This document shows, piece after piece, positions 1 to 64,000 of a stretch of 64,000 nt of DNA (positions are counted from its first letter, which is position 1; every line of letters begins with the position of its first letter). The notes under the pieces are model-generated. The model did not search any database and was not told the origin of the DNA. It saw nothing but the letters and a program-made list of their open reading frames with translations. The DNA comes from Lama glama (lineage: Eukaryota). Both the position numbers and the translations under genes were made by a program. The DNA is taken from contig CM052845.1 in NCBI GenBank assembly GCA_028534125.1, positions 22,072,001 through 22,136,000 of the forward strand, written 5' to 3'.

Positions 1-939
1 CTTAAGGATGGGCCAACCAAAGTAGGCAAAATTTGTCAACTAGAGACTGAAAGAGAGTCACAAGCCATCTAGAACTTGGGACTTGAAAGGGTACCGAGAG
101 GAAGGTGGGAAATTCCAGAACTGGATTTGCCAAATTTCCTTGTGGATAGGCCTTTCTGATACGTACTTTGAAGAAAAATATTATGAAGTGCTTGTGCCAG
201 CTTTATATTTGCCCTGCAGTCTAAATATGATAGATTTTTTTAAAATGTATTTTAACACTTTCGTTATCAGTTAGGATTTTTGTCCTTTTTTCTGCTAGAG
301 AATGGAATTCAATGTTGTCAGACAAATCACTGCATTTAATTCTCTTCGCTCTTCTCTTATTGTTTAATTATAGTCTCCTCTTTGTCGTCTTCCTCTTTTC
401 TAAGCACATAAATAAGGTTTTGAGAGTGCATTCAGGGTGCAATCAGTCTATGTGGTATAAACCCAAAATACACAGAAGCACTTCAACTCCTGAAAAATAG
501 AGCTGAATTGTAAGTGTTCTTAGAATGAGGTGCATTTTCTTTTGTTTTTTTTTTGTTAGACTTATCGAATTGCTCCTGTTAATATAATGTCTTCATGCAT
601 TATGTAACAGCTGAGAGCAAAGAGGGAAGCTGGAGAGCCTTACATTTCGAGAAGCTGTATCCGTCCCATAAAAGGTGGGAAGCCCTGGGCCCCAAACCTC
701 TGCACGCCACACTGAAATGCACCTGTAGTGCCAGGGTGGTGGAAGGTGCCTCATTTTCCACTGCAACTCATATCAAAGTATTTCAGCAAAGTTAATTAGA
801 TTTTTCAATATTTCTTGAGAGAAGAACAAGGTATTGTGATTTTAAAAATAGATCTGTAAACAGATGTAATAGAGTTTGGGAGATGGAACTTTAATGAAAC
901 AAGAAAGGGAAAAATACATTAAGGAGGAAATTGTAATGA

Positions 940-1045
940 ATCATAGAATGTTAGAATTTAAGCAGTCCTCGGAGATCATCTGTTCCAAGCCCTCATTTTA
1001 GGCTGGACGACCTGAGGTCCACAGACGTTATGTAAGGTCACAGAG
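940..1045 (-). mobile_element. MIR SINE fragment
   Basis: atcatagaatgttagaa...gagatcatct...ccctcatttta...ctgaggtccacagacg...aaggtcacag resembles the reverse-strand MIR core. Confidence 0.65.
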
Positions 1046-1659
1046 CACCATAATGATTCAGATCCCTGCCCTGTGAACTTATCTCTCTGGGAGAATGTTA
1101 GGCACTTGTGAATATTTCATTCATTTTTTTTTTATCCCACTAGGGTCCTCTCGGGTGCTTTGAAGCAGTAATTTCCCTACAGTAATCTTGAGCACAGAGG
1201 CTATCAAACGGTGTAAAAATTAAGTTGGGCCTCAGGAACTGCTCAGAGTGGTCTAGGATCTGGGATAGGCAAGCTTGTAGCACCAGAAATTCAAGTTTCA
1301 AATACCAAGAAATGATCAGGTGCTGGGGAATGGACGGACGCAAAGCTGACTTATGAAGCTTAAATATAAATGTGCTCATGTATGCAAAGTTGGAATCAGT
1401 GGGTGAATGAAGTCTCTAAAACTTGTAATTCTGTGTGCGGAAATTACACTGGTAACCGTGAGAATAAGAGAATTATAACTGTTTTCCTTTCTCAAGGTTA
1501 GGTCCATGCAGAAATGCCAGGTATGTCTAAAGCATCTCTATTAATGTTATAGCTTGACGAGATATCCATGTCTTCTTTGGGGATGTTGAGTTTCAAATAA
1601 ACAGTTTCTAGAAACCACCCTCTTGAGAGCAGTAGGGAAGTTAGCCAGTTCTTGCTCTA

Positions 1660-1800
1660 AGATGGTACAGTGGAAAGCATTCTGATTTAAGGCTCCCAAG
1701 ACATGGGTGTTGGCCTCAGTTGTGTAAGTTATATGACCCTGGGGGAAGATCAAGAGATTGCTCTGAGTTTCAGTTTTCTCACCTCTGAAATGAGGAAGCT
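1660..1800 (+). mobile_element. MIR SINE
   Basis: tggtacagtggaaagc...tatgaccctggg...ctctgagtttcagttttctcacctctgaaatgagg is the typical MIR core. Confidence 0.8.
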
Positions 1801-2329
1801 GATCTTGGTGAGTCACAAAGTTGTTTCCAGTGCTCAGAGTCTCAAACTTCAAGAAACTTCCTTTTGTAGACACCATAAGCCCTTCTCTTCATGCCTCCCT
1901 GCCTCCTGCTGACACTGGTCACTAGTCAGGGTGTTACCATTCATTTACCTTATTTAATGATACACAATTGTTTCTAAATCGGCCATCTTGGTCAAGATCT
2001 TCTTGAGGGCAGAACCCGAGGCACAGATGGAAATGCTGACACCGAATGGGGAGGTCCAAGGCTAGGGGTGAAGGAGAGGAAGATGGCAGGGAGGATGGGA
2101 AGCATGCAGGGAGATGGAAAGTATGTCTACACTGGCCGTGGTCCTGTGCATTGTTGCCAATGGACTGCAGGGTGTGGACCAGGCCTGCTTGCTGAACACG
2201 TGCGAGGGATTTCCAGGAAGGTGTTCAGGGAGTCCCCACACCTTGGAGTGGTCCCTGGAGGAAAGAAAGGGCTGGGGAGACTGATCTGTGAATTGAGTTT
2301 TTGGTTGAGTTTCACTCCAACGAGGAGCT

Positions 2330-2760
2330 GACGCCCGGGCACTATTGGACTGTGTGATGCCCCCCCCCCCGGAGGGAGCCAGAAGTCAGGCTCGCTGCCA
2401 TCCACGACCTAAGCCAAGGGCGCCTTGGGACAGGCAGACCCCACGTGTGTCAAAGTGCAGGACCAGCAAGCGGAGTGGGTGGTCGCGGCGGTCTGTGATC
2501 CAGGAGGGATCGGGGGGAAGGGAGCAAAGGCAGGTTACCTAAGACGTCAAGCAGGGTGTGCGTCCCCCTGGTCCGCTGCTCGCGGCGCCTTCCCTCGGGC
2601 GCGTGTGCTGTGACGCGGGCCTGCCTTCTTTCTTTCCTGTGGGAATGAATGCGCTCTCACGCCTCACCGAACAGGGGCGGGGGTGACAGGGCCCGTCAGG
2701 GCTGAAGGATGCGGGACCCAAACCGCAGTCCCCCTGCTGTCGTTGGCCTGCGGGCATAAC
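2330..2760. promoter_or_regulatory. CpG-rich patch (weak CpG island)
   Basis: Locally high GC and CpG density (ggtcgcggcgg, ctcgcggcgcc, gggcgcgtg, gtgacgcggg) and a GC box ggggcgggg near 2674. Confidence 0.45.
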
Positions 2761-3569
2761 TGAAATTCATCTTCTGTCTCCTTTGCTCACCATTTGAGGT
2801 CTTCCTTACTCTCGCTTGGGCCCACCTGGATGCAGTGCCCGGTGGGGTGACCCAGACCTTGAACCTGAGGGTCTAGCGTCTCTCCCTGTGTTGGGCTGCA
2901 GCTGGGATGTTTTGCCCGCAGACAGTCCCTGGAATGCTGAGAGGCTCCCCGCAGGGGTGCAGCCCTCTGCCTCCCTGTCTGCCTCCTGGGGCTGCAGCAG
3001 CCTTACCTCCTCTGGGGAGCCGGCATCAGTGGGTCTGCGGGCAGGGCCGTTCCCTGGAGTGTGGGAGTGTGAATGTGTACAAGGGAAGAACACACACACA
3101 CACGCACACACAGCTCAGAACCGTCCACAGACAAGAGAAAGGAGGCCCCTCCACGCACTTGGACTTGGTTTCTTTTTGTCTCCCCTCTCCCATTGGCCAT
3201 GTTCCCCCAAGGCGGCCAGTTTCTCCACAACTCTTCTGTCGTATCTTCTGATGCCAAGAGGGTCCCTGAGGATGCCGCACACCGCCCCGTGGTGGGACCC
3301 TTCATCTACGCCCGGAAGTGCAGGGTCGCATGTGGGGTGGGAGGCTCCTGAGGTCCGGGGATCAAGCAGACTGTCACGCATTTGGGAAATTTGGGCTTGG
3401 ATTAAGGCAAGATGTGACAGAGGAGAGGGTACAGTTCCAGACCTGGGCGGAGTTTTCAGAAACAAGGAAGACTTGGAGAAAATCTGAAAACGCACGTGGC
3501 CTTTGTGCCTAAACAGCTGGAGCCCTGGAGATGTGCTGTGCAGCGTGGAGCTCAGAGTTAACAACCCGA

Positions 3570-3800
3570 TGGCACACGCAGAAGTGCACTAGGAGGGTAG
3601 ATCTTAAGTGTTCTTATCACCAACGTAATTATAAATGAAGAGGTAGGAGGGAACGTTTGGAGGTGACGGCTGTGTCTGTGGTGTAGATTGTGGTGATGGC
3701 TTCAGAACGTGCAGTATCTCCAAACTCATCAAGTTACATACATTAAATGTGTGTGTGTGTGTTTTCATGTTTATCATACCTCAGTAAAATGGTTTATTAA
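3570..3800 (+). mobile_element. L1M (L1MA-like) 3' end fragment
   Basis: agggtagatcttaagtgttcttatcacc...ttgtggtgatggcttca...caaactcatcaagttacatacattaaat...catacctcagtaaa matches L1MA/MB 3' UTR ends. Confidence 0.8.
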
Positions 3801-5064
3801 TAATAATAATGATTATTACTGGTATTTGCCCTCAGTGAATTGCTTTGTAGTGTCTGGGGAACCGGAATCTGGAATCTCATCACAGGTCATGGAGCTAAGT
3901 TTGTTTTAACCTGGAGACAGTTAACCCGTGTTGCTCTGGTTAGTTCTGTCAGGAAAGGTGGCTGTTCGGCTGCCTCAGTTTGAAGTTTCCTTTCTCACTA
4001 GTTCATTCTTTTCCTGAAAGGGTCATAACAGGTACAGACCACTAGAGTCAAGGTGTGAAAACGAGGATGCAGACTTGCCCGTGAGGCTGCAGAGTCGGCA
4101 CCCTCCACGGTGGCTTGGTTACTCGTTGTAAAGATGGAGGAACTGAAAACCCCTGGGTGTTTCCAGACTCGGTCATCTCGCACCCGTGTGTTTGTATTTC
4201 TCTCCTTGCCGCTGTGTGCCCGGAATGCTCCTCGCTCTTGGGACTTTGGCATTTTGGCTTGAGGTGGAAGTCTGCAGATGGACTGAAACAAATGCTTGGT
4301 TCTCTTAGGAGATTAGCACACAAAGAGATCTTAAGCCAAACCCTTCATTTGAGAGATGAGGGTACGGAGGGCCATACATTTTTTTAATGATCTCAAACAT
4401 ATTAGTGCTTCTCTTAGGAAATCCTTCTCTTTCTTATTGTTTAGGGAGAAAATATGCCAGCAACTGTGAGTGGCAGAGACTCAGCTAGCGGTGTGGGGGA
4501 AAAATAATACAAAAAGAGGGTAATTCTGTCTTTAAATATGAAAATTACCTTGTACCAAAGCATCTCCCTGAATATTAATTCCAAGATGACGAGGGCGTGA
4601 AGTCTGAGGATTTTAGGAGTAGGATCAAAGCCTTTGGCCGTCCACACAGCATGCAGTCAGGTCAGAGGAGCAGTGAGCTCTCCACCCCCAGATCCTCCCA
4701 AGTCGCCTTCCTCGTGGTAATTGGCTCAGTGCTGAGCTGGATGATTTTCAAGAAGACAGAATCAGACAGTGCCATTCTGTCTCCCCAGAAATAGCTCTGC
4801 ATTTACTCTGGCTGAAGATTCACCTCGGCCAGTGGGCTTTGCCAATATCAATATTGATTAAAAAAGAAGAAAATTATTCACAAACTCTGCAGTTCTAGAA
4901 AATGACAGAGCGATATGTTCTGAGAAATGGATTTTGAGGGCTCTTACTTGTGTGTTTGGGGTGTGTGTGTGTGTGAAATAGGACATGAACGCCATGTATC
5001 TAGAGACAGAAGGAGAGAGTGAGCCATGGTGAACGTGGGGTGCTAACGGCAGTGTCGTCAATTA

Positions 5065-5165
5065 GCAGAATCTTAAGATTGAAAGCGATCTCAGAAGTCA
5101 CCTAGATGCATCTCCTCATTTTAATGACAATCAAAGTGAGGCTCAGAGAAGTGGCTTGATAATTA
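5065..5165 (-). mobile_element. MIR fragment
   Basis: ctcctcattttaatgacaatcaaagtgaggctcagagaagt. Confidence 0.6.
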
Positions 5166-6076
5166 GGAACAGACACACAGTGACCATTTAATTTGCAAGT
5201 CCTGAACCCTTCTGCTTTAACTTTTGCTAGCGTGTGAAGAAATAGTCGCTTATAAAGGAATAACAAATTAATTAGCAAAGAGAAAGTCTCAGTCCAATCA
5301 AGAAATATAGGCGTTTATTCTCTGCCTGTTTTATAACCTCCGTATCTGGCTCCTTCTGTTGCATTATTTAAATTGCAGACGCTGTCTACCTAAGAGGTGG
5401 TATATTGAATTCCCTGGCATGTGTCTCAAGAGATTGAGTCCCTGTGACTGTTGATTCCTTAGTGCAATGAGGTTTTCTGGAAAGAGATGGAGAGAGAATT
5501 TAATTGAAGACGTAACTTTCATTTCAGTCCTTCTTTTCAGATGCCCGTGTTGTCTTCCAGCGCAGCCGTGCTATCCTGTGGACTGAAAGGGAAAAGTCCA
5601 TTATCGGAGCTCACCAACTTTATACACAGCGCAGTACAGGTTGATGGCAAGGTTCAGCGATCACAAAATATAAAGGACCCAAGCAATACACCCTGGAGAA
5701 TTATATTACTTGAAACTGTAACCATTAGGAAGAAAAGTGCACAGATAACCACGAAGTGGTGGGGAGGAGAATGCACCACGGGGAGAGGCTGTGTAGCCGA
5801 GACTCCTGTCTCTCCGTGGGGATGGGCTGCTGTTGGAAGCCCAGTCCTTCCACACTGTGAAGTCCTTCTGTTGGTGCCCCAGATTATTATCATTGTATAT
5901 ATGACACATATGTAATAGTAATAAATAGTAATATGATAATAGTCCATTATATATTACATAGTATTATCTTTATTGTAAACATTGATTGGTATAGATTTCC
6001 ATTCAGCCTCTGCAAAATCCACCTCTGCTTTGTAGCCAGATACATCTTTTAAAAAGTACTTTTAGATACATTGTTT

Positions 6077-6113
<37 letters not shown>
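6077..6113. repeat. (TA)n(CA)n compound microsatellite
   Basis: Directly visible. Confidence 0.95.
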
Positions 6114-7044
6114 CTCATACATAGATACACATGTGTAGTTACATAGAGACACACACACATGAATTTAAAATAGATTATTCATTTCCTTGGGTGGTTTTGA
6201 AAAGTGGTTGCCAAGATAAGCTATTCCTGAACATGTGTTAATGTTCTTTGCAGTTTTCCCCGCCCCCGTTCTTACCCCTCACTCTCTCTTTTTGGGCTGG
6301 GGGGAGCATCACTAGCTCACACGAGCGTCAGTGTTCTCAGATTCTGAAAGAACCCTAGAAATCCGTCCACAGGGATGAAGGCTTATTTGAACAATAGCTT
6401 TTATTTAAAAGTCGTCACTGCTAGTGTTGTTAGTGTTTGTTCCTGTGATGTTTGCACTTTAAGAGACCGTCGGTCGAGGGTGTAAGCAAATAAAGCTTAT
6501 AAAGAGCAATTAAGTGTCAAAAGTATTTGCTCTCCAGAGTCTTACGGTCTAACTGCCTGGCTCTCAGCTTCAAGTCCCTGTTGGGCCAGTCCTCTTCTGG
6601 TTTTGTTCACAGAGGACTTGTCAGCATCTTGTGGTCAATCAAATAGTCTGAACGGCAGGGGGACGTTCGGCAAGTCGGGGGGACGGGGGGCGGGGGCGGA
6701 GCGCCAGCGCAGCCAGGAATTTGACAAGGGCCCCCAGGCACTTCCCTCCAGGTTACTTGAAACGTCCTGTTGTCCGCTCAGCCAGTCACGGACCTCACTG
6801 AAAATGCTCCCATCTAGAGGCTGTCCCACCGGTATTTAAAGCCACCTGTGCGAGAGGAACCACTACTCATCAGAAGAACATGTCCTATTTTAGAAAAACA
6901 TTATTTGAAAAATTGTACTTGTATTGAGCTAAAACCTCTTAATAGCATCCAATCGTACATTTTTAAAAATTCCATTGAAAAATTAAAATATACCAGGCAC
7001 TACTCTTGGCTAGGTGCTTTCCCAGACTTAGTCCTTAACGGGGA

Positions 7045-7190
7045 CTCTGATCCCCATTTTACAGATGGAGAACTGAGCCAGAGAGAGCTTAGAAACTCTG
7101 CCCAGCATTACCGCAGTTGGTGGATGACAGCCCCGTCCAGATTCAGGTGGTCGGACTCCGGAACCCGTGCTTTTAAGCACTGCGCTCTCC
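7045..7190 (-). mobile_element. MIR SINE
   Basis: tccccattttacagatggagaactgagccagagagagcttagaaactctgcccag...ggactccggaacccgtgcttttaagcactg. Confidence 0.85.
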
Positions 7191-7489
7191 TGCTTCTGTT
7201 ATGCTTCGGGTGCTTCAAAGAGAGAACTAATAAAAGGCCTTTTCCTGACACTCGCGGTCTGCTAGGAAATTAAAGCCGGTGACGGCAGGTCACCAGCATG
7301 CGTCCCCAAACCAGAAGTTCACCACAGATGAACAAGGCAGAGGTTCTGAAGGTAGGAAAGAAGTGTCAGACACGAGTCAGCCCTTGGTGTCCTGATTCAG
7401 TAGTGCTGAATGAAATGCTTGGATCCACTTGCTTTTGCACCTGTGAGTCAGGGATTCCTGGTGGGCTTAAAACCAATGCAGGTTATTAA

Positions 7490-7775
7490 ACCTTCTACCC
7501 TGGAAATAAACGCTCATGCTGGAGACCCTGGCCAGAGGCAGGAATCTGCATGTTTTTGAAAAAAGGTCCCTGGGTGAATCAAATGGACTCTGGTTTGGAA
7601 ACCATTGGATTTCCTAGCTTAGCCTTTCTCAAGTTGGGTTTCCCGGGAAGCAGTGCCACCTCACCGGGCGAAGTGCACACTCAGGCCCCCGCCTGGACTT
7701 ACAGAATGTGGAAATGTACGTTTTATCAGGCCATGCACGTGACTCCAATGGCTGTCAAAGTTTGAGGGCACTGCC
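7490..7775. mobile_element. Two adjacent MER5-type (hAT-Charlie) MITE remnants
   Basis: gaatctgcatgttt...ggtccctgggtgaatc...ggtttggaaaccattg, then cctttctcaagttg...caaagtttgagggcactg, resembling MER5A ends. Confidence 0.6.
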
Positions 7776-7840
7776 CCAGCTTAACTTTAATTCAGATCCT
7801 CAGCAAACACACAGCGTTGGTCTAGACACCTCCCCAGAGA

Positions 7841-7850
7841 CTGACGTCAG
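7841..7850. promoter_or_regulatory. Perfect palindromic CRE (cTGACGTCAg)
   Basis: Exact CREB/ATF consensus with its CpG retained, ~1.3 kb left of CpG island 1; function not shown. Confidence 0.35.
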
Positions 7851-8080
7851 CGCTCACACAGCGGTCGACATAGTTTTGTATCACAGCTCCTTCTGACGGT
7901 CTTTTTTAATCATGCTTCAGTATTTGTTCCCTCTTTACAAAAAGGAAACCAGGTTGCATATCATATTTCTCCAGGGTAACAGTTAAAAAAATAGAAAACC
8001 CACTTTCATAGAGGATGAAAAAAATCAGTATTTGTTTCTGAATCAGCCTGCAATTATTCAGTCCTTATGGACAGACGTGA

Positions 8081-8090
8081 CACTTCCGGT
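8081..8090 (-). promoter_or_regulatory. ETS/GABPA motif (ACCGGAAGTG)
   Basis: cacttccggt on + strand, exact consensus; function not shown. Confidence 0.35.
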
Positions 8091-8886
8091 AAAAATTATT
8101 TTTGTATTTATCATTCAACTTAAATGACACTTGAGGTCGCAGACACTCTTTGTCACCTTTCTCTAAGCCAAGGTGTCAAAAATCCTTCACAAATACTAAT
8201 TCGTCTCTTTACCGTTCTGGGAAAGTCAGGGTCACGAATGTTGCCTTCAGTGTGTGTGAGGCAAAGTGGAGCCACATGCACAGTTGTCACCTGATTCACT
8301 GCCCAACAGCTCGGTCATGTGCTCTCTCCATTTTTAGCTACCTGTGTAGTAACAGCATTGGACTTTCAGTTGCCAGTTTCTTATATTTGTGGAAGCATCC
8401 GTTTGTAATTAACCTTTGGACACGTTTTAAGTATGTCATTCTGGCTTATGGCCCATAACAGGCTGTATCTAAGAATAAAACATTATTTTGTGCAATACTT
8501 TAAAACAAATGAAGTAACTAGCTTAAAAAAGACTTACCAATTGTCTGTGACCCTTTTATCATTTATGGTATAATCAGAATGTGCTCTTTTAAACAAACTA
8601 AGCTCCCTCCAACCATCCGACCCCAAATTAGAGGTGCCAGTATGCTAATTGTCACAAATTTGAAGTGCTTTTTCCTAAACTTCTTATCTTCTTTTTCGTA
8701 GTATTAACAGAGTGCACATCTGCTGAAAAAATTGCACATGTGGATAAATCTACACACCATTGCACGTCCCCAGCAAGATATATAAATAAATCGATAGATA
8801 AATAATAGAAAGATAGATGATTGAAAGACTGACAGACAGATGGTGGATTCAGCTAAGCTTACCATTTCTCAGTGTTTATTGGGCAT

Positions 8887-8889
<3 letters not shown>

Positions 8890-8941
<52 letters not shown>
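8890..8941. repeat. (GT)26 microsatellite
   Basis: Uninterrupted 52-bp GT tract. Confidence 0.97.
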
Positions 8942-8943
<2 letters not shown>

Positions 8944-9109
8944 TATTTCAGGTCAACCACTAATGAGGTATGCCTTGTTGGACCCTAATATGAAGTCAGT
9001 TCAAGTCGAGGTGGTTAAATTAATTTACTTGGGCTTAAATCACTCCACCAATAGGCCACGTTTCTCTGGTTTCTCTGTGCTTGGCAAATAGTGTCCCAGA
9101 TTGTGTCAA

Positions 9110-9730
9110 ACCCCTCCCGTCCTTTTCGGTGTCCCCCTGGTCGCGGTTCCCCAGCAGCAGCCTGACCACAGGCGCTCCTCTCGGCGCCGATGCGCGCGGG
9201 CTGCCTGCGTCCCCACCCGCGCGCCGTCGGCGGGCTGAGCGCCGAGCGCCCAAGGAGACGGAGAGCCCGCGCACGTCAGACGCCAGACCCACACGCGAGT
9301 CGCTCTTCCTAGGCCCCTCCTTCCGCGCTGGGCACTGCGTCGGTGTCGCGGACGCCCCCTCACCGCGCGTCGTTCGGGGCGAGGAGGGCGGGCGCCGCCG
9401 CCTCCACGTGCGCGTCCCGCGACCGCGGGCCCCTCACGGCTTGCGTGGCGCGAGGCTCGCGCGGGCTTGGGCAGGCCGAGCTGCTGCGTACTGCGTTCTT
9501 GAAGGAGGGTCCAGGAAGGGGTCGCGAACGTAGCTGTGGTGATTGTTGCGCAAAGGCGGCCGGGACGCGGGTGACGCGGGTGACGCGGGCGCGCGGGGAG
9601 GCCCGCCGTGCGGGGCCCTTGCAGGCGCTCAGCTCAGCGCCTCGTGCGCGGTGCCCGCGCCGCCGTAAAGCGCCCTGGGGGCTGTTCTGCCTCCCTAGAG
9701 ACTGCGTGTCTCTTCTAGGATGCGGGTTAT
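9110..9730. promoter_or_regulatory. CpG island 1, probable promoter
   Basis: Very high GC and CpG over ~600 bp; CCAAT near 9048, CACGTCA near 9272, E-box CACGTG near 9405, C/EBP palindrome TTGCGCAA at 9546-9553, tandem TGACG half-sites. Confidence 0.85.
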
Positions 9731-12594
9731 TTTAAGTTGCTTCCTGGGAAAGTGGTGTTAGACGTACAGTGATTCTGCGGGGCGGCTTTTGGCAGGGTTG
9801 GGGCAGCAGACAGAGGCAACCACGGATGCCCTGGTCCCCGAACCGTTTGAATTTCCCCAAAAAGGGGGAGTGGGCGTCCTTCATTTCCACGTATGGAAAT
9901 TTCCTCTGTTTCGTAAATGATTTGGAAACTGCGCTTTCCGAACCACGCTGGACTAGAAGAGCTCAGCTCCGCCGACTCTGGTGGTTGTAACTGCTGAGGT
10001 CGGGAAGGGGAGCCTAGGCTCGCGGCAAAGCAGGGGGATCGGCCGTCCTGCGTCTTCTTTCTGGCACCGCAGGAAGTTCCATTGTAACGACTGACAAGTC
10101 CGTCTCCAGCAGCTCAGGCTGTGGGGAAAGAGAAGCGACTGCCGGGCTGGGCCTTGACAGGAAGACAGCTACCCCCGGTGGCCGGGAAGGCTGGGGAGGC
10201 GAGAGCCTCTTTGTGGCTTCAGATGCAGCCCATCTGAATTTCAAAACGCCAACATTTTAAGGCAGTCCGAGAGGAGGGGTAAAGTCTGACTGTCGTGAGC
10301 AAGGAGGGAAGGGTTCTCAGGGCATCCAGCCTCCTGCCTCGGGCCTCTCCCCGTGAGGTCCCTGCCTGCACCTGCCTTCCTTGCAGATGTGGCCGGGTGT
10401 CACCCACAGCGATTTCCAACACTCTGCACTCCCAGCCAGAGCGGTGGAAATGGAGCTGTCAGCACCGAAAATGCAGATACCTCCGCAGAAATTAAGTAAC
10501 AGCGCAGGCGGAGTGCGCTGCGCTCTACAGGTCCCTCGTGGGTAACATGACTCAGACCATCTTCTCTTTTCACGGGGCTGCAGACTCATCCTGAAGAACA
10601 ATTGCGTGCGTATGGAGGACCCGGTGGGGCTGACCCAGGAGCGGGAGCTGCGGCAGACGTGGGCTTTACAGTCCTGCTGCTTTCTGGTTCCCCCGTGTTG
10701 GCAGTGCGTGGAACTTAGCCTTTTTTCTCTCCCCTTCCCAAGGGAAGTGCCTGAGGGGCTCATTATTTCTGACGTGGAAGCTCCATCAGGCTCATCGTTT
10801 GCTCTTATTGGTGGATTTCAGTGGGTCCGAGGCCATCCCATCGCACCCGATGCGAAGTGGGTGGGTGGGCGCTTTCTGCCGCGTTCCTGGTGAGAGGCTG
10901 TCCGGAAGCTGCTGCTCACCCTCCCTGATCAGGACCGCCTCTGCCACCGCATTCCTGAGCCCTGCGACGCGCCCTCGTCTTCCCGAGGGCTTTTAGCCTG
11001 TTTTCTCACTGGGTCTCGTCGACCCCAAGGAGGTAGGTGGCAGGTGACTTGCTCACGAAGCAGCCCTGGAACTGAAGTTTAGAGTCTCAGTAACTTGTTC
11101 AAAACCATCCAGCTGGTGAGGAAACCTCAATGAGCCTTAGAAGCCTTGTACATTCTGCTCTAAGAACAAATTTGTTCAGTTTTTGTCCAAAATTTTATTA
11201 AACTGTGAGACACACGTTCCCTCAGTCAGTCCTACCCCCACTCCAGGTCATCGCCATTTTCCTTTTTTGTTTATTTCCTTGATGTTTGTCTTTCTGGCTG
11301 TTCTCTCTAAATCAGAGATCAGACATCTGTGTGGCATCAAAGGCCTTTTGTCCTCCCCCCTTCCCCACCCCAGGAACTTTCTGCGGTGGAGTGTCTCCTA
11401 GTCTGGCCAGCGGGGCTCATCACGAACTACTGATGTTTCTGTTTTAAATTTTAAATCATACGTCACTATCCATCTGTGTAGCCACATCACGTTGAAGTCA
11501 GTCTGGTACAAAGTTTGGTCTGTCCTGGAGAACCCCAGATTCACTGCCTATAAGAGTTTTTGAAATAATGCAAATAAATCAAAGACCCACGTCACAGAGT
11601 CTGAGGTTCCCAAGGGGTTTGGAAGCACCACCTTGTAAATTTCGTTCTCTCTTTTGCTCGGCTGTCACTGGCTCTTCGTGACGTTGAGGAGGCCTTTCCC
11701 CAGAGATGCGTCTTCTCCCTCACTGCCCTGTCCTGCCTCGTTGAGATTTGTCGTGCCCCCGCGTCCCTCCTTCAGTCCATCACTTCACCCCTCTCTTCCA
11801 CCCTCCTGTGCGGGCCGTCTGCCCTCCAACAGCACCAGGATAGTGTGAAATGGAAGGTTAATTATTTAAGGAACATTTAACACCGTGAACGTGCAGTTCA
11901 CGTCTAGTGCACATTGAATGCTTATCCTTTGACTTCACCAGTTTCTACCGACATCAGCATCCTTTCCCTTACGCTGCCAACCTAGGAAAGAGCTTTCTTA
12001 AAACCTGTTTGTTTTTCAGTGCCTGTGAGAGGCCCTGCTTGGCATCCCATGTGGCAGAGAGAATGGCCAGCTCATCTGCCTGGTGTTACCCACGAGGACA
12101 GAGATCGGGCTGTGTTTACCTCTGTGTTCTCAGTCTATCATGGCTTTGTGTGCTCAGTAAGAATCACTGGACTGAATCCTGACCAAAGCATTACTTTCCT
12201 CATGCATATTTGAATTTTAATGGAAACTTGAAAAGAAAGGGAGAAGGAAGAAGTAGGGGGAGGGGGAAAGAGGTAAAGGAGAGAAAAGGACGTTAGCTTA
12301 AGGAATCGCACACGATGGATTCGGTGGATTAATGGGAGAATTTTATGGAGGCACTTACCTTTGTAAAACGTCTATATTAATATCTCTGGGTTTGCTGTGA
12401 TTGCTCAAGACCTAAATTCTATCTCTTTTAAACCTAAATTGATGAAATCTCATGAATGTTCAGCAGTACCTCATAGTAAGATGAAATCTCTTGTATCGCG
12501 GGGAAGGAGGACGTGGCATCTCAGAAACCTCAGGGGCCACTGTAACCTCAGTGAGGTGTGTGAAGAGCGCTAACGGATTTAGTGCATCCCATAA

Positions 12595-12740
12595 TTTACG
12601 CTTTGAGAGAGTCAGTACCATCAGATGTTTTCAAAACAGAGTTCAAATATTAGCTCCAGTTCAACTTTTGTACAGAATCCTGGGAAAGTCAGACAACAGC
12701 TCTGTTTCAATTCTATAATTAGCAAGTTAGAATGATGCAG
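12595..12740 (+). mobile_element. MIR fragment
   Basis: gctttgagagagtcag...cagagttcaaatattagctcc...ctgggaaagtcagacaac. Confidence 0.55.
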
Positions 12741-12837
12741 CATATTTTAAGAGTTCTGAATTCCTAAGGCATCATGCTTTTAAAATGTATTATCATAAAA
12801 TTAAAGTTTTTTTTTACAAGATCTTTATAAGTGGAGA

Positions 12838-12930
12838 ATTATTTGTTGAGCCCTTATTCTAGGCATTGCCTGGAATCCAAAAATAAATCAGGCATGGGTC
12901 CTGCCCTCAGGGAGATTTAGATACTGAGGA
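12838..12930 (-). mobile_element. L2 3' end fragment
   Basis: atttgttgagccc...ctaggcattg...ggtcctgccctcagggagatttaga matches the reverse complement of the L2 3' end. Confidence 0.7.
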
Positions 12931-13097
12931 AGGTTTTTTAAAATGTAGATAAATACTGGCAATTAAGATAGAATGTATCCCATTTTACTTAGAGGAGTTC
13001 AGAGGAAGTGATGTAAGGACAAGGAGAAAAAGAAAAATTTTTGTGGAATTGTGGAGTTCTGAATTGCCTTTGAGAGAGTGGTGGAAGGTGGGTAGGG

Positions 13098-13206
13098 TTT
13101 TTTGGTTGTTGTTGTTAATGGAGGGGCTGGGGATTGAACCCAGGACCCCGTGCATGCTAAGCATGTTCTCTGCCACTGAGCTATCTATACCCTCCCCACT
13201 CCAGCA
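13098..13206 (-). mobile_element. tRNA-derived SINE (camelid Vic-1-like)
   Basis: Reverse complement reads ggggagggtatagatagctcagtggcagag...gtcctgggttcaatccccag (Pol III A and B boxes), A-rich tail, approximate TSD gggtagg(g)tttt. Confidence 0.88.
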
Positions 13207-16200
13207 GGGGTAGGTTTTGACCTCGTGATGATGGTGGGAGAAGGGGGTGTTCCAATGAGGCAGAAACAACACAGGCAAGGTCTGGAGATGGGGGTGGGTG
13301 GGATGTGTGACTCTGTGAAGCATGGCCCATGATGGTGGGCTTTCCAGGTGACTGTGGATTGTGAGAGGAGCCCTGGGCCATTTTTCTTAGTGGAGCTGAG
13401 TTTAAGATCCCCCGATGGAAGATGAACCAGACAACAGGAGAAGAAAGAAAACTTGTTAGTGATTGCAAAGGCGTCGGCGAGCCACGGGGACATCGGGAAG
13501 AAGCAAGAGGCACTGTGAAAGGGCAGGAGGGAGTAGTGGTGCGGGTTGTTGAGTCAACGGCAGAGTCACTGGCTTGTGATAAGTGAGTGCTTGTATAAAT
13601 TAACAGGACCTGCACACACACATTCTATATCTATGAAAGTTTTCCTGTCTTTAAAAAAATACACTTCTCACATGTTTGAAAGAAGTCTCTGCTATAACAA
13701 GCCAGCCTGAGCTCATAGTGCAGCAGATGCATTCACGGGAACTTGGGATGCTCAGCAAAAACGGTGAATTATTAGAAGAGGGAAGCAAAAAAAAAGAACT
13801 TTTTAATGAAGACCCTTGGGGATCATCAGAATTGTGCACTGATTTGAGCTTTAAGCAGTGCCATAATTTTTGGATTTTTATTTGATTTTTTTTATTAAAA
13901 TGCATTCACATGTATATTTCACATTTTAAATACCTGGGCATCCCCTAATTTACTTCTCTCCCTGGGAAGAGAGGGTAGATCCGCTTTTTATTTTTCTCTC
14001 CTTGCTCGCCTACACAAGTTGGAGGATTATGTTAGTGTCCTCCTTTAATGTGTGTTGAACGAGAGTCAAAATCTATGTGTCACCTTTCGAATCACAATCA
14101 CTCTGAAAAGAGCGACAGAAATGAGAAAGTCAAAGTGCCCTGTTCTCGCAGGCAGGGTGATCACTGATCATTACTCTGCTGAAGAGAGGGGCCCGCTGGA
14201 CAGCTAAGACTCGAGACACACTTTGCTTCTGTCTGTAGTTTGGCCGCTGGGGTGTCCTGGCTCCCCATGTGAGTTTGGGGGGACTCAGTTGAGCCCATAA
14301 AGACAGGCTTGCTCCTAAGTGTGTCTGCCGTGTTTTTCAGTCCATTGGTATGAAAATGGAGCAAAGGAAGAAGAGAAACCGCCTCCCTAGGGGGTATGGG
14401 AGAAACAGAAAAAAAGGTGCTGAGGGCGGGCTGGGGGGGATACACGCAGGTCTGAATGATCTGCAGTGAACCTAACTGAACAAGGATTGCAGACCCCAAT
14501 ACAAGGAACAGAATTTGTCTAAGAGGAGAGGAGAGGAGAGGATAGCATTAAAGAATAGAACTGATCTGTGGTCCCTGTCAGCTCCGTGGAGACCCTTGTG
14601 GTCCCAGAACAGCTTGGCGCTGCGGCGTGCGGGGTGGGGGTGGGGACATCCCTTGCAATGAATGTAATGAGTTATCTCACTGGTGCTGCCTTTGGTTTAA
14701 GTCAGTTCTCAACTTAAAAATATTTCACTCTGTTTTCCTAGACTAAAACTTATCCTACCAAATAAAGAGAAGTAAACCTTTTGAATGTGCCGTGGAAAGT
14801 TGAAAGGCTTCACGAAGGCTGGAGACCCCTTTTAATTTTCTGGATAATTACTTTGACTTCTCCAAGTGAATCACACAGCAACGTTTTAGACTTACTAATA
14901 CTCAGGAGTGGTAAAGCTGGACTGTAGGTTATGAGACATACAGATGTTCATTTTAAGAGAATTAGTCAAGTATTGAATATACGATAGTTCAGAAAATACT
15001 GATTTTTAAAAAATAACTCTTGCGCCCCCTCCCCCCCCCTGTTTAAATCACTTTAGGACTAAAAGACACATATGTATGAAACAAAACAACACAATATTTT
15101 ATGATTACCCACAATGACTGGTAGAGAAAAATACTAGCTGAAGCAGTTTGGTAAAGAGAAATGATATTGAGAGGATCTGATTTGAGAAGGACTCCGTCAC
15201 ACTCTACAGGTGTGATAATGTGCCATCTGAGAAGAAGTAAGGGAAAGATTTTCCGAGTTTGGGAAAAGCATGAGCCAAGACTTGGTGGTAGAAAGATTAT
15301 GTAGCTTCTCCTATTTTGGGAAGAGTGTAGAAAGAAGCCAGTATGGCAGATGAAAAGCAAAACACACGGTCTATTTTCCCGTAAGTAAAACATACAAAAT
15401 AAATAAGGAACCCGATTCTCAACGTTTCAGATTTGTTCTACTTGCCTGAACATGTGTAGGCAAAAATATAATCTGTAGTTAAAATGCAAATTTGGCCTTT
15501 AAAATCTGACTGTATTAATCAGGATGAATTAGAGCAAACTTGTCTGTCAGACCCGCTAATTAATATGTGTGACCATTAGATTTAAACCCAGTTGACTGAT
15601 GGAAACTTGAGCACACAGTGGAATGATGTCAAACAAACACGTTTCCAATTCTCTGAGTAGGACCCTGCCTGTTGCACGCTTCGTAGACTTTGTTTACACG
15701 CCCTGGTCACACTCACTTATTAGTGATTAAGGTTGGAATCTGCAGCAGGTGGAGTGAAATGAACATTTAGGCTGCACACTTTCATTTGTTAGTTCATTTC
15801 TGTTCTGGGTTATAATCTAGGAATGTTCCCTAACCCACACACTATGCTGTGGAATCCAAGAACTCAGAACCACCGGAGATTTACTCATTCTATTAAAAAA
15901 AACTCACTCAGTGATAAGGCAACAAATCGCTTCCTCTGAAGAACAGAGTGGAAATCACGTTGGAAGAAGGGGCGTGCGTAGAATAAGGTGTCTGGAAGTG
16001 TCAGGATCCAGCTTTCTACTCTGCCTTCTAAGTGCAGAAACTCGGTCGTTTTCCAGCCTCTCACAGTCCTGGATCTGACTGCGTTCCGTACGTCAGTTAC
16101 AAACCAACCAGTCTACAAGCTCCTCAAATATGTAAAATAATATAACAGTAGAATGGGTGTGCTATTTTCAGTCTCCTGACACCTGTAAATATTATACAAT

Positions 16201-16588
16201 AAACTCAGTTATAGGTGAACTCAGGATTATTTGGTGAGAATCAGACTAAAGATGCTTTGCTTAAGTAGCATGGAAGCCCGCGCCTGCCGTTCTGACGCCC
16301 GCGTGCTCGGTGTGGCCGCTGGAGGCTAAGGAGGCAGCAGCCTGGGTCAGGCAGTGCCCGCTGCCTCCGACCTGTCGAAGACAGACAGGAAGAGGGACGG
16401 TTTTCATTACCCAGGCTTCTGAAGGATGTGCTGGCAACGCCGTGACTCCACCTCGACACTGGGGATTAGGGTCCTGAAACCCACTGTGGGAAAATAAGTG
16501 AGAAAAAAATGTGTTTGGTTTTTTTTAATGGAGCTCAGAGGATTGAAGTTTATCACAACTGAGTGTATTAACACCCTATCATAAGAAT

Positions 16589-16638
16589 ATAATAATAATA
16601 ATAATAATAATTATTATTATTATTATTATTATTATTAT
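16589..16638. repeat. (AAT)n(ATT)n palindromic microsatellite
   Basis: Perfect 44-bp palindrome at 16589-16632, centred at 16610/16611. Confidence 0.95.
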
Positions 16639-16679
16639 ACACGAGCTGAAACAAGGTAATAGCATTTCTTCTTGCTAAA

Positions 16680-16925
16680 TAAGTCAGATTAGGAACTCTG
16701 CTGTTAATTGTATACAGCGAGCCTTGAGCCTTCCTCCAGCGTAGGAACCACCACCGGATGCCCCTTCCCACACCTCCCGGCTCGTGACAAGGGGTCTCTA
16801 ACTTCATTTCTTTACTTGAGAGTGGGATAAATAATGGTTTTCTTGCTCAGAAATTTATTATCAGAAGCAAATGAAATACTTCATGGAAGCACAGAGAAAC
16901 TCTCAATAAAAATTAACCATTATTC
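16680..16925 (+). mobile_element. MIR (degenerate)
   Basis: tctctaacttcatttcttt...aaatgaaatacttcatggaagcac...ctcaataaaaattaaccattatt resembles the MIR 3' part. Confidence 0.55.
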
Positions 16926-19095
16926 TTTTTAAAAAATTATTGATGTCTTCTTTATTCTTTCATCTAGACCTTGGGCACATGCAAGAAAATTATTTTTCAC
17001 TCTTGGTAGGGTGAAAGATTCCCCCCCCCCAATTTTTTCACTCTTATTTCTTGATATGATGATAAATTAGTGCCTCCAATTTCCCAGTTGTCCCCTACGT
17101 TTTGTCATTAGTCCCTGCAGAAATTTGAATTTCCACCCTCCTTCCCCCCATATTTTTCTGGACCTCTTCTTCCATGTTGTTTGCTGAATGTCACTAAAAC
17201 AGGCTCTGATGGATTAAAAACCCCACCCTCCTTCCGTAATACAGGGAGAAGCCTGCCTTTCAGGCTGTCCAGAGTGCCGTGACCCTGTTCCTACCGTCCC
17301 ACCCTGCACAGGGCGTCCCTCGCCGCCTGCCGCACCTGTGCACTCTGCAGTGTCCAGGACAGGGCTCAGCAGTGGCGGGCCATTGCCATGTTTGCTGGAG
17401 TCCGTCATCGGTCCCTTTGCTTTGATTTCACGCGTGTAAAGGCAGCTCCACAGTTACCTCCATTTCTCCGTCTGTCATCAGCGCTCCTCAGGAAGGAGCT
17501 CACAGAAGCAGAGCTTCTTTCATTGTGTGCTTCTCCTTTTTTCCAACAAACCAAAAGCTTTCTCCTTGGCTGCCTGGTTGTGGTTCCTTCTTTAGATCTT
17601 TAGTTGCAGAAAATCTTGTCTGCTGGTCTTCAGGTCATTCTCATCCAGACAGCTGCCCTGTAAATAGGTGTAGTTTTGGTGTGCCTGTGGTAGGAGGGAG
17701 CCCCACCTTCCTGCTCTGGTAGGAGCCTTCTCCTCCGTATGAATGAGACCCACTTGGAGAGAAGCGTATCGACATGGATCTAGCTAAAAGGGGAGGCATT
17801 TGTGCCGGGGAAGATTTGAGTCGATGAGGTGGCCAGTCTGAGTTCACCGCTCGCTTCATGTGGCTGGTGAAGCGACGCGTATCAGATTGGAATGAAAAGC
17901 CAGAGAGAAAATGACAGTGGAAGGCAAAATGGTACCGGAACCAGCTTCTCATCATTCACTTCTCTATTCTGAGTTTCCCACCCCTGACAAATCCTCACTG
18001 TAGGTGTCTGCATCCCACTGAGTCCCCTGTAAGGTCAGATGCCTGAAGACTGGTCAGTTTCTGACGATCCCTGGACTCTAAGGATGCTCAGGCTGCCTCC
18101 TTGAAGCGCCCACAGTCATGTCTGACTCTGCTCCTCTCTTCTGCCTGCTTGTTTTAATTACAACAAAGAGAGAGCCTGGAAGTCCATCCCCACTGCACTC
18201 AGGATGCTCAGCCCCTTCTCTCCTGGGGCTCAGCCCACGCCATATCCACCCATTAAGACTGCTTTCTCTGATTGCTTTCTTGGCTGTGGGAACTGGTCGG
18301 GGTTTAAATAGCTTCTAAATGACTTATTTAAGATTCCCTCATTTCCTGCCGTGTGGGGAGGTGAATGGATTCAGATACAAATCCATCATCAGAGCTTTCA
18401 CAAAGACCTGCTCTTGGAGGCTGGAACAGTTCACCTTCCTGGTGTTTTATCAACGAAGCCACTGAAAACACAATCAGATGATAGCTGCTCTCTCTGATCA
18501 CAAGCCAATCAAGCATTCCGTTTTCCTGTCTCTATATTCATCTGTCACGTCCAGAGAAGACCACCATGACAAATAACGTGTTCTGGTTTTGGACGGTCAC
18601 CGAGTCGGTGATGAATTTCGTTTGCTCTTCAGTTTTCTTTTCAAGAATATTCTTCAGGTTTGTTTCTGGCCCCAGAGTACTCTCAAGGGATGTGGAATAA
18701 ATATATGGCCTTGTCTCTGTCTTCAAGTAACTTTCATTTTAGTTGAAGGAGATAAATAATACATGAGAGACTTGGAATGCAGGCTGTGATGATGGGTAAG
18801 TAACAGAGTGTGTGAGGAAAGCATTGGTTCTGAGAGGGAAGCCCAGGGAAACAGCTCACGGAAAAGGTGTAAGTAGAGCCTCCAGTTAGATCCTGTGATG
18901 GAGGAGGAAGAGGGCCTTGGCATCCTCGCCACAGCGTCTACTGGCTGACGTGGGCTGAGCCCTGAAAGGCTCGTGGCCACTAGGAAAAAGCTGCTCTCAA
19001 GATTTCTCTGGGGATTCCATTTGATTCCGGATACCTTCTCCTGAATGCCAACAGAAACCAGGCTATTGGTAACTCTGAGGACTTAAATGAGTCTA

Positions 19096-19232
19096 GGGGA
19101 GAGTGTAGCTCAAGTGGTAGAGCGCATGCACAAAGTCCTGGGTTCAATCCCCAGCACCTCCTCTAAAGGTAAATAAGCCTAGTTACCTCCCCCGTGCCAA
19201 AATAAAAATAATACTGTAATAAATAAATAAAG
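19096..19232 (+). mobile_element. tRNA-derived SINE (camelid Vic-1-like)
   Basis: ggggagagtgtagctcaagtggtagagc (A box), gggttcaatcccc (B box), AT-rich tail with aaat repeats. Confidence 0.9.
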
Positions 19233-19640
19233 TACTTTCAAAAAGAAAGAAAACGATTCTAGAAAATCTTCATAAATTGAATTATGTCCTTTGATATTCT
19301 GCTTAAATGTACAAAGCAAAGTGCTCCTGGCCCCAGAAACTTGGGTCCTTCTTTTGTGAGATCTTTTGGAAACTGCCATTTGTGCATTTTTGAATTGCAG
19401 TTTTTGAATCAGTCCCCCACAGGCTTCTGGTGGTGCACTGGCATCCTTGGGTGTTCCGTGGCTTACAGGTGCTGCACGCCAGTCTGCCTTCATCATCGCG
19501 CGGGTGCCCTCCCTGGGTGCCTCTGTCCTTGCGTGGCATTTTAGCTTCTAAAGACATTTTACAGTCTTGTTTTTAAATGAACAAATGATTAGCAAAATAA
19601 TTGTACGCACCTAACACCAGCAACCGACACTGAAGACCAT

Positions 19641-19659
19641 CCCCAGTAGATGGCGCTGT
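19641..19659 (+). promoter_or_regulatory. CTCF-binding motif
   Basis: ccCCAGTAGATGGCGCTgt fits the CTCF core consensus CCASYAGRKGGCRS. Confidence 0.65.
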
Positions 19660-21379
19660 TGAAACTAAAAGCACAATTCAGTGTTCTGCTGTCCTTCGGA
19701 AAAAGGGGGTAGTTTTCCACTGTCTTCCAAGCATTGCCTATTTATAAACAGAAATTAAGAGTGTTTGCTCTCTGTTAAGAATAGCTTCTTTCCTCACTCC
19801 TAAATTTAAGAAAAGTCCAAAATTCTTCGTCCAGAATGAAGTGTAGATTTAGTGTTCTTGACACACTGACCAGCGTTCAGACCAAGTCATATTCTCATGG
19901 GTATTGGTTATTGAGAATTCAGCGGCTTCTAAAAATTCAAAGTAAACACACTGAATTCAGTGATAAATCTATAGATATCAACCCAGAAGTCTAATTAGAC
20001 TGTTTCTGTTTGGTAGACAATTATTTGATAGAATTGGAGAATTTCATTGGAGCTTAAAATTAAGGAACTGGAATCTATTCAGGAAAAAGTGAGACTTGGC
20101 TGACAGTGTGCTTTCTCTTTTTTCCCTTTGCATATCTGCGTCCTCTGGCTTTACTAATTGCTCTGGTCGCCTTTTGCCCACCAGTCCCCCCATTATAATA
20201 CTGCCTGGATTCTTGTCAGACTTCATACTTCCTCATCCTCTCAGTCATTATCTTTTCATCATGTATTTAGTTTGGAGGTACCCTGCTCCAGAACTGTGCT
20301 GGACCATGGAGAGGTCAAGAAAAGTAAAAATAAAAAAGTTCAAGAAAAGTAAAATGATCAATAAATGGAATCTCAGCACTGAGAGATTTTATAATCCAGC
20401 AGAGATGATAAACACATTCAAAAATGAGCACAAAGTTAAATAAGCATTGTCTGCCTTCTCATCCCCAGCCTTGTAACTAGAAAATATTAATCACTCAATA
20501 AATTAATGATGGCTAATACTGTTCCCCTAGAAAACCTTACTATTTAAATATAAAAAGTATATTAGATGGAGAAAAAAACTTGGACATTTTGTGAGTAGAA
20601 ATGGAAGGACCACTGCCTCTTATCATGACAGACTTGAGCCAAAATATCGCAGAAATGGTCACAGGGTGTCACTGTGACTGTAAGTCCGTCTGCTGGGCAG
20701 GACTGTTACCAGGCTTCAAACCAAATGGTTTCTTCAGAAAGATTTCGGATGAAAGTCTGGGATTTTCTGTTTCTTCTTTGGTAAGCAGGCCACTGTTCAT
20801 GTGCTGCTTTGCCGAGACCACACTATGCTCCAAGTGTTCCTTGTGTTAATAAATACCAAGCTGCCGACTCTCCCATGATTTTTGTAACCTGATTAGGCAA
20901 CACTCAGTATTAACTATTCCTGACTCACATTAGTACATAGAATTTGCAAATTAGAGTCAGTTATGATTTGCAAATTGAAGTTAATTAGGAAGTCCTAAGA
21001 CACCACCTCCTAAAAAGGCCAAAACACTTTGCATAGAAATAGCCAATTTAGGAGTCACGATTTTCCGACTGCTTTTTGGCAAACAGTTATTCCTGTGAGC
21101 TGTTCTCAGGACTGAAGCGAAGAGAGAAATATTATTAGCAGAGTCGGCGAAGACTTCAAAAGTGATTACAGCAGTTTTTTTTTTCTTAAGGACTTGGGAC
21201 TGAGCTTCTGTGGGGCTCACTTTTTGTCCAGTGACAAAATTTAATAGTTTGAAAGACAACGATAGCTCATCAATGAAAAGAAAGGCAGTTTACGGAGGAG
21301 TTTCAGAAATAAATGCATGATCATCTCTTGAGATGTTACCGTTAGACCTTATTCTTTCTTACGGAATTTCAGCGGTCAA

Positions 21380-22200
21380 AAAAAGCAAAAAGTTATCTGT
21401 GACAATAACAAACTTATAACAGACAGAAATTTATTATTTAAAAATATAAGGTATCAAGACGCCTTAAATAATTAAGTGGAATTATATGTCAAAAAAATAC
21501 TACATCATTTACCACGTTAATGGAGTAAGGGAACAGCATGACCTTCACGGTGCCTGCTGAGAAAATATCTGACACCGTTCGTTATCCATGATAAAAGTCT
21601 CAGACGTTCATTTAATGCTATACGGACCACTGCAATATCCTACAGCAGAGAGCATATGTAAAACAGAAATTTTAGACTCAGTATTGCTAAGAAATTTTCA
21701 AGAATAAGTCAAGAATGTTTCCAAGATCAAGGACAAGGAAAGAATGTTCCGGGCAAAGCAGTAAGGCCTGAACCTGAACTAAGGAGTAAAAAATATCAGA
21801 ATAAACAGACAAATCTCATAATTTGCAAGGGACACGATTATCTGATTTTGCAATTAAATATAAATAGCAAAATGTTAAGATACAAACTATTAAAAAACTA
21901 AAAGAATTGGATCAAGTTTCTGGATATAAATCAATTTACAAAGCGTATACACGGCATGCGCTAAGGGTCTAGAATGTATGTTATTAAAAAATAACCATTT
22001 AAAAAAGCCACAAAACGTAGACATGGATGTTACTGACTCTAGACATTGACATTCTCTTTAAAGGACATTAGAAGTGATCTAAACACGCGAGAGCCGTTAT
22101 ATTCATACTAGTTTCTAAATGCAATTCAATTTCAGGGCAAATTTCTGTAACATGTTTTCCTAGGAAAGCTGTGAACCTGATACTAATTTCTATGTGATGT
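21380..22200 (+). mobile_element. Old L1 (L1ME/L1M5-like) ORF2 remnant
   Basis: A-rich with degenerate L1 ORF2 motifs (gaaaatatctgacacc, aagatcaaggacaagg, tggatataaatcaatttacaaa). Confidence 0.6.
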
Positions 22201-22282
22201 TACAGTTTCTGTTTTCCTGCAGCCTGTGTCCTAAAAGATATGAGAATCTAAGATCATTTGAAAAATAGGATCAAAGGAGGTA

Positions 22283-22665
22283 GCCATCTGTGTGTCTTCT
22301 TTGGAAAAGTGTCCATTCAGGTCTCCTGCACAGTTTTTAATCAGGTTGTTAGTTTTTTTTTGCTTTTTTGTTTTTGATATTCAGTTGTATAAGCTGTTTA
22401 CATATGTTGGCTATCAACCCCTTTTGGGACGTATCATTCGCAAATATTTTCTTCCATTCAGAAGGTTGTCTTTGTTTTGTCGATGGTTTCCTTTGCTGTG
22501 CAAAAGCTTTTAAGTTTAGTTGTGCCCCATTTGTTTGTTTTTGCTTCTACTTCTTTTGTCTTAGGAGATAGATCCAAAAAATATGACTACGATTCACATC
22601 AGAGTGTGTTCTGCCTAAGTTTTATTCTAAGAGTTTAATGGTTTCATGTCTCACATTTAGGTCTT
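22283..22665 (-). mobile_element. L1 ORF2 3' fragment (younger)
   Basis: gccatctgtgtgtcttctttggaaaagtgtccattcaggtc...cttgctgtgcaaaagcttttaagttta...tctcacatttaggtct is standard antisense L1. Confidence 0.9.
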
Positions 22666-25600
22666 CATAAGTCCAACACTTCTTTTAAGCACTATTGTAT
22701 CAAAGTCCTTGGAAATTTTAGTAGGTCTGTAAAGACTTTTTAAGGGGAACATTACCTTAAAAAATTACTTTAAAAAATATTTGTGGACCCCCTAATGTTA
22801 TAATTTCAGACACCTAACATCCTTTAATTTAGCAAAGCATTGACCAATGTGGTCTTTGTTACCCGTGGTGCATCTGTGTGGAGTCTGACCTTGGTAGATG
22901 ATAAAATTACAAGTTTAAAGGAAAGTGGGGTTTGACTAGCTTGATATTTTGAACGTTGGAGGGAAAAAATACTAATGAAAGGAAATTCTGTGTAATTAAA
23001 ATTTTTATTAAGCAATTTGGAGAGAATTTCAATGCTGAGTTAGAATCTGAGATGCAGAAAGAGGCAGTGAGTCCCCACTTAAAACCGGTTATCGTTCTGA
23101 GTGGCGTTCACCTCTGGAAGCCTCAGAGAATCTCCGACGCCCGGGTTTGTTAGGTGACCTCGTAACAAAGGAAGTGTCCCTTCCTCTGAGGCAACATGTA
23201 AGGAGGGTCAAGCACAAGTTAATAATATTCCTGAAATAATCCCAGAAGTTTATTTTCAAAGAGAAAAAGCTCCATCTAACTGCATCCACGTGGAGAGGGT
23301 AGTGATTAATATTCATAATAACAGGCTATTTTAAGTAGAGATCGTCATTGTCGCCCTGAAACTCTCGTGTTGCAAAATTGTGGGGCCCCGGAGAAGCTGA
23401 GGACAGGTACCCTTAGACGTCTGACGGACTAACTCTCTCTTTGGGGAAAGGGAATAATTGGATGCTCTGTTTGGAGAACTGAATGTGAAAATGAGTCCTT
23501 TTCTAAATGTATGCAGAGAAGGGGTAATTTTCTTTCCTGTGTCTGTGTGAGTCAGATAGGTGCGTGTCCGCATCGTTTCTGGCAGCTCTGGTGACAGCTG
23601 TGTGTTATCATGTCAGCATAAATTATTCTAAAATCTTCTGGCCACGCATGCTTCCCAAGGGCCTGCGCGCATATCTCTAGGACCCAGATACCCTCCGGGA
23701 GTCCAAGATACCAGAAGGAGGCTCGAGTAAGTCTGTAAAGGAGCTCTGCTCCCGGTCACGGGCTGGACAGCAATATTTATTTTATTTAGAAACCATCAGA
23801 CTGCAGTCATATTACAAATGCCACATGTATTCTCCTAGTTTGAGGGTATCACTGCATTATAATACAGAAGAATAAAGTCTGTAATGAGGACAGAGAGCCA
23901 CAGTTTTATAATTTGGGCTCCTAAGGGGCAGGTACTGTTGCACTGGGACAGATTCCATCCAAATGTGTAGGAAAACCAATTGGCTTTTAAATTGTGACTC
24001 TTTGATTATTAAAAAGACATACTGCTTTAAAAACTCCACCCTCAATCAGTCTTCCCCATGGAAATCTTTTATTATTTAAAATTTAAGTATCAAAAATTAG
24101 TTTTAATATACTAGAGATTTTTAAAGTAACACTGGTGGATCCTTTGAGTAATGTAAAAATGCAGTCTTTATTTACTTAAAAAATTTTTACATAGTGTTTT
24201 CTGTGGTTTAAATTATTTAAAGTATAGTTATAAACATAGTGCTTTATAAATAGAAAAAATCAAGATACAGATAAGCAAAAGCAAGAAAAGAAATTCAGTG
24301 TTAATTTCATTAACTAGCAATAATAACTATGAACCCACGTGATTCTGCACATTATTGCAGAATTCCTACAGACACACTCACATTTTTAAAGGGAGTTCTG
24401 TACTTAAGGGACCTTAAATGATGACTGTACCTAACTATTTTGGAAACCACACTTTCCCACTAATCAGTATATTATCAGTATAGAGTTTTCTTTTTTAATT
24501 TTCTTTTTAAAAAAACGGTTCTGACTTCACACTTTAAGAAAACGGATTGTCTTTCAGCAGTCATGCATTTATTTGTCCTTAAGTGTTTTTAGTCCTTCTT
24601 GAACTCGACATGCTTGAATATTCTGGCTTGAAAGCAATCCGTACAGACAGCATGTGCTTGTGAAGTCATTCCGAAGTGGTGCACACGAGGCACGGTTAGT
24701 GGCTTAAGACCCAAATCTCACATTCAGAACTGTCGATGTCATAGTTTGTGAAATGAGTTACTTCACTGTAATTCCTGCTTCCTTGCTAGGAGAGAATCTC
24801 TGTTGCTAGGACCTTCCTTTCGTGTTTTAAATTGGAAGATGAGCCGTTCCTAGGTGGTGCCAGCTTGGCATCCTTTCTGAGGCATTTGTGAATCATACTC
24901 TTGGAAGCTCTGCTGGCTCCTGGCGTGGTCCCCTCCGCTTCTGTGAAGTCACCGTAGCTTTGTCAAATTGTCTTAGTACGGAAGGTGCCTTCACTTAGAC
25001 TCTTTTCCTTTTGCAGTTAATTCCCCAAGATTTTACATAACTCTTGTGTGCTATTATCAATGTTACAGTGTTGCATGTTATAATATACTTGACAAAATAT
25101 TTTTAAAAATATTAGTAAAAACACGTCACACTAGGCATGTGAATCTGTTACCTAACCATGTTGTCAGACTCGAGGAACCATCCGCATTAAAATTACAGCA
25201 ATTTAAAGACAACTGTCATAATTCATTACATTTTGATGATTTAACTGAACCACAGGTATAAATCATTCAGGGTTAGTCATTCCAGAGACTGATAAGAAGA
25301 TAGCTTAATAATATCTAAAATTTCATGAAAGACATCCTTTCGAAACAGTTTAAGTGACAGCAAGGCTAATTAAAGCCCACCTTTGTTTCTGTTTTCACTT
25401 AACCGTGAACAGCAAGTCATTCAGATTTCAGAACGTGCTTAAGAAATGGTATTAATATTAGTATCCAGTGACTTTTTTTGATAATTGGTATATTTAAGGT
25501 AATTTATGGTTAAAAATTCCCTTGGAAATTACTTATGGTCAATTGTGATTCTTTTTGTTTGTTTTTCAGTTCAGGTGGGACATCATAGACATAATTTATG

Positions 25601-26379
25601 AAATATCCATTTAAAAATGTTAGTATTTCACAAAATGCTGAAGAAATCAAATCACATGATAAGAAAATCTAAATGTCTAAATTATGCTACGTTGGAGCTT
25701 GTTTCTTTTAAAATCAGATATTATTTGAAATAAATGGGATATTTATGGAAAATATCTTCCTCTTAATTTGGTTTGAAAACTTTTGTTGTTGAAGCTTTGC
25801 GAGAACAGGATTTGAAGTGTGCAAAGCATCACATTTAATAAACTCCATTAGACGTCCAAAGGATTGGTTCTAATGGCTGTTCATTGGAATAGATGTGTTA
25901 CTCAGATCACATGTCTGTACTCAGAGATGGACACATTAAATATGACAGAACGTCTTCCTTTCTGTAACGGATGGATTAGCAACTAAATAGAATTATTTTG
26001 GACTCAAGAAGACGGGTTTTATTGCATGCCACTCTCTCTCGGATACTAGAATTTTTTCTAAGCAAATGAAGGCACCTGCCAGTCCATTTGGTTTATTGGT
26101 CGGCTGGCATATGTATGTGCCTGTGTGTGTGGTTAACAAGTCAGTGCTAGACAGAATTAATATAAGGGCTCAAATAGAAATCAGCTCACTTTGTTTCTAA
26201 AGGAACTAATGGATAAAACGTTCATCATCAATAATATTTGAAAAGATCAAAAACAGAAAAAAACCCCAAACCCCCAGCACATGCACACACATGTCCATCC
26301 CTTGTTCCCTTCCTTCATTAATTACACCTGCACACATGTGAGTGTTCCCCGTGTGTCATAAATCAGACGATGATGATAC

Positions 26380-26800
26380 AGAAATGTGCATGTTGTCCCT
26401 TGAGCTTTTTAGGCTTACAGTCTAGTAGGCAGATTATCACAGGTATTCATGAAATTAATTGTAAACCAATTTTGTAATTCAGTTGTAATTAATTGAAACC
26501 AATGAATGAACATTTCCACTTGGCTAGGGAGGAGGTCGGGAAAAGCTTTAATTCAAGGAAATCATGGTTCAGCTGAGTCTTAACAAGGCATGAGCTGTTT
26601 GTCAGGTGAACATGCTCAGTCAGTGCGTTCTGGTCAGAAGGAATAACGTGGGCAAAGCGTGTGGGGTGGCGTGCTAACGGGCTGTGTGGTGTTGCCATGG
26701 TTCTGGGAGGTGACGCACAGATGTGGTAGTCAGTCAGGTGTTTTGTTCGGTGAGTCATGGCACCTTAACCAAAAAAGTGTTCATTTTCTCATGTGACACT
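26380..26800 (-). mobile_element. L2 fragment
   Basis: gcttacagtctagt...cagctgagtcttaa...gttctggtcagaaggaataacgtgggcaaag. Confidence 0.7.
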
Positions 26801-27379
26801 TCTGGAGAGTCAGTTGCTGGGAGTTGTTTAGAAGCAAGACTGTGGAGGCAGTGGCGCCACGATCTCTGGGACGTACCCACGTGAGCCCAAGGTGGCTGCT
26901 GATTATTTCTTCTATTAGCTTTGTCTTTTTGAGAATATTTTGCAAAGATAAATTTAATCCACTCCAGGGAATTAAGGCTGTTCAATATTCTAAGTCGTTC
27001 GATCTCCTAAAGGAGAGTAACCATTCGAGTGGTTGAGCACAGCTTGGACCCCCGTGCCTTTACAGGTCGTCAGGCACCCCTTATAGGAGTTGCTGAAAGG
27101 GAGGATGTGCACGCGTGTCTGACTGTGCGCGCTGCGGAAGGCTGCACATCACAGGGGTTTGGACGGGGTCAGATGCCACTGCAGTTTGTGAACTGGGAGA
27201 GTGACAGGACTTGTGCCTGAGTTAACTGAACATGACACCAGTTACTGAGATAACTGTGTGTGTGGGGGGGGGTGAAATGCACTTGTCACAGACGACTAGC
27301 AAGGGATATGTAACTTTGGGGAGTTTAGACATGCTGACGGGTGTGTCATCGTACATCTTTGTATAATGCAGTTACAACG

Positions 27380-29410
27380 TGTGATTTTTTTCTAATTGTT
27401 TTAATTTTTTGCACGTGCTACATACAAATTCTACATTAGATAGATGTTTTCTAAAATTTTTTCTCCCAGTCTACGGCTTGTCTTCTCACAGAGCAGAAGA
27501 TTTTAACTTCAAGGAAGTTCAGCTTATCAGTGTTTTCTCTCATGGTTGGATTAATATTCACCATGTTTATAAATATTTTCTGTTAATTCCATTTTTCTTT
27601 ATTTTTGTCCTCTCATTTTCTGCTTTCTTTGGTTTTAATTACGCATCATATATGATTCTATTTCATACCCTCGTTTGCCACATCATGTACACTTCTTTGT
27701 TATTTTCTTTGTGGTTGCCTTGGAGCTTGCCACGTACCTCTGTAAGGAGTCTCAGTCTGCTTTCAGGTAACTGTGTGCGGCTTCATACGTAGCTCAGCGT
27801 GCCAGTTCCTCTCTCCTGAACCTGAGGACATCGCTGTCATTCATTCCCTGTGTCCGTCTACTATAATCACCTAACACAGTGACTGCTTTAAATGAACACT
27901 TATTTATTTGAGCAACTGTAATTAAAGAATGTTTTATTTTACTTTTACAGTCTTTCTCCAACAGTCCTTTTTTCATGTAGACCTGAATTGTATACATACA
28001 TTATTTTTCTTCTCTCTGAAGACCTTTTTATAAATTTTCTCACAGAGCACATCTGCTGATACTGAATTCCCTCATTTTTATTTGAGGAACATCTTTATTT
28101 GTCTTTACTTTTGAATGGCACTTTCACTGGACAGGATTCTAGGCTGGTGTTTGTTTTCAGCATGTAAAACATTTCACTCCACTCTCTTCTTGCTTGCAGT
28201 ATTTCTCACATGAAATCCAACTTATTAATGAACCCATTGAAGGCATTTTTAAATTCTGTTAGTGTTTTTGGTTTCAAGCATTTTTTTCTTATAGTTTCCA
28301 TTTCTGTGCTTACTTGCCCAGCCTTTTCGCACTTTTTTTGTCGTTAGAGCCCTTAACGTATCACTGTTACTTTTAATTCCATGTCTGATAACTTTTGCAA
28401 ATTCTGTACTGCAACGAAGTGTGGCTCTGATACTTGCTTTGCGTCTTCGGGCGCAGTTCTCCTGACTTCTACCATTCTTTGCAGTTGTTTTGGTTGAGAA
28501 CTGGGTATGGCGTGTCAGGGAGTAGGAGCCAGGGCGAACGGCCTTCGGTGGGAGGCTTTGTGCTTGTTTGCCGAGGAGTCTGCCTGCCATCTGCGTTTGC
28601 TCTGGCCGTGGGTGCCGGAGGCGGCCCTTTTCCCCATTGCCCTGTTCTGGCGCCCGTGTTTCCTTTGGCCTTAGCTACAGCCTCCTTCTCAGATGCGTCT
28701 TTGCGTTGCTGCTGCTCCAGCTGAATCCGCTGCTTCACTGGGGTCCCGTCTGCATGGTGGTTGACTGTGGCAGAAGGAAGCCTTCTATGTCCTGATGGTT
28801 AAATCTCTGTCTTCAGGTGAGCCTGTGTCTCTGGGCTGTGACCTTCACAAGTGTTTCTTAGCTGCTTTCTTCTCTTAGGTGAGATAGGGAGGCTGGTGGG
28901 GGCTGGAGGGGAAGAAATGCTCCTTTCTCATTGGACATAAGTCTCTGGGAATGTCGTCTTCCCTAGAGAGCACACGCGTGGGGTGGAGTCTATTTTTCTG
29001 GGTGTATTTCATGAGAATTAATCTCCCCCTTGCTCTGCCAGAGCCAGGAGAGGCTCTTTCTTGACTCGTCACCAAGAGAACACGGTGGAGCTCCCAGAAG
29101 TGAAAACCACACAGGTGTGCTGCCCCAACACCGCGGCCCTCAGGAGAGTCCTAGTCCTCACTCCACCCTCAGCAATTCACCCAGTTTCCTGGTTGTGTTC
29201 CTGCCAGTGTTTGGCCTCTAGCGCTTGCTGCAGGGAAGGTCACCTGCACCTGTGACCCTCCGGACTCACCTGTCTCTCCAGATTTCAGGGTGATGGCCTT
29301 CTCTGCAACCTCCATCCCCCAGTGGGTCCAAGAAAAGTCACTGATTCTTAAGTGTGTTCAGCTTTGTCTTATTTTAAGAATGGAAGTGACAACTTCTGAG
29401 CCATGAACAT
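27380..29410 (-). mobile_element. Old L1 (L1MC/L1MD-like) fragments
   Basis: T-rich antisense L1 motifs (attctaggctggtg, ttcactccactctcttcttgcttgc, ctgtgaccttcacaagtgtttct, ccaagaaaagtcactgatt). Confidence 0.7.
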
Positions 29411-30247
29411 GTCAGAGCCAAACTGGAAGTTGTCTTTATTTACAGGAATTTCAAGAATCTTGCATTGTACGCCAACCCCGTGGTCTAGTCACATTCAAAT
29501 AGCAAATGTCTGTGCAGAGCTCTAGCCTCTTTCTATGCTGTGATTCTGCATCTTTTCAAAGCTGTGTTCTATCAGAGACAGCAGTGTAATGTAAGCTGTG
29601 ATTAAACTATACACGGACAGGTTTCTCAGGGCCGGCTCGCTCCACCTTACGTATCTCAGGCATTTTCTCTGTATTCAGATCAGCCCCGAGATCCTGAGTC
29701 ACACATTCTGGCATTTCTTTCTATCTTCTCCAGCTGTCTCATTCATCATTGTTTTATTCATTCCACAAAGCTTGCACCTACTCTGTGTAAATATTGCCTA
29801 AGATCAGTGTGCCAGATGTTATTATGTGGATAATGCAGTGAACACGTTATTTAAAATCCTTCTGCATGTGGTATTTAGATTTATAAATTAATGTTTTCTT
29901 TTCAATTTAATTGTATGTTCTTTGAAGGCAATGAGATCAGCTCTTGAAATTCTTTTGTAATGCTGTGTTCCTCCACACCCCAAACCATTTTTCTTTACGA
30001 AGACTGGATTAGAGCACTCCTGAAATGTCAAGAGGTCTATTTCAAGCAAAGAGCACTTGAAGGTCAAACTCATGCTTATCTGAATAGATCTTCAGGCTTA
30101 CCTGGTTAATTGAGGATATTTTCAAAAGTAATGGGCCAAAGCCTGTTGTACGTTCGGGAAATCATGTGATGCAGGGCTTTATTGTACTATATGTAGAAGG
30201 AAGATACAGTGATAACACAGAAGCTTTTTATTAAATTATTTCTATAA

Positions 30248-30500
30248 CATGAGCTTTGGAGTCTGATGAACTAGATTTTGCAATCCGGGTTCACCTCTTG
30301 TTAGCACTGTGCCTAGCAAAAAAAAAAAAAAAAAGGAACTTTAAGTTTTGATCTTCACACCTGTAAAGTAGAATTATAGAACATACAATTATAAATCATA
30401 AAAGAATTTTTCGTAAGGATTAAAAGACATAGCCTGTAAGGCACTTAGCGTCTTGTGTAGCACATAGAACACTCTTGACAAAGGGTAGCTGTTCTTACTA
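30248..30500 (+). mobile_element. MIR interrupted by a poly(A) tract
   Basis: gagctttggagtctga...[poly(A) 30318-30334]...gtaaggattaaa...gtaaggcacttagc...gcacatag...gtagctgtt. Confidence 0.75.
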
Positions 30501-30629
30501 TACACATATTAATACTCCGGGTTAGGGTTGGGGTTTCCGGATGAGTCTAGGAAAGTATCCAGTAGGCTCCGTAAGTGTTCATATTCTACCCAAGTATTCC
30601 TCAGAAACTTGGCGATCCTGTAAACTTTC

Positions 30630-30730
30630 GCCGTTTTCCCAGAAGCTGCACACTGATTTCCGTGGTGGCTGCGCCAAATCACATCCCGCCAGCAGCGTAG
30701 GAGGGCTCCCCCTTCTCCGCACCTCCAAGG
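30630..30730 (-). mobile_element. Short L1 fragment, unusually GC/CpG-rich
   Basis: cactgatttccgtggtggctgcgccaaatcacatcccgccagcagcgtaggagggctccccttctccgcacc follows the well-known antisense L1 ORF2 segment. Confidence 0.7.
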
Positions 30731-30899
30731 GCTTCCCTTGAGTGCGGGGGCTCTGGTCCGGGAGCACCCCCGTCACCCAGAAGCAGTGTTGCCAAGTTTA
30801 ACCAATAAAAACACATGACACCAAGCTAAGTCTGCATTTTGATGCATGAAGGAAAATTGTGGATCTTTCCTTGAGTGCCTGAAATTCACATTCACCTGA

Positions 30900-31045
30900 A
30901 TTACCTGTATTTTATCTGTCAGCCCGATGTGGGAGCGTTTTAGAAATAGAATCAAAAGCTCTACCTCAGACCTGTTGAGCTGGAATCTGCATTTTAATGA
31001 GAGCTTTAGGTAAGTTATATGCATACTGAATTTCAGGAAGTATGG
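30900..31045. mobile_element. MER5A-like hAT MITE
   Basis: ctacctcagacctgttgagctggaatctgcattttaatgagagctttaggtaagttatatgcatactgaatttcaggaagtatgg. Confidence 0.75.
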
Positions 31046-32714
31046 TGATGGAGTTTGGCCTCAGGCGGGAGACCCAGGTGAAGCATCCCCCAGACGCATC
31101 CCAGCTCTGCGTTCGGAGCGGTTGTCCGAGTCTGTGGCCGGGGTCCTGTTCATCATCCCCGGTCAACAAGGTGCTGCATCTCCTTGCTGTCAGGATTAAT
31201 CAACACGATTTCCAAATCGGTTGTAGCTCTTGGCGTTGTGTTATAAAATAATAAAAGAAAAATAATTCAGAAAGGTAGTCATTAGAATATTATTTTTTTT
31301 GAATAAAGCTCCTTTTAAAAATTACATTAAAAATATTTGGCCAAAGCTATCTTAGAATTTTTCTCAAGGCATTTAGAAGTGTATACTGGATTGTTCTCCG
31401 TCACCACCGCCCCTCACCCTAAACTCATATCCTTTTAGACTTTTATTTCCCCAATTTTTTACATTGTTTACTATAATCGCTTTTTAAGAATTACCTCAGC
31501 TATTTTAGCTAACTGTATCACCCTGAAAATTGATCTGTAAATTAATTAGCATGAACACATATAACAAAAATGTATATATTATATGTTACATCTATACTTA
31601 TATGTATGTGTAATGTGAGATACAACTCTCACTATCAGAAATAAGAATCCTTCATTACTTTTTCTGCAATACCTATAATTAAGGAGCAGTACTTTTTTAT
31701 TCTAAAGATCTTGTGCTGTAACAGCCCCGTGGGTGTTGCTGGTAGAATCCTTGCAAGTAGGAGCTGCTTAGAAAGGGTGGGTTGTGACGACAGCTCCTGG
31801 TCACACCTCTCCCAGCCATGGTGACCTTCAGCTGGTCGCTTCTCCTCCCAAACCTCCATGTCTCCATTGTTAAGATGAGCATTCCAGGGCACTTCCTTTC
31901 CCAGTGATGCTGTGTGGGTCCAGCGTGAGAAGACGTACGTTTAAGGCAGGGCTTGCCTCAGTGTTGCAGGGCTACCATGAAGGTCTCTGCTTAAAATATC
32001 CTGGTATTATTATTACTAATCATTACTCTCTCCATGTGGACTTCTATGAAAACTTAGTTCTTCTGAGGAGGGTGCTGTTATTATTTGAGTGTTTTTCTTA
32101 AAAAGTTAATAGGATGGTTTATTTTTGCTTTAAACAGAGTTAAGCACAGGTGTTGGCAGTTATTAGGAAGCAAGCTAAAGGAAAGCAGCTCGGACGGCAG
32201 GCCGGCGGTCGCCATGTGGGAAAGACGGATTTAGGGAAGATGAATAAAGCAGAGCTGAAGCTAAGCCCTGTAATTAAACCCGCGTCCACTGGAGGGATAC
32301 AGATAAGGCGAGGTACTCACACACGCTCCTAACATCGAGAAAGAATGTACATGTGTCGTAACTGATCCGTACACGTTCAAGCATCTGTTGACTCCAGTTC
32401 ACCCCAGACCCATTCAGGTATTTCCCAAGCTGTCCTGGAAGTTACCATTTAGTCATTGCGTGAATGCTTGGGTGACTTCTTGCCAATCTTGCTGGCTCGT
32501 TGTCTTATATAATGCAGCTCTGTCCCCATCTTGACGCTGCGGAGTTTTGTCACCTTTAAGCTATTCTGCTGTGTATTTTTAGGATGGTATCATTTGACCT
32601 GCCTCCACAGCATACCACTAGGATATCATTATTTTGTAGGCTGGTGAACACATGAACTCTCAGGCAGCTGGTCAGTAGTCCTGAGGGGATACTGGTTTTT
32701 GTTTGTTTGTTTGT

Positions 32715-34170
32715 TGATTAATAGATAATCTTTTAGAGCAGCTATAGGTTTATAGAAAAATTGAACAGAAAGTACAGAGAGTTCCCACAAACGCCCCCTC
32801 TTCCTTCTCGCAGTTTTCCCGGTTATTAACAGCTTACACTCGTGTGGCATGTTACATTTGTTGCAATTAACAGACCAACATTAATGCATTTTTATTAACT
32901 AACATCTACAGTTTACATAAGAGTACATTCCTTTTGTTGTATAATCCTCTGACTTTTGACCCATATGCATGATATCACCTATTCATTCTTATAATATTAT
33001 ACAGAATGGCTTTATTTCCCTAAAGTTCCTACAACACCTAAAATCGGGGCTCCACCCGTTCAGCCTCCCTCCTTCTGAACCCCTGGCAACTGCTGGGCTT
33101 CATACTGTCTCCATAGTTTTACCTTTTCCAGGACATCATACAGTGAGAATCACACAGCATGTAGCCCTTTCATTCTGGCTTCTTTCCCTCAGCAATATGC
33201 ATGCAAAGTCTCTGCATGTCTTTTCATGGCTTGATAGCGCATGTTTCTTAGCACTGAATCACGTCTGGATGTACCAGTTTATCTGTTCATTCACCTACTG
33301 AAGGATGTCTGGATGCTTCCGTATTTGGGCATTTATGAATAAAGCTGCTACAGATATTTCTGTGCAGGGTTTTGTGTGGACATAAGTTTTCAACTATTTG
33401 GGTAAATACCAAGAAGCATGCTTGCTGGACTGTGAGGTCGGAGTAGGTTTAGCTTTGTAAGAAACTGACAGGTTGTCTTCCAAAGCGTCTCTAATATTTT
33501 GCATGCCCAGCAGCAGTGAATGAGAGCTCCTTCTGCTCCACACCCTTTGGTGCTGTCAGTGTCGTGGATCACAGACATGCCGATGGAGACACAGGTCTCA
33601 TGGTTGTAATTTGTGGTTCACTAGTGATATACACTGTGGAGCATGCTTTTTTGCCATTAGTGTAACTTCTTTGGTGAGAGAGATTTAGCACATTTTAAAA
33701 TTGGGTTGTTTACTTTATTACTAGTAAAAGGATTCTCTGTATATTTGGGATAAAAGTCCTTTATCAAGCGTATGTTTTGCTAATATTTACTGCCGTTCTG
33801 TGGCTTGTCTCTTCATTCTCTTAACAGTGTATTTGATTGCAAAAGCAAAAGTTTTTCATGTTAATGACGTCCACTTACCAATTTTTTTCTTTTATGGATC
33901 ATGCTTTTGATTTCTTATCTAAAAAGTCATCACTGAACTCAAGGTCATCTATATTTTTTCTTACATTTTCTTTCTAGAACTTGTGTAGGTTTGCATGTTA
34001 CCTTTAGGCCTGTGATCCATTTTGAGTTAATTTTTGTGAAAAGTGTAAGTTCTGTGTCTAGATTCTTTTTTTTTTTCTTTGCATGTAGACATCCAGTTGT
34101 TCAAATACTATGTATTGGAAAGACTCTCTTTGACCATCCATTGTGTTACCTTTGCTCCTTTGTATTTCCA
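32715..34170 (-). mobile_element. L1MC-like LINE 3' portion
   Basis: tttagagcagctataggtttatagaaaaattgaacagaaagtacagagagttccca (L1MC 3' end) continuing into antisense ORF2 (gatccattttgagttaatttttgtga). Confidence 0.9.
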
Positions 34171-34967
34171 AGTTATCTTTGTCAGTATTTCTGAATTTTA
34201 GTCAATATCCTTGTTTGCTAAGTCAATAAATATCATACATAAATGATGATAAATTTACCTCTTTTTAAATTTTTTCTATTTCTTACTTATTCCTTGGCTA
34301 GAAAGCCAAAGCAATATAAACTCTAGTGGTAGTAGTCATCATTATTTAATTTTTTACTTTAATGAGAGTTGCTCTTTGTTTTACATTGAATTTAGCTTCA
34401 AAAGTGATGTAATTTTTCAGGCTATGCCAGTATATTCCTCTATCTAATATATAATATGTTTAAAAATTAGGAATAATGTCGACAACTTTGGAATGCTTTG
34501 CAAAAACTATGGAGGCTCTTCTGTTCTTATTTAGAGTATTTTTCACATTCAGTATAATAGCAATTTCTAAATGAGCAATCATCCTGGAAATAAAGCCTGC
34601 TGGATGGGGTGAATATGAGTTGGAGAGTTAGAAACATAAATTCAAATTAAAATGATAGGTAAATGTTTCACCTAACCCTTTTTCTTGTAATTAGGCCGTG
34701 TTAGCTGGATATTTTGGTCTCATGACTTCGTGTCTTACTAAAATTAGTTACCTTCACTATTTCCCTCTGTCCTGGGGCAGATTATACATTACGGGAATTT
34801 TCTGTTTAACATGCAAAATACATTATAAACCACGTGGGTGTGGATGAGAAGGCTTTGGGCAGAAATTTAAAGTGGAAAGAGGAGAGGGAGGAATTCTAAC
34901 ATTTAATGTTTGGTGAAGGAGGCTAGGTCTAAAAAGGAGAACGGAAGCCGTCCTTAAAAACGAGGAC

Positions 34968-35040
34968 GCAAGTGGCAGAGCACGTGCTTAGCGTGCCCGC
35001 GGCCCTGCGCTCAAGCCCCAGCACCGCCATTAAAGGAAAA
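34968..35040 (+). mobile_element. 5'-truncated Vic-1-like SINE, GC-shifted
   Basis: Aligns without gaps to the SINE at 13098-13206; approximate TSD aaaacgagga / aaaacgaaga. Confidence 0.8.
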
Positions 35041-35739
35041 CGAAGAGGTCACCTAGGTATCTCGGGCGGTCAAAACACGGAGGGGAGTGTTTCTGCGGCA
35101 ATTGTCACCAGTTCCGAATGCTGCTGAAGCCTGAAACAGAATACGGTTGAAGAACACTCCAGAGATGTAAAACGTGGCCCAAGGAGTGGTTATTCATCTG
35201 CAGTAATGTTCTGAACAGCACTTTTTATAAGAGCGAAAAAGGAGACATATTTTCAGGGATATGGTGTTGATGCAAGCGGTGTTCTCCTTCTGTTGCACTG
35301 ATACTAAGACTGATGTTGTGACAGGATGTTAAGTGACGGGACAGGAAGTTCCCACTCACACCTCAGGTGCGCAGGAGGAGCGTGCCAGGGTGCAGTCAGG
35401 TTTGTGAAGGACTTTTACTTTTGTCGTTTTTATCATTTTATTTATCTGCCTATTTTAAAGCTTCTACAACGGTGATCACGTTTAACTTGTGTGCAGGAAA
35501 AGGCCGTGAAGGTTCTTCTCAGGAAGGCGTGACCTCGGGTCCAGCTGCCGAGACCTCTGGTGAGCCCGCCGAAGGCTGTCCTGTGGAGCCGTGGTGCCCA
35601 CCGGCGGGTGGCAGCGAGCCTGGGAATGAAGGTAGGTGTGAAAAAGACGACAGTATGTACATACCGCTGTTTTGGGGTTCTGTCCTTGAGGGAGAGAAAA
35701 CAGTGACTAGTGGCCAGAGGAAGAGGCAGAGCTGAGTGA

Positions 35740-36130
35740 GGATTTGACTGTTTCCGTGCAAGTGTCTTCAGTGGTGACATTTTCCAGGTGCAAGACAAAG
35801 ACTGAATATCCAGTGAGAAGGGGTAAGGAATGTCATATTAGTGTAGTTGGACTCCAAGACGTGGGTGAAAAGTCAGTCTTGGTGGAGGAATTCGTCCCGG
35901 CGTTGCACCAGGAGACGACCTGGATGGATGCGGGAAACACGCACGTTGTTAGGAGAATGAGTGTGTTGTTTCTGGGGACTCCTCTTCTGTCTGTTAAGTG
36001 ACAGGCTGGGCTCATCCTCTGAGAGTGAGTGGAGATCGGGGGGTCGGGGTGAAAGGAGAAGGGAGACCATCTGGAACAGGACTTGTGAGGAGCAGGGGAG
36101 AGTGGACCTGAGAAACACGGTGGAACTGCA
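35740..36130 (-). mobile_element. L2 fragment (degenerate)
   Basis: Purine-rich L2-like motifs (cagtggtgacattttc, gagtgagtggagat, gggagaccatctgg). Confidence 0.4.
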
Positions 36131-36259
36131 TGGACTGCGTCATCCCAGAGCCCAGGGTCCTGTGGCTGGTGGTGAAGAAACCTTCTTCCTCAGGGGTTCA
36201 TCTTCCATGGCATCCAGGGGGTGGGTTCTCATAAAGCGGATACTTAGGTTCAGCAGTTA

Positions 36260-36368
36260 CACTTTAAAATAATACCTCTTGGGCTGCTTTGAAACGTAAA
36301 TGAGATAACGCTTACGGAAAGTTTAGATCATTGCCTGGCCCCTCAATGGAATATGAGTTAATAGTTCA
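36260..36368 (+). mobile_element. MIR 3' fragment
   Basis: aaaataatacctc...taaatgagataacgcttacggaaagtttagatcattgcctggc. Confidence 0.7.
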
Positions 36369-37945
36369 GTAATGACTTTTATTCCTGAGCCAGAGTTGAC
36401 TCACAGACTTAGACACTCACATGTGCACACAGACCCCTCAAATAAATATCTATGTATTAATAAATTAAGTATCCTTATATGCACGTATGTTATAAAGCAT
36501 CAATTTCAGTGATAACTCCAAACTTAGCATCTGATTATGTCTATTATACAGTTCAAATCCCTGTTTCTCTCATTGCACAATCCTCTTATTTCTGCGCGTT
36601 TTGATTTTATCCACTTTCCTTAGCGGTTTTCTGTGTCATTAGTTGTTTCAAATGATTTAACTCTTCGTCAGTTCAAGTGATAGTTTTCTCCAGTTTTTGA
36701 ATTCATTTATTTGTATTTTAAGACTGTTTTCTTCACCCATCCTGTTTTATTTCTGTCTGTTGTAACTTCTGTTCTTCTAATAAATCCTTATAAATCTTTA
36801 TTCTGCTTACTTATTATTTTGTTCACTGGATAATTGAAATAATTTAAGTCTAGGAGGGTCTCTCTGAGTCCTTGTTTGATGTTACCCCTAAGCCTAGGTA
36901 TCCAGTTTTAATAAAGGTGTTTTTTTTTTAATGTTACTCATTTCTTAATTGACCTCATATTCACTCATGGGCATATTGTTTTAAGAAGAGGTATATGGCT
37001 ATGTTCTGATTCGAAGCCTGTTGCAACGGGTAGAACAAACACCAGTTTGAACAACTCAGCCCTCACGACTTCACCCAAAAAGAATTCCTCCTGATCTTTT
37101 GGGGTATGTCTCTGGGGGACTTTGGGAACTTCATGGCTTGATAGAAGCCAGATGACTTGGAGGTGTGGAGTGAGTTTAGAGTTTTATTTCAATTTTTATA
37201 TTTTTTGGGTCTAAATAGACATTTTAATGGAATTACACATTACATATCAGGAAAATTTACGCTAAATGAATGCTCTGGAAGTTTGTAATTTTTTTTGCTG
37301 AAACTTTAAATCAAACATGTATTCATTGTTATTTGTTAGCATGTTGCTGTAGGCGGGTGGGTATTTCTGCATTCTAGCAGTAAACTAGGATTTACTTAAA
37401 ACCCATTCTGGCTGGTCGGTTGAATTAAACCTCTTCCTCGCTCCCACTGCTTCGGTAGTTTTGTGACCAAGCAGTTTTCATTCTCTCTTATTACCTTATT
37501 CTTGACACTTGAGGAAACAGAATGAGAAGTAATCCGTGGGCATCAGAGAAGATTTCCTTTATAATTTTTTTGTCTGAGAAATTGCTTTCACAGGCTGTCC
37601 CTGCAATGCTTGCTGTCTCTACATCTCCTACATCAAATGTTAAACTATAATATGACTTTACAACATCGTGTTTTATTAAGAGATTTCAGTGCTACCTTCC
37701 AACACTTTTTCTTTATTTTTTCTAATTTACTGTCTATTAGGGTTGCAGGCAGGGGGCCCGTGTGTTGTAAGAACTATCTTCTTTCCGGGTAGCATTCCGT
37801 TCTTGGGGCCGTTGATGAAATCGGGGCCATTCCAGTTGGAAAGAGAGCTATTTCCTTTTTTAAAGTTTATGTCCCACTGAACAATATTGGAACAAAATGT
37901 CAGAATATCTTCCAAGTGGTATCAATTTTTTTTACAGATTTATTT

Positions 37946-38518
37946 TGTAGGATAAAATAAAGGGAAAGAAAAATAACTTCCCCTCTACCCTTCTGGGTGA
38001 TAGCTGAGACCCTGTAATAAAAGGTAGATGTGCAGGAGTGAGACACACAGATATTTGATTAACATATTGACCATATACATGGAGATGCCCAGGGGAAAAA
38101 TGAGCTACTCTCTGAGGTGGCTTAGAATTCAGGCTTAAATACTTGAAGAGATTTGTAGGCCTCCTAGGGGAGTGGAGATGATTTTTAGGGACGGTGAAGG
38201 GTCCTTAGAGGAGCAGACAGGACGTGTGCTCGTCTGTGACAGCGTGTCAGGGTGTGGTGTCGACTTCTAGTCTCCTCTCTTGACAAGAGTCAGGCTTCCA
38301 TGGTCAATGAAACTCTGGGAGGGGATTTGTGACAGTTGGTCCCTTTTGGGGGCTCTGTCTCCAGGCAGATAAGGGGAGTTCAGAGAAAGCCTCTCCCTGC
38401 AGTTACTGTTTTCCAAGTATCCACCGCTCCACGTAAGCGTGTACCCAAGGGTGTACTTTGGGGTGTGTCCCGAACTCCTGCAGTCACATTTTTGGGTGAC
38501 ACACTCTGCCACCCTTCA
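37946..38518 (-). mobile_element. ERV1-class solo LTR (MER34-like)
   Basis: Starts tgtagg and ends ...gtactttggggtgtgtcccgaactcctgca (38482), then a second similar terminus ...tttgggtgacacactctgccacccttca (38518); both resemble the reverse complement of the MER34 5' end. Confidence 0.65.
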
Positions 38519-39544
38519 AGTTCTAAGTTCTGACCGTGTTGAGTAGGGAACAGTGTGGAATGTGGAATGTTAATTCAACAAAGTAATTTTCAACATAAAA
38601 CTTAATTGCGGGAGCCTGTTTATTTCTTGTTTTAAAATAAAACAGAGTATTCTGTGATAAAACATTTCACTTCCTGATGGAAATAAAACCATATGTTAGA
38701 GAGCAAAGCAGAATTTTTTTCTTACAAGCCCTTGTAAATATCTAATTAAAACTAATAAAAATAAGACATTTTAAAGTCAACGAATAATAAGATACATTTA
38801 GTTCTTCCGTCATTTCTGTGAAACTGTATCTTTCGCCTCCCCCTGAGCTAAATGACTTCCCTCTGCTGCACTTAGTCTTGTCTGTATTTCCTGCAGCTCC
38901 ACCCTACTCGGCGCCCCCTCCCCCTATGATGGGGGGTGGGGTGATGCTGATGACAGTTGTCCACTTGGTTGTCCTATTTATACTGGAGGCTCTTCCAAAC
39001 TCTGCCTTGCAGAAGCTAAATTAGACCTTTAAATTTCTCCAAAAAAGAATTCTAACCAGTCAGACGCATGGTTCCATGTCAGAAGAATGAAATGAGCTCT
39101 TTCAAATAAAAATGCTGGCCACAGCAAGCAGGTGCAGAGAAGCGTGGCCTGGACATACTGTGCTTGCAGAAACCAGCAGGAGAGAGCAGATTCTGCAAGA
39201 AAAAGAAAGATGCTGCAACATGATACCGTCCAGGTTGACATCTGATACAGCCCAGAAAGTATCACGATAATTTGCTTCACAGTTTATGACATTAAGTAGA
39301 TTCAATTCTTTATATGTCACTGAAATCTTGGAGGTGTATCATATCTAAAAAGATTTTTAAAAAATATACAGTTAATGAAGTGCTTGAAATGGTACTGAGA
39401 AAACGCTGTTAGAATGTGGCCTTTGTCAAAGACAGGCCACAATGAACATCTCAGCGTTCCAGTGAACCAACAGCAGGCATTTCCTAATTAAGAACGGTGC
39501 ATCACGGAGGTAAAGCATCGTGTTGCCACCCAACCCAACATAAT

Positions 39545-39657
39545 CACACATCAGGCCTTGCCTTCATTACCCCCCCCAACAAAGGCTCTTAAATAAGGCC
39601 ACATTCTGAGGCTCCTGTGATTCATAAAATTTGGGGGAACACTTTAACTCACTATAT
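39545..39657 (-). mobile_element. MaLR (MLT1) LTR fragment
   Basis: aaataaggccacattctgagg...aatttgggggaacactttaactcactata. Confidence 0.7.
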
Positions 39658-41095
39658 AGACCTAAATATCAGACCTAAACCCATGAAACTGGTAGAAAAA
39701 AAAAAGAACAAAATCTTCGTGACTCTGATAGGCCAGTGTTTCTTAGATATAAACAAAGTAATCAAAAAAACTGAGAAATCAGAAGTTCTCAAAATTTAAG
39801 ACTGTTGAGCTTTGAAATACAGTATCAGTAAAATGAAAATGTTAGCTAGAAACCAGAAGAAAATATTAGCCATATACATTTCTAAAATACACCTGAATCC
39901 AGAATAGGGTAACAAATTCTTACTAGCTTAACAACAAAAGGGCAAACAAGCCAATTTTTTACATGGATTAAAAAGATTTGAACAAACATTTTATAAATAA
40001 AATATACAATTGGCCTACAGATACCTAAAAGGTTTTGTTTCATTATCAGGAAAATGCATTTTTTTGAAATGATAGTATAATTTTTTTTATTGAACTATAG
40101 TCAGTTACAACATGTCAATTTCTGGTGCACAGCGTCTTGTCCCAGTCACGCGTATATAGACATGTATTTGTTTTCAAATTCTTTTTCATTAAAGGTTATT
40201 ACAAGACATTGAATAGAGTTCTCTGTGCTTTGCAGAAGAAATTTGTTTTTTATCTCTTTTTATATATATAGGGACTAACATTTGCAAATCTCAAACTCCC
40301 AAATTTATCCCTTCCCACCCCCTTCTGTAGCCATAAGATTGTTTACTATGTCTGCAAGTCTGGTTCTGTTTTGTAGATGAGGATGCAAGTTAAAGTTACA
40401 CTGTAATAGTGCTGCACACCAACTAGAATGGCTGAAAAAGCGGGACACTGTGGAATGTTGGTGAGGACATGGAGGAACGAGACCTGTCATTCCATTTGGG
40501 TGAGACTGTAAACCTGTATAGTCAATAAGTTCAGTCATTTAGTTGAGTTTCTTAAAGCATTAAACACATCCTGCTCTGAGATCCAGGCTTTCCGTTCTAG
40601 ACAGTTAGCCAAGGGGAACTGAATCATATTTTTACAAAAGCTTGTACGTACATGTCCATAGCGGTTTTATTCATAATAGTCCGAAATAGGGAAAACCTCA
40701 AATATGTATCAATTGGTAAATGGAGAAGCAAAATGGGATGTGTTCCACTGGATTACTGGATGACGACTTAGCAATGAAATGAACAGATTCATGTGCAGTA
40801 ACTTGGTAAGTTTCAGATTCATTTTCCGTAGTGAAAGAAGGCAGACCATACCTACTATATGTTTCTGTTTTTGTGTAAAATTCTGGAAAGTGAAGTCTAA
40901 TTTATAGGGCCACAAAGCAGGTTACCTGTGATTGGGGTTGATGGAAGGATGGTTTGATCTCCTGGAAGCTTTGGAAGGTAGTGTAAAAATTCTGCATCTT
41001 GATGGTGTTGGCAGTCTCACGGCTGTGTACTCTTTGGATTTTACACTTTAAAGTGAAGCATTTTATAGTGCACGGTTATACCTCAAAAATCTAGT
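39655..41095 (+). mobile_element. Old L1 3' region, interrupted by a younger antisense L1
   Basis: tagacctaaat...aaaagatttgaacaaacattt...ctagaatggctgaaa...ttattcataatagtccgaaatagggaaaacc...tacctcaaaaa. Confidence 0.8.
40078..40380 (-). mobile_element. Younger L1 3' end (probably lineage-specific)
   Basis: ttttttattgaactatagtcagttacaa...ggttattacaagacattgaatagagttc...ccataagattgtttactatgtctg...gttttgtagatga. Confidence 0.85.
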
Positions 41096-41608
41096 CCATT
41101 AAATGGGTGTCTTTATTTATGGTAGAGAGGTGTGTTCCCACGTGGATGGTTTTCTTACCTTAAACTTCCCGTACTTGTACTCAAAGGAAAACATTCTGGA
41201 TAAATGAATGAACACTTGAATTTCTGCTTTTTTACTTTCCCATTTTGTATTGCTACTAAATCTTGGAACAGGATACTTCAAATTCTAATTATTTTTATTA
41301 TAATCTTTAGCACCATAATGGTTTAACTTCTCAATGTGTCCGGCAGTCATATCTGACATATGTAAATAAAGCCGCTGCTTAATGAGTGAGTATTCCACAG
41401 TCAGAAAAGAAGGTTTCTCTTTTTGACAAAAGTTCTGCATCACATGGTCTGGGAACCTTGACTTTGCCTGGTGTGTATATGTTTTTTTCTTTTTCTTTCT
41501 TGTATATCTTTTCCTTTTTCTTTCTCTCCTCCTAGGTTGCTGTATCTAATCTCTTTAGAGTAACCTGGTTTGTCAGCGATGCAATTTTAATAAATAAGAG
41601 TGAAGACA

Positions 41609-41729
41609 GGGGAAAGGGTATAACTCAAGTGGCAGAGTGCATGCTCAGCACCCAAGAGGCCCCAAGGTCCATCCCCAGTACCTCCTCCAAATGGAAATCA
41701 GTAAAGAAACCTAATTTCTTCCCCCTCAG
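41609..41729 (+). mobile_element. Vic-1-like SINE with 17-bp TSD
   Basis: ggggaaagggtataactcaagtggcagag...; TSD aaataagagtgaagaca (41592-41608) / aaataagactgaaaaca (41730-41746). Confidence 0.88.
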
Positions 41730-42359
41730 AAATAAGACTGAAAACACAAAATGCTTATTTACTCTTTGCTTTAATCTAAAGGATTCATGGTTTTATTTTA
41801 TAGAATTTTAACTATTATAAGTTGTGTAATCAGCTGGTAGTAGCCATTGGTATAATTTTTGCTTGGAGTGAATCTTTGGACCTCTTGTGATGAAAAGTCA
41901 GTTGTATTTCCATTTACCTGGCTGCAGGGAAATTTAAGTCCCTGATTAGGCATATTTTTTAGAAACTATGAAGGATGGGGCTTTGTGTCTCTTGCAATAT
42001 TATGGTCTCAGGGATTTTTCTGTTTGAGATGATGGTGTGAAACATGGGGAGTATGCTGTCTCTGGACAGCTGGGGCCCTTCCATGAAGGCTGAGTGTCCT
42101 CACGGTGGCAGAACGCCTGTAAGGCACCTTCTCAGAGCTGTGCAGTGAGGATGCCATGGCATTGTGGGTCAGGGTCAGTGTGACCCCTGGGTCACCCCTC
42201 TTGCCCCTGGTGGTTGACTTCTCCTTATGCCACTCTAACAAGTTACAGATGAGGAAACTGAAGCCTGATGACTTGAAATAACCCATGAAAAGGTACATTA
42301 GCAAATTTCCTGACCTTCACTTCAGTGGTGATGCTTTACAACTCACAATCGGCTTAAAA

Positions 42360-42605
42360 AATTGTGTTAAAAAAAACCAAGACACAACATGAAACTGATC
42401 ATCTTAACCATGTTAAAGTTTACGTATGGGTCAATAGTGTTAAATACATTTATATTGTTCTAGAACTTTCTCATCTTGCAAAACTAGAGCTCTGTACTCA
42501 TTGAGAAAAAGTCCCACGTCCCCCCGCCCCCAGGCCCAGGCAGCCACGGCTCTGATTTCTGTTTCTATGATGTTGCCTACTTTGGGTGCCTCTTTTAAGT
42601 GGCTG
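42360..42605 (-). mobile_element. L1MB-like 3' end
   Basis: catcttaaccatgttaaag...agaactttctcatcttgcaaaactagagctctgtactcatt...ttctgtttctatga. Confidence 0.8.
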
Positions 42606-45092
42606 ATCCACGTCCTAACAATCCATGCAAAGGTTTTTTTGTCATCGAACTTCACATCTCCAGAGATACATCAAGCTTCTGTGTAGCCTCCACGCTCATA
42701 CTCTTAGAATTTTCTTAAAATGTTGATGAGTCAAAATTTACAAGTTTGAAGATGTCACAGAGAGTTTTGTTTCTGGTTTTGACTTCAACTTAACACGTAT
42801 TTAACACATAGCTCCTGTGTGCCACAGCAATGAATGTCCCCTTTCAGAGTGGTAGGTCATTGATGGAGGCAATGCTCATGGAAGAGCTAATGCGAGGCGC
42901 AGGGTGAGACGCCGAGACTGAATTACAGCGAGAGACGCAGTTTTCAAGGAGACCAGGCAAGGTAACAGGACAGCGGCAACTAGCCAGACCTTGAGAGTTT
43001 CTAAATTTGGTCACAAAGAAATGTGTCAGAGTTATAGCCCACTGTGTTTTGTCCTCAGCAAACCAAATTACATACATTCTGTGATCAATCATCCCGACCT
43101 CTGTCTTACCGATAACTCCATGGGATCAAAGCTGGTGGGCGCCGCAGACTGATTTGCCAGGTCAGAGTCTGGAGGAGGCTGTGTGCCCAGAAACTCAGCG
43201 AGGAATAAATAACAGCGAACCGCTCTTTACATGTTTTTTCCAGATTACTTTAAATAATGTTCGTGGTGACCTTGGGTTAAAAAGCCCGCTTAGTATATTT
43301 ACTCTTGAAAACTGTGAAAACCAGGCACACAAAATTGGCAGCTTTGAGGGAGCAGGATAGGAGAGGGTATATTGCATGTTACTATTGGGAAATTTTTTTT
43401 AAACTTTAAGTCCTATCAACATGTCCTTCAAAGTTAAATAATTTGGACTCTTTTGCACTCTGGCCTCGGTGGTGATAGATTGAAGACATGCATCGCACAA
43501 GATGCCTCCGTGGACAGTTAGGAGCTGAGTGACTCTGGACCCCTAGACCTCGGCATTAATGTGCTCCTTGACCGGCTCTGAAGGCATCATACGTTAGACA
43601 CACAGCATGCACCAGCATTCTTAGAAAGTAAATCGTCATGCACCCCTAAGCCTGTGGAAGATAAGTAGCCGCGTGCGAACTAAGCAGTATAAAAAGCAGT
43701 AGATAGAGAACTCAGTAAATAATGAGATACCGGGAAGCCAGCCTTGCAGCGCAGTGAAGTTGTGTCTTTGAGTGAACAGGAAAGGCCCATTGCACTTACT
43801 GGCAGTTAGTTATCTTCCAGTCTGCATCCTCTTGCAGTCAGTTCACCGTTGTCACTCGGTTGATTATCAGAGAGCTGAATACACTTCAAAAATCATTTCT
43901 GCATTTAACAGAAATGGTTGTGATTCTTATATTTTTCTGTGTCGTTTGTTTCTTTTTTCTCTCTTTGCTTTGCTTTTAAGGGCTTTGTTGACAGTGCAGA
44001 GAACACCAACAGCACGAGGGATTTGGGGGTTTCAGGCTTTCTAGACCGTTCCACTCCTCGTGTTACCCTCAGGTTAATTGTTGTTGTTGTTTGTAATGGT
44101 CATATAACAGTTTTGGGGTCGCAGCTCAAATATGAACCCCGAATATAGAGGTGGTGAGGTTGGGTGGCATTACTGGTCCCTTATCCTCTGAAATACTGTG
44201 ATTCTACATGCATTCTTACAGGGCAGTGTCTCCTTAGTTGGGTGTATAGATGAATTTCTTTTCTCTCTCATCTGTGTTTTTTATGTTTTCAGACTTAACA
44301 GTTTGAAAATGTTTTGAGGTGGCTGTGGTTAGACATATTAATGACAAGAAACAAAAGATAAAGTCAATACTAAATCATCCAGGTGCATTCTGTTTGCAAA
44401 TCAGCCATTGGTGGACACAGGACACCACTATTGGAGACACTGGGACACCAGATGGTTGAATGTGGGACATCACTCTTGATTCAGCAGTGGGCAGTCAGCA
44501 TTGGTCCTGCAGGTGGATAAGGAGCCTAGTGTGACAGGGGTGCTGTCCAAGAGAAGGTGAGGGAAGGCTGCACCCAACCACCTCTCCTCCTATGCCTTTA
44601 CCATCACTGATCCATCCTGAAAAAGCAAGAATTTACCTGAATCACTGTGATGTGGCTATTGGTGATTTTATTTTTCTACTTGCCCAGTTGCTAAGAAGTT
44701 GACCACAGGTAGGTATAAGAATTAGGAAAAATACAGGTGAGATAGAGGATGAGAGGGGAGAAAGGGAGACAGAAACAGAGAGATCAGTGTCTTGATGACG
44801 GTTCTGAATGCCCGGTGACCACACAGTAGAAGGGACAGGCTCTGTTCCTGGATCAGCATCCGCAAGACATTCGTGCTCCTGGTGCCTCAGAGGAGACGTA
44901 CCTGCTCCCACCCCTGGAGTTTCTACCACAGAAACCTTTGTGAGGGGCCCTGACTGGTGTCTGCAAGGCCAGGTGGGACAGCCCTGGCCTGTACACAAAG
45001 ATTGTCTAGAGCCAGGATGGTTTGAAGGGAATCAAGCTTTCAAAATTCAGATTTCATAGATCCTTTTTGTTAAACCCAATCTGGTTGAAAAA

Positions 45093-45096
<4 letters not shown>

Positions 45097-45132
<36 letters not shown>
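45097..45132. repeat. (GT)18 microsatellite
   Basis: Directly visible. Confidence 0.97.
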
Positions 45133-45134
<2 letters not shown>

Positions 45135-45980
45135 AATTTTAAAGCCTCATGGACTCAAGAAATACAATTTTTAGAGGAATATGATGGAGTGATCAATAAA
45201 AGCTTTAAAGTATAAACTGTGTGACATTAGAATAAAATTATGTGGGGTAAATGGAAGAGAACCACAAGTTCACTGAGGAGATGGTAGCGATCTATAATTT
45301 CTTCCTCCCGAAAGAGGAGTTCATTCCTATTTTTAAGTGGAAGATGGTGGGTTTCAGATTGCAGTGGTATTCAGATTTCACTGGCCATTTTTTAAACAGA
45401 CACAACAGTTTTATTTTTAAAGGTTGATGCTTGAGGCATCAGAAATGACATCCTTTGTGATTAGTTCACTGTATCATAAACATTTCAGATTCAAATTAAG
45501 AAGTGTGACTCCATAGGTTCTTTCTCAAAATTCCTTTACAGGTTGTAAGAGCGAAAAAAAAAAATTGATGGCCCTTGTGACAGAACAGTTGCTGTCCAAC
45601 GGTGTCCCGTGGTAGAGGTCATGGCTGGTTTCGTCTGAGTGGCGTCACTGAGCTTTGTGATGTGAGAGAAAGCGAGTGTGTGCGTGCGCGGTGAGGGAGG
45701 GACAAGTTTCAGCTGCTTGGGATGAGGCCGTGTGAGTTCACACTGCCCGAGGCACGCGAGGTGGGGACCTCGTCTGTGTAGTGCCTGTCCTCTGGAGAAG
45801 CCAGTAGTTGCATGGGGGGTGTTTAGCTGTAAGAGAACTAATAACAAAAATTAGAAGCGTGGTTCTCCTGCCACAGGAGTCAAGTTCAAGTGCCGAGTAA
45901 CTGCCGGTCCCCAGTGGCTGCCCCATGGGACCCAGAGAATGAGGATGCCCCCTTCTTGCAGACAGGTGGATGGTTCTTAC

Positions 45981-46171
45981 CTTGAAAACGGGATGGGTTA
46001 CGTAAATAGCGCTTTTCTCAAGAGGACTCGACCTCAGGTTTAGGCAGCCCCATACATCTGCTTTTCTCTGATAAAGGTGTGTGCGGTGTAATAGAACAGG
46101 CACTTTGTGTTGCACACTGGATGTGATCCATGAACTCTCAGCCAGTCTGAGCTTGTGGTGGGGTTGACGGG
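45981..46171 (-). other. Candidate internal exon (191 nt) of an unidentified minus-strand transcript
   Basis: Acceptor tttttttgcgttctcccttcag and donor AAG|GTAAGA on the minus strand; one frame open, but the peptide is not recognised. Confidence 0.3.
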
Positions 46172-49019
46172 CTGAAGGGAGAACGCAAAAAAACTGATTT
46201 TTGAGCAGATTCGGAAACTGTCCTTTAGCCAAAATGTTAAAATTGAGCCCACCTTAGACTTGTCTTTTGAAAATGGAATATTTCCAAACGTATCATTTTT
46301 TTTAGAATCAGAAAACCCAGGCATTGAACTTCAGCATTTGGACTATATTGTATTACTCACTGTTCAGAGGAAAAGCATAGTGCTGGCCATCGGAAATCAT
46401 TCATCAAGTCCTCTTGTCTGAATGTGTAATTATTTGATTTGTGAACAAGTTATTTTCCTTGATTGAATTTTGTCTCAAGTTAAAGGAGGGGGGGATGTAT
46501 TCCATTTGCACACAAATTGTACTTGTTTATTCTTAGGGAAATTTTGAAAACTATCCATGAATTATTATAAAAATTAGTTATTATTTTTGAATATTTAGCA
46601 ATGAAGTCTTTCATTTTGAAAGGCAGGAATGAATTTAATTAATTGAGTCTATTGACAGTGACCAGAATGAAAACTTTACAAGTCAGACAAAAGTACATCC
46701 AAGAAGTTTTTCGATTAATAAATTGGCAGAATTAAATTAAGAATTTAAATCATATTAGAAATATGATTTAAAATAGAAACTAGAGGAGTAATGCAGAAAA
46801 AATATCTGACACTCTACAGAAACACTGCTGTTGACTTGTGGCGAGATAAGTATCTGCCTGCATTTCTGTCAGAGGCGGCACATTGACTGGGATTGTTAAG
46901 GTCAATACTTACCTCAGGTGAAAAGTGAATCTTGAGTTTTTCATTGAGTCCAGAGATCAATACGTGTTGTGTTACAAAAACACTAACTATGTATTGTAGT
47001 CATACTTTAATATCTTCTTATAATGGTTTTCAGGGAAGCTGACTACTTTTCTCACCCTGGTTTTGAAAGAAATAGAATCTATCAGGACACTGGGGCAAGG
47101 AATTTGTCATGGCCATTTTGGATGTCTTCCTTTGTCTGTTCTTTTTCCTTTTTGTATGTCTCCTCTGAGAGAAGGTGCCTCACCCACACCTCTGGTTTAA
47201 CTGTTCATTTTTCATCTAGAGGAAGCAACTGTAAGACGGAAGAGCCATGTCCCACAGGTGACGATGTAGGTGACACTGATGTGCGGAGGGGCCTTCTGGG
47301 AGGTGCAGTGGAGGTGACGTGGATTCCCTGGCTTGATGGAAGTGCAGAACGAGGTCTGCGATTTAAAATCGTGCAGGGTATGAGCCACATCTGAGACTTG
47401 ACTTTCATTCCTCAGGTGAAGACAGGCGCTTGGAGCAGGTAGTCGTGGCCACAAAGGGTGCGCGTTGTGTGTGTGTGCGCGCACATGCACAGCGTTGGCA
47501 AGGAGTGTGGGGTGGATGGATTACAGTCTCTGCCTTTGCAGGTGTGTCTTTTATGGAATAGTTTGCCTGATTCTTCTTGGGAGAAGTTCCGGGAATGGAC
47601 TGTTTGGTTTAATCAGAGCCAACTGATTCTGTTTTTCACCAGTGACGCCAATTGTCCAGAAGGAAGTGTCTCCGTTCAGCTTCCAGGTGCCACGTTGCTT
47701 GTCTGGGAACGAGGCTCTGCCTGGAGCCCTTCTAACAAGCAGGCTCTCAAGCTCAGCCCTTTCGAAAGCTGATTGTTTCCTGGGGACTGTTTGTTCCATG
47801 GCTGAGCTTCGTCGGATGTGTGAACAAGTCACTTGTCCCCCAAATCCACGTTGTCCCATTTATAACACGAAGCGGCGCTTGCCCGTACGATGTGCTGTGG
47901 GACGAATCTGTTGGGGAGTGCCTCCAGCTGTAGCGTCCGGTGGTCCTCCCAGAGCCGCTGAGAGCTCCTCTAGGCCTTACCGGCTCCGGACAGCCCCTAA
48001 AGCGTGTCTGTCCCTCACGCCATGTGCTTTCTTTTTTTTTCAGTCGCGGCCACCAGATTTCTTAAATGGGCTATGCAAGTTATCTGCAGTTTCTCTTGTT
48101 AAGTGTTCTAACAGGAAAATGGACTTTGAGTGAGAAGACCTTGGTTTGTGCCCCAGTTCATCAGCTGTGGATCCTTACAAGTGACGTTTAGGTGGGACCG
48201 GTGTTTGGAAACTCAGACCCAAAGTCAGCTTAGGATCCTGAGTAAGCCTTTGTCCTTGGGAGTTTTAAGGGTCGACATGGTGTAAGCAATTTGAAGTTTT
48301 GTCCTTTACCCTTCAATCACTGTTGTAACCATTTGCTAGTGACCCCCGTGTTACTCGTGTTCTGGTCCCTCCCACTCCTGTCTGGTGGGGAAGTAAGGCT
48401 GCGAACCCTGCTGGTGCCACAGCCACCGGGGGGTTGTTACCGATGGAGCTGCAACAGGTGTTCATCCCCACGTGTCTCATTGTGTTGCTGAACCCCGTCA
48501 TCAGTGACATCACGTTCTTCTCCTTACAGTGCGTGGATTAACCATCCTGAAGTTTCTTTTGTAAAAAAATGTTTTCAGTGAAGAACAATTCCAGGCTTCA
48601 TGCATAGGCAGAAAAATAGAAACAAACTGTTGGGCTCAATGGAGCCCATGCGTTTGGAGGCCCTTTCTTTTCCGGGACCACATCTAATTGTTTCTTAGAT
48701 GGACATTAATATCTTCTTTTTAAAAAAGTGGCCCATTGGGTTTGTGGAAAATTGTTTATGAAAAACCACTTTCTTAAGCCTGATTTGGATTTTTTTGTTA
48801 GCTTTTGTTTAAACCTTCTGGCACGATCATCTGTCTGTCCACTGGGGATTATCACAGAAGAACTGTTGGCTCACGATGTCTGTTTTTCGGTGTTCCTGTG
48901 GGTTTTCCAGGCCGTTTTCCCCTGTGGAGCAGTGCGTTGAACAGCGCCGTCACTGGGTTTCCTTGTGGAAAAATTGCCCTAATTACATACTAAGACTTTA
49001 TCGTAGCAGATCAGCTGTC

Positions 49020-49550
49020 ATGTAGGTGGCGTACCAGAACCCACCACTGCCTTCCTTAATGCTAATTTTCCCCTCCTCCTGTGCTCACAGTTTCAATTTG
49101 GGGCCCGGCTGCACAGAATGAGGCCCACATTTCCTGGCCTCCCTCACAGTTAGATGGTGATGTAGTGACTCAGAGACAAGGGCTTATACTGCAAATACTG
49201 AACAGACACTTAAAGTATCCTCCTTGAAACACGCCTGATCCACGCACCTGGCCCTCCCTCATTGTTGCCTCCTTGGACAGCCTAGGATGTGTGCGGAAGG
49301 GTCAAGGCCAGGAATTCTGTTTCCAAGCTGGCAAGTGAGAAGCTGCCCTTGACCAAGAATGCGTCATGAAAATGGTAGAGGGTTGAGCTGGGAGCCCGGA
49401 ACCCTTAATGAGTTGGTGTGGTTTCCACAGAATCCACAGGGCGAATCTTTCCATGCTGTGTCCACGGGCAAGCAAAGCACTGACAGCATGTTCTCGCCAC
49501 TTTTATTGTAGGCTTTGTCTCATATGCAGCTGAACTTAATCCTAGGTGGT
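49020..49550. mobile_element. ERVL LTR (LTR33/LTR16-like)
   Basis: cacatttcctggcctccctcacagttag...gtgactc and a terminal tgcagctgaacttaatcct. Confidence 0.55.
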
Positions 49551-50904
49551 AATTAGATAATTTTTTTTTCTGGGTCGGTGAACTAGAAACAAGACGAGAT
49601 GTTATCTTGTCTAATCCCACGCCCAGTGTTTCACACCTGCCTGTAACACCTTGACAAGCGGGCGTCAAGCTCTGTTTGAACGTCTTCTGAGGCGACTCCA
49701 TCGCCCTTGGTCAGCTCATTTGTCTGAACGTCTTCCTCTAAGATGAAACAGAACTCAGGTAATCCATCCGCGATGCAAAGCGGATATTTAAGAATCAGAG
49801 TCGGGTGTTATGTCTTTAAAATTCTAGCTAAACATTGAGAAGAACTCTTTCCACGTCCTCTGCCGCCGTAGGTCCGGTTACCCAGGCGTCTTGCAGCCGC
49901 CCGCATCCCGTCTGTCAGTGTCTCAGGGCCACGGCTGAGAACCACGTTCCAGACCAGGTCTGACGGGAGCCAGGAGAAGGGATAGTGGCTTGTTCTGTCA
50001 CTATGACACTCTCTTCCTGTTGGATGATGAAACTCCCCTGGCTTCCTGAAGCAGGTGACCGTGACAGAAATCAATGAACGGTCCTTCACATCTAGGTCGT
50101 CCTCTCTTGCCAGCAAGGGCTCTGTGCTTTGCAGGCAGCCCTGGCTTGAGGCGGGCGGGGGGCAGCCACGCGAGTTATCTCACTGTGACGCTGTTCACCG
50201 CCTCGTCCTCTTACCCGTCTTTCAGAGTTAGTTTACTGACTTAATTACCAACGCCCGTCACAGTGGTTTAAAGGTACATTGGATGGTATTTTGACATCTG
50301 AAAGAACGCAGTTTTCCTGACTCAGACTTACCTTCTTTCCTGTGATGGTAGCCACCCTGGGGAAAGCGCGTCCGTGTCGAAATGACGGTTTGCTTTGGGA
50401 GCGCCCGTGCTGAGTGGTCTGGATAAGTCGTCACAGGTCACAGATAATCGTGAAGTATTAGACATATGGGATTGGATGAGGAGGGAGGGCATCTAGTACC
50501 GCACTCGTGTTTGCCGGACAGGAAAATAAGGCCCCCAGAGGTGATGTTGTCAGAGCCACTGACTGTGCTGAAAAAGATCCAAGCTAGAACAAAGAACCCC
50601 TGATCTCAGTTTTTTTTTCCCTCCGATCACTTAACTTCTTGGTTCATTCCACACTGATTCTTTGGGGAGTTTCAGAAGGTGACACCAGGCTCCCCAGTGA
50701 TTCTTGCTCCCTAATCCTTCAGCCAACCTAGATATCAATTTTTTTAAATCTATTTATTGTTCTGAGACTGACTTTACAAATTTATTTGAAATTTTAAAGT
50801 TTCATTGGAAAAAAGATCACTTGTTTGACAAAATAAAAATTCAGATGAAATGGCTGATAAAATAGTGTTGCTCGTGTATAGGTGCGTGGAATGCTAAAGG
50901 GGAA

Positions 50905-51322
50905 CCCAGCTTTCCCAGCCCCTGGCAGTCAGCAGGAGACACTTTGTCTGGAGGGAGGAAAATGCATCTGTGCCTCTTCGGCTCCCGGGGGAGTTTGGAA
51001 CTGTGCTGTTGCCCCTGAATGGCCGCGTGAGGGCAGTGCAGCTGCGGTGTGACTGCCATCAGGGCTACGTCCCTGTTTGGGGATCAGAGGGAGTGTCCAT
51101 TGTGTGCATGTCCAGCGAGCAGACTGGCAGAGCAAGCCTGGGCTCTTGGAAGATTGGACCCACTCACGGTGGACCCACCGGGAAAATCCAGGATACTCTT
51201 TCCAAGACAAGATCGTTAAATAATTACGTCTGCAAGTACCTTCTATCCTGTACGGTGACCAGTCACAGTCTTTGGGGAGTAGGACGCAGACATCTCCGGG
51301 GGGATAATTCTGCCTGCCACGG
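50905..51322 (-). mobile_element. MaLR (MLT1) LTR
   Basis: ggacccaccgggaaaatccaggatactct...caagatcgttaaataattacgtctgcaag...ggagtaggacgcagacatct...ataattctgcctgccac. Confidence 0.8.
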
Positions 51323-53319
51323 CACCCACCCGCCCGTTGTTGGGATGAGATACAGTGCAGCTCACCGGCACGCCCATCTGAACTTGATCTGGACATCAGC
51401 TCTTCTACCTCACAGACCGCTTGTCTTCTGTACTTTCAAGAGGGGTGAGACCAGAAGTCACAAGACTTTGAGCATGTCTTACACAGGAGCTATGGGAGCT
51501 GCTGATGCTGTAAGTTACAGGATGTCAACTGAAACTGGATCATGACAAATGTTACATGGAACAAACTACTAAAAAAGAAACTCTGCTTCTCACTGTTGGC
51601 TGAGTCCAACTTATTCAAATGGGAGATTTGAGACCACCAAGCTTTACTTACTTCAAAGGCTGAAGAAACTTGGATGTTTACCCTACGATTTCCAGAGAAT
51701 TCCAGCCTCTAGGAGAATTTTGAGAGGTCAGGGAATGCATTTAAGAGAGTTTTGGAGTCAGTTGGTGTGCTGTCTCCTCCTCACCGTCCCAGTAGAAAGG
51801 GATGGATAATGAGTATTTCTCCGTAAGTCAAGTGAAATACTTAGAGCACACAAGTGTCTCCTCTGTAGCTTTGTGACCATCGGGTGCTGAGTGAGTGAGG
51901 TCCAGCAAATTCATGCCAGTTACCGTGAGAGTCTGCCTGTCTCTAGAATTTGCAAACTCTCGGAATCAGAAATCGAGGGCTCCATTTCCAGACTTTTATC
52001 TTTTCTCAGACACTGCTGGCAAAGTGCACTGGAACATACATAATCAAGTTATATATTTTAAAAAATTTCCTCTGGCCCCGGCCAGACTGGGGACACACCC
52101 AAATCCATATATGAATTTTGAGGTGGGTAGCTATTATTACAATAGCAATTAAAGGAGGCTGCAGAGATAAGTGAATATCTCTAGTAGTTAATAGCTTTAA
52201 ATGTTTTTTTTAATCTAATTTTTCTTAAATAAGGAAAGGACAAACAAAATCTATACCTAATTAAATTACCCAGTAAAAGTCAAGTTTAACACAGTTAAGA
52301 CACAGGTTGATGGATTATCAATGATGTCATTTACATGGAGAACTTCAGCCTTCATGGTGATTTATCTCGATGGTTCAGGTATTTCCATGCACTTTAGCAA
52401 TTTGGATACTGAAGTTTTACAATATTATTCTACCAGGATAAAAACAAGTGCCAGATTTCTGAAAGTTTTAAACAAGTACAGATTCTCTCTTTATAAATAT
52501 TTAAAGAACTTCAGGTTTATAATATATCATTATATGCATGAAAATGTCAATAAAATCCAAGGGCTATTTCAGAAGCAGGTGGAAGGGTTTATGTTTCTGG
52601 GATAAATTTCCTACATCTTACTCTTTAACATTAGCTTTTTTTGCCAACCGCTTTTTTTAAAGTGAAGTATGGTTGGTTTACACTGTTGTGTGAATTTTCG
52701 CTTCTGTGAGTCCTCCAGACATCCTGATTTTCTCAGCTCCTCCTTGTCTTTCTTTCAGTGCCCACCCCCACCCCGCCTTCCACAGTGTTCTTTGTTGGGC
52801 TTTTCGTCTAATTTCACAACAGACCTAAATTTGCACATTTCCCTGTTCTCATGCATCCTCCTCTCTTCCCCGTGGTACCCTTCCCTCCTGTTGTGGGTGG
52901 TGGACAAAGGAGACACTGGTCTGTCAGTGATCTTCCCTGTCTACCCATGGATTTGTTGTGAACTATAAGAGATAAAGGGACTACTTTCTGGAATATGTAG
53001 CAGGATCCAGCGAAGTTCTAAAGGGAGGTGAGAGGTGGATAAGGAAGGTAGATGTAGGCGAATTAGTAAGATGATAGAATATGTATTCTGTGCGTTTGTC
53101 CAGCTAAGCCTTCCCTGTCCCATTTGCAAACTTGAGTCAGGTTAATTCGTCTTTTCCATAAGGCTAAGCTAGTACCTACATCCAGGAGGTGAGACAAATC
53201 ATCAGTTAAAATTCATACACATTCCCTATTCTCCTCTTTCCCTCTTTCTCCTTCTCTCTCTTGCTCTTTCTTATTTAAATTTATTTTACTTACTTAAAAT
53301 TATAGTTTCTTGTGTTTTC

Positions 53320-53585
53320 AAGCAAATATATGTTTTTATATGTATATATATATTTTATATGTATATAACTTTATATACATATAAATATTTTATTTAATAT
53401 ATATACAAATTATTGAGCATTTCATAAATAATATAATATACAATATAGTTGTATATTATAAATAAGTTTTATAAATAAATTAAAATTTTCATAAATAAAA
53501 TATTTAAATAAAATATTATGTACGTTGTAATTGTATATAACATAATATATACAATTATATATAAATAATTTTATTTTATTTGAAA
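53320..53585. repeat. AT-rich low-complexity tract
   Basis: Almost entirely A/T with TA repeats. Confidence 0.9.
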
Positions 53586-53700
53586 TGTGTCTCACACAGC
53601 TGAGTATTAGCTACAATGTCTCAGAGATTTTTCTAGAGTATTTCAAATGAGGCATTTAAGCTATTTTGATCCATTTGGTACATATTAGATCCCATGAATT

Positions 53701-53876
53701 TTTTTTTGTTGCTGTTGAGAGGAGTTTCTGTTATTAGCAGGTTCGTTTGTTTGGTCAGGCCACATCCCAAAGATAGTTCAGGTCATCTGTTAATAACAGT
53801 TCATAAAAACACGTATATTAAACAATTCATCTGCATTATTCCTGATTTTAGAATTCTGGCTGCATCCTTTGTGATA
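53701..53876 (+). repeat. Inverted repeat, left arm (176 bp)
   Basis: Ungapped match to the reverse complement of 56107-56282, 18 mismatches by manual alignment. Confidence 0.95.
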
Positions 53877-55184
53877 ATGTGTCTGTAACCGTAAACGCCA
53901 GACCCGTATTACAGGAAAAACATTCCATGAGTTCAGCTGATGGTGGGAATGCCTTTAAGGATTTTATTTTCCAAAACGCGAGGGGCTGTTGTTTCAGAAA
54001 CTAGTATCCTCATGCCTTTTCCACTGAAACAAAAATCTGAGCACTTGCAGGGAGGTCAAGCATCCATTTGGACCCAATTTTCAAAGGGGATGTGACTCAA
54101 AAGGGGCTGAGAAGAGGCACGTGAAATATCTGGCTGTGTGCTTGACAGCCAGTGCTGTTGCAGCTGAATGACCACTGTACCAGGACAAGGAGACACATAT
54201 TGAAATGCTGAGATTTCCTGCTCAGCAGATTCCTGCAAGAACTGCCTCATTGTTGGGACCAATTGACAATGACCCAACAAGACATAGTAAACAAAAAAGC
54301 TACAAAGCCAACATTGTATTTTCCACCTGGCTGGTCTCACGGTCTCTCTGCCGTAATTTTTGCTTGAATTTGACAGCTCATCACTGGTGAGCATGTGCTG
54401 TGTGTGCATCTCAATCTTGCAACCACGAAGCTTAGAGCCAAATTGACAGTGATTGCATTTAAGGATCTGTCAGCTCTAGGATGCACAAGGATTCACATGG
54501 TTTTCACAGAAATACTGAAGCCAAAGTACTTAGGAGTGTAACTGCTGTTGTTAACTCAGATTTCCTGAAAGCCTGTTGCGCGGCCAGAGTCCCAAGTTTG
54601 CCCAGTGCTGTGAAAAAAAAGTGCAAGTGAAAAATGGGGAGATTTTGCCTTATCGTCTGTCTGTTACCTAGTAGTTGAAATAAAATATAGGTACAACCAT
54701 AACGCAAAACATAATGGGATGATTACAATCAGAGTGGGGAAAATTGCGTGCGAAACTGATTTGGATGAGGGAGTGATCTGTTCTACCTGGAAATAACCAG
54801 AAATGACTTACTCATGAGGTGGCACCTGAACTGGGTATTGCAACCGCCCATCTGTGTGTCGACTGCAGATAAAGTTAAGCGCACGATATTAGGAAAAGTG
54901 TAAGTGGGGATGGGAGAGTGTAGGCAACGGCTTAAAACCATTGAGGGATGTTAACCTAGACAGAAGTGCAAGCAAAGAAACAACAGAAATGCTGATGTCG
55001 TGAAAATTGTGTTCGGCTAGATTGAGAGATTTGAAAGTTATTCTAAAGAATATGTGTATTCTTAAATTGGGAGACGACCTGAACAGAGGAAAGATATGGA
55101 GATAGATAAGGAGAGACAGTTATCTGAGGACTATTTTCTTTAATATTCATTTCAGCCATTCACATCGATACTCTCATTACACCC

Positions 55185-55330
55185 ATTGACACCATTATTA
55201 TACCATTGTCTGAATGAGGTAGTTGAGGCCCAAGGACGCTAAAGAACCTGCCACAGCACCCAGCTAATAACTGACCTAGCCGTATTCAAATGTGTTCATC
55301 TGCCTTGGAGCCCGGGCCCTTTGACAGTGA
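55185..55330 (-). mobile_element. MIR fragment
   Basis: attattataccattgtctgaatgaggtagttgaggcccaaggacgctaaagaacctgcc...cagctaataa...attcaaa. Confidence 0.65.
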
Positions 55331-55610
55331 TTGGGGTCCTGCCTCCCAGCAGGTAATAGCATGAGATCAGTCGTACGGCAGTGGTAACACTTAGATGCTG
55401 CCACAGTTTCTAATGGGAACCTAAGGCTCTGGTTCAGCTATAGATCCAAACCAGACATTTCCTCTTGGCCATTAGCGCCCATGATTTTTCAAAATCAGAT
55501 TTTAATTTTTGGACATTTTAGATGTACATAATTGTTAAGACACTATAGAGAGGTCAGGCCTCCTCTGCTGTGCTGTAAGGCCACAATTAGTATTATGTGC
55601 TGCGTTGACA

Positions 55611-56040
55611 TGTGAAGCCAGAAGAGCCTTGAATGGCCTCACCACAAACTTCCCTCCTCACTCTGTTTCTGCAAATAAAGTCCCCAAAGCCAGTCTTCCG
55701 TATTAAATGGACCAAATGCAGTTCCTTCTTATCTCCGAGTGGTGGGTTTTAGCTCCCTGGTAGCTGTGGAAAGACTCAAACAAGAGGATGACACCTTCCT
55801 GTGGGAGCTAGTGGCACCTCACCCTCTGGATACTACAAAGCCTGCCTCCTGCTGCTCCTGATTGTCCTCTGTGTCCTGAGTACAACCCCCCGTGGTGGTG
55901 TCCCACTGTCCCCAAATGTACCTCCATTACTGCGTTTACTCCTCCCAGGACCCCTTTGTGTTCAATGCAGAGTCTGTCGTATATTCATTAAGGATGCCGT
56001 AAAACTGACGTCCGGGAAGGGACGCCACACGCCCTTAGTT
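55611..56040 (+). mobile_element. Probable ERVL-class LTR (MER77-like)
   Basis: Begins tgtgaagcc; LTR-like internal motifs (ttccctcctcactctgtttctgcaaataaagtcccc, ttcttatctccgagtggtgggtttt); family assignment uncertain. Confidence 0.45.
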
Positions 56041-56106
56041 ACGACGGAGAGCAGAAGGCGCCACCCCAAAGTACGCCTCTTTGGCATGGGGAGTTTTTTG
56101 AGTGGA
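56041..56106 (+). mobile_element. Truncated 5' end of a MER34-like ERV1 LTR
   Basis: gagcagaaggcgccaccccaaagtacgcctctttggcatgggagttttttgag resembles the MER34 start (..cagaatatgccaccccaaaatatgcc.ctttggcataaggattattttgag). Confidence 0.6.
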
Positions 56107-56282
56107 TATCACAAAGGATGCAGCTAGAATTCTCAAATCATGAATAATGCAGATGAATTGTTTAATACACATATTTTCACGAACTGTCATTAACAGATGA
56201 CCTGAACTGTCTTTGGGATGTGACCTGACCAGACAAACGAACCTGCTAATAACAAAAACCCCGCTCAACAGCAGCAGAGAAA
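56107..56282 (-). repeat. Inverted repeat, right arm (176 bp)
   Basis: Reverse complement of 53701-53876 at ~90% identity; the ORF track shows near-identical peptides (..ISRFVCLVR.HPKDSSGHLL..) on opposite strands. Confidence 0.95.
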
Positions 56283-56289
56283 CGTTTTT

Positions 56290-57250
56290 TGACTTTAGCC
56301 CGGGGGGCAGGGACGTGGAAGGGGGAGGATGGAAACCTCCCGCAGGAATGCAGGAACGACGCAGGGGCCCCGGCCCGAGCGCTGCTCTCACGCCACCGCC
56401 TTCCAGGTCCGCCGTCTCTGAAGGAAACTGGGGCACGAATCCCGCGTGTGGCAGAGGGGCAGAGAGACGGACAGAGGTACTGCGGGCGTCGGAAGGGGAC
56501 TTTCTCAGAACAGACACGCGCTGAGCTCGGGGAGAAGCGCACTCAGGCGCCCAGGTTTAGCGTCCGTGTGTGCACACGGTGTGTGTGTGTGCGCATGTGC
56601 GGCCGGAGCCCGGGTGCCCTGGGCACGCCTGCTCTGGGGGGCAGGCCTGGGCACAGACGCCCCCCCCCCAGTCTTGCGGCGCTCGGTTCTTCGATGTCTG
56701 TAGTGGGGACCAGTGTCCCTCATCTCCAGCGTCCTGTCCCATTTGCCGCAGAACTGTACGTGCTGGTGCAGCCCCAGGACGTTCGGTCTCCTGCCTCACG
56801 CCCGTCCCGGGGTTACCGGTGGGGCCTGCGCTGGCGCCGGGATCCGGGGCCTCCTCTGCTGCGAGTCACTGTGTGTGTGTCTGGGGAAGCGTCTCTCCTC
56901 GCGGCAGACTCGGGGGTGGCGGTTACCGCCCCACCTCTCAGGGGTCCCTGGAGGTGAAGGTTAGTCAGGGCAGCGCCGAAGCTTCCAGAGCCACACGGCT
57001 CTGCGGCTCAGGACGTCCGGGTTCACCCTTGCGGCAGCGGTCACCCCTCGGCGGGCCGTGCTTCCGCGGCCGCCGCCTACCGCCGGGGCGCAAGTAAAAC
57101 AAGAGCAGAGATCATTTGCTTTTACCTTTTTGAAAGCGAAAGTCTCTCATCTTCCGCGTAGGGAACTTGGCACACCCGGCATAGACCCAAAAGCTGACTC
57201 TCACCCCGGGGGGAGCAGATTCACCGCGTGATCTCAGGCCGTCACGTTTG
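56290..57250. promoter_or_regulatory. CpG island 2, probable promoter
   Basis: About 950 bp of high GC/CpG; NRF1-like GCGCATGTGC near 56591; MYB-type GGCGGTTA at 56918-56925; + strand donor AAG|GTTAGT at 56960. Confidence 0.8.
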
Positions 57251-58004
57251 CTGGCTCTTGGTTTCCTTAGCGTTAAAATTAAGATGTTGGAATAAACCAT
57301 CTCTCATGTCTTCCCAGCTCTCAAATTACGTGATGCTACCAGTTTTAACAAATGTGTTAGTTTTGCCAGCATAGATTATTACCTGCTGCTTCAGAAAAAG
57401 TTGAACCATTTTAAATTTGAGATTTTAGAAAATCTTGGTTTCAGAGGTATTTAAAAAAAAACAGGGAAAAAAATTCAACCATTAATTTTTTCTAAAGAAT
57501 ATCCTGTCTTTTACACTTTTCTGTTTTTATGCTTCTGGGTATAGAACTAATACAAATTAGAAGTAGAACAATTAGCACCGAAGTTGCAGTCCTGCCGGAA
57601 CGGGCGTGTGGAATTAGATGGCGCTCCCACATTTGTTACTCTAAGACGTGGTTCAGGATCCCCGCTGACTTGCTAATTATGAATGGGGAGGGGCTGTGAT
57701 TGGTGTCCTGTGACTCTCCTTGATGTTTCTGCCAGGAGCTAGATTACCTTGGCAAACCTCACAAAACCCTGGGCTCTTAGCTTACGCCTTCGCCTCATCT
57801 GCAAGGATTTATTCTTAAGATGTCCCAGTGAAACAGGTCAGCCGTGGGAGTCCCAGACCACAGAAGGATGAAACGCTCTTCTGACGCATTTCTCGGGAGG
57901 TCCAGGTTTCAAGTAGAAGTCACAACCAAAATTAGAATGGAAAATGACTGGTCTGCGTCCAACCCAGGAGCCGCCAACACCGGAGAGGACAAAGCGCGAC
58001 CCAG

Positions 58005-58175
58005 TCTCGACCTGGTACAAAGCTGATTTAACTTTCATGTCACATCCAAGTGCTAGCAGGAGAAACAAGGGCTTATAAAGAATGTCATCGCAACAGGTTT
58101 GTAAGAATGTTTTCTTTACCTTAAATCCATGTTGTCTTCTACAAATAACTTTCATTCTGGTGAAGAAAAGCACAT
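58005..58175 (-). mobile_element. CR1/L3 LINE reverse-transcriptase fossil
   Basis: Minus-strand VICRRQHGFKVKKTFLQT resembles the CR1 RT motif VI..SQHGF.K.KSCLTNL, followed by a degenerate DV..LDFSKAFDKV-like segment (tggatgtgac...gctttgtaccaggtc). Confidence 0.5.
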
Positions 58176-59269
58176 TCTCTCAGTACATAAAGTGTTTAAT
58201 AACAAGGTCATGAGTAATAATTGTAATACTGATCCTTATTTTGCTAATTCTGTGTCTATCCAGTCCTTTAATACATCCTGTTAGCAAAACAGTCGTTTTT
58301 TGTAAAGACTGAGTTTTCAGGTGTCTATATTATTCTTCCTTAAAAGCAACAGCAAAATGAATTCACCTATGTTCCTGAGTTTCCGTGTTATCTGGCAAAC
58401 TAGAGGATTTAGATGTCAGCTGATACTTCATGATCTTCAAATTTCTTTCATTTGGCTTATTCGGCATACGATAGTTGTGGGATATTTGCCATAAATGAGA
58501 CCATGAAGGAAAAGGGGCATTTAACTTGTCAATAATTCTGATTTCCACAGATTTTCAAAAGAATTGCGGATGTGAAGGAGCCTGAGTGAAATTCGACCTG
58601 AAATAAATTTGCTGCTTTCAGAGAAGGATAGAGAAAAAGGAAAAGGAAAGAGAGACTTAGACGATTTGCTGAACTATCTTCTCCTGTGTAATTAAAATAG
58701 ACGTCAAGTTACAGTTTAAATGCGTACGCGATAACTGTCTAGCTTAGTGTTCATAAAATGAAATGAGTTTAATTTGATAGAAAGGGCGAAGTTAATTTCA
58801 TTTATACGAACTGACCCAGTGCAGAGAGAGAGACGTCAAAGTGAGAGCACAGAATGCCAAACGTGTGTTGGACCTGATAAAGCCAATGTAGCGTCGTCCC
58901 CCGACTGACCACTCCGGTTGACCTGAGAGAGAATAAATAGTCCGATACCCTGCAGAAGACAGAAAACAAGGACCCAACTGTTCTGTCACCTCCGTAGTGA
59001 CCAAACTATCTTTAGCACAGTAACCCCACAGGATGTTTTAATGCGCGGGCGACGCCTTAAAGGAAAGAGAAAATGTTTGGAAAGCACTGGATCTGATATG
59101 AGGCGTCGCCGCTGCCTTGGACGCCTACCTCTGTTTTGTGTGCTAGAACCTCCGAGAACAAGGCCCTACATACTTGGAAGCACCTGGTACCTCTCTGTAC
59201 CATTCCTATAGTGACACTGCTTCAGAGCTGAAAGCGAAAAATTGGAAAGCTTTAAAGTGTGGAGAAATC

Positions 59270-59690
59270 ATGAATGTTTGAAAACATGATGAAAGAGGTC
59301 CATCAGACAATGGCATAGGATTGCGTGCTAAAAACAGATGAGGCAGCAAGCTGTGAAGAGACGTGGAACAATCTTAAACACATGTTGCTAAGTGAAAAAA
59401 AACAGAAGTCTGAAAGGGCTACCTAGTCTGTAATTCTAATTATGTGACATTCTGGGGAAGGCTGCACGCTGGAGACAGGGAAAAGATCAGTGGACAACAG
59501 GAGTTAGAGCTGGAGAAGTAGGGGCTGGATGAACGATCAGAACACAGAGAATTTGGGGGCTGGTGGACATACTCTGTAGGGTCCTACAGTAATGGATACA
59601 CGTCGTTATATGTTTGACCAAAACAAGGGGACGTACACCACCAACAGTGAACCCTGATGTATTGTAAGTATTTTTAAAAAATAATAATGC
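59270..59690 (+). mobile_element. L1MC-like 3' UTR fragment
   Basis: tcttaaacacatgttgctaagtgaaa...tctgaaagggctac...tgacattctgg...atggatacacgtcgttatatgtttgaccaaaac...gtgaaccct. Confidence 0.85.
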
Positions 59691-59699
59691 AGGCATATT

Positions 59700-62655
59700 T
59701 ATAAAGTCTTTGTGGAGAAACCAAGAACTAAGAGGAAATTTATGTCTCTAAAGGCAAATACCACAACATAAGAAAGGCTATTACTTCTATAAGTATTTAT
59801 CTAAGTAGTCATTTAAAATTTTTTCAAAAAGAATAGCAAATTGAACCCAAAGAAAGTAGAAGGAAGGAAATTAAAAAAAAAAAGAACAGACTAAAATCAG
59901 AAAATAACATGGAATATTAAAGTCAGTGAGGTAAGAAGTTAATTGAAAACCTTAATTAAAATGGATAAACTCTAGCAAGACTGATAAAGAGATAAAGCAG
60001 AAATTAATATGTACCATTAAAAGTGAAATGATAAAACCTGTACCCTAATTTTTGCAGACATTGAAAAATCTGGACAGGATATCATGCCAAATGACTTAAA
60101 ACTTGAAGGTAAAATGAACAAGTTCATAGAAAAAGAGTAAAACACAATTACAGATTCAAGAATAAATAGAAAAATCTAAGTAATACTATATTTATTCAGG
60201 ACACTAAAACTATAGCTAAAAATTGCCTTATAAAGAAATGTGCAGAATCAGATGACTTCACCAGTGAGCTTTTCCAGACATTTATGAAAGAAATAACAGC
60301 AGTCTTTCTCATGCCCTTTTATAGAAATTAAAGAAGAAACAAAAAAGCAGGGAAGTTTCCACACCTATTATGAAACTGCACAACTCCAAACACCACAATA
60401 TGATGAGGACATGACAGGAAAGGAAAACTGGAAAGTTACAAGCCCACTGCTCACACGAAAATAGATTTTTAAAAAAACTAGCAAATTGAACCTAGAAAGT
60501 TATAAAGAGAAAGTCAAATCAAAATCATGTGAGTTTATTTCTGGAAGCATTTCTCTGAGTTTTTTTTTTTTTGTAACATTTGATAATCACAATTTCCCTT
60601 ATTATGTAAATAAAAAAGCAAAATCATATAATCATTCCAGTGCACGCAGAAAATACATACAGTGAAATTCAAAGCTAGCATTATCAAGACATTAGCAAAC
60701 TCTGAGGAAAAGAGCTGCTTCAGTCTTGTACGGATGATTGAACAACACAGGAAAATACACATCATACTTAATGGTCAATTACGGAGAATGTTTCTTCTGT
60801 CATCTGGAATGAAACAAGGACGCCTCCTCTCACCACTTCTATTCAGAATTGTATGGGAGGTCACGGAGAGAGACGTAAAGCATGGAATGGGAGTGAAAGG
60901 CATGCAGATTTGAAAGTAAGGAATAAAATAAGATTTTTTAGGAAATCCAAAAGAATGTGCAATATGTAGGAATTAAGCACATAACTTTAGCACAAATGCC
61001 AATATAAAGCCAGCATAAGACTTAATTTCATTTCTATATGCAACAGCAACCAAATAGCAAATGGAATGTTAAACTTACACTGTTTTTGAGGTATTACAAA
61101 GCATCAAATAACCGTGCGTACATCTAACAAAGATGTGTATGCCTATAAACGGAAAACTGCAAGACATCATTGAGATGAAGTAAGAGGAAGCTAAATACAT
61201 GGAGGGAGGCAAAGTGGTTCTTGGATTCGAAGACAAAAGACTCAGGTCTCCACATGTTGGTCTCAACATTTGATGCAATTCAAATACAAATCTCAGAAGT
61301 GACTTTGTATGTTTCTTTCTTTCTATCTATCTATCTATCTATCTACCTACCTACCTACCTACCTACCTATTTGTCAACATTGACGTACTCATCCTAAAAC
61401 ATCCTAAAATTCTTACTGGAATTCAAGGGTTAAGAATAATCAAGATAACCTTGAACAAGAAGAACCAAGTTGAAAGTTTCATGGTATCAAATATCAAGAC
61501 GTATGATCTAGGCAGAGTCATTAAGACCATGTAGTATTGGCACAGGGTAGATAAATGGATGGGACAGAGTAGAAAGCCCCAAAATGTTCTGTCATTTGAT
61601 TGATGACAGTCATGCCTCTGCAATGCAGCACAGAAAGACTCTTTTTACAATAAATGATAATATTAAATATAATTGATACCAATTGGATATTCATTTTAAA
61701 GAATTGTCACAACTGAAATTACACATAAAAAGCTCTTCCAGTTACTTCAATAAATATTTCTTCAGGATTAAAAAAAGGACTAACCATAAAGGAAAATACC
61801 AATAAATTATACTAAACTGATGATTTTTATCATAGAAGGACTCCACTGAGTGAAGATTCTTTCCAGAGAGTGGGATGCGATATTAGTCATATGTATATCT
61901 GACAAATGACACAGAAACAGAATCTATAAAGAACTCCTACAAATATTATAAACGACAGAGCGCCTACTATAAGTATAGGCAGAAGAAGATTTCCATATGG
62001 ACAGTAGATGCATGAAAATGCTGACTTCTTTCAGTGTTAGACTGAGGCTAATTAAACCCCAAAGTGGCTTAAATGTCAATACTAAAAATACCGATTGTTC
62101 ACAAGGACGAGAAGCAGCTGCTGGTGAGAGAGAAGTTACCACAACCACTTTGGAAAACTTGTGTAATTTGTACTAAACCTGGAATAGTGCCCATTTGGGG
62201 GCCAACTCTCTACCTCTTGAAATTACCCAGAAGAAAATCATGTATCTGTTGGGGAAAAGATATTCGTACACGTGCCCATAACAAACTAATGCAGAGTAGC
62301 CCCCAAATTGGAAATAAATAAAAGGCTTGTATGAATAAATAAATGTTGAGGTATCTGTACAGTGAGAAGAAATTAATTTCTATTACAACAGAAGTGCATG
62401 CATAGATCTCGGGAACAATTCTGCTTTGGGGAAGCCACATATAAAAGTGGACAGTTATGATTCCATTTATATAGAATTTAAACCTGAAAGAACGTCCTAG
62501 TAGAGATGAGTCAGCATACTTATTACTCATGTGGAAGAGACGCTGGAGCCCACATTGCATGGCTTCATCTGGGTTATGGTGACACAAGGTTGTTCATTTT
62601 GCAAAATCCACTGAGTCAAAATATGTGATATTCAGTATAAAGTTTACTTTAAAAA
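59700..62655 (+). mobile_element. Old L1 (L1ME/L1MD-like) ORF2 to 3' UTR
   Basis: A-rich; degenerate ORF2 peptide SGMKQGRLLSPLLFRIVWEV (cf. L1 RT GTRQGCPLSPLLFNIVLEV); L1 3' UTR motifs to ~62650. Confidence 0.9.
61323..61370. repeat. (CTAT)n(CTAC)n tetranucleotide microsatellite
   Basis: Directly visible inside the L1. Confidence 0.95.
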
Positions 62656-62679
62656 AAGTTCACGGGGCTGAAGAGTTGG

Positions 62680-63370
62680 CCTTGAGGGGATCAAAATACA
62701 AGATGGGAGTTGCTTCAGGGAGCAGATGACCGAAGACTCTTGGGACGAGGGTTTTTGTGATGGCGGAGGTGAGAGTTCTTCAGCTCCAGCACGCTTGCCA
62801 ACGGGCTGAGAGACGCAGAGGATTCAAGGATGGCTCCGTGCTACTTGTCCTGGGCACGCTGGAGGAGGGAGCTGCCTCGCTCGTGTTGAGAGGGGGAAGG
62901 CTGTGGGAGGACCAGGATTTGAGTGGAAGGACAGACAGTTGCCTTTAAGATCTATAAAACTATTGAATCACTATGATGCGCACCTAAAACTGATATAATA
63001 TTTTAAGGCAACTGTACTTCCATATAGACGTATTATTTTTTCTTCAAAAAAGGATCTGTCATTTGGGATATCTACAGTAAATGTTCAAGTACAGATGCTG
63101 AAAATACGGTTGTATACGGAAACTTGGAGATCTGGAGACTGTCAGGTGATGCTGATCTGTCAAATAAGGTGTGGACAGGAGGCTGGCCAGACTTTAGAAC
63201 ACAGCTGTTAATGATAACCTTGACAAGGTTATCATTTTTTCTATTTCAAGTGGAAAGCCAGGCTGGTAGTTTTAACAGAGAAGGCGAAGAGAGAATTGAA
63301 GACGGGCAAGTCCAGACAGCTCTGCTAAGAAGCTCTGCGGCCAACGGGAATGGGCCCGCTTGGAGCTGTT
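62680..63370 (-). mobile_element. L2 fragments, with a short L1 3' end at ~62965-63020
   Basis: ggattcaaggatggctcc...gatctgtcatttgggatatct...gtggaaagccaggctgg...gggcaagtccagacagctct. Confidence 0.55.
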
Positions 63371-64000
63371 AGGTCAGGACGTAGCTTTTAATGGACTTTT
63401 TAAGTTCAGAGAAACCACCGTGTGTCACTGCTCCTGGGCCTTCTCCGCAGACAGTGTGACATGCGTGTGCACACACCCTTTCACACCCACGTCTGTATTT
63501 CTGTGTCGTCTGTCTGTGAGATGAGTGCGTTTGTGTACATAATGCACTTCCGATGGGAACGTACTCACTGAAGAGTCCGATTCAAGGTCACAAGTTTCCT
63601 TCCGACATCCCTCTCTTTTCTTATTTGTAAATTAATTCTCCAACAATAACCAGCCCAGTTCTCATTATCTGCAACGTGCTTATTGATTGGTTGAAGTTCA
63701 GAACACGTGTGAAGCATCAGAACTGTTAACCCATATCCCCGTGAGAAACACGTGATTCACTAAATCGCAGCATCCAGGTACGGCTGTTTTTATCTCTAGT
63801 GCTGCAGCATCCGGGCAGTGTACCATTTTCTACTCTGAGCCACCCAGGTCAGTGTAGTCTTTTATTCATGTGAGAGTCAGACTCATTTGTTAAATGTTTA
63901 TATTTTGGTTTTGGTTCACCTCACCGACTGGTTGGTTTTAATTCCTCATTTAATGTGAAAGATAGTTGGAAAGCTCCTGTGGTTGCAAGAATCAGAGCTG

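What the first reader, a model, noticed from the sequence alone, without database searches (positions are those of the whole stretch)
53701..56282. 176-bp inverted repeat next to a CpG island: candidate long dsRNA hairpin locus
Seen: 53701-53876 aligns without gaps to the reverse complement of 56107-56282 with 18 mismatches (~90%); the spacer is 2230 bp. I do not recognise the arms as any transposon family. The right arm starts where a MER34-like LTR fragment breaks off (56106) and ends where CpG island 2 begins (~56290). 15 of the 18 differences are transitions. In a minus-strand RNA from the island, 9 of them would be G.U wobbles (167/176 paired), versus 6 in a plus-strand RNA. Established: intramolecular stems of this length are substrates for ADAR editing and for Dicer (oocyte endo-siRNAs). 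Inference: either a promoter-proximal hairpin RNA system, or a rearrangement scar whose arms are homogenised by gene conversion and could flip the 2.2-kb spacer.
Basis: partly seen in the sequence, partly recalled or inferred. Interest (0 to 1): 0.75.

Follow-up and report, generated by a model that had tools for sequence, protein, structure and literature searches.

The report
Old local inverted-duplication scar
A 176-base piece of DNA stands twice, in opposite orientation and 2.2 kb apart, in a stretch of a likely camelid genome with no recognisable coding exon; it is most likely an old, ordinary DNA-copying scar of a common kind, and nothing here shows that it works as an RNA hairpin.

Summary
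The hints of function fail as statistics: G.U bias p=0.61, transition excess p=0.08-0.21, no conversion tract (longest identical run 26, 31 expected). The right arm looks like the pasted copy. It interrupts an LTR head, is AT-rich between GC-rich flanks, and alone is bracketed by a 9-bp direct repeat (null P=0.0014). Size and spacing fit the commonest human inversion-type variant, inverted duplications under 1 kb placed within 5 kb of their source, attributed to template switching. The arms differ by about 11%, so the event is old. An RNA through both arms is predicted to pair 161-163 of 176 bases. However, editing of human Alu pairs is weak at this distance, and oocyte endo-siRNAs were found in mice only among 11 mammals. 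Expression, editing, genome-wide copy number, orthologs and spacer orientation remain untested: no assembly was held and no reads were laid. The scan noted the same kind of scar before, on other DNA, in this genome (e1-9930471) and another (e1-7510086). Verdict: real, ordinary, probably neutral.

The parts
53701..53876 (+). Left arm, 176 bp; likely the original (donor) copy
   Evidence: GC 0.35 between flanks of 0.31 and 0.43; no direct repeat in its 20-nt flanks, longest shared word 3 nt. Donor status is inferred.
56107..56282 (-). Right arm, inverted copy, 89.8% identical; likely the inserted copy
   Evidence: GC 0.39 between flanks of 0.53-0.56 and 0.67; interrupts an LTR head; bracketed by a 9-bp direct repeat.
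53877..56106 (.). 2230-bp spacer, unique within the window, ending in the LTR head
   Evidence: No self-match below E=0.4 elsewhere in the window; no Rfam match; no Pfam match in its stop-to-stop frames of 45 aa or more.
56093..56101 (+). 9-bp direct repeat, upstream copy, 5 nt before the right arm
   Evidence: The only 2 exact matches of this word in 64 kb, both strands, are the two that bracket the right arm; null P=0.0014 for a shared word of 9 nt or more in 20-nt flanks.
56284..56292 (+). 9-bp direct repeat, downstream copy, 1 nt after the right arm
56040..56108 (+). 5' head of an LTR-like element, broken off at the arm (MER34-like is a recalled label); its last 2 nt may overlap the first 2 nt of the arm
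   Evidence: Anchored alignment to the in-window LTR-like copy scores 59 against a maximum of 49 in 150 shuffles; the arm does not continue the LTR (P=0.40); resumption after the arm is inconclusive (P=0.07). The 2-nt overlap comes from one of two alignments.
56283..57100 (.). CpG island next to the right arm; promoter activity and direction untested
   Evidence: GC 0.68, CpG o/e 0.81; donor-like sites on both strands with similar scores.
37946..38518 (-). LTR-like element (TG...CA) used as the in-window reference; not part of the repeat

Best explanation
The repeat is most likely a fixed local inverted duplication, in which the left 176 bp were probably copied backwards into a junction 2.2 kb away by a replication or repair template switch, and the two copies have apparently drifted neutrally since. 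Shown: two ungapped copies 11% apart (K2P 0.112 +/- 0.028); the right copy cuts off an LTR head, is compositionally foreign to its flanks and is bracketed by a 9-bp direct repeat; the arms show no terminal repeats, Pol III boxes, intrinsic fold or conserved reading frame. Inferred: synthesis stalled in the LTR head, jumped to the opposite strand at 53876 with at most 2 nt of microhomology, copied 176 nt and returned. The return re-copied or used the 9-nt word, and the rest of the LTR was lost or has decayed beyond recognition. Inferred age: roughly 25-28 My (14-42) at a recalled rate of about 2e-9 per site per year, so probably older than the Camelini-Lamini split at about 16 My. Any read-through RNA would form the stem as a by-product and would be only lightly edited; no function is needed to explain anything seen.
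For: Class match: in PMC4617611 (passages) 54% of 229 resolved human inversion sites were inverted duplications, nearly all under 1 kb, inserted within 5 kb of the other copy and not typically tied to retrotransposition. PMC12350158 (passages) reports 277 of 733 non-MEI inversions as inverted duplications, median 284 bp, mostly with 1-15 bp microhomology and a suggested replicative origin. Junction asymmetry: 9-bp direct repeat at the right arm only (P=0.0014), LTR head cut at the arm, GC contrast. Neutral pattern: G.U p=0.61, transitions p=0.08-0.21, no conversion tract, 11 of 58 codons changed in the one frame open in both arms. No terminal inverted repeats (best 9 of 20), no A/B box, fold z=0.55 and 0.57, no Rfam match.
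Against: No outgroup or empty-site allele was seen, so donor and copy are assigned from junction anatomy alone. Genome-wide copy number is untested (no assembly held; no reads laid). A 9-bp flanking direct repeat with a T-rich word is also what retrotransposition leaves. Whether the LTR resumes after the arm is unresolved (P=0.07; 1 of 30 real GC-rich controls scored higher). The microhomology at the LTR junction appears in only one of two alignments. The direct-repeat test was chosen after seeing the sequence, on two arms.
Confidence: 0.72

Rival explanations
1. Two independent insertions of an unrecognised low- or middle-copy dispersed repeat that happen to lie 2.2 kb apart in opposite orientation.
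For: Copy number could not be tested genome-wide. The left arm ends in an A9 run on the minus strand and the right arm has a flanking direct repeat. Two SINE copies in the window form such an inverted pair by chance (I2).
Against: No terminal inverted repeats, no A/B box, no TG...CA ends, no direct repeat at the left arm, no A-tail on the right arm, no third copy in 64 kb, no look-alike among the scan's noted stretches.
Confidence: 0.1
2. An inversion of the 2.2-kb spacer made by staggered breaks, which duplicated the arm at both ends; or a cassette that still flips by recombination between the arms.
For: The geometry A-D-spacer-D'-E is the same. The spacer shows about zero G+T skew, against +0.10 at 10-53 kb.
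Against: 11% of 2230-nt windows at 10-53 kb are as low, and the skew is also about zero outside the spacer at 57.1-59.3 kb. This model gives the 9-bp direct repeat no role. No conversion tract; the longest identical run is only 26 nt, short for homologous recombination (own knowledge).
Confidence: 0.08
3. A selected dsRNA hairpin locus: an RNA through both arms forms a 176-bp stem that is edited by ADAR, diced, or regulates the island's transcript.
For: The whole 2582-nt span folds with 163 (minus) or 161 (plus) of 176 arm pairs in register. The right arm abuts a CpG island. There are no indels between the arms.
Against: No compensatory or strand-biased signal. In human Alu pairs editability falls exponentially with a scale of about 800 bp (PMC4066801); the distance term is 0.18% at 2230 bp against 2.56% at 100 bp. 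Endo-siRNAs were undetectable in 10 of 11 mammals' oocytes, mouse excepted (PMC10964541; camelids not seen in the passages read). Four AATAAA/ATTAAA words lie within the span on each strand. Only 8 of 156 21-nt windows are fully Watson-Crick paired.
Confidence: 0.06
4. An L1-mediated retrocopy of a short local transcript, inserted by chance next to its source.
For: 9-bp target-site-like repeat; the T-run followed by GA in that word resembles an L1 endonuclease site (recalled).
Against: No poly(A) tail at the expected end; 5 extra nt on one side and 1 on the other; retrotransposition has no known reason to land 2.2 kb from the source (own knowledge). The upstream word may be native LTR sequence.
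Confidence: 0.04

Closest known systems
Human 'Inverted Dup' structural variants (Sudmant et al. 2015, PMC4617611; Schloissnig et al. 2025, PMC12350158; passages read, supplements not read)
   Same: A short segment (176 bp; published under 1 kb, median 284 bp) copied in inverted orientation within 5 kb of its source (2.2 kb), with sharp non-homologous ends.
   Different: Apparently old and widespread (11% arm divergence), not a recent polymorphism; empty allele not seen; carries a 9-bp flanking direct repeat, which the passages read do not describe for this class.
Inverted Alu pairs edited by ADAR (Bazak et al. 2014, PMC4066801; abstract and passages)
   Same: Two inverted copies about 90% alike that are predicted to form a long stem in a read-through RNA.
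   Different: Arms are shorter (176 vs about 300 bp), not a recognised SINE and 2230 bp apart, where average editing is about 14-fold lower than at 100 bp; no transcript or editing shown.
Mouse oocyte hairpin endo-siRNA loci (Dicer-O pathway; PMC10964541, abstract and passages)
   Same: Long intramolecular dsRNA is geometrically possible.
   Different: The pathway was detected in mouse only among 11 mammals; no small-RNA data here.
Earlier scan notes e1-9930471 (112-bp inverted copy near JAKMIP2, same genome) and e1-7510086 (187-bp inverted copy 1.8 kb away, another genome); unchecked AI notes
   Same: Same geometry and size class, read there as template-switch scars.
   Different: Those flank or copy coding exons; this one lies where no coding exon was recognised.

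Membership tests
Local inverted duplication (Inverted Dup) | Duplicated stretch under 1 kb | tested here: met
   176 bp
Local inverted duplication (Inverted Dup) | Second copy inverted and within 5 kb of the first | tested here: met
   2230 bp between the arms
Local inverted duplication (Inverted Dup) | No long homology at the junctions; 1-15 bp microhomology | tested here: inconclusive
   No flank homology. A 2-nt overlap with the LTR homologue appears in one of two alignments; 9-bp direct repeat at the right arm.
Local inverted duplication (Inverted Dup) | Ancestral or alternative allele with one copy only | not testable with these tools
   No assembly held; run search reaches near-identical sequence only
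Local inverted duplication (Inverted Dup) | Source is not a dispersed repeat | tested here: inconclusive
   No third copy in 64 kb; collection scans uninformative because the SINE control also gave 0
Transposable element (MITE, SINE, LTR) | Terminal inverted repeats | tested here: not met
   Best 9 of 20 identity between the ends of either arm
Transposable element (MITE, SINE, LTR) | Pol III A/B boxes, or TG...CA ends | tested here: not met
   No match to simple recalled box patterns; ends read directly
Transposable element (MITE, SINE, LTR) | Target-site duplication at each copy | tested here: not met
   Right arm only; the left arm's flanks share 3 nt at most
Transposable element (MITE, SINE, LTR) | Match to a repeat library; many genomic copies | not testable with these tools
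L1-mediated retrocopy | Poly(A) tail inside a target-site duplication | tested here: not met
   The bracketed right arm has no A-tail inside the repeat at either end; the A9 run is at the unbracketed left arm
ADAR-edited inverted repeat | Stable long stem if co-transcribed | tested here: met
   Predicted 161-163 of 176 pairs in the full-span fold; prediction only
ADAR-edited inverted repeat | One RNA spans both arms and carries A-to-I changes | not tested
   No reads were laid on the locus
Hairpin endo-siRNA locus | 21-23-nt reads with 2-nt overhangs confined to the arms | not testable with these tools
   No small-RNA library among the 24 runs listed
Conversion-homogenised inverted repeat | Identical tracts or clustered mismatches beyond chance | tested here: not met
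   Longest run 26 vs 30.8 expected, P=0.71; gap variance P=0.60
Curated RNA family | Rfam match at gathering score | tested here: not met
   0 matches in the whole window against 4227 families

The most novel reading that the evidence does not exclude
A one-off template-switch copy next to a CpG island created a camelid-specific, non-repeat 176-bp RNA stem that was kept because it acts on the island's transcript (editing, retention or processing): a regulatory dsRNA born from a single replication accident instead of from paired SINEs.
Probability: 0.06. Interest if true: 0.55.

Novelty: new member of a known kind. Interest (0 to 1): 0.13.

Why it matters
As read here it matters little: it is one more old example of the most common inversion-type variant described in human genomes. 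Such scars are a non-transposon source of potential dsRNA, and this one is a clean two-copy clock for neutral drift beside a CpG island. It would matter more if an RNA through both arms were edited or diced and the arms were conserved across camelids. Two searches found no paper on this locus or on camelid inverted-repeat editing: one search listed 7 papers, all on plants, and one search listed 6, none on this by title. The library lacks most subscription papers.

Tried and rejected
Own genome: none held, so no genome-wide copy count. Sequencing runs (4.5 kb around the repeat, 468 words): 18 of 24 rows hold 0.89 or more of the words. Leaving out 3 possible sources, 15 rows from 6 studies and 3 organism labels remain; these shares show the stretch in other animals but cannot exclude loss of one arm or a flipped spacer. 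2 of 24 rows are RNA (one study) with a share of 0.14; an RNA through both arms would hold about 0.57. Collection scans with arm words: viral 1 hit, chance; metagenomes 0 but the SINE control also 0, so uninformative; prokaryote genomes 0. Host gene: 596 of 639 stop-to-stop frames of 45 aa or more were scanned against Pfam. Six weak hits appeared, none at gathering score; only RVT_1 at 60632-60910 is credible, as an old L1 remnant. No tRNA. The 72-aa frame open over the left arm gave 3 hits among 1.84 billion proteins, 23-35% identical over short repeated stretches; two were compared pairwise and rejected, one with no alignment and one a tandem-repeat protein. LTR resumption after the arm: inconclusive. 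GC drift of the right arm (12 vs 6) is not significant, p=0.24. One recalled paper on template distances of breakpoint insertions was not held and is not used. Paper searches found nothing, and nothing relevant.

Full report
Observation. The repeat is exactly as reported. The arms are 53701-53876 and 56107-56282, 176 nt, 90% complementary and 2230 nt apart, far longer than any other of the 29 inverted pairs in the window. Self-blastn gives E=1e-62, no gaps and no third copy. The 18 differences are 15 transitions and 3 transversions; 9 would be G.U in a minus-strand RNA and 6 in a plus-strand RNA. Homology stops sharply at both ends. K2P distance is 0.112 +/- 0.028, so this is not a collapsed or duplicated assembly read.

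Setting. No coding exon was recognised: 596 of 639 stop-to-stop frames of 45 aa or more gave no Pfam hit at gathering score, and the one credible weak hit is an old reverse-transcriptase remnant at 60632-60910. There is no Rfam or tRNA match. The camelid label comes from earlier notes on this genome and from a SINE I recognise from memory; I did not test it. The plus strand has a G+T excess of 0.10 (95% interval 0.07-0.13) over 10-53 kb, and 0.09 with four old L1-like blocks left out. In human genes such an excess marks the non-template strand (PMC10030826, passages); replication can also cause it. It falls to about zero from 54 to 59 kb. The island at 56283-57100 is real (GC 0.68, CpG o/e 0.81) and has donor-like sites on both strands.

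The hints of function do not hold. Each transition yields a G.U on one strand by construction, and 9 against 6 gives p=0.61. Fifteen transitions of 18 gives p=0.08-0.21 for neutral fractions of 0.65-0.72 (assumed). The longest identical run is 26 nt against 30.8 expected, and mismatches are not clustered (P=0.60), so there is no trace of conversion. The 67-nt paired run on the minus strand has P=0.12. One frame is open across both arms, but 11 of 58 codons differ and a search of 1.84 billion proteins gave 3 weak hits, two of them checked and rejected. Neither arm folds on its own (z=0.55 and 0.57), and neither has terminal inverted repeats or Pol III boxes.

The junctions are asymmetric. A 9-nt word occurs exactly twice in 64 kb, at 56093-56101 and 56284-56292, on either side of the right arm. 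A shared word that long in 20-nt flanks arises in 0.14% of random placements; the left arm's flanks share 3 nt. This test was chosen after seeing the sequence. The right arm (GC 0.39) sits between flanks of 0.53-0.56 and 0.67, while the left arm (0.35) matches its flanks (0.31, 0.43). A TG...CA LTR-like element at 37946-38518 served as an in-window reference. The DNA just left of the right arm is homologous to its head (score 59, maximum 49 in 150 shuffles), and the arm does not continue it (P=0.40). Whether the LTR resumes after the arm is open (P=0.07; 1 of 30 real GC-rich controls scored higher). One of two alignments puts a 2-nt overlap between the LTR and the arm. The family name MER34-like is recalled. 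Together these mark the right arm as the likely insertion.

Mechanism. The best reading (0.72) is a local inverted duplication by template switching. Synthesis in the LTR head jumped to the opposite strand 2.2 kb away, copied 176 nt and returned at or through the 9-nt word. In PMC4617611 (passages) 54% of 229 resolved human inversion sites were inverted duplications, nearly all under 1 kb and within 5 kb of the other copy. In PMC12350158 (passages) they were the commonest non-MEI inversion class, 277 of 733, median 284 bp, mostly with 1-15 bp microhomology. I read neither paper's supplements, which may hold junction details. At a recalled rate of about 2e-9 per site per year the arms split roughly 25-28 My ago (14-42). 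That is probably before the Camelini-Lamini split at 16.3 My (PMC6899786 and PMC12337305, passages). The steps, their direction and the age are inferred; no outgroup was seen.

The hairpin reading. The 2582-nt span is predicted to pair 163 (minus) or 161 (plus) of 176 arm positions, so any RNA through both arms would likely form the stem. That is a property of every such duplication. In human Alu pairs editability decays with a scale of about 800 bp (PMC4066801, abstract and passages); the distance term is 0.18% at 2230 bp against 2.56% at 100 bp. Oocyte endo-siRNAs were found in mouse and in none of 10 other mammals (PMC10964541, abstract and passages); I did not see camelids in the passages. 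Four poly(A)-signal words lie within the span on each strand. I give a selected hairpin 0.06.

What is untested. No assembly was held and no reads were laid. Genome-wide copy number, expression, editing, small RNAs, orthologs and spacer orientation are therefore all open. The run search shows the stretch in 15 rows from 6 studies once 3 possible sources are left out, but shares of 0.89-0.95 do not resolve the arrangement. The metagenome negative is void because a SINE control also found nothing. A dispersed repeat (0.10), a staggered-break inversion or flipping cassette (0.08) and an L1 retrocopy (0.04) stay as rivals.

Verdict. A real, old local inverted duplication of a well-described class, probably neutral. 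The scan noted the same kind of scar on other DNA, near JAKMIP2 in this genome and in another genome; those notes are unchecked and are not counted as support. Interest 0.13.

Noticed in passing
window 37946-38518 (-): A 573-bp LTR-like element with TG...CA ends, homologous to the LTR head at the right arm; family name (MER34-like) recalled only.
   Followed up: partly
window 9100-9750: Strong CpG island (GC 0.72, CpG o/e 1.11) with no coding exon recognised anywhere in the 64 kb; may be the start of a long first intron or a non-coding gene.
   Followed up: partly
window 1-53000 versus 54000-59300: Plus-strand G+T excess of about 0.09-0.10 up to 53 kb that falls to about zero from 54 to 59 kb; could mark the end of an old plus-strand transcription unit or a replication feature near the second island.
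   Followed up: partly
window 13115-13157 and 19124-19166: Two copies of a tRNA-type SINE in opposite orientation 6 kb apart; 76 of 95 aligned columns identical. The same kind of chance stem as the finding, only shorter.
   Followed up: partly
window 59300-62700 (+): A-rich old L1-like remnant with a weak RVT_1 hit at 60632-60910.
   Followed up: no
window 33105-33260 and 59319-59478: Inverted match of 67.5% over 160 nt, likely two old copies of one repeat.
   Followed up: no
window 53670-53885 (+) and 56038-56556 (-): One reading frame is open across both arms (72 aa and 173 aa stop to stop); 11 of 58 codons differ and no credible relative was found, so it looks like chance.
   Followed up: yes
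whole window: CpG o/e is above 0.5 in 40 of 128 500-bp bins, many at 35-50% GC. That is high for mammalian bulk DNA and weakens CpG islands here as promoter marks.
   Followed up: no
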